In this document: in pieces, positions 1-10,892 of the stretch
Position numbering within the stretch: the stretch's first letter is position 1
Layout: every line of letters starts with the position of its first letter
Assembly: GCA_051294375.1 (NCBI GenBank)
Contig: JBJCIZ010001016.1
Coordinates: 1-10,892 of the forward strand
Reading direction: 5' to 3'
DNA from: Paraspadella gotoi
Lineage: Eukaryota; Animalia; Chaetognatha
Length of the DNA: 10,892 bases
Made by a program: the position numbers and the translations under genes
The notes under the pieces: model-generated
Databases searched by the model: none
What the model was told of the DNA's origin: nothing
What the model saw: only the letters and a program-made list of their open reading frames with translations

Positions 1-744
1 ACAGTAATATTTATTTGTACATAAAGTTAGTAACTCTTAAGTTATATAATATTTTAGAAAGGATATAGATAAACAAATATTCTAATTATAATAATTAATG
101 TGATTAGTAATGAAAAAGATTCATAGTATTTTTCTTCATGTCATTCAGGAAAAAATAAATGTTTTTGTTCTTGCACTGCCTCTCCATAGTGAAATTACAA
201 TTAATACTTTAAGTATTATTAAAATTTTAGTACAGAACAATAATTTTTTTAAAAATTATTACTCATTGATGTATTTACATTAAGAGTTCGATCAATAAAA
301 AGTATTGACTCTTTTATGGAGTTCAGAACAAGAAGGAGATGGCAAAGTTACTCCTCAATTTTGAGAAAGGAAAAAAAAAATCTGGATTCTTAAAATATTA
401 AATGGGAAATCCGTAACGGAACTTTGTTCCCATTTCATCCATAATGCAAAAAGTTTAACCAGAGGAAAGTTTCATATATATACTTGTCTATGACTTCTGG
501 GAAGGTTTTTGTTATTTTGTCATTTTGCTATGTGACAAAAAGGAAACGGTAAACACTAGTATAAACTGCAGCATATTCAGCTTTTCTTTAGGTTAAAAAC
601 TCCTTCTGAATCTATCAATCTATGAGTCCTTTTTGTCCTACAGACCGTTTTAAGGATACTACCAAACATATATTTATTAGCGTGCTTATTACCTTCAACA
701 CTTTTCAACATCTTTTTGTCTTCACGCCCGCGGATACGAGCGTT

Positions 745-1100
745 CATGATTTCACCCAGTCGAACAGTTTAACGCGAGTTTCCAAGAGAAAATGTTGCAA
801 TAAAAAAATAGGACTTTTATAAAGAGAGAGAAAGAGAGAGTTTCCAACAAAGAATTGAGAAAGAGATTTAAAAAAATTATATCTGTCAAATGCTGATGAA
901 GACTCGAACAAAACAAGAGTCGAAACATGTCCAATATTTATTTACTATAAAATCATTGTAAAACTATTAAAAATTTTTGTTTTCAAATCTGCTAATCTTA
1001 TCAACAACGAAATGAGAGAAAATATACAATGAAACTTTTATAGTACAGCAAATATTCTATCAGAAACTCACGTTAAACAGTTCGACCTGGTGAAATCCTG
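745..1100. mobile_element. MITE-like non-autonomous DNA transposon remnant with 38-bp terminal inverted repeats
   Basis: 745-782 CATGATTTCACCCAGTCGAACAGTTTAACGCGAGTTTC matches the reverse complement of 1063-1100 (CAGGATTTCACCAGGTCGAACTGTTTAACGTGAGTTTC) at 33/38. The ~280 bp interior is AT-rich and non-coding. No target-site duplication is visible. Confidence 0.65.
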
Positions 1101-2479
1101 CAAATGAAAAAATAATCAGCGGCAAAGGCAATCTTTGGAATCGCGATCAGAGGTGAAGCATGTCGGACAAATTAAATATACGTCAATTGGAGCTTTAGGC
1201 TTGTTGAAAAGGTCATGTCTCGCTTTCTCTTAATTCGAGCGTTTGGTCAAATATTTTAAGGTCAACTTTTTCTTGTGAAAACTTGCGTCGTACTTTTTAG
1301 TTTCGTTTAAATGACCAAAGCAGAAACAACGCTCGCCCCAAAGAAACTCATTTCCTACGAGCATTTTGGAAGTATTTTCACGTTTTAAATGTGTCTCATA
1401 ATAAAAACTTTGAAACTCATACAATTTCGTTTTTCTTCTAAAACTCATGTTGGACTCTTTGGACGGGCGACATCTAGAACGTTTGATTTCGCGAGCGTAA
1501 AGAGGAAACATCTTTACAAGGCTCATTAGTATATTTATGGTCGTGGCTGCGAGTGGTCGTGACCGTAGAGGGAGAAAAAGGGCTCGGCGTCCGACGGCTG
1601 TGGATTTGATATCGGCATCTTATTGAAGTAACGATGAAGCAACGTGAAACTGGGAATATCCCGATTATTTTTTATGTTAGGAATAGTTTACGAGTCAGGG
1701 GCAGTACGTACGGTCGTATGGTTTTAAGACCGTTTGTTTATATATTAATGGACTTTTTTATGATTTGTGGACTTAATTATCGGCCAAATTATGAACTGTT
1801 TTTAATCATTTGTAATAGACAAAAATTTGAAATCACGATCGTCGCCATCTCGAAAGTTACCCAAAAAGTTGAGGCAGCTCAAACATTCATGGAAATCATC
1901 ATGAAGCGACGTGTGATGTAGCCCATCGCAGGCACCGCAACGGCTCTTGAACGGCAATCCTCCTTTACGTATCCCTCCCGTAAACAACGGAAAATTGAGG
2001 CGAGAGACAACTGCCCGCGAATATATGACCATAAAATTAATTAGCCTAAAAGTGGTCAAATGACGAAAAAGGTTAAGCGAGGCAAGATATCTTTAACATA
2101 CATCCGAAAGCGCCAAACAATTGTAAAAAATCTTCAACTAAAAATTGTGCAACAATTATCAATCTCAAAAAAGACACACACGGCTGCAGGCAAACATAAG
2201 GAGAATTTACAATTTTCAAATGAGAGAAAGTAAAGAATATCTAACCTCGTCTTCTTCTTCTATCACTTGTGACCTAATAAATGCAAATTTATTTTTATAC
2301 ATCAATATTTTCTGAGGTTGAATCAAGAAATGGTTCTGTTTTCATTCGTTCTTATGACCGAATCACGATCGTCCGTCTGAAACTTGTTACTATTTTCTCT
2401 CATTAACATACATTTTGAAACTCTTGTCGAGTCATTTTTGAACGTTAGTTTCCGCTTGCAAAAAGATAGAATTTTTCTT

Positions 2480-2480
<1 letters not shown>

Positions 2481-2528
<48 letters not shown>
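2481..2528 (+). repeat. (AG)24 microsatellite followed by a degenerate purine-rich tail to ~2568
   Basis: Perfect AG dinucleotide run read directly from the sequence. Confidence 0.98.
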
Positions 2529-2533
<5 letters not shown>

Positions 2534-2738
2534 AACAGAGAAAGAGGGAGAAAGAAAGAGTGAGAGATAAGTCCGGTTATACTGATGCGGTCAGGGGCTT
2601 TATTTATTTCTTTCTCTCACTTATTCTCTCTTTGATATTGTTCATAAATCTTATAACCTTTAAATACGTAAAATTTCAATTGCTTTACCGAGAAACAACT
2701 TTTTATTAAGTAAAAATAAAACCAAAACTAAAATTCGA

Positions 2739-2752
2739 TGGTCACGTGACCA
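2739..2752. promoter_or_regulatory. 14-bp perfect palindrome TGGTCACGTGACCA (E-box; CLEAR/USF-type GTCACGTGAC core)
   Basis: The palindrome is seen directly, and GTCACGTGAC is the known bHLH-ZIP (MiT/TFE, USF) consensus. Function is not demonstrated. Confidence 0.35.
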
Positions 2753-2918
2753 ATTTCCACTAATCACAGATCGCAATTGAAGATTCTTTTAAAAATTGTA
2801 AAATCTGCAGTGGATCCTGAATATTTTTTGGGAATTTATTATTGTGAAATAAAATAAAACGACATTAGGTAATGGAATCACCGACAGGCAACATATTTTG
2901 AAAAATTATATGTGCATA

Positions 2919-3506
2919 TAGATCCGCCCTATTGTTAACGGTCAACAAAGCCTGGTGACGGCGATTCAAAAGAAGAGAAGAGTCCAGACCGTTCGTACAG
3001 TCGTACAAGCTCTCAGTGATCGCTGAGTTTACGACAAACGTGCAATTATTTAAAGAAGTAAGGCCAACGTATGTGGCCGACGCCTCATTCGCCGGCCAAA
3101 CTCCAACGTCAAATTCGAATCTTAGAGTCGAAGTGCAGGCCACAAGCCGACGGCGACATTCGCTCTCAAACCCGTTATCCCATCTCCAGACCATCTGACA
3201 CCGCTCAACACGTTTTTCGTCAGGCAAAGCAGGCATTCATCCTCCATTACAGCACCATATGAAGGACCTTACCGTGTAGTGAATCGGCAATGGAGCTTAA
3301 CGTCACCATCAAATCCAAGTAATAGGCCGCGAAATGCTAAACATCGCCCCAGTCAAACGCAGCGTGGGTTTTCAACGAGACGTTGGGAAGGTCGGTCAGG
3401 GACATCATCAGCGAACGCCCCAGCAGGCCGCCAGCCCGGCCCTACGAACGAGGACGCCGGCAAGAAGAACAACTCGGACAACTCGTCAAATATTCAACGC
3501 ACAGGG
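2919..3506 (+). mobile_element. Ty3/Gypsy pol fragment, 5'-truncated copy (end of RNase H plus integrase C-terminal GPY/F region), frameshifted
   Basis: IAEFTT...VADA (ORF 3016), DTAQHVF (ORF 3071) and CCATATGAAGGACCTTAC = PYEGPY near 3255-3272. Homologous to the later copies. Confidence 0.85.
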
Positions 3507-4010
3507 TCGCCCAACCGGTTCCTCCTCCTCCTCCTTCCCCCTCTCACTCCCGCCTATGCCGCAGTCATAACACCCCACCTTCCCCTCCAACCCAACCCAT
3601 CGTCCCGCTTTACGGTCTTTTCCTACTCCCTCTCTCTCAGACCTCCATGCGAGACGAGTCAAATCCCCGAAGGCGAGAAGAGAGAATCACAACAACAACA
3701 ACAACGAAAAAGGAAAAAACAACTCACACGAATCGAAGATCCCTCAAACCAACGCCAGAGAACTTTTTCCTAGCAGGATGCCAATCACTAATCGACCCAC
3801 TTACTCTGTCGTGCTCAAGGAGATGCTTCGACGTCAAAAAAATACAGAATGACAACAACAACAACGACGAAGAAGAAAAACAAAAATAAAAACCTCCCCT
3901 GTCGACCTAATTGACAGTCGGGCAATCTCTTCGTCCGCGGCATCCTCTGGTCTTGCCTCCCGTCTTCATCGCTCGACTGTCCAATATTACATCGTTACCC
4001 ATAGTGTTTT

Positions 4011-4040
4011 TTGGAAATTTTGGAATTTTGGAAATTTTTT
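4011..4040 (+). repeat. Short ~9-mer tandem (TTGGAAATT)x3, present in each full unit
   Basis: TTGGAAATTTTGGAATTTTGGAAATTTTTT, recurring near 6421-6448 and 8755-8784. Confidence 0.8.
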
Positions 4041-4167
4041 CAATTTTAGATTTTGTGAAATTTTATTTTTATATTTCTAATATTTTTATTAATCAACATA
4101 CTTTCAAGTCACACAAGATGGACGAACAACCATTTTTGTTTATTATATATTACAAAGGGGGCATGAA

Positions 4168-4288
4168 GGGCCAACTTGAGCGAATCAGATCCTTTTATAG
4201 AAATAATTCATATGATTGGATTCGAACCATTCGAAGCTCAGTTCCTGAGTGGACTCGAGCTACAGCTCTGGGCCACTCAGACCGACGC
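4168..4288 (-). ncRNA. Candidate Pol III-type structured RNA, paralogue L (unit 1; noisy copy)
   Basis: Minus-strand consensus GGGCCG TCTGAGTGGC CCA GAGC-TGTA-GCTC GA GTCACTCAGA ACTTGAGT TCGAT GGTTCGAATCC...GATTC GCTCAAGT GGCCT. It has an A-box-like TGGCCCAG, a perfect B-box and stems covarying with paralogue R. Confidence 0.55.
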
Positions 4289-4391
4289 TGATTTCTCAGC
4301 GATTTTGTTATTTCATCTTAAAGCTTTAAATCTAGATTTAGAAATACTTTTGTTTTTCTTAAAACAGTTGCTCTGTTCACCAAAAGATGTC

Positions 4392-4411
4392 TTGGCGCCA
4401 TTTGGCGCCAA
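4392..4411. promoter_or_regulatory. Double TTGGCGCCA(A) dyad motif in the spacer between the divergent RNA candidates (also 6802-6821 and 9118-9136)
   Basis: TTGGCGCCATTTGGCGCCAA is a GC-rich island in an AT-rich spacer and resembles the E2F-type site TTTGGCGC. Confidence 0.35.
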
Positions 4412-4466
4412 ACTTCGTTTCTTTGTTTTTAAAGTTTTAATAAGGTTTAGATTTGATGAGGAATCA

Positions 4467-4588
4467 GGGCTGTCTGGATGGCTCTGATTGTAACTCAAGG
4501 TCGTCCAGTAGCTCGAGTTCGATGGTTTTCGAATCCCATAAGTGGAAGGAATTATTTCTGTAATAGATTGATTCACTCGAAGCGGCCC
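4467..4588 (+). ncRNA. Candidate Pol III-type structured RNA, paralogue R (unit 1)
   Basis: Consensus GGGCTG TCTGGATGGC TCT GAGT-TGTA-ACTC AAG GTCGTCCAGA GCTCGAGT TCGAT GGTTCGAATCC...GATTC ACTCGAGC GGCCC. It forms a three-way junction and contains a B-box. Confidence 0.58.
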
Positions 4589-4882
4589 CATGCCCCACCT
4601 GTATAATCCATGTTGTCGCTTGTTTGAGAAAGTTTCTCCGACGTTGGTTTTGAGAATCTTGTCATCGTTGGCTCATTCCATCTTTTTTCGTTGGTTATTG
4701 TTGTTCTTTTTGCTCTTTTCTTCTTTTTGTTCGGAACCCGTCTCGCGTGAAGCTTGCAGAGAAGAGGAGGAGGGAGCAAAAGCCGTAAAGGGGGGATGGG
4801 TGGATGGGGGAGAAGGGTGGGGAACTTTTTGGGGCTGGGTCAGTGGGAGGAGGGGAGGAGAAGAAAGAGAGGAGCGGGGCGA

Positions 4883-5933
4883 TAAGAACGGAGTGAGGCA
4901 CGGCTTCAGAAACGCGTTAAAAGCTACAGAACTGCCTGACCAACGACGATAAAGGAACTGCAGAGATTTCTGGGGATTGATGAAATTACTACAGGGCGGT
5001 TTCATCCCCAGAGTCAACAACAGATTCGCGTCCCATTGTAACGAGGCCCTCAGTGGCAAAGCGAAAATCTGGACCTGGACAAACGACTGTGAACAAGCGT
5101 TTCAGATCAAAGCGGCAATTACTTATCATCCTGGAAACCGAAGCAAAACTTTGCATCAAAAACGGATGCATCAAGATTTGGCCATTGGAGTGCTGGAGCA
5201 AGAGGCCAAAGGAATGGGAAGCCTCTGGCCTTTTTCTTGCCAAGCTCGCCAAAAAACAACGATTATGGCCTCCGTTCGATAACGAACTTTTCGGCGCCTT
5301 CAAAGCTGTCCCCACTCCAAAGCACAGGGTCAAAGGTAGATCATTTACCTTGTAATACGGATCACCAAGCCTGGTGACGGCGATTCAAAAGAAAGAAGAG
5401 TCTCAGAAAACCGTTCGTGCAGTCGTATCAGCTCTCAGATGATCGCTGAGTTTACACAGACGTGCATTATTTAAAGAGTAAGGCCAACGTTTGTGGCCGA
5501 CGCCTCTCGCGCCAAAGCTCAACGTCAAACTTCGAATCTTATGAGTCGAAGTGGCAGCCACAAACCGACGGCGACATTCGCTAGCAAAAACCCGTTATCC
5601 ATCTCAGGAACCAATCTCGACACCGCTCAACACGTTTTTCATCAGGCGAGCAAGAGCATTTCATCCTCCACTTACAGCAACCATACTGAAGACCTTAACC
5701 CGTGGTAGTGAAATAGCAACGGCCTTAACGTCAGCATCAAAATCCCCAAGTAAAAGGCGCGAAATGCTAAACATCGCCCGCGTCAAACCCAGCGGGGTTT
5801 CAACGAGAACGTTGGAGGTCGATCAGGGACATCCTCAGCGACGCCGCAGGCAGGCCGCCAGCCCCGGCCTGACGAACGAGGACGCCGGCAGAAACAACTC
5901 GGACAACTCGTTCAAAATTATTCAACGCACAGG
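4883..5933 (+). mobile_element. Internally deleted Ty3/Gypsy pol fragment (RT thumb/connection, RNase H, GPY/F tail), frameshifted
   Basis: Pieces FIPRVN, WTNDCEQAFQIKAA, DLAIGVLEQ, PFDNELFGAFKAV, TNLDTAQHVF and LNIARVKP occur in alternating frames. Confidence 0.92.
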
Positions 5934-6324
5934 TCGGCCCGAACCGGTTTCCTGCCTCCTTCCTTCCTCCTTCCCCCCTCTCAACTCCCACCACACCCAC
6001 CTTCCCCCAACCAACCCCGTCCCCTTAGCCGTCTTTTCCTCCCTCTGCGTCTCAGCCTCCATGCGAGCGAGTCAATCCCAAAGCGATGAAGAGAGAATCA
6101 CAACAACAACAAACAACGAAAGGAAAAAAACAAAACTCAACGATCGAAAGATCCTCAAACGCAACGCCAAGAGAACTTTTCTAGCAAGGATGCCAATCAA
6201 CTAATCGACCCAACTTACTCTTCGTGCTCAAGGAGATGCCTTCGACGTCAAAAAATACAGAATGACAACAACAACAACGACGAAGAAGAAAACAAAAATA
6301 AAAAACCCGCCCCTGTCGACCTAA

Positions 6325-6392
6325 TTGACAGTCGGAGCATCTCGTCCCGCATCCTCGGTCTTCCTCCCGTCTTCCTCGGCTCCGACTGTCAA
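6325..6392. other. 12-14 bp perfect stem with a ~40-nt pyrimidine-rich loop (also 3913-3981 and 8663-8725)
   Basis: TTGACAGTCGGAGC (6325-6338) pairs with GCTCCGACTGTCAA (6379-6392). In unit 3, GACAGTCGGAGC (8663-8674) pairs with GCTCCGACTGTC (8714-8725). Confidence 0.8.
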
Positions 6393-6573
6393 ATATTAAA
6401 ACATCGTTACCATAGTGTTTTTTGAAATTTTGGAAATTTTGGAAATTTGTCAATTTTAGATTTTGTGAAAATTTTTATTTTTTATATTTCTATATTTTAT
6501 TATCAACATACTTTCAGTCCAACAAGATGGCGAAACATTTTTAGTTTATTATATATTACAACAGGGGGGCATG

Positions 6574-6699
6574 AGGCCACTTGAGCGAATCAGATTCTTT
6601 TATAGAAATAATTCAATCCATGGTTGGAATCGATACCATCGAACATCAAGTTCTGAGTGACTCGAGCCTTAACCAGCTCTGGGCGCACTCAGACGGCCC
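6574..6699 (-). ncRNA. Candidate structured RNA, paralogue L (unit 2)
   Basis: Tandem copy of 4168-4288. Retains the TCTGAGTG/CACTCAGA and ACTTGA/TCAAGT stems. Confidence 0.55.
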
Positions 6700-6873
6700 T
6701 GATTTTCTAGCGATTTTGTTTTTCATTTAAAGCTTTAAATCTCGATTTAGAAAATCTTTTGTTTTTCTTAAACAAGTTGCTCTGTTCACCAAAAGATGTC
6801 TTTGGCGCCATTTGGCGCCAACTTCGTTTTCTTTGTTTTTAAAGTTTTAATAGGTTTAGATTTATGAGAATCA

Positions 6874-6992
6874 GGGCCTGTCTGGATGGCTCTGAGTTGT
6901 AACTCAAGGTCGTCAGAGCTGAGTTCGATGGTTCGAATCCCAATAAGTGGAGAATTATTTTCTGTATAGATTTGATTCACTCGAGCGGCGCC
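6874..6992 (+). ncRNA. Candidate structured RNA, paralogue R (unit 2)
   Basis: Tandem copy of 4467-4588 with an intact GGTTCGAATCCC. Confidence 0.58.
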
Positions 6993-7288
6993 GTCATGCC
7001 CCCCTGTATAATCCATGTTGTGTCGGCTTGTTTGAGGAAAGTTTCCTCCGACGTTGGTTTTTGAGAATCTTCCATCGTTGGCTCATTCCCCCATCTTTTT
7101 CGTTGTTATGTTGTTCTTTTTTGCTCTTTCTTCTTTTGTTCCGGACCCGTCTCGCGTGGAAACTGCAGAAAGAAGGAAGGAGGGACAAAAAAGCGTAAAG
7201 GGGGGATGTGGGTGGGGGAGAGGGTGGGGATTGGGGCTGGGGTCCAGTGAGGGAGGAGGAGGAGGAGAAAAAGAGAAGGAGCGGGCGA

Positions 7289-8298
7289 TAAGAAGGAGTG
7301 AGGCCGCTTCCAGAACGCGTTAAAAGCTACACGGAAACTGCTCGACCCACGACGATAAAGGAACTGCAGAGATTCTGGGATGAAAATTAATACAGCGTTT
7401 CATCCAGAGTCAACCACAGATTCGCTCCCTTGTACGAGGCCCTCAGTGGCAAGCCGAAAAATCTGGACTGGACAAACGACTGTGAACAAGCGTTTCAGAT
7501 CCAAGCGGCATATTACTTCATCATTCCTGGAACCGGAGCAAAACTTTGCATCAAAACGGATGCTCAGATTTGGCCATTGAGCAGTGCTGGGCAAAGAGGC
7601 CAAAAGGATGGGAGCCTCTGGCCTTTTTCTTGGCCAAGCTCGCCAAAAAACAACGCTTATGGCCTCCGTTCGATAACGAACTTTTCGGCGCCTTCAAAGC
7701 TGTCCGCCACTCCAAGCACAGGGTGAAGGTAGATCATTTACCTTGTATACGGATCACCAAAGCCTGGTGAACGGATTCAAAGAAAGAAGAGTCTCAGACC
7801 GTTCGTCAGTCGTATCAGCTCTCAGTGATCGCTGAGTTTACGACAGACGTGCATTATTTAAAGAGTAAGGCCAACGTTGTGGCCGACGCCCTCTCCGGCC
7901 AAACTCAACGTCAAATTCGAATCTTAAGAGTCGAAGTGGCAGGCCACAAGCCGACGGCGACATTCGCTCATCAAAAAACCCGTTATCCATCTCCCGACCA
8001 ATCTCGACACCTCTCAACACGTTTCGTCAGGCGAGCAGGCATTCTCCTCACTTACAGCACATATGAAGGACCTTACCGTGTAGTGAATCGCAACGGCCTA
8101 ACGTCACCATCAAAATCCCCAAGTAAAGGCGCGAAATGCTAAACATCGCCCGCGTCAAACCAGCGTGGGTTCCAACGAGACGTTGAGGTCGATCAGGGAC
8201 ATCCTCAGCGACGCCCAGCAGGCCCCAGCCCGGCCACGAACGAGGACGCCGGCAGAAACAACTCGGAACAACTCGTTCAAATATTCAACGCAACAGGG
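7289..8298 (+). mobile_element. Internally deleted Ty3/Gypsy pol fragment, frameshifted
   Basis: LDWTNDCEQAFQ, IKTDA, WEPLAFF.AKL, ELFGAFKAVRH, IAEFTTDVHYLKSKANVVADALS and FVRR...YEGPYRVVNR in ORFs 7430, 7546 and 7825. Confidence 0.93.
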
Positions 8299-8901
8299 TC
8301 GCCCGAACCGGTTTCCTCCTCCTCCTCCTTCCCCCTCTCACTCCCAACCACCCCACTTCCCCAACCCACCCTCGTCCCCTTTATGTCTTTTCCTCCCTCT
8401 CTCCTCAGCCCCTGGAGAGGAGTCAATCCCAGAAGCGAGAGAGAGAATCACAAACAACAACAACAACGAAAAGGAAAAACAAATCACGATCGAAGATCTC
8501 AAAACCAACGCCAAGAGAAACTTTTCGAGCAGGATGCCATCACTAATCGACCCACTTACTCTGTCGTGCTCAAGGAGATGCTTCGACGTCAAAAAATACA
8601 GAATGACAACAACAACAACGACGAGAAGAAAACAAAAATAAAACCCCCCTGTCGACCTTAATGACAGTCGGAGCATCTTCGTCCCGGCATCCTCGGTCTT
8701 CCTCCGTCTTCTCGCTCCGACTGTCCAATATTACATCGTTACCCATAGTGTTTTTTGGAAATTTTGGAAATTTTGGAAATTTTTCAATTTAGATTTGTGA
8801 AATTTATTTTTATATTTCTATATTTATTATCAACATATCTTTCAGTCACACAAGATGGACGACAACATTTTGTTTATTATATATTAACAACAGGGGGGCA
8901 T

Positions 8902-9016
8902 GAGCCACTTGAGCGAATCAGTCTTTTATGAAATAATTCATCCATGGTTGGATTCGAACCATCGAACTCAAGTTATAGTGACTCGAGCTACAGCTCTGGG
9001 CCACTCAGACGGCCCC
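8902..9016 (-). ncRNA. Candidate structured RNA, paralogue L (unit 3)
   Basis: B-box on the minus strand at 8950-8960. The GAGC-TGTA-GCTC hairpin is intact. Confidence 0.58.
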
Positions 9017-9191
9017 TGATTTTTCTCAGCGATTTTGTTTTCATTTAAAAGCTTTAAATTCTCGATTTAGAAATCTTTTTTTTTCTTAAAACAGTTGCTC
9101 TGTTCACCAAAGATGTCTTGGCGCCATTGGCGCCAACTTCGTTTTCTTTGTTTTTAAGGTTTTAAATAGGTTTAGATTTGATGAGGAATCA

Positions 9192-9305
9192 GGGCTGTCT
9201 GGATGGCTCTGAGTTGTAACTCAGGTCGTCCAGAGCTCGAGTTCGATGGTTCGAATCCCATAAGTGAGAATTATTCTGTAATAGATTTGATTCACTCGGC
9301 GGCCC
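9192..9305 (+). ncRNA. Candidate structured RNA, paralogue R (unit 3)
   Basis: A-box-like TGGCTCTGAG at 9204 and B-box GGTTCGAATCC at 9248, a 44-nt spacing as in tRNA genes. The 10-bp stem TCTGGATGGC/GTCGTCCAGA is intact. Confidence 0.6.
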
Positions 9306-9500
9306 ATGCTCCCCTGTTATAATCCATGTTGTCGCTTGTTTTGAGAAGTTTCCGAAGTTGGTTTTGAGAATCTTGTCATCGTTGGCTCATTCCCATCTTT
9401 TTCCGTTGTTATGTTGTTCTTTTTGCTCTTTTCTTCTTTGTTCGGACCCGTCTCGAGTGGAAGCTGCAGAGAAAAGGAAGGAGGGAGCAAAAAGCGTAAA

Positions 9501-9581
9501 GGGGGGATGGTGGGTGGGGGAGAGGGTGGGACTTGGGCTGGGTCAGTGAGGGAGGAGGAGGAGGAGAAGAAAGAGAAGGAG
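9501..9581 (+). other. G-run cluster (G-quadruplex potential) followed by a 34-nt polypurine tract (also ~4790-4874 and ~7200-7281)
   Basis: GGGGGGATGGTGGGTGGGGGAGAGGGTGGGACTTGGGCTGGG has seven runs of 3 or more G. Bases 9548-9581 are all purines. Confidence 0.7.
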
Positions 9582-9588
9582 CGGGCGA

Positions 9589-10607
9589 TAAAGAACGGAG
9601 TGAGGCCGCTTCCAGAACGCGTTAAAATGCTACAGGAAAATGCTCGACCCACGACGATAAAGGAACTGCAGAGATTTCTGGGATGATAAATTACTACAGC
9701 ATTTCATCCCCAGAGTCAACCACAGATTCGCCTCCCTTGTACGAGGCCCTCAGTGGCAAGCCGAAAAATCTGGACTGGACAAACGACTGTGAACAAGCGT
9801 TTCAGATCCAAGCGGCATTAAAAAAACTTCATCATCCTGGAACCGGAGCAAAAATTTGCATCAAACGGATGCCTCAGATTTGGCCATTGGAGCAGTGCTG
9901 GGCAAAAGAGGCCCAAAAGGATGGGAGCCTCTGCCTTTTCTTGCCAGCTCGCCAAAAAACAACGCTTATGGCCTCCGTCGATAACGAACTTTTCGGCGCC
10001 TTTCAAAGCTGTCCGCCACTCAAGCACAGGGTCGAAGGTAGATCATTTACCTTGTAATACGATCACAAAGCCTGGTGACGGCGTTCAAAAGAAAGAAGAG
10101 TCTCAGCGTTCGTCAGTCGTATCAGCTCTCAGTGATCGCTGAGTTTACGACAGACGTGCATTATTTAAAGAGTAAGGCCAACGTTGTGGCCGACGCCCTC
10201 TCGCGGCCAAACTCAACGTCAAATTCGAATCTTAGAGTCGAAGTGGCAGGCCACAAGCCGACGGCGACATTCGCTCATCAAAACCCGTTATCCATCTCCC
10301 GACCAATCTCGACACCGCTCAACACGTTTTCGTCAGGCGAGCAGGCATTCATCCTCCACTTACAGCACCATATGAAGGACCTTACCGTGTAGTGATCGCA
10401 ACGGCCCTTAACGTCACCAATCAAAATCCCAAGTAAAGGCGCGAATGCTAAACATCGCCCGCGTCAAACCAGCGTGGTTTCCAACGAGACGTTGGAGGTC
10501 GATCAGGGACATCCTCAGCGACGCCCAGCAGGCGCCAGCCCGTCCTACGAACGAGGACGCCGCAGAAACAAACTCGGACAACTCGTTCAAATATTCAACG
10601 CACAGGG
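9589..10607 (+). mobile_element. Internally deleted Ty3/Gypsy pol fragment (cleanest copy)
   Basis: GVRPLPERV..PTTIKELQRFLG/MINYY (RT thumb). RNase H acidic motifs: TDAS (D codon 9868), NELF (9986), DHK (10061) and VADALSR (10192). HVFVRR...PYEGPY follows (GPY at 10377-10385). No YXDD, no HHCC zinc finger, no DDE integrase core. Confidence 0.95.
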
Positions 10608-10892
10608 TCGCCCGAACCGGTTCCTCCTCCTCCTCCTCCTTTCCCTCTCACTCCAAACCACCCCACCTTCCCCCAACCCACCCTCGTCCCCTTTACGTCT
10701 TTTTTTCTCTCTCTCCTCTCCTCAGACCTCCATGCGAGACGAGTCAATCCCAGAGCGAGAAGAGAGAATCACAAACAACAACAACAACGAAAAAGGAAAA
10801 AACAAACTCACGATCGAAAGATCCTCAAAACCAACGCAGAGAACTTTCTAGCAGGATGCCAATCACTAATCGACCCACTTACTCTGTCGTGC

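Follow-up and report, generated by a model that had tools for sequence, protein, structure and literature searches.

A repeat unit that couples retroelement coding sequence with a pair of inverted arms raises the question of what it is made of and how its parts came together. Such a unit is found in the window, the whole 10,892-nucleotide stretch of Paraspadella gotoi contig JBJCIZ010001016.1 that was analysed. It forms an unstranded tandem array at 2932-10892, which comprises about 3.4 copies of 2.3-2.4 kb and runs off the window end. Unit anchors lie at 2948, 5367, 7760 and 10068, with periods of 2419, 2393 and 2308 nt followed by a partial 825. The tandem copies are 86.5-92.6% identical when gaps are counted and 96.8-98.6% identical without gaps, and the macrosatellite array reported in the initial annotation is real. 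Gaps of 1 nt make up the majority; contigs from public runs show other letters at several inter-copy indels, and the 1-nt indels appear to resemble long-read error. The left end of the array, at 2912-2932, falls within RNase H and not at a long terminal repeat (LTR).

The array is probably a head-to-tail series of a non-autonomous, CsRn1-like Gypsy LTR element on the minus strand (element II), in which neighbours share one LTR and the interior is an inverted, integrase-deleted, related Gypsy element (element I). The unit had been described as a Gypsy fragment joined to an unrelated inverted duplication with RNA cassettes. Instead, the arms themselves are likely Gypsy, consisting of pol tail, polypurine tract and LTR. 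Since the unit is likely built wholly of two broken Gypsy elements, the two cassettes (B and B′) are likely terminal repeats of these elements and not separate RNA genes.

The pol pieces of element I lie on the plus strand. Piece 1 (9591-10212; tblastn, Pfam) holds the end of reverse transcriptase (RT), the connection and RNase H, and corresponds to about residues 400-614 of the relative P0001. Other copies are found at 4886-5512 and 7295-7898. The best pol pieces have tblastn E values of 4e-21 to 4e-29 in a window-sized database, and the Pfam RT_RNaseH_2 match to piece 1 (E 4e-4) is below the cut-off. Piece 2 (10213-10480, with other copies from 3144, 5562 and about 7900) maps to residues ~1070-1190 of P0001. 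It is the C-terminal part of integrase with GPY/F, which scores 49.5 bits against the profile at 10305-10394. RNase H is fused directly to this part, and the ~450-470 codons of the zinc finger and catalytic core are missing. The “RNase H fragment” first recognised does contain RNase H, but the piece is larger, extending from the RT end to the integrase C-terminus. The order of RT, RNase H and integrase, together with Gypsy homology, identifies a Ty3/Gypsy pol, and GPY/F at the integrase C-terminus is a mark of the CsRn1 clade (available part of PMC2582038). None of 72 candidate stretches of viral contigs encodes a Gypsy relative.

The Gypsy pol frame appears to continue beyond TCGCCCG through arm A. 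TCGCCCG and CGGGCGA had been taken for termini adjoining the Gypsy segment; they do lie at the outer arm ends, but on the A side pol-tail homology continues past them. TCGCCCG also occurs within the integrase piece, at 5774, 8146 and 10455. The likely pol tail of element I (8180-8600, plus strand) contains arm A (8299-8528) and a terminal motif (8516-8596). From GPY to a proline/arginine motif, the median spacing is 57 aa in 57 of 62 relatives, and copy 1 has 170 nt (57 codons). From GPY to the terminal motif it is 166 aa (IQR 153-194) in 41 of 62 relatives, and three copies have 146-163 codons. In plain frames, the top four matches to a mid-tail profile are the four copies (12.9, 10.7, 10.2 and 9.1 bits), with 10.0 bits for the best reversed control. 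A terminal-motif profile, with X at one break, scores 14.5 bits at 3753, 12.3 at 8516 and 9.7 on arm A′ at 9370; its best control reaches 10.0, and it also gives a spurious 13.2-bit match in RNase H. The terminal motif had no match in plain frames, a profile of the last 60 tail residues had no real match, and pairwise tail alignments scored no better than shuffles. In three of four runs a contig bridges 8471-8575, where the terminal motif is, by eye, kept through synonymous changes. Motif scores are modest, and arm A is likely the pol tail of element I.

The former “spacer” (8600-8890, plus strand), which contains a short TTTTGGAAA repeat, is by its position between tail motif and G-run likely the pol end and AT-rich 3′ UTR of element I. 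Arm A′ (9345-9588, minus strand) appears to be the pol-tail remnant of element II. It is without the terminal motif and 3′ UTR, and meets the RT piece of element I at 9588. The arms had been given as ~420 bp long; some 430 bp do align in all, but the left arm has ~360 bp that are absent from the right.

Cassette B (8892-9056, plus strand) would comprise the polypurine tract of element I (8892-8898) and a truncated LTR from TG at 8901, which is cut off close to a TTAAAGCTTTAA palindrome at about 9045. Cassette B′ (9110-9315, minus strand) would comprise the polypurine tract of element II (9309-9315) and a likely complete LTR of ~200 bp with TG at 9306; two TGGCGCCA words lie at 9119-9135. At 9057-9109, also on the minus strand, are a primer-binding-site-like TGGTGAAC (9102-9109) and ~50 bp of element II leader. 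A whole unit of LTR, primer site, internal part, polypurine tract and LTR can be read on the minus strand at 6792-9306 (LTRs 9306-9110 and 6996-6792), with an interior of 2.1 kb. The same order, in short motifs, is present in all three full copies.

All six cassette starts have a G-run and CATG. A G-run and TG follow pol in 21 of the 26 related loci that show GPY (78 examined), and a looser junction pattern is found in 29 of 78. The strict pattern occurs at one of six cassette starts, and 5 of 200 shuffles also yield one. TGGTGAAC lies ~200 bp after the minus-strand TG in three of three copies. This word, of 8 nt and noticed post hoc, has three minus-strand matches at LTR ends and four in the window in total, with 0.34 expected. 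The distance from polypurine tract to primer site is 197-208 nt in the window and 138-778 nt in 17 stretches of related loci. ACATCT stands a few bases ahead of TGGTGA at the LTR end in relatives L002 and L006, and likewise in the window. Compared with the tRNA-Trp primer site TGGTGA(G/C)CCC, TGGTGAAC shares 8 nt with L004 and L006 and then departs. The LTRs start with TGA or TGG, not with the clade's TGTGGYG. TG...CA ends are incomplete: TG is present, but the 3′ end is without the CTACA that precedes the primer site in L002, L004 and L006. Because the LTR end is without this CTACA of the closest relatives, the element II unit is probably no longer integration-competent. Model R1 of B and B′ found nothing in 77 related Gypsy loci, and among 79 sources only the six window copies exceeded 20 bits, so the identification of the LTRs relies on position and short motifs.

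The proposed process would start with the placement of element I antisense inside element II, through nested insertion or recombination. Element II would have lost gag and most of pol by deletion, and element I its integrase core together with its 5′ half. The resulting unit may have multiplied via LTR-LTR recombination, unequal exchange or rolling circle, and the copies may then have been homogenised like a satellite. Two of the options first considered, a non-autonomous element carrying pol sequence and a satellite, come close to this anatomy.

Over alignment length, identity is 63.5-66.1% for A/A′ and 62.3-68.1% for B/B′, or 71-78% without gaps. The arms are, as first noted, much more diverged than the tandem copies (62-68% vs 97-99% gap-free). 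An old inversion cannot be concluded from this, since the joining of two families that had diverged beforehand may happen at any point; contigs of public runs contain pieces ~83-85% alike from the same organism. Arm divergence likely dates the split of the two families, not the inversion.

Several known systems resemble the unit in part. The CsRn1 clade (PwRn1, AgCR; PMC2582038, PMC3601003, in the parts available) shares the RT-RNase H-integrase order, GPY/F and a short LTR after a G-rich tract. In relatives, the primer sites are of the Trp type and LTRs begin with TGTGGC. The unit differs in its LTR starts, in having two families per unit, and in being without gag, protease, RT core and integrase core. 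Maize CRM1TR and CRM4TR (PMC3648361, in part) and Drosophila LTR-sharing tandems (PMC5932611, in part) also have a locally homogenised monomer made wholly of Gypsy parts. The former source, in the sections available, derives each CRM repeat from the LTR and UTR of one family, and the latter, likewise in part, describes LTR-sharing tandems as common. The present monomer, in contrast, combines two oppositely oriented families and has pol pieces among its parts. It is a clear example of a macrosatellite formed from nested retrotransposon wreckage, a route already known.

The nested-Gypsy explanation predicts a 2.3-kb RNA, started from the shared LTR, that would run antisense to the RT, RNase H and integrase of a related family. 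This LTR is the only one that looks complete. Its many copies would each yield antisense RNA of a relative's pol, which could matter as a silencing source already in place. A single possible transcript of the unit would combine antisense transposon sequence with an imperfect inverted repeat, as in hairpin-RNA and piRNA source loci, but the arms here are only about two-thirds alike. The host may keep the array as an anti-Gypsy small-RNA source, with piRNA or siRNA pathways supplied either by RNA read antisense from the shared LTR or by an imperfect fold-back of the arms. As the explanation of the array this is unlikely, but as an added function it is possible and compatible with nested Gypsy elements. 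Element I pol is indeed antisense to the only complete-looking LTR, pieces ~83-85% alike exist in the organism, and a read-through RNA is predicted to form 302-370 long-range pairs. Against this, exact matches between the arms reach no more than 20 and 14 nt, and the longest stacked helices between them are 13-23 bp. Moreover, no single strand is favoured for fold-back, because G-U-compatible changes, in three non-independent copies, favour plus in block B (57 vs 27) and minus in block A (53 vs 34).

Collinear arms, with a perfect TTGGCGCCA inverted pair near the centre of the inversion, could also result from an old fold-back inversion of the 3′ end of one element, after which the arms drifted in place. 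This origin is quite improbable. The centre is asymmetric, with the primer-site-like word on one strand only, and the compensatory pairs of B/B′ (3 of 32 predicted pairs altered on both sides) are more readily explained by separate histories under selection than by neutral drift. The cassettes are structured, as had been claimed: in all four copies folded, B and B′ reach z -2.4 to -3.7 on the strand pointing away from the centre. Such folding is not unique to them, as z is -2.5 or lower on one strand at 6 of 24 related junctions. The simplest view of the conserved fold is that two formerly active families retained an LTR stem-loop. A phage blastn of the arms gave just four short chance matches.

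Another model takes B and B′ for a divergent pair of genes for tRNA-derived Pol III RNAs, or for SINE heads, that became associated with a Gypsy fragment. A tRNA-like stretch does lie antisense to the LTR of element I (8939-9010, minus strand; counterpart 9204-9258 on plus), with TRGCY ~43-45 nt upstream of GGTTCGAATCC in the five copies listed. No such box pair occurs in 77 related Gypsy loci. A shared 20-mer falls in tRNA-Tyr in seven of eight prokaryote or phage loci scanned, its one match in viral contigs is in a tRNA stretch, and G-U pairs favour the tRNA-like strand. However, ARAGORN found no tRNA gene in the window, and the Rfam tRNA score is 16.3 bits (E 1.4) with a gathering threshold of 29; Rfam on the whole window gave six matches, which is chance level. 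The end of each cassette coincides exactly with the complement of the G-run/TG junction, and pol-tail motifs occur in arm A. The model is very doubtful. Arms as common dispersed SINEs, a possibility raised at the outset, were not observed: depth in the arm bins does not consistently exceed that in the pol bins, depth being distinct from copy number. The expectation that T-runs would block Pol III does not hold for cassette B, where the first run of at least four Ts comes 306-325 nt past the B box (two copies listed). In related LTR regions, words like the B box on the antisense strand seemed enriched (4 of 16 clusters), and were dropped as support because no A and B pair occurs in the 77 loci.

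Tandem arrays, a non-autonomous LTR-primer site-polypurine tract-LTR build, and tRNA-like TRGCY and GGTTC boxes in the LTR are also known from the TRIMs Helenus, Cassandra and Ajax (PMC10886601, in part). Those are 311-1263 bp long, and Helenus (TRIMp3) is under ~1.3 kb without coding remnants, whereas the present element has 2.5 kb and pol pieces. Here the boxes, at tRNA spacing, are antisense to the LTR and the YGG of box A is missing. In this orientation they could not serve as a promoter for RNA of the element itself, the function suggested for TRIMp3 in the available text. The literature searched, including the available part of PMC10886601, yielded no description of antisense tRNA-like boxes with a conserved fold in two LTR families; the sole related remark in that part is on the similarity of some LTRs to a portion of a tRNA. 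This combination could matter, and an antisense or small-RNA role for such LTRs is possible. A more elaborate scenario, hardly probable, is an animal Gypsy lineage with a tRNA-derived Pol III promoter antisense in its LTR, from which a short transcript would span the lineage's own polypurine tract and the end of pol; the host would have amplified the inverted two-family chimera into a macrosatellite silencing active relatives.

That the array is an artefact of amplification or long-read assembly is highly improbable. Each copy has many private indels, but roughly one position in three differs between the arms, in contrast to a chimeric fold-back, and contigs from two studies bridge the inversion (X5, 8986-9266; X9, 8819-9298). 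In four public runs, contigs account for 28-30 of the 30 unit bins.

The option of a co-amplified module of RNase H protein and two guide-like RNAs gained no support and is scarcely credible: neither start codon context nor promoter is seen at the 9588 joint, no protein so built is among the matches (of searches designed for other ends), and, although RNase H and integrase pieces share one frame in copies 3 and 4 and motif words around the four acidic residues of RNase H are readable in 2-4 copies each, the frame has a one in three chance and recent origin alone would leave motifs retained. As for gag, a CHCC signature was seen by eye in a single relative, L004.

An AT-rich flank occupies the window from position 1 up to about 2930, and a tandem array fills the rest. 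An 11-nt anchor recurs at 2948, 5367, 7760, and 10068, so that the unit lengths are 2419, 2393, and 2308 bp, with a partial unit last; these are here called copies 1–4. The copies are 86.5–92.6% identical with gaps counted and 96.8–98.6% with gaps ignored, most gaps being of a single base. We infer that these gaps are long-read error, so that the true copies are probably closer than measured. In each unit, self-BLAST finds the inverted blocks A/A' and B/B', which are 62–68% alike over the alignment length; the left arm is ~360 bp longer than the right.

The plus strand of each unit carries pieces of a Gypsy relative, element I. With one window frame as query, seven proteins matched, five of them long Gypsy pols. 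Against the related pol P0001, the unit covers residues of about 400–614 (the end of the reverse transcriptase, RT, plus RNase H) and then jumps to about 1070–1190. The integrase zinc finger (827–882) and core (898–993, P0001 numbering) are missing. A second search added 59 relatives. Past the integrase motif GPY, 57 of 62 proteins have a proline/arginine motif (median distance, 57 residues), and 41 of 62 have a terminal motif (median distance, 166 residues). In copy 1, a matching proline/arginine word lies 170 nt past GPY. The four top plain-frame matches to the profile of this motif are the four copies, at 9.1–12.9 bits (reversed control up to 10.0). A candidate for the terminal motif lies 146–163 codons past GPY; with X placed at one break, its scores are 14.5 and 12.3 bits (controls 10.0, one spurious hit 13.2). 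Simpler tests of pol-tail homology failed. Positions 8471–8575 are bridged by a contig in three runs, where the terminal motif is kept, by eye, through synonymous changes. Taken together, motif spacing, profile scores, and the bridging contig are moderate evidence that pol extends beyond TCGCCCG, across arm A, and into the "spacer" between A and B. On the A side this speaks against TCGCCCG as the edge of the Gypsy segment, as the initial annotation had it.

The related proteins (P0001–P0065) belong to a Gypsy sub-lineage, unnamed in the database, in which a long low-complexity insert separates RNase H from integrase. Near the pol end, 41 of 62 share a conserved motif.

B and B' had been described as structured-RNA cassettes. 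They were compared with LTR starts in 77 related Gypsy loci. A G-run and TG directly follow pol in 21 of the 26 related loci having a visible GPY motif. G-run, CA, and TG open all six cassette copies, on the strand opposite to that first annotated; a strict junction pattern of polypurine tract (PPT) and LTR fits only one of the six. On the minus strand, TGGTGAAC, preceded by ACATCT, lies 197–208 nt past the cassette TG in 3/3 copies, with an ATTAAA-type word ~60 nt ahead of it in two. L002 and L006, two related loci, have ACATCT-ACAG ahead of TGGTGA, and PPT and primer site are 138–778 nt apart in related loci (17 stretches). From these starts, positions, and distances, B' resembles a complete short LTR that has a PPT before it and a primer-binding-site-like word after it. 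B resembles a related LTR reduced to about its first 150 bp by a cut near a TTAAAGCTTTAA palindrome. A B/B' model search of the related loci returned no relatives.

Palindromes of the form TGGCGCCA occur twice per unit (9119–9135, 6803–6820, 4393–4410; six matches versus 0.1 expected). The pair presumably resembles sites for E2F, or a primer site of the tRNA-Lys type.

The fold and tRNA likeness of the cassettes are real but modest. The antisense strand folds at z -2.4 to -3.7, and 3 of 32 pairs show compensatory changes on both sides, with only two independent sequences compared. Among related LTR starts, 6 of 24 fold at z <= -2.5. Strong folds are seen at 725–860 of L034 and 4411–4545 of L047 (sense strand, z -4.1 and -3.7), unrelated in sequence to B. 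PMC3601003 ties R-region conservation to stem-loops. In 7 of 8 prokaryote or phage loci scanned, a 20-mer common to B and B' falls within tRNA-Tyr. In the window, TRGCY lies ~43–45 nt upstream, a pairing found in 0 of the 77 related loci. The Rfam tRNA model gives 16.3 bits, under its cut-off of 29. These tRNA-like boxes are candidates for Pol III promoter boxes.

The unit is probably a tandemly arranged, non-autonomous LTR element whose LTRs are shared between neighbours. On the minus strand it would read LTR (9306–9110), primer site, ~2.1 kb of antisense element I, the pol-tail remnant A', PPT, and LTR (6996–6792). An opposite-strand relative would first have been nested or recombined into the element; deletions and then amplification and homogenisation would have followed. 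Tandem elements sharing LTRs form readily through LTR recombination (PMC5932611). Two features, the damage to the LTR end and the position of an array edge within RNase H, suggest that the array now spreads at the DNA level, not via integration. Antisense silencing is plausible as a by-product and unlikely as a selected function; the helices that fold-back could form are short, and the data favour neither strand.

The closest systems are of two kinds: tandem repeats derived from retrotransposons, and TRIMs whose LTRs resemble small RNAs (PMC10886601). CRM-derived repeats (PMC3648361) show amplification and homogenisation as proposed here. Size and coding content set the unit apart from Helenus, and its tRNA-like boxes face the opposite way. 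The CsRn1 clade is marked by Trp-type primer sites and GPY/F (PMC2582038) and by the LTR start TGTGGYG (PMC3601003), which the window LTR starts match only loosely.

In eight DNA-labelled runs (one organism, two studies), 7–11% of sampled window words are present. Contigs of four of nine runs cover 30, 30, 29, and 28 of 30 unit bins (reference, copy 3), and contigs of X5 and X9, from two studies, span B, the centre, and B'. At the A'/RT and RNase H/integrase joints, crossing pieces have <31 letters on one side and are not counted as bridging. For X1 and X2, summed depth is in the tens of thousands, which is no measure of copy number. Three contig records (1, 9, 13) hold pieces ~83–85% alike over 86–109 nt; they lie at RNase H, at GPY/F, and at the tail motif, and point to related families in the same organism. 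Contigs mostly differ from the window at 9158, 9179–9181, 9196, and 9238; at 9179–9196 the window copies agree by eye, which suggests array variants between individuals or loci.

In the flank, an (AG)n microsatellite (2481–2567) has a 34-bp inverted partner close by (2598–2631). On the plus strand, 880–940 resembles a hammerhead core, with CTGATGA, a stem of GACTC and GAGTC, GAAAC, and the palindrome ACATGT. It fits Penelope-type ribozymes as described in PMC6765202. The Rfam scan of the window reported no hammerhead there, and the fold has z = -0.25. The stretch is flanked by a 65-bp inverted pair, 77% alike (745–807 and 1036–1100), which may be a small element's two ends.

Follow-up and report, generated by a model that had tools for sequence, protein, structure and literature searches.

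A covarying fold with tRNA-type promoter motifs, probably carried antisense in Ty3/gypsy LTRs, in a tandem array of Paraspadella gotoi

Whether a structured domain that recurs in every unit of a tandem array is a new RNA gene or a part of the repeat itself is the question raised by a stretch of 10,892 nucleotides from the chaetognath Paraspadella gotoi (contig JBJCIZ010001016.1; the whole stretch is referred to as the window). Each unit contains two divergent domains, L and R, which an earlier note read as covarying RNAs of no known family. The fold of these domains is real and covarying. L and R probably belong to a transposon, not to a new set of host genes. In the reading that we favour, at a rough probability of 0.55, they lie in LTRs and would specify an antisense Pol III RNA whose non-tRNA fold is under selection; a self-limiting role of that RNA is not part of this estimate. 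The coordinates are collected in Table 1.

Table 1. Features of the array, of the likely LTRs and of domains L and R (window positions)
Feature	Position	Other copies	Strand	Basis or remark
Tandem array	2932..10892		.	~3.4 units of 2.31-2.42 kb each; self-blastn
Ty3/gypsy pol remnant (end of RT + RNase H)	9594..10218	4904-5524, 7295-7953, 2932-3084	+	tblastn
Integrase C-terminal piece, GPY motif	10281..10480	3168-3287, 7885-8273	+	tblastn, L003 tail
Polypurine tract, element A	8889..8900	4154-4163, 6563-6571	+	motif scan; motif also in L003
Likely LTR A, TG...CA	8901..9126	4164-4400, 6572-6810	+	holds L on opposite strand
Likely LTR B, paralog of A	9128..9306	4403-4590, 6813-6996	-	holds R on opposite strand
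Polypurine tract, element B	9307..9318	4591-4600, 6997-7005	-	motif scan
Element B 3' region	9343..9572		-	inverted, 68-72% identical to element A 3' region 8312-8526
Tail-to-tail junction CA-TT-TGGCGCCAA	9118..9136	4392-4411, 6802-6821	.	sequence, reads
Domain R	9192..9305	4467-4588, 6874-6992	+	fold, RNAalifold, covariation
Domain L	8902..9015	4168-4288, 6574-6699	-	P1-P3 three-way junction, P4-P6 inside P3
Hairpin P0 of L, CUGA-GNRA-UCAG	9015..9029		-	directly 5' of P1; loop length from reads
Hairpin P0 of R, GGAA loop	9181..9192		+	outer pair in most contigs
A-box-like motif of L	8994..9003		-	T8 of tRNA numbering at 9003; no G19
A-box-like motif of R	9204-9213		+	motif match
B box of L, GGTTCGAATCC	8950..8960	4218-4228	-	exact match
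B box of R	9248-9258		+	exact match
TATA-like element upstream of L	9046..9058	4318-4330, 6727-6739	-	common to L and R
TATA-like element upstream of R	9153..9165	4428-4440, 6838-6850	+	common to L and R

The six stretches located by the earlier note (three of L and three of R) all lie where it placed them and can be aligned with one another. Each folds better than shuffled sequence on its assigned strand, with z of -2.4 to -4.3 and 0-3 of 200 shuffles per copy folding as well. RNAalifold recovers every helix proposed before, i.e., P1, P2, the apical hairpin, P3 and the inner helix; the extent of the fold had been underestimated, and P4 and P5 inside P3 as well as a hairpin 5' of P1 belong to it. 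Pairing is seen in 93.5% of 245 alignment cells, a level reached by 0 of 500 shuffles and compared with 23-45% in slid controls; this figure rests on two lineages, and the 0/500 does not yield a probability. The GNRA loop of P0 is kept in both paralogs, as GAAA and GGAA. The UGUA loop, once described as invariant, is UGUA in five of the six window copies and UAUA in a third paralog found in the reads.

A search of Rfam with the whole window and three sub-regions returned nothing at gathering score, which upholds the view that the fold belongs to no known family. A covariance model built from the six window copies has no match outside the window among 27 + 34 + 9 loci, and an exact 23-nt core has none in metagenome contigs. 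The Alu domain of SRP (7SL RNA), in which helices 3 and 4 surround a UGUA turn and the loops pair with each other, was considered for that turn and rejected: no SRP match was obtained in Rfam, the helix-4-type pairing has a probability of 0 in the second copy of L and 0.34 in the error-bearing third copy, and the third paralog breaks this pairing yet keeps P3 and the apical hairpin. Searches of the window and two L/R regions for hammerhead, HDV-like, twister, pistol and hatchet ribozymes gave no match at E <=10. Matches to snoRNA sR33 and, at the LTR junction, to the histone stem-loop were under cut-off and were dropped.

The comparison of L with the R of the window bears out the compensatory changes. 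Fourteen letters differ within the 27 pairs first proposed, all by transition; five pairs are changed on both sides, four on one side (all to or from G.U), and none is broken. When 14 transitions were placed at random, no pair was broken in 0.28% of 200,000 trials, and no broken pair was combined with five double changes in 0.019%; the very sequences that suggested the helices also served for this test, and the odds are therefore somewhat overstated. Short-read contigs contribute four further double changes. They also reveal that the R of the window represents a minority subfamily, most of the contig depth differing from it at 9196 and 9238, where C-G and U.G interchange on the B-box strand and A.C would result on the opposite one. 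In a variant of L, 8955 and 8964 change in the same contigs, which converts a C-G pair of P4 to U-A and leaves the B box valid; both are CpG-type transitions. The third, more distant paralog (contigs of X6, X7 and X9, records 10, 13 and 15, respectively; three of four runs) was read visually, from its differences and from loose ends of 30 letters. In it, both sides of a pair are changed once in P3, once in the apical hairpin and once in P6; three further pairs are changed on one side, and two at helix ends are broken. One variant, at 8903, breaks the outer pair of P1; the G concerned also takes part in the closing pair of P0. The covariation is informed by three or four lineages only, and it supports selection on a single-strand fold. 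We also note that the third LTR paralog, covering 8887-8970 in the same three runs, has lower depth and continues into ~225 nt of other sequence.

The assigned strand is favoured by energy in the case of R, where the plus strand has z of -2.4 to -4.3 vs -0.8 to -3.2 for the opposite strand. Energy alone does not single out the minus strand for L, the opposite strand of which reaches -2.8 to -4.1. The restriction of non-canonical pairs to G.U had been taken to favour RNA over DNA; single-stranded DNA would show the same bias, and RNA and DNA are inseparable on this ground. The promoter signals described below and the G.U bias indicate the same strand. Taken from the sequences, the pattern argues, with fair rather than strong confidence, for selection acting on RNA of the B-box strand.

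The 5' part of both domains very likely derives from a tRNA promoter. The window contains four exact B boxes vs 0.26 expected, every one within L or R; the box is perfect in four of the six copies, and the other two have indels there. An A-box-like motif, TGGCYCWGAG, precedes G53 by 44-45 nt in three of the four B-box copies and by 48 nt in the indel-rich first copy of L; 44-45 nt is the A-B spacing of class I tRNA. The pair of boxes occupies the 5' ~65 nt of the domain in tRNA register, and the Rfam tRNA model aligns the third copy of L in exact register, at a sub-threshold 16.3 bits (cut-off 29; E 1.3). A composite A+B pattern, which was composed after the related locus L003 had been seen, picked out nine loci in 2.9 million viral contigs, all nine of them real tRNA genes with T8 in place. 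Upstream of both domains, 28-31 nt before P0, lies a TATA-like element, TTTAAAG, whose nine matches all fall in the three spacers between L and R vs 0.12 expected; we take the spacing of these boxes and elements to be the geometry of a Pol III promoter. The suggestion of a structure-constrained SINE-like head was close in this respect.

No tRNA gene is present. ARAGORN reported none in the window and none in the 35 of 82 fetched loci that were scanned, the cloverleaf with acceptor and T stems is absent, and the T-stem pair has a probability of 0-0.14 in 6/6 copies. The statement that there is no tRNA here stands for the cloverleaf and fails for the A-box/B-box pair, which keeps the tRNA register. 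In the predicted fold, P2 is formed by the old acceptor strand and the A box pairing with the old anticodon loop. No T run of >=4 closes the fold: with indel-made runs set aside, the first lies at +148 to +185 in R, where runs of 5-6 lie 207-250 nt after the domain, and the first reliable runs in L lie at +229 to +397.

The surroundings of L and R strongly suggest that they lie in Ty3/gypsy LTRs, a pair of paralogs that meet tail to tail. The pol remnant matches P0001 residues ~400-614 with E to 5e-27 (tblastn); the catalytic core of RT is absent, and Pfam RT_RNaseH is under cut-off on one piece. The integrase piece (residues ~990-1125) is directly joined after RNase H and lacks the integrase core. 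These are the only Pol parts in the unit, gag is missing, and the unit is not autonomous. The order RT-RNase H-integrase, the polypurine tract (PPT) and the TG...CA LTR are features of Ty3/gypsy elements. A DIRS-like element was rejected, as the unit has the C-terminal piece of a DDE integrase and no recombinase was found among the 10 ORF pieces scanned. One protein search returned no match, and a search of representative sequences returned 119 unnamed ones.

The likely LTRs measure ~235 nt (A) and ~185 nt (B). Each domain corresponds to the first ~115 nt of its likely LTR, directly after the PPT and antisense to the LTR, so that the A and B boxes are antisense to both PPT and pol; directly behind the domain come, in 6/6 copies, the LTR end and the complement of the PPT. 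L and R are ~65% identical. Both LTRs terminate in TTGGCGCCA and meet as CA-TT-TG. On the plus strand the junction reads LTR end, 2 nt and a tRNA-Lys-type primer-binding site (PBS), while the primer site of the minus strand fits tRNA-Lys less well. The TG and CA ends are likely boundaries drawn from these motifs, with no solo copy with target duplication seen. The junction also forms, in all three units, a double palindrome that can fold into a small hairpin; this palindrome presumably resembles an E2F site.

The relatives among the 82 loci fetched in three scans add to this picture. Only L001-L003 are close (tblastx); the gypsy relatives (P0001-P0006 and L001-L003) show 60-66% identity over 47 residues, and we take their clade label to be CsRN1-like. 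L003, a metagenome contig, is the sole one of the three closest loci with an intact 3' end; in L001 this end is replaced by other sequence, and L002 is internal. After the integrase tail, L003 has the same PPT/LTR-start motif (purine-tract/TG-AGGCC) at 3015-3030, which supports the LTR reading. It further contains two antisense A+B heads on the minus strand; their B boxes are at 2704 and 3298, and the head with the latter lies ~80 nt inside the likely LTR end. The composite pattern matches no locus among the 82 besides L003, and no shuffle out of 20,000. The heads of L003 do not have the L/R fold (z 0.1 to 1.1; no match to the covariance model). L036 and L037 end 10-30 nt into the LTR.

Several other features of these loci are recorded here in their own right. 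Inside the likely LTR of L003, 3085-3113 and 3240-3272 contain three short complementary segments in the same order and not nested, an arrangement incompatible with one simple hairpin. L004-L006, L009-L017 and L021 represent a distant gypsy family (~30% to P0001), in which a conserved antisense T-arm-like sequence, CGG-TTCGACA-CCG, lies in the 3' region outside the LTR (13/82 loci; e.g., L004 7070 and L010 5863, minus strand; no A box seen). L032 is a coding gypsy element with two sense tRNA-like A/B-box stretches in its likely LTR (4720-5060, plus strand), which is Helenus-like. L035-L082 are eukaryotic gypsy contigs at 48 places in a prokaryote genome collection, most likely contamination.

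The units of the array are 87-88% identical and differ chiefly by indels (self-blastn, from 2932 on). The left edge of the array, at 2932-2945, falls within the RNase H remnant rather than at an LTR, which fits spread via recombination better than clean integration. The window is AT-rich and is present in nine public sequencing runs of one organism. Short-read contigs of seven of the nine runs were aligned to unit 3, and they identify its indels as assembly errors. Single contigs (X7 record 12, X9 record 14) span L, spacer and R, which rules out a long-read palindrome artefact as the source of the inverted pair. The same core is found with different AT-rich flanks in abundant short-read contigs of these two runs, so the inverted pair predates the array. 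The depth of L/R contigs is high in all eight runs labelled or guessed DNA, contig depth being no measure of copy number; X9, which is only guessed to be RNA and consists of assembled contigs, crosses the spacer and is uninformative on expression. The array unit is likely a non-autonomous composite that has spread in tandem, and the fold is likely older than the array.

The window contains further repeats and motifs. An AG microsatellite lies at 2481-2567. TTTTGGAAA repeats lie at 4009-4064, 6419-6448 and 8753-8783. The 3' regions of the units contain G-rich tracts that are possible G-quadruplexes (4770-4870, 7180-7270, 9480-9575), with C-rich counterparts. Outside the array, the plus strand has at 893-931 a hammerhead core (CTGATGA...GAAA) whose stem II is 5 bp long and which is followed by the palindrome ACATGT; Rfam gives no match to this motif and its fold is weak. 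Comparable are the minimal type I hammerheads found in Penelope-like elements. Inverted repeats of 54 nt (745-798 / 1048-1100, 81% complementary) flank the motif in a MITE-like manner.

Among known systems, the closest is Helenus (TRIMp3), a group of non-autonomous LTR elements with tRNA-derived A and B boxes in the LTR (Kojima 2024, PMC10886601; this and the other papers are cited from the portions available). Helenus elements give no working tRNA and possess a Lys-type PBS and a PPT; animal members are tied to Gypsy and some form tandem arrays (PMC10886601). The likeness includes box B (GGTTC) inside the LTR, a PBS after it and a PPT before it, and the junction letters found here open Helenus-5_PiIm-I in the PBS figure under tRNA-Lys (PMC10886601). 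There are several differences. Box A here is TRGCY at tRNA spacing, but YGG is absent, and Helenus keeps in its A box the G19 that is missing here (PMC10886601). The boxes are antisense here, whereas the portion of the Helenus supplement available has GGTTCGAATCC 21 times and its reverse 0 times; the orientation is taken from this supplement, the paper text available stating none (PMC10886601). Helenus is 311-1263 bp long and non-coding, vs a unit of 2.31-2.42 kb with a pol remnant here, and the available text reports for it no fold comparable to the covarying non-tRNA fold of L and R (PMC10886601). Two different LTRs are joined tail to tail here, and similar heads occur in the coding relative L003. 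The L/R unit is thus a variant and not a member of Helenus, from which it departs in orientation and size. Conservation in Helenus and Ajax is largely limited to the promoter boxes.

Cassandra and Ajax likewise have a Pol III promoter in the LTR and form long tandem arrays (PMC7215508, PMC10886601), and Cassandra has a conserved predicted RNA structure (PMC7215508). Their promoter is a 5S-derived type-1 promoter that drives their own transcript in sense (PMC7215508, PMC10886601), in contrast to the tRNA-type, backwards promoter found here, where T runs would stop the transcript within 200-400 nt. The heads of tRNA-derived SINEs share A/B boxes in tRNA register and the loss of the cloverleaf. 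Such heads are known to refold. No LINE-type or A-rich tail follows here; the domain extends up to the LTR terminus, with which it pairs. Compared with Ty3/gypsy elements in general, the unit lacks gag and the cores of RT and integrase, and its second LTR is inverted. Retrozymes are also non-autonomous elements with a conserved small RNA fold in their LTRs, but neither L nor R has a match to a hammerhead or other ribozyme in Rfam. Inverted tandems of LTR elements with a target motif at the junction were described in Drosophila (PMC5932611), whereas only 2 nt separate the LTR ends here. The CENP-B boxes of PMC13652916 are unrelated to L/R. Neither an antisense refolded tRNA head in a gypsy LTR nor a tail-to-tail LTR satellite is reported in the literature searched (which did not include Repbase, Dfam and subscription journals). 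To our knowledge, wherever a Pol III promoter has been described in an LTR, it lies in sense and belongs to a miniature element (Cassandra, Helenus, Ajax). L and R are better described as a variant of an LTR element with a small-RNA promoter than as a new family of host RNA genes.

How would such a promoter operate? In the favoured reading, TFIIIC would bind the A and B boxes and TFIIIB the TATA-like element ~30 nt upstream, and a Pol III RNA would start near hairpin P0. Its old acceptor strand and A box would pair with the old anticodon loop in P2, and the T-loop would be drawn into P4; refolding of this non-tRNA kind would prevent cutting as a pre-tRNA. P1 would close on the terminal motif of the LTR, from which the RNA may continue through the PPT complement and the 3' region to the first T run, with a predicted length of ~190-230 nt for R and ~390 nt for L. 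The head would be stable, and the antisense tail behind it might pair with RNA of the same family at its 3' end and damp reverse transcription. Such a self-limiting role is doubtful; this step is weakened by the report, in the portion of the source available, that Ty1 antisense RNAs neither anneal to the genomic RNA nor inhibit in trans (PMC13709905).

The foremost alternative, which we consider unlikely, places the fold in DNA: it would act in single-stranded minus-strand cDNA during reverse transcription, possibly in strand transfer, in plus-strand priming by the PPT or in shielding of the integrase attachment end, and the boxes would be a DNA site for TFIIIC or a relic. The B-box strand is indeed the minus strand, and the domain starts exactly at the PPT/LTR border. 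DNA folding parameters prefer the same strand in two of two R copies and neither strand in one L copy; folding as DNA on the B-box strand is significant for the third copy of R (z -4.3) and the second copy of L (z -3.4) and weak for the first copy of R (z -1.8). Targeting of tRNA genes by gypsy elements has been described (PMC5911963, in the portion available). The joint conservation of the TATA-like element and both boxes, at the distances of a Pol III promoter, between paralogs of only ~65% identity counts against a DNA function, as do the retained GNRA loop and the weak DNA folding of the first copy of R.

Quite improbable in our view is a two-way, TRIM-like unit, each strand of which would read LTR, primer site, internal part, PPT and LTR; R, lying in sense to both pol and PPT A, would act as an internal promoter of the Helenus kind, and the fold would signal packaging or priming. 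The succession of PPT, LTR, 2 nt and TGGCGCC on both strands fits this proposal, as do the identity of the plus-strand site with a PBS listed for Helenus in the part of that source available, the other flanks of the L-spacer-R core in the X7 and X9 loose ends, and the shared-LTR arrays formed by Cassandra (PMC7215508, in the part available). The T runs of 5-6 after R should, however, keep Pol III from traversing the 2.3-kb unit; the array begins within RNase H, the minus-strand primer site is the poorer match to tRNA-Lys, and L003 has antisense heads too, with no second LTR facing them.

The proposal of the earlier note that L and R are a pair of functional small RNA genes, each ~120 nt long, is not supported: no T run closes the fold, and the domain, close to a gypsy pol remnant, is flush with the likely LTR terminus after a PPT. 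Neither the LTR nature of these sequences nor the existence of a class with small-RNA promoters in LTRs (Helenus/Cassandra) had entered into that proposal. A version in which LTRs gave rise by domestication to such host genes, and these multiplied into a gene array, is very unlikely. Strong covariation, the divergent head-to-head layout with a shared upstream element and the high depth in the eight runs labelled or guessed DNA would suit it; the embedding in a degraded transposon unit, the coexistence of several paralogs and subfamilies and the lack of any match outside the source organism in the metagenome contigs and loci searched speak against it. Least probable is that the pairing arose without selection, as a by-product of hairpin-templated repair in palindromic LTR DNA on a decayed SINE or tRNA relic: such repair yields compensatory changes, all 14 helix changes between L and R are transitions and several helix strands are self-complementary, but repair should not restrict G.U to one strand, and multibranch helices 50-110 nt apart covary in letters confirmed by short reads.

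The favoured reading of an LTR-borne antisense Pol III RNA can be extended to a wider one, which taken as a whole appears rather unlikely. A branch of gypsy would possess in the LTR an antisense gene of its own for a Pol III RNA that derives from a tRNA, is refolded over the integrase attachment end and leads an anti-PPT tail; at the same time, the two tail-to-tail LTRs would make a two-way element, each end serving as the primer-binding site of the other, mobile on both strands.

The array illustrates a route from the 3' ends of two LTRs to a satellite. It also calls for caution, as what looks in a repeat like a covarying "new ncRNA gene" may be part of an LTR. If the antisense reading is true, the combination of a backwards promoter and a fold that compensatory selection maintains in three paralogous LTR families would constitute a new kind of transposon-encoded small RNA, one that would have a testable role in self-control or reverse transcription.

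Follow-up and report, generated by a model that had tools for sequence, protein, structure and literature searches.

Pol III promoters in LTR retroelements have been described for short non-coding elements, and the autonomous partners of such elements must use Pol II according to Kojima 2024 (PMC10886601). Like the window, by which we mean the whole stretch of 10,892 nt of DNA that was analysed, the TRIMp3 elements Helenus, Cassandra and Ajax are LTR retroelements with a Pol III promoter that originated in a small-RNA gene, with conserved boxes and no working tRNA, and they also occur in tandem arrays (PMC10886601). The idea of a captured promoter is common to Helenus and Cassandra (PMC10886601, PMC10946416). 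The TRIMp3 elements are short and non-coding and carry the promoter inside direct LTRs, in sense orientation in the sequences examined there (PMC10886601), whereas units of the window type are antisense, lie in the 3′ region of pol-coding elements and possess their own terminator. BLV and the foamy viruses are reverse-transcribing elements that make a short folded RNA from internal A and B boxes and a T terminator, apart from the Pol II genome (PMC3993851). They differ from the window in being vertebrate retroviruses with demonstrated miRNA products, and the foamy-virus units are located in the LTR (PMC3993851), whereas the window unit is a prediction from sequence.

Chironomus Cp1 (PMC4210444) and snaR (PMC3045588) are non-tRNA Pol III units in repeated DNA, and snaR, like the window unit, spread by DNA-level duplication (PMC3045588); the likeness is one of description only, and neither is reported within a gypsy element in these two accounts. 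tRNA-derived SINEs and SINE-derived satellites resemble the window in having a tRNA-type head in a tandem repeat (PMC10702118). Unlike SINEs, the two window paralogues share their upstream flank with its AT element, their head has no A-rich or simple-repeat end and no target duplication as read from the sequence, and their tail is gypsy-related; for these reasons a tRNA-derived SINE was rejected. Adenovirus VA RNA has a type-2 internal promoter, a non-tRNA multi-stem fold with paired ends and two paralogues, each of which has a counterpart, in part predicted, in the window. In contrast to VA RNA, the window paralogues are divergent rather than in tandem and lack a DNA-virus context; the context is a gypsy relic, no Rfam VA model matched, and this class was likewise rejected. 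The preliminary description had proposed type-2 Pol III transcripts of a VA-RNA- or SINE-like kind. The promoter architecture it described is supported by spacing, chance controls and box-restricted conservation in related gypsy elements (see below), whereas both labels fail.

Self-alignment of the window delineated a tandem array (2938..10892, unstranded) of approximately 3.4 copies of a ~2.35-kb unit, which runs off the window end. The pol relic in each unit is followed by arm L on the minus strand, by a spacer that contains the TGGCGCCA palindrome twice, and then by arm R on the plus strand. The arms are diverged inverted paralogues placed head to head and are related from an AT element to a purine-rich tail, with ~330 nt extra in arm L relative to arm R. 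The heads of arm R are located at 4460..4604 (R1), 6868..7010 (R2) and 9189..9316 (R3) on the plus strand, and those of arm L at 4150..4294 (L1), 6558..6706 (L2) and 8891..9019 (L3) on the minus strand. The R3 tail (9345..9590, plus) is the inverted paralogue of the L3 tail (8295..8532, minus). We lean towards the interpretation that Pol III transcribes each arm, or did so in the element it came from, into a short folded RNA that is antisense to pol. The arms would thus probably represent a small-RNA unit of Pol III type that was encoded by a retrotransposon and later duplicated and amplified.

The array is partly present in nine sequencing runs of one organism from three studies, and four of these runs were compared. 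The head-to-tail joint (10056->7779) was found in contigs of runs X5 and X9, and a 775-nt contig bridges L, the spacer and R. None of the runs is recorded as RNA; X9, which also covers the flank, is only guessed to be RNA and was left out as expression evidence. Low-depth gypsy relatives are also present in the run contigs. Most of the array contigs listed for X5 have a depth of ~500–1400, compared with 9–45 for flank contigs. It is a fair inference that the array comprises tens of copies or more, the depth itself not being a copy number. The window copies are noisy (86–89% alike, with differences that are mostly gaps), and many of the window indels have no support in the run contigs; flank contigs, unlike the array, are identical to the window across 285 nt. 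The array begins inside the RNase H part at ~2938. Between 900 and 2937 the flank is pieced together from dispersed repeats and includes an (AG)n tract, and the region 745–1100 holds a MITE-like inverted repeat of 49 nt (82% complementary, arms 258 nt apart).

The identity of the relic was established by protein homology. A first protein search gave no hit among its six candidates, and six pol relatives with 58–78% identity were found among 35 candidates. By tblastn with the proteins P0004 and P0006, the C-terminus of RT and RNase H map to 7295..7896 on the plus strand (approximately residues 375–595 of the relative), with a frame that is broken in the window. The C-terminal part of integrase (7891..8270, plus; from approximately residue 1005 of the relative onward) is joined directly to RNase H. 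A further pol relic at 9591..10470 (plus) belongs to the next unit. The matched full pol proteins contain Pfam RT, RNase H and integrase domains, and the window pieces follow the Ty3/gypsy order of RT, RNase H and integrase, although the RT palm and the integrase core are absent from the relic (deletion mapped by tblastn). Pfam RT_RNaseH scored below its cut-off on the 7295..7896 relic. The motifs that characterise RNase H in the relatives can be made out in the various frames of the copies, at 7295–7896 and elsewhere in the array. Pol homology extends to about 8270, and the remainder of the L tail beyond this point, which on the plus strand follows the last pol homology, is likely a Pro-rich pol tail. 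A motif profile of the pol C-terminus of the relatives (24 of 143 proteins) found no match in the window, including the L tail.

The R3 copy illustrates the putative promoter. Its B box, GGTTCGAATCC (9248..9258, plus), is a perfect match to the consensus and is preceded by a second GTTCGA at 9241, in agreement with the earlier account. The A-box-like motif TGGCTCTGAG (9204..9213, plus) matches 6/9 consensus positions (7/9 in an upstream register) and lies 44 nt before the B box. In L3, the A-box-like motif TGGCCCAGAG (9003–8994) and the B box (8960–8950) are on the minus strand; the motifs of both arms are at the places given previously. Among the copies, A boxes match 6–7 of the nine positions with two possible registers, and the A-to-B spacing is 43–50 nt. 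The B box is perfect in R2, R3, L1 and L3 and altered in R1 and L2, within a noisy array. The fold had been placed as starting shortly before the A box, and the measured distance from start to A box is 13–14 nt. An AT element, which may be TATA-like, begins 35–41 nt before the start. It is located at 9152..9165 (plus) in R3, where a G replaces the A of the other copies and the run contigs, and at 9045..9058 (minus) in L3; the shared elements reported upstream of both starts were also recovered at 4428–4440 (R) and 4318–4330 (L). An identical 20-mer, described as common to the paralogues, is exact in three of the six copies (6921, 9239, and 8969 on the minus strand), whereas indels or substitutions are present in the other three. 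The 20-mer also varies within the species: an L form in X5 contigs has two changes in it.

These arrangements are seldom produced by chance. Of 5000 simulated units, 89 contained a B box and one contained an A and B pair at tRNA spacing, with an A pattern that had been relaxed so as to accept both arms; 1–2% of column shuffles reached an identical run of 20 columns. Searches with models of known RNAs did not place the heads in a described class. ARAGORN detected no tRNA gene, and the Rfam tRNA model aligned to 8939–9010 with 16.3 bits against a cut-off of 29, on which grounds a tRNA gene was rejected; this alignment to L3 is in the same register as the boxes of the preliminary description. Relaxed ARAGORN settings gave 34–226 predictions, which are noise, and Rfam gave six weak matches across the window, none at its cut-off. 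The heads bear some resemblance to tRNA-Leu, but in a Leu-biased panel of 50 tRNAs Leu, Ile and Asn scored alike, so that Leu is only one candidate among several for the parent isotype. The 20-mer found one match in viral contigs, a bacterial-type tRNA-Tyr, and the head pattern found none in metagenomes.

Two features go beyond the earlier account: a TTATT(T) motif, and the probable position of the units as antisense cassettes in the 3′ region of a Ty3/gypsy element. TTATT(T) lies 11–15 nt past the B box in all six window copies, at +80–89, followed downstream by T4/T5 runs. R3 has TTATT (9271..9275, plus), where the other five copies have TTATTT (8936–8931, minus, in L3). Human Pol III is partly terminated by interrupted T5 motifs that end in T3, of which T2AT3 is one (PMC3141230). 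By extension from the human enzyme, TTATT(T) is likely a leaky first stop near +85. The predicted read-through terminators of R3 are a T4 (9362–9365) and a T5 (9398–9402) on the plus strand (9362..9402), and an extra T4 at 9339 is absent from R1 and R2. In L3, the first T4/T5 cluster (8629..8643, minus) is at about +375 to +390. The T4 at 4648–4651, which had been regarded as the first stop at ~180 nt, is indeed present; a first stop near +85 is likelier than one at +180, because TTATT(T) occupies the place homologous to the T4–5 run of the relatives.

An integrase alignment identified 11 related loci out of 180 candidate stretches, and searches of viral and prokaryote collections found none. 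In six of the 11 loci (L054, L055 and L061–L064), a complete antisense unit with A box, B box and T4–5 run is located just after or at the pol stop. L060 carries a degenerate unit cut by the contig end, and the contigs of L056 and L059 end too early to include the unit position. L057 and L058 are long enough, and the unit was not found in them; their pol protein is as close to the window as that of the unit-bearing loci (37 vs 37–41 of 68). At the 3′ end of L058, pol runs directly into the polypurine tract without a 3′ UTR, and TAACCC-type repeats close the contig. Since the unit-bearing loci all come under a single assembly name, they represent one lineage and one observation. The A-to-B distance is 42 nt and the B-to-T distance 15 nt in 6/6 of them, and the distance from an integrase motif to the B box is 696–822 nt in seven loci; in the window it could be measured for two copies, with values of 809 and 858 nt.

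The invariant columns of the six units are concentrated in an upstream motif (13/15), the A box (6/11), the B box (9/11) and the T run (4/5), with 13/119 in the rest, where the boxes were marked after the alignment was viewed. The upstream motif, a candidate promoter element of 15 nt that lies 53–54 nt before the A box in these loci, is absent from the window, and the upstream motifs differ. Conservation limited to the boxes, the upstream motif and the terminator is what a functional Pol III unit of ~90 nt would be expected to show. It would also suit TFIIIC-bound boundary elements, for which factor binding matters and the RNA does not, since the relatives conserve only these parts; tRNA-gene barriers and a centromeric Cp1 element are cited in PMC4210444. 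We consider boundary elements rather unlikely, because the constant 15-nt distance to a terminator speaks for transcription and because the fold is conserved between the window arms (see below).

In direct comparison, the window heads were not linked to the relatives' units better than to ordinary tRNAs. Profiles of the relatives' unit scored 6–7 bits on the window heads compared with up to 11 for ordinary tRNAs, a covariance model of that unit scored 13 bits on L3 (E 0.19, not significant), and the reciprocal model from the window heads found none of the relatives' units. Apart from a hairpin that resembles a T arm, the units of the relatives have no fold in common, with no compensatory pairs. 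A common origin of the window heads and these units would rest on position, orientation and spacing, and the two groups may instead have been captured separately. The 3′ UTR of the relatives also contains a second folded element on the sense strand (L054:2768-2862, L064:1460-1556 and L062:1878-1934, all plus), which ends in T5–6 in two complete copies, changes on both sides in 3/15 predicted pairs, has no Rfam match and forms a divergent pair with the antisense unit.

In L054 and L063, a tRNA-like sequence lies upstream of the polypurine tract; an LTR was not identifiable in the window. The tract (G7-A/TGT) lies ~900 nt or more beyond the unit in these two loci, which places the unit in the 3′ UTR rather than in the LTR. 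In the window, the head-to-head junction with its two TGGCGCCA palindromes (9119..9135, unstranded) resembles a tRNA-Lys primer-binding site, and also an E2F site. The junction string also opens Helenus-5_PiIm-I, which is grouped under tRNA-Lys-CTT (PMC10886601). Together with the G6 tracts that border both heads, this match to the Helenus primer site might suggest that L and R are Helenus-like LTRs lying end to end, with G6 as the polypurine tract and TGGCGCCAA as the primer site. Such an arrangement is very improbable, given the distance from the unit to the true tract in L054 and L063, the inverted rather than direct arms, and the sense orientation of the tRNA-like part in the Helenus sequences examined in that source. 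Membership of Helenus (TRIMp3) itself was rejected, because a 2.35-kb unit with a pol relic and inverted arms is not a short non-coding element with two direct LTRs, PBS and PPT.

RNAalifold predicted a fold of ~130–135 nt with 36 pairs for the six heads. In this structure 94% of the cells are paired, compared with 24–42% for slid partners, although the structure was derived from the same sequences, which favours it. Four pairs are compensatory between L and R; the first hairpin contains three of them, and the fourth belongs to the stem around the B box. This number was reached by 1/400 column shuffles (energy z -5.9; z -3.7 for R3, which shares the structure), and the covariation is based on only two lineages. 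The paralogous tail has no compensatory pairs and no conserved fold. The B box pairs with the upstream GTTCGA to form a hairpin, and this accounts for the second copy of that motif. In the X5 L form, mapped by eye, each half of the hairpin has one change, and both the pairing and the B-box consensus are kept; a double change of this type would arise about once in four cases by CpG decay alone. The B-box change is also present in X9 and in a third of the X1 depth.

The opposite, pol-sense strand folds about equally well (z -5.4, five compensatory pairs), and the strand can therefore not be told from folding. The 3′-region position suits cis-acting signals for export, packaging or dimerisation, and the pol-sense values would fit a fold that serves as such a signal in the genomic RNA, the B box being a leftover. 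Arguing against this, the Pol III strand comes out better in 5/6 copies when each is folded singly, the AT element, the start and the T runs are each oriented the Pol III way, and the boxes are kept without the fold in the relatives; we regard a cis-acting signal as distinctly unlikely.

The arms could alternatively be dead passengers, in which a tRNA or SINE head was captured long ago and carried passively into the satellite, with the compensatory pairs arising from template switching at DNA hairpins. A deleted and rearranged array, a fold that works on either strand, and an L-to-R identity only modestly higher in the head (101/142) than in the tail (80/136) are all compatible with decay. Passive carriage would not readily account for a perfect B box and spacing kept in both arms after ~30% divergence, for the G-U pairs retained at three positions, or for the box-restricted conservation in six diverged relatives, and we judge it unlikely. 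The fixed terminator of the relatives and the compensatory pairs of the window suggest that the RNA, and not factor binding alone, was selected.

Based on these observations, the favoured interpretation of the arms as antisense Pol III units can be put as a sequence of steps. The arms would be diverged head-to-head copies of what is likely a Ty3/gypsy 3′ region, each with an antisense tRNA-type promoter. TFIIIC would bind to the A box and the B box, TFIIIB would be positioned with help from the AT element, and transcription would start at the A of TCAGGG. A part of the transcripts would stop at TTATTT, giving ~85 nt, which is the length of the unit in the relatives. The rest would read through the ~135-nt fold to the T4/T5 runs, at +185 to +220 in R and at about +375 to +390 in L. 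In this way the element would produce, besides its Pol II genomic RNA, a separate small RNA, for which BLV and foamy viruses offer a precedent. A deleted, fused derivative would then have been amplified as a satellite. One guess, made by analogy, is that the RNA serves as a decoy or as a guide when small RNAs silence the element.

A wider proposal is that a pol-coding Ty3/gypsy lineage encodes a VA-like antisense 3′ UTR Pol III RNA that blunts or steers host small-RNA silencing, and that, in this animal, two diverged versions of it were joined head to head and multiplied into a many-copy tandem gene array now in use by the host. In this full form the proposal is unlikely. A title search, with most subscription papers outside its range, found none describing an antisense Pol III unit in pol-coding gypsy elements. 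If such a unit, with its own terminator, is conserved inside pol-coding gypsy elements, these elements would gain an independent small-RNA gene, a retrotransposon parallel to the RNAs of BLV and the foamy viruses. It would also offer a way for new arrays of Pol III genes to come into being.
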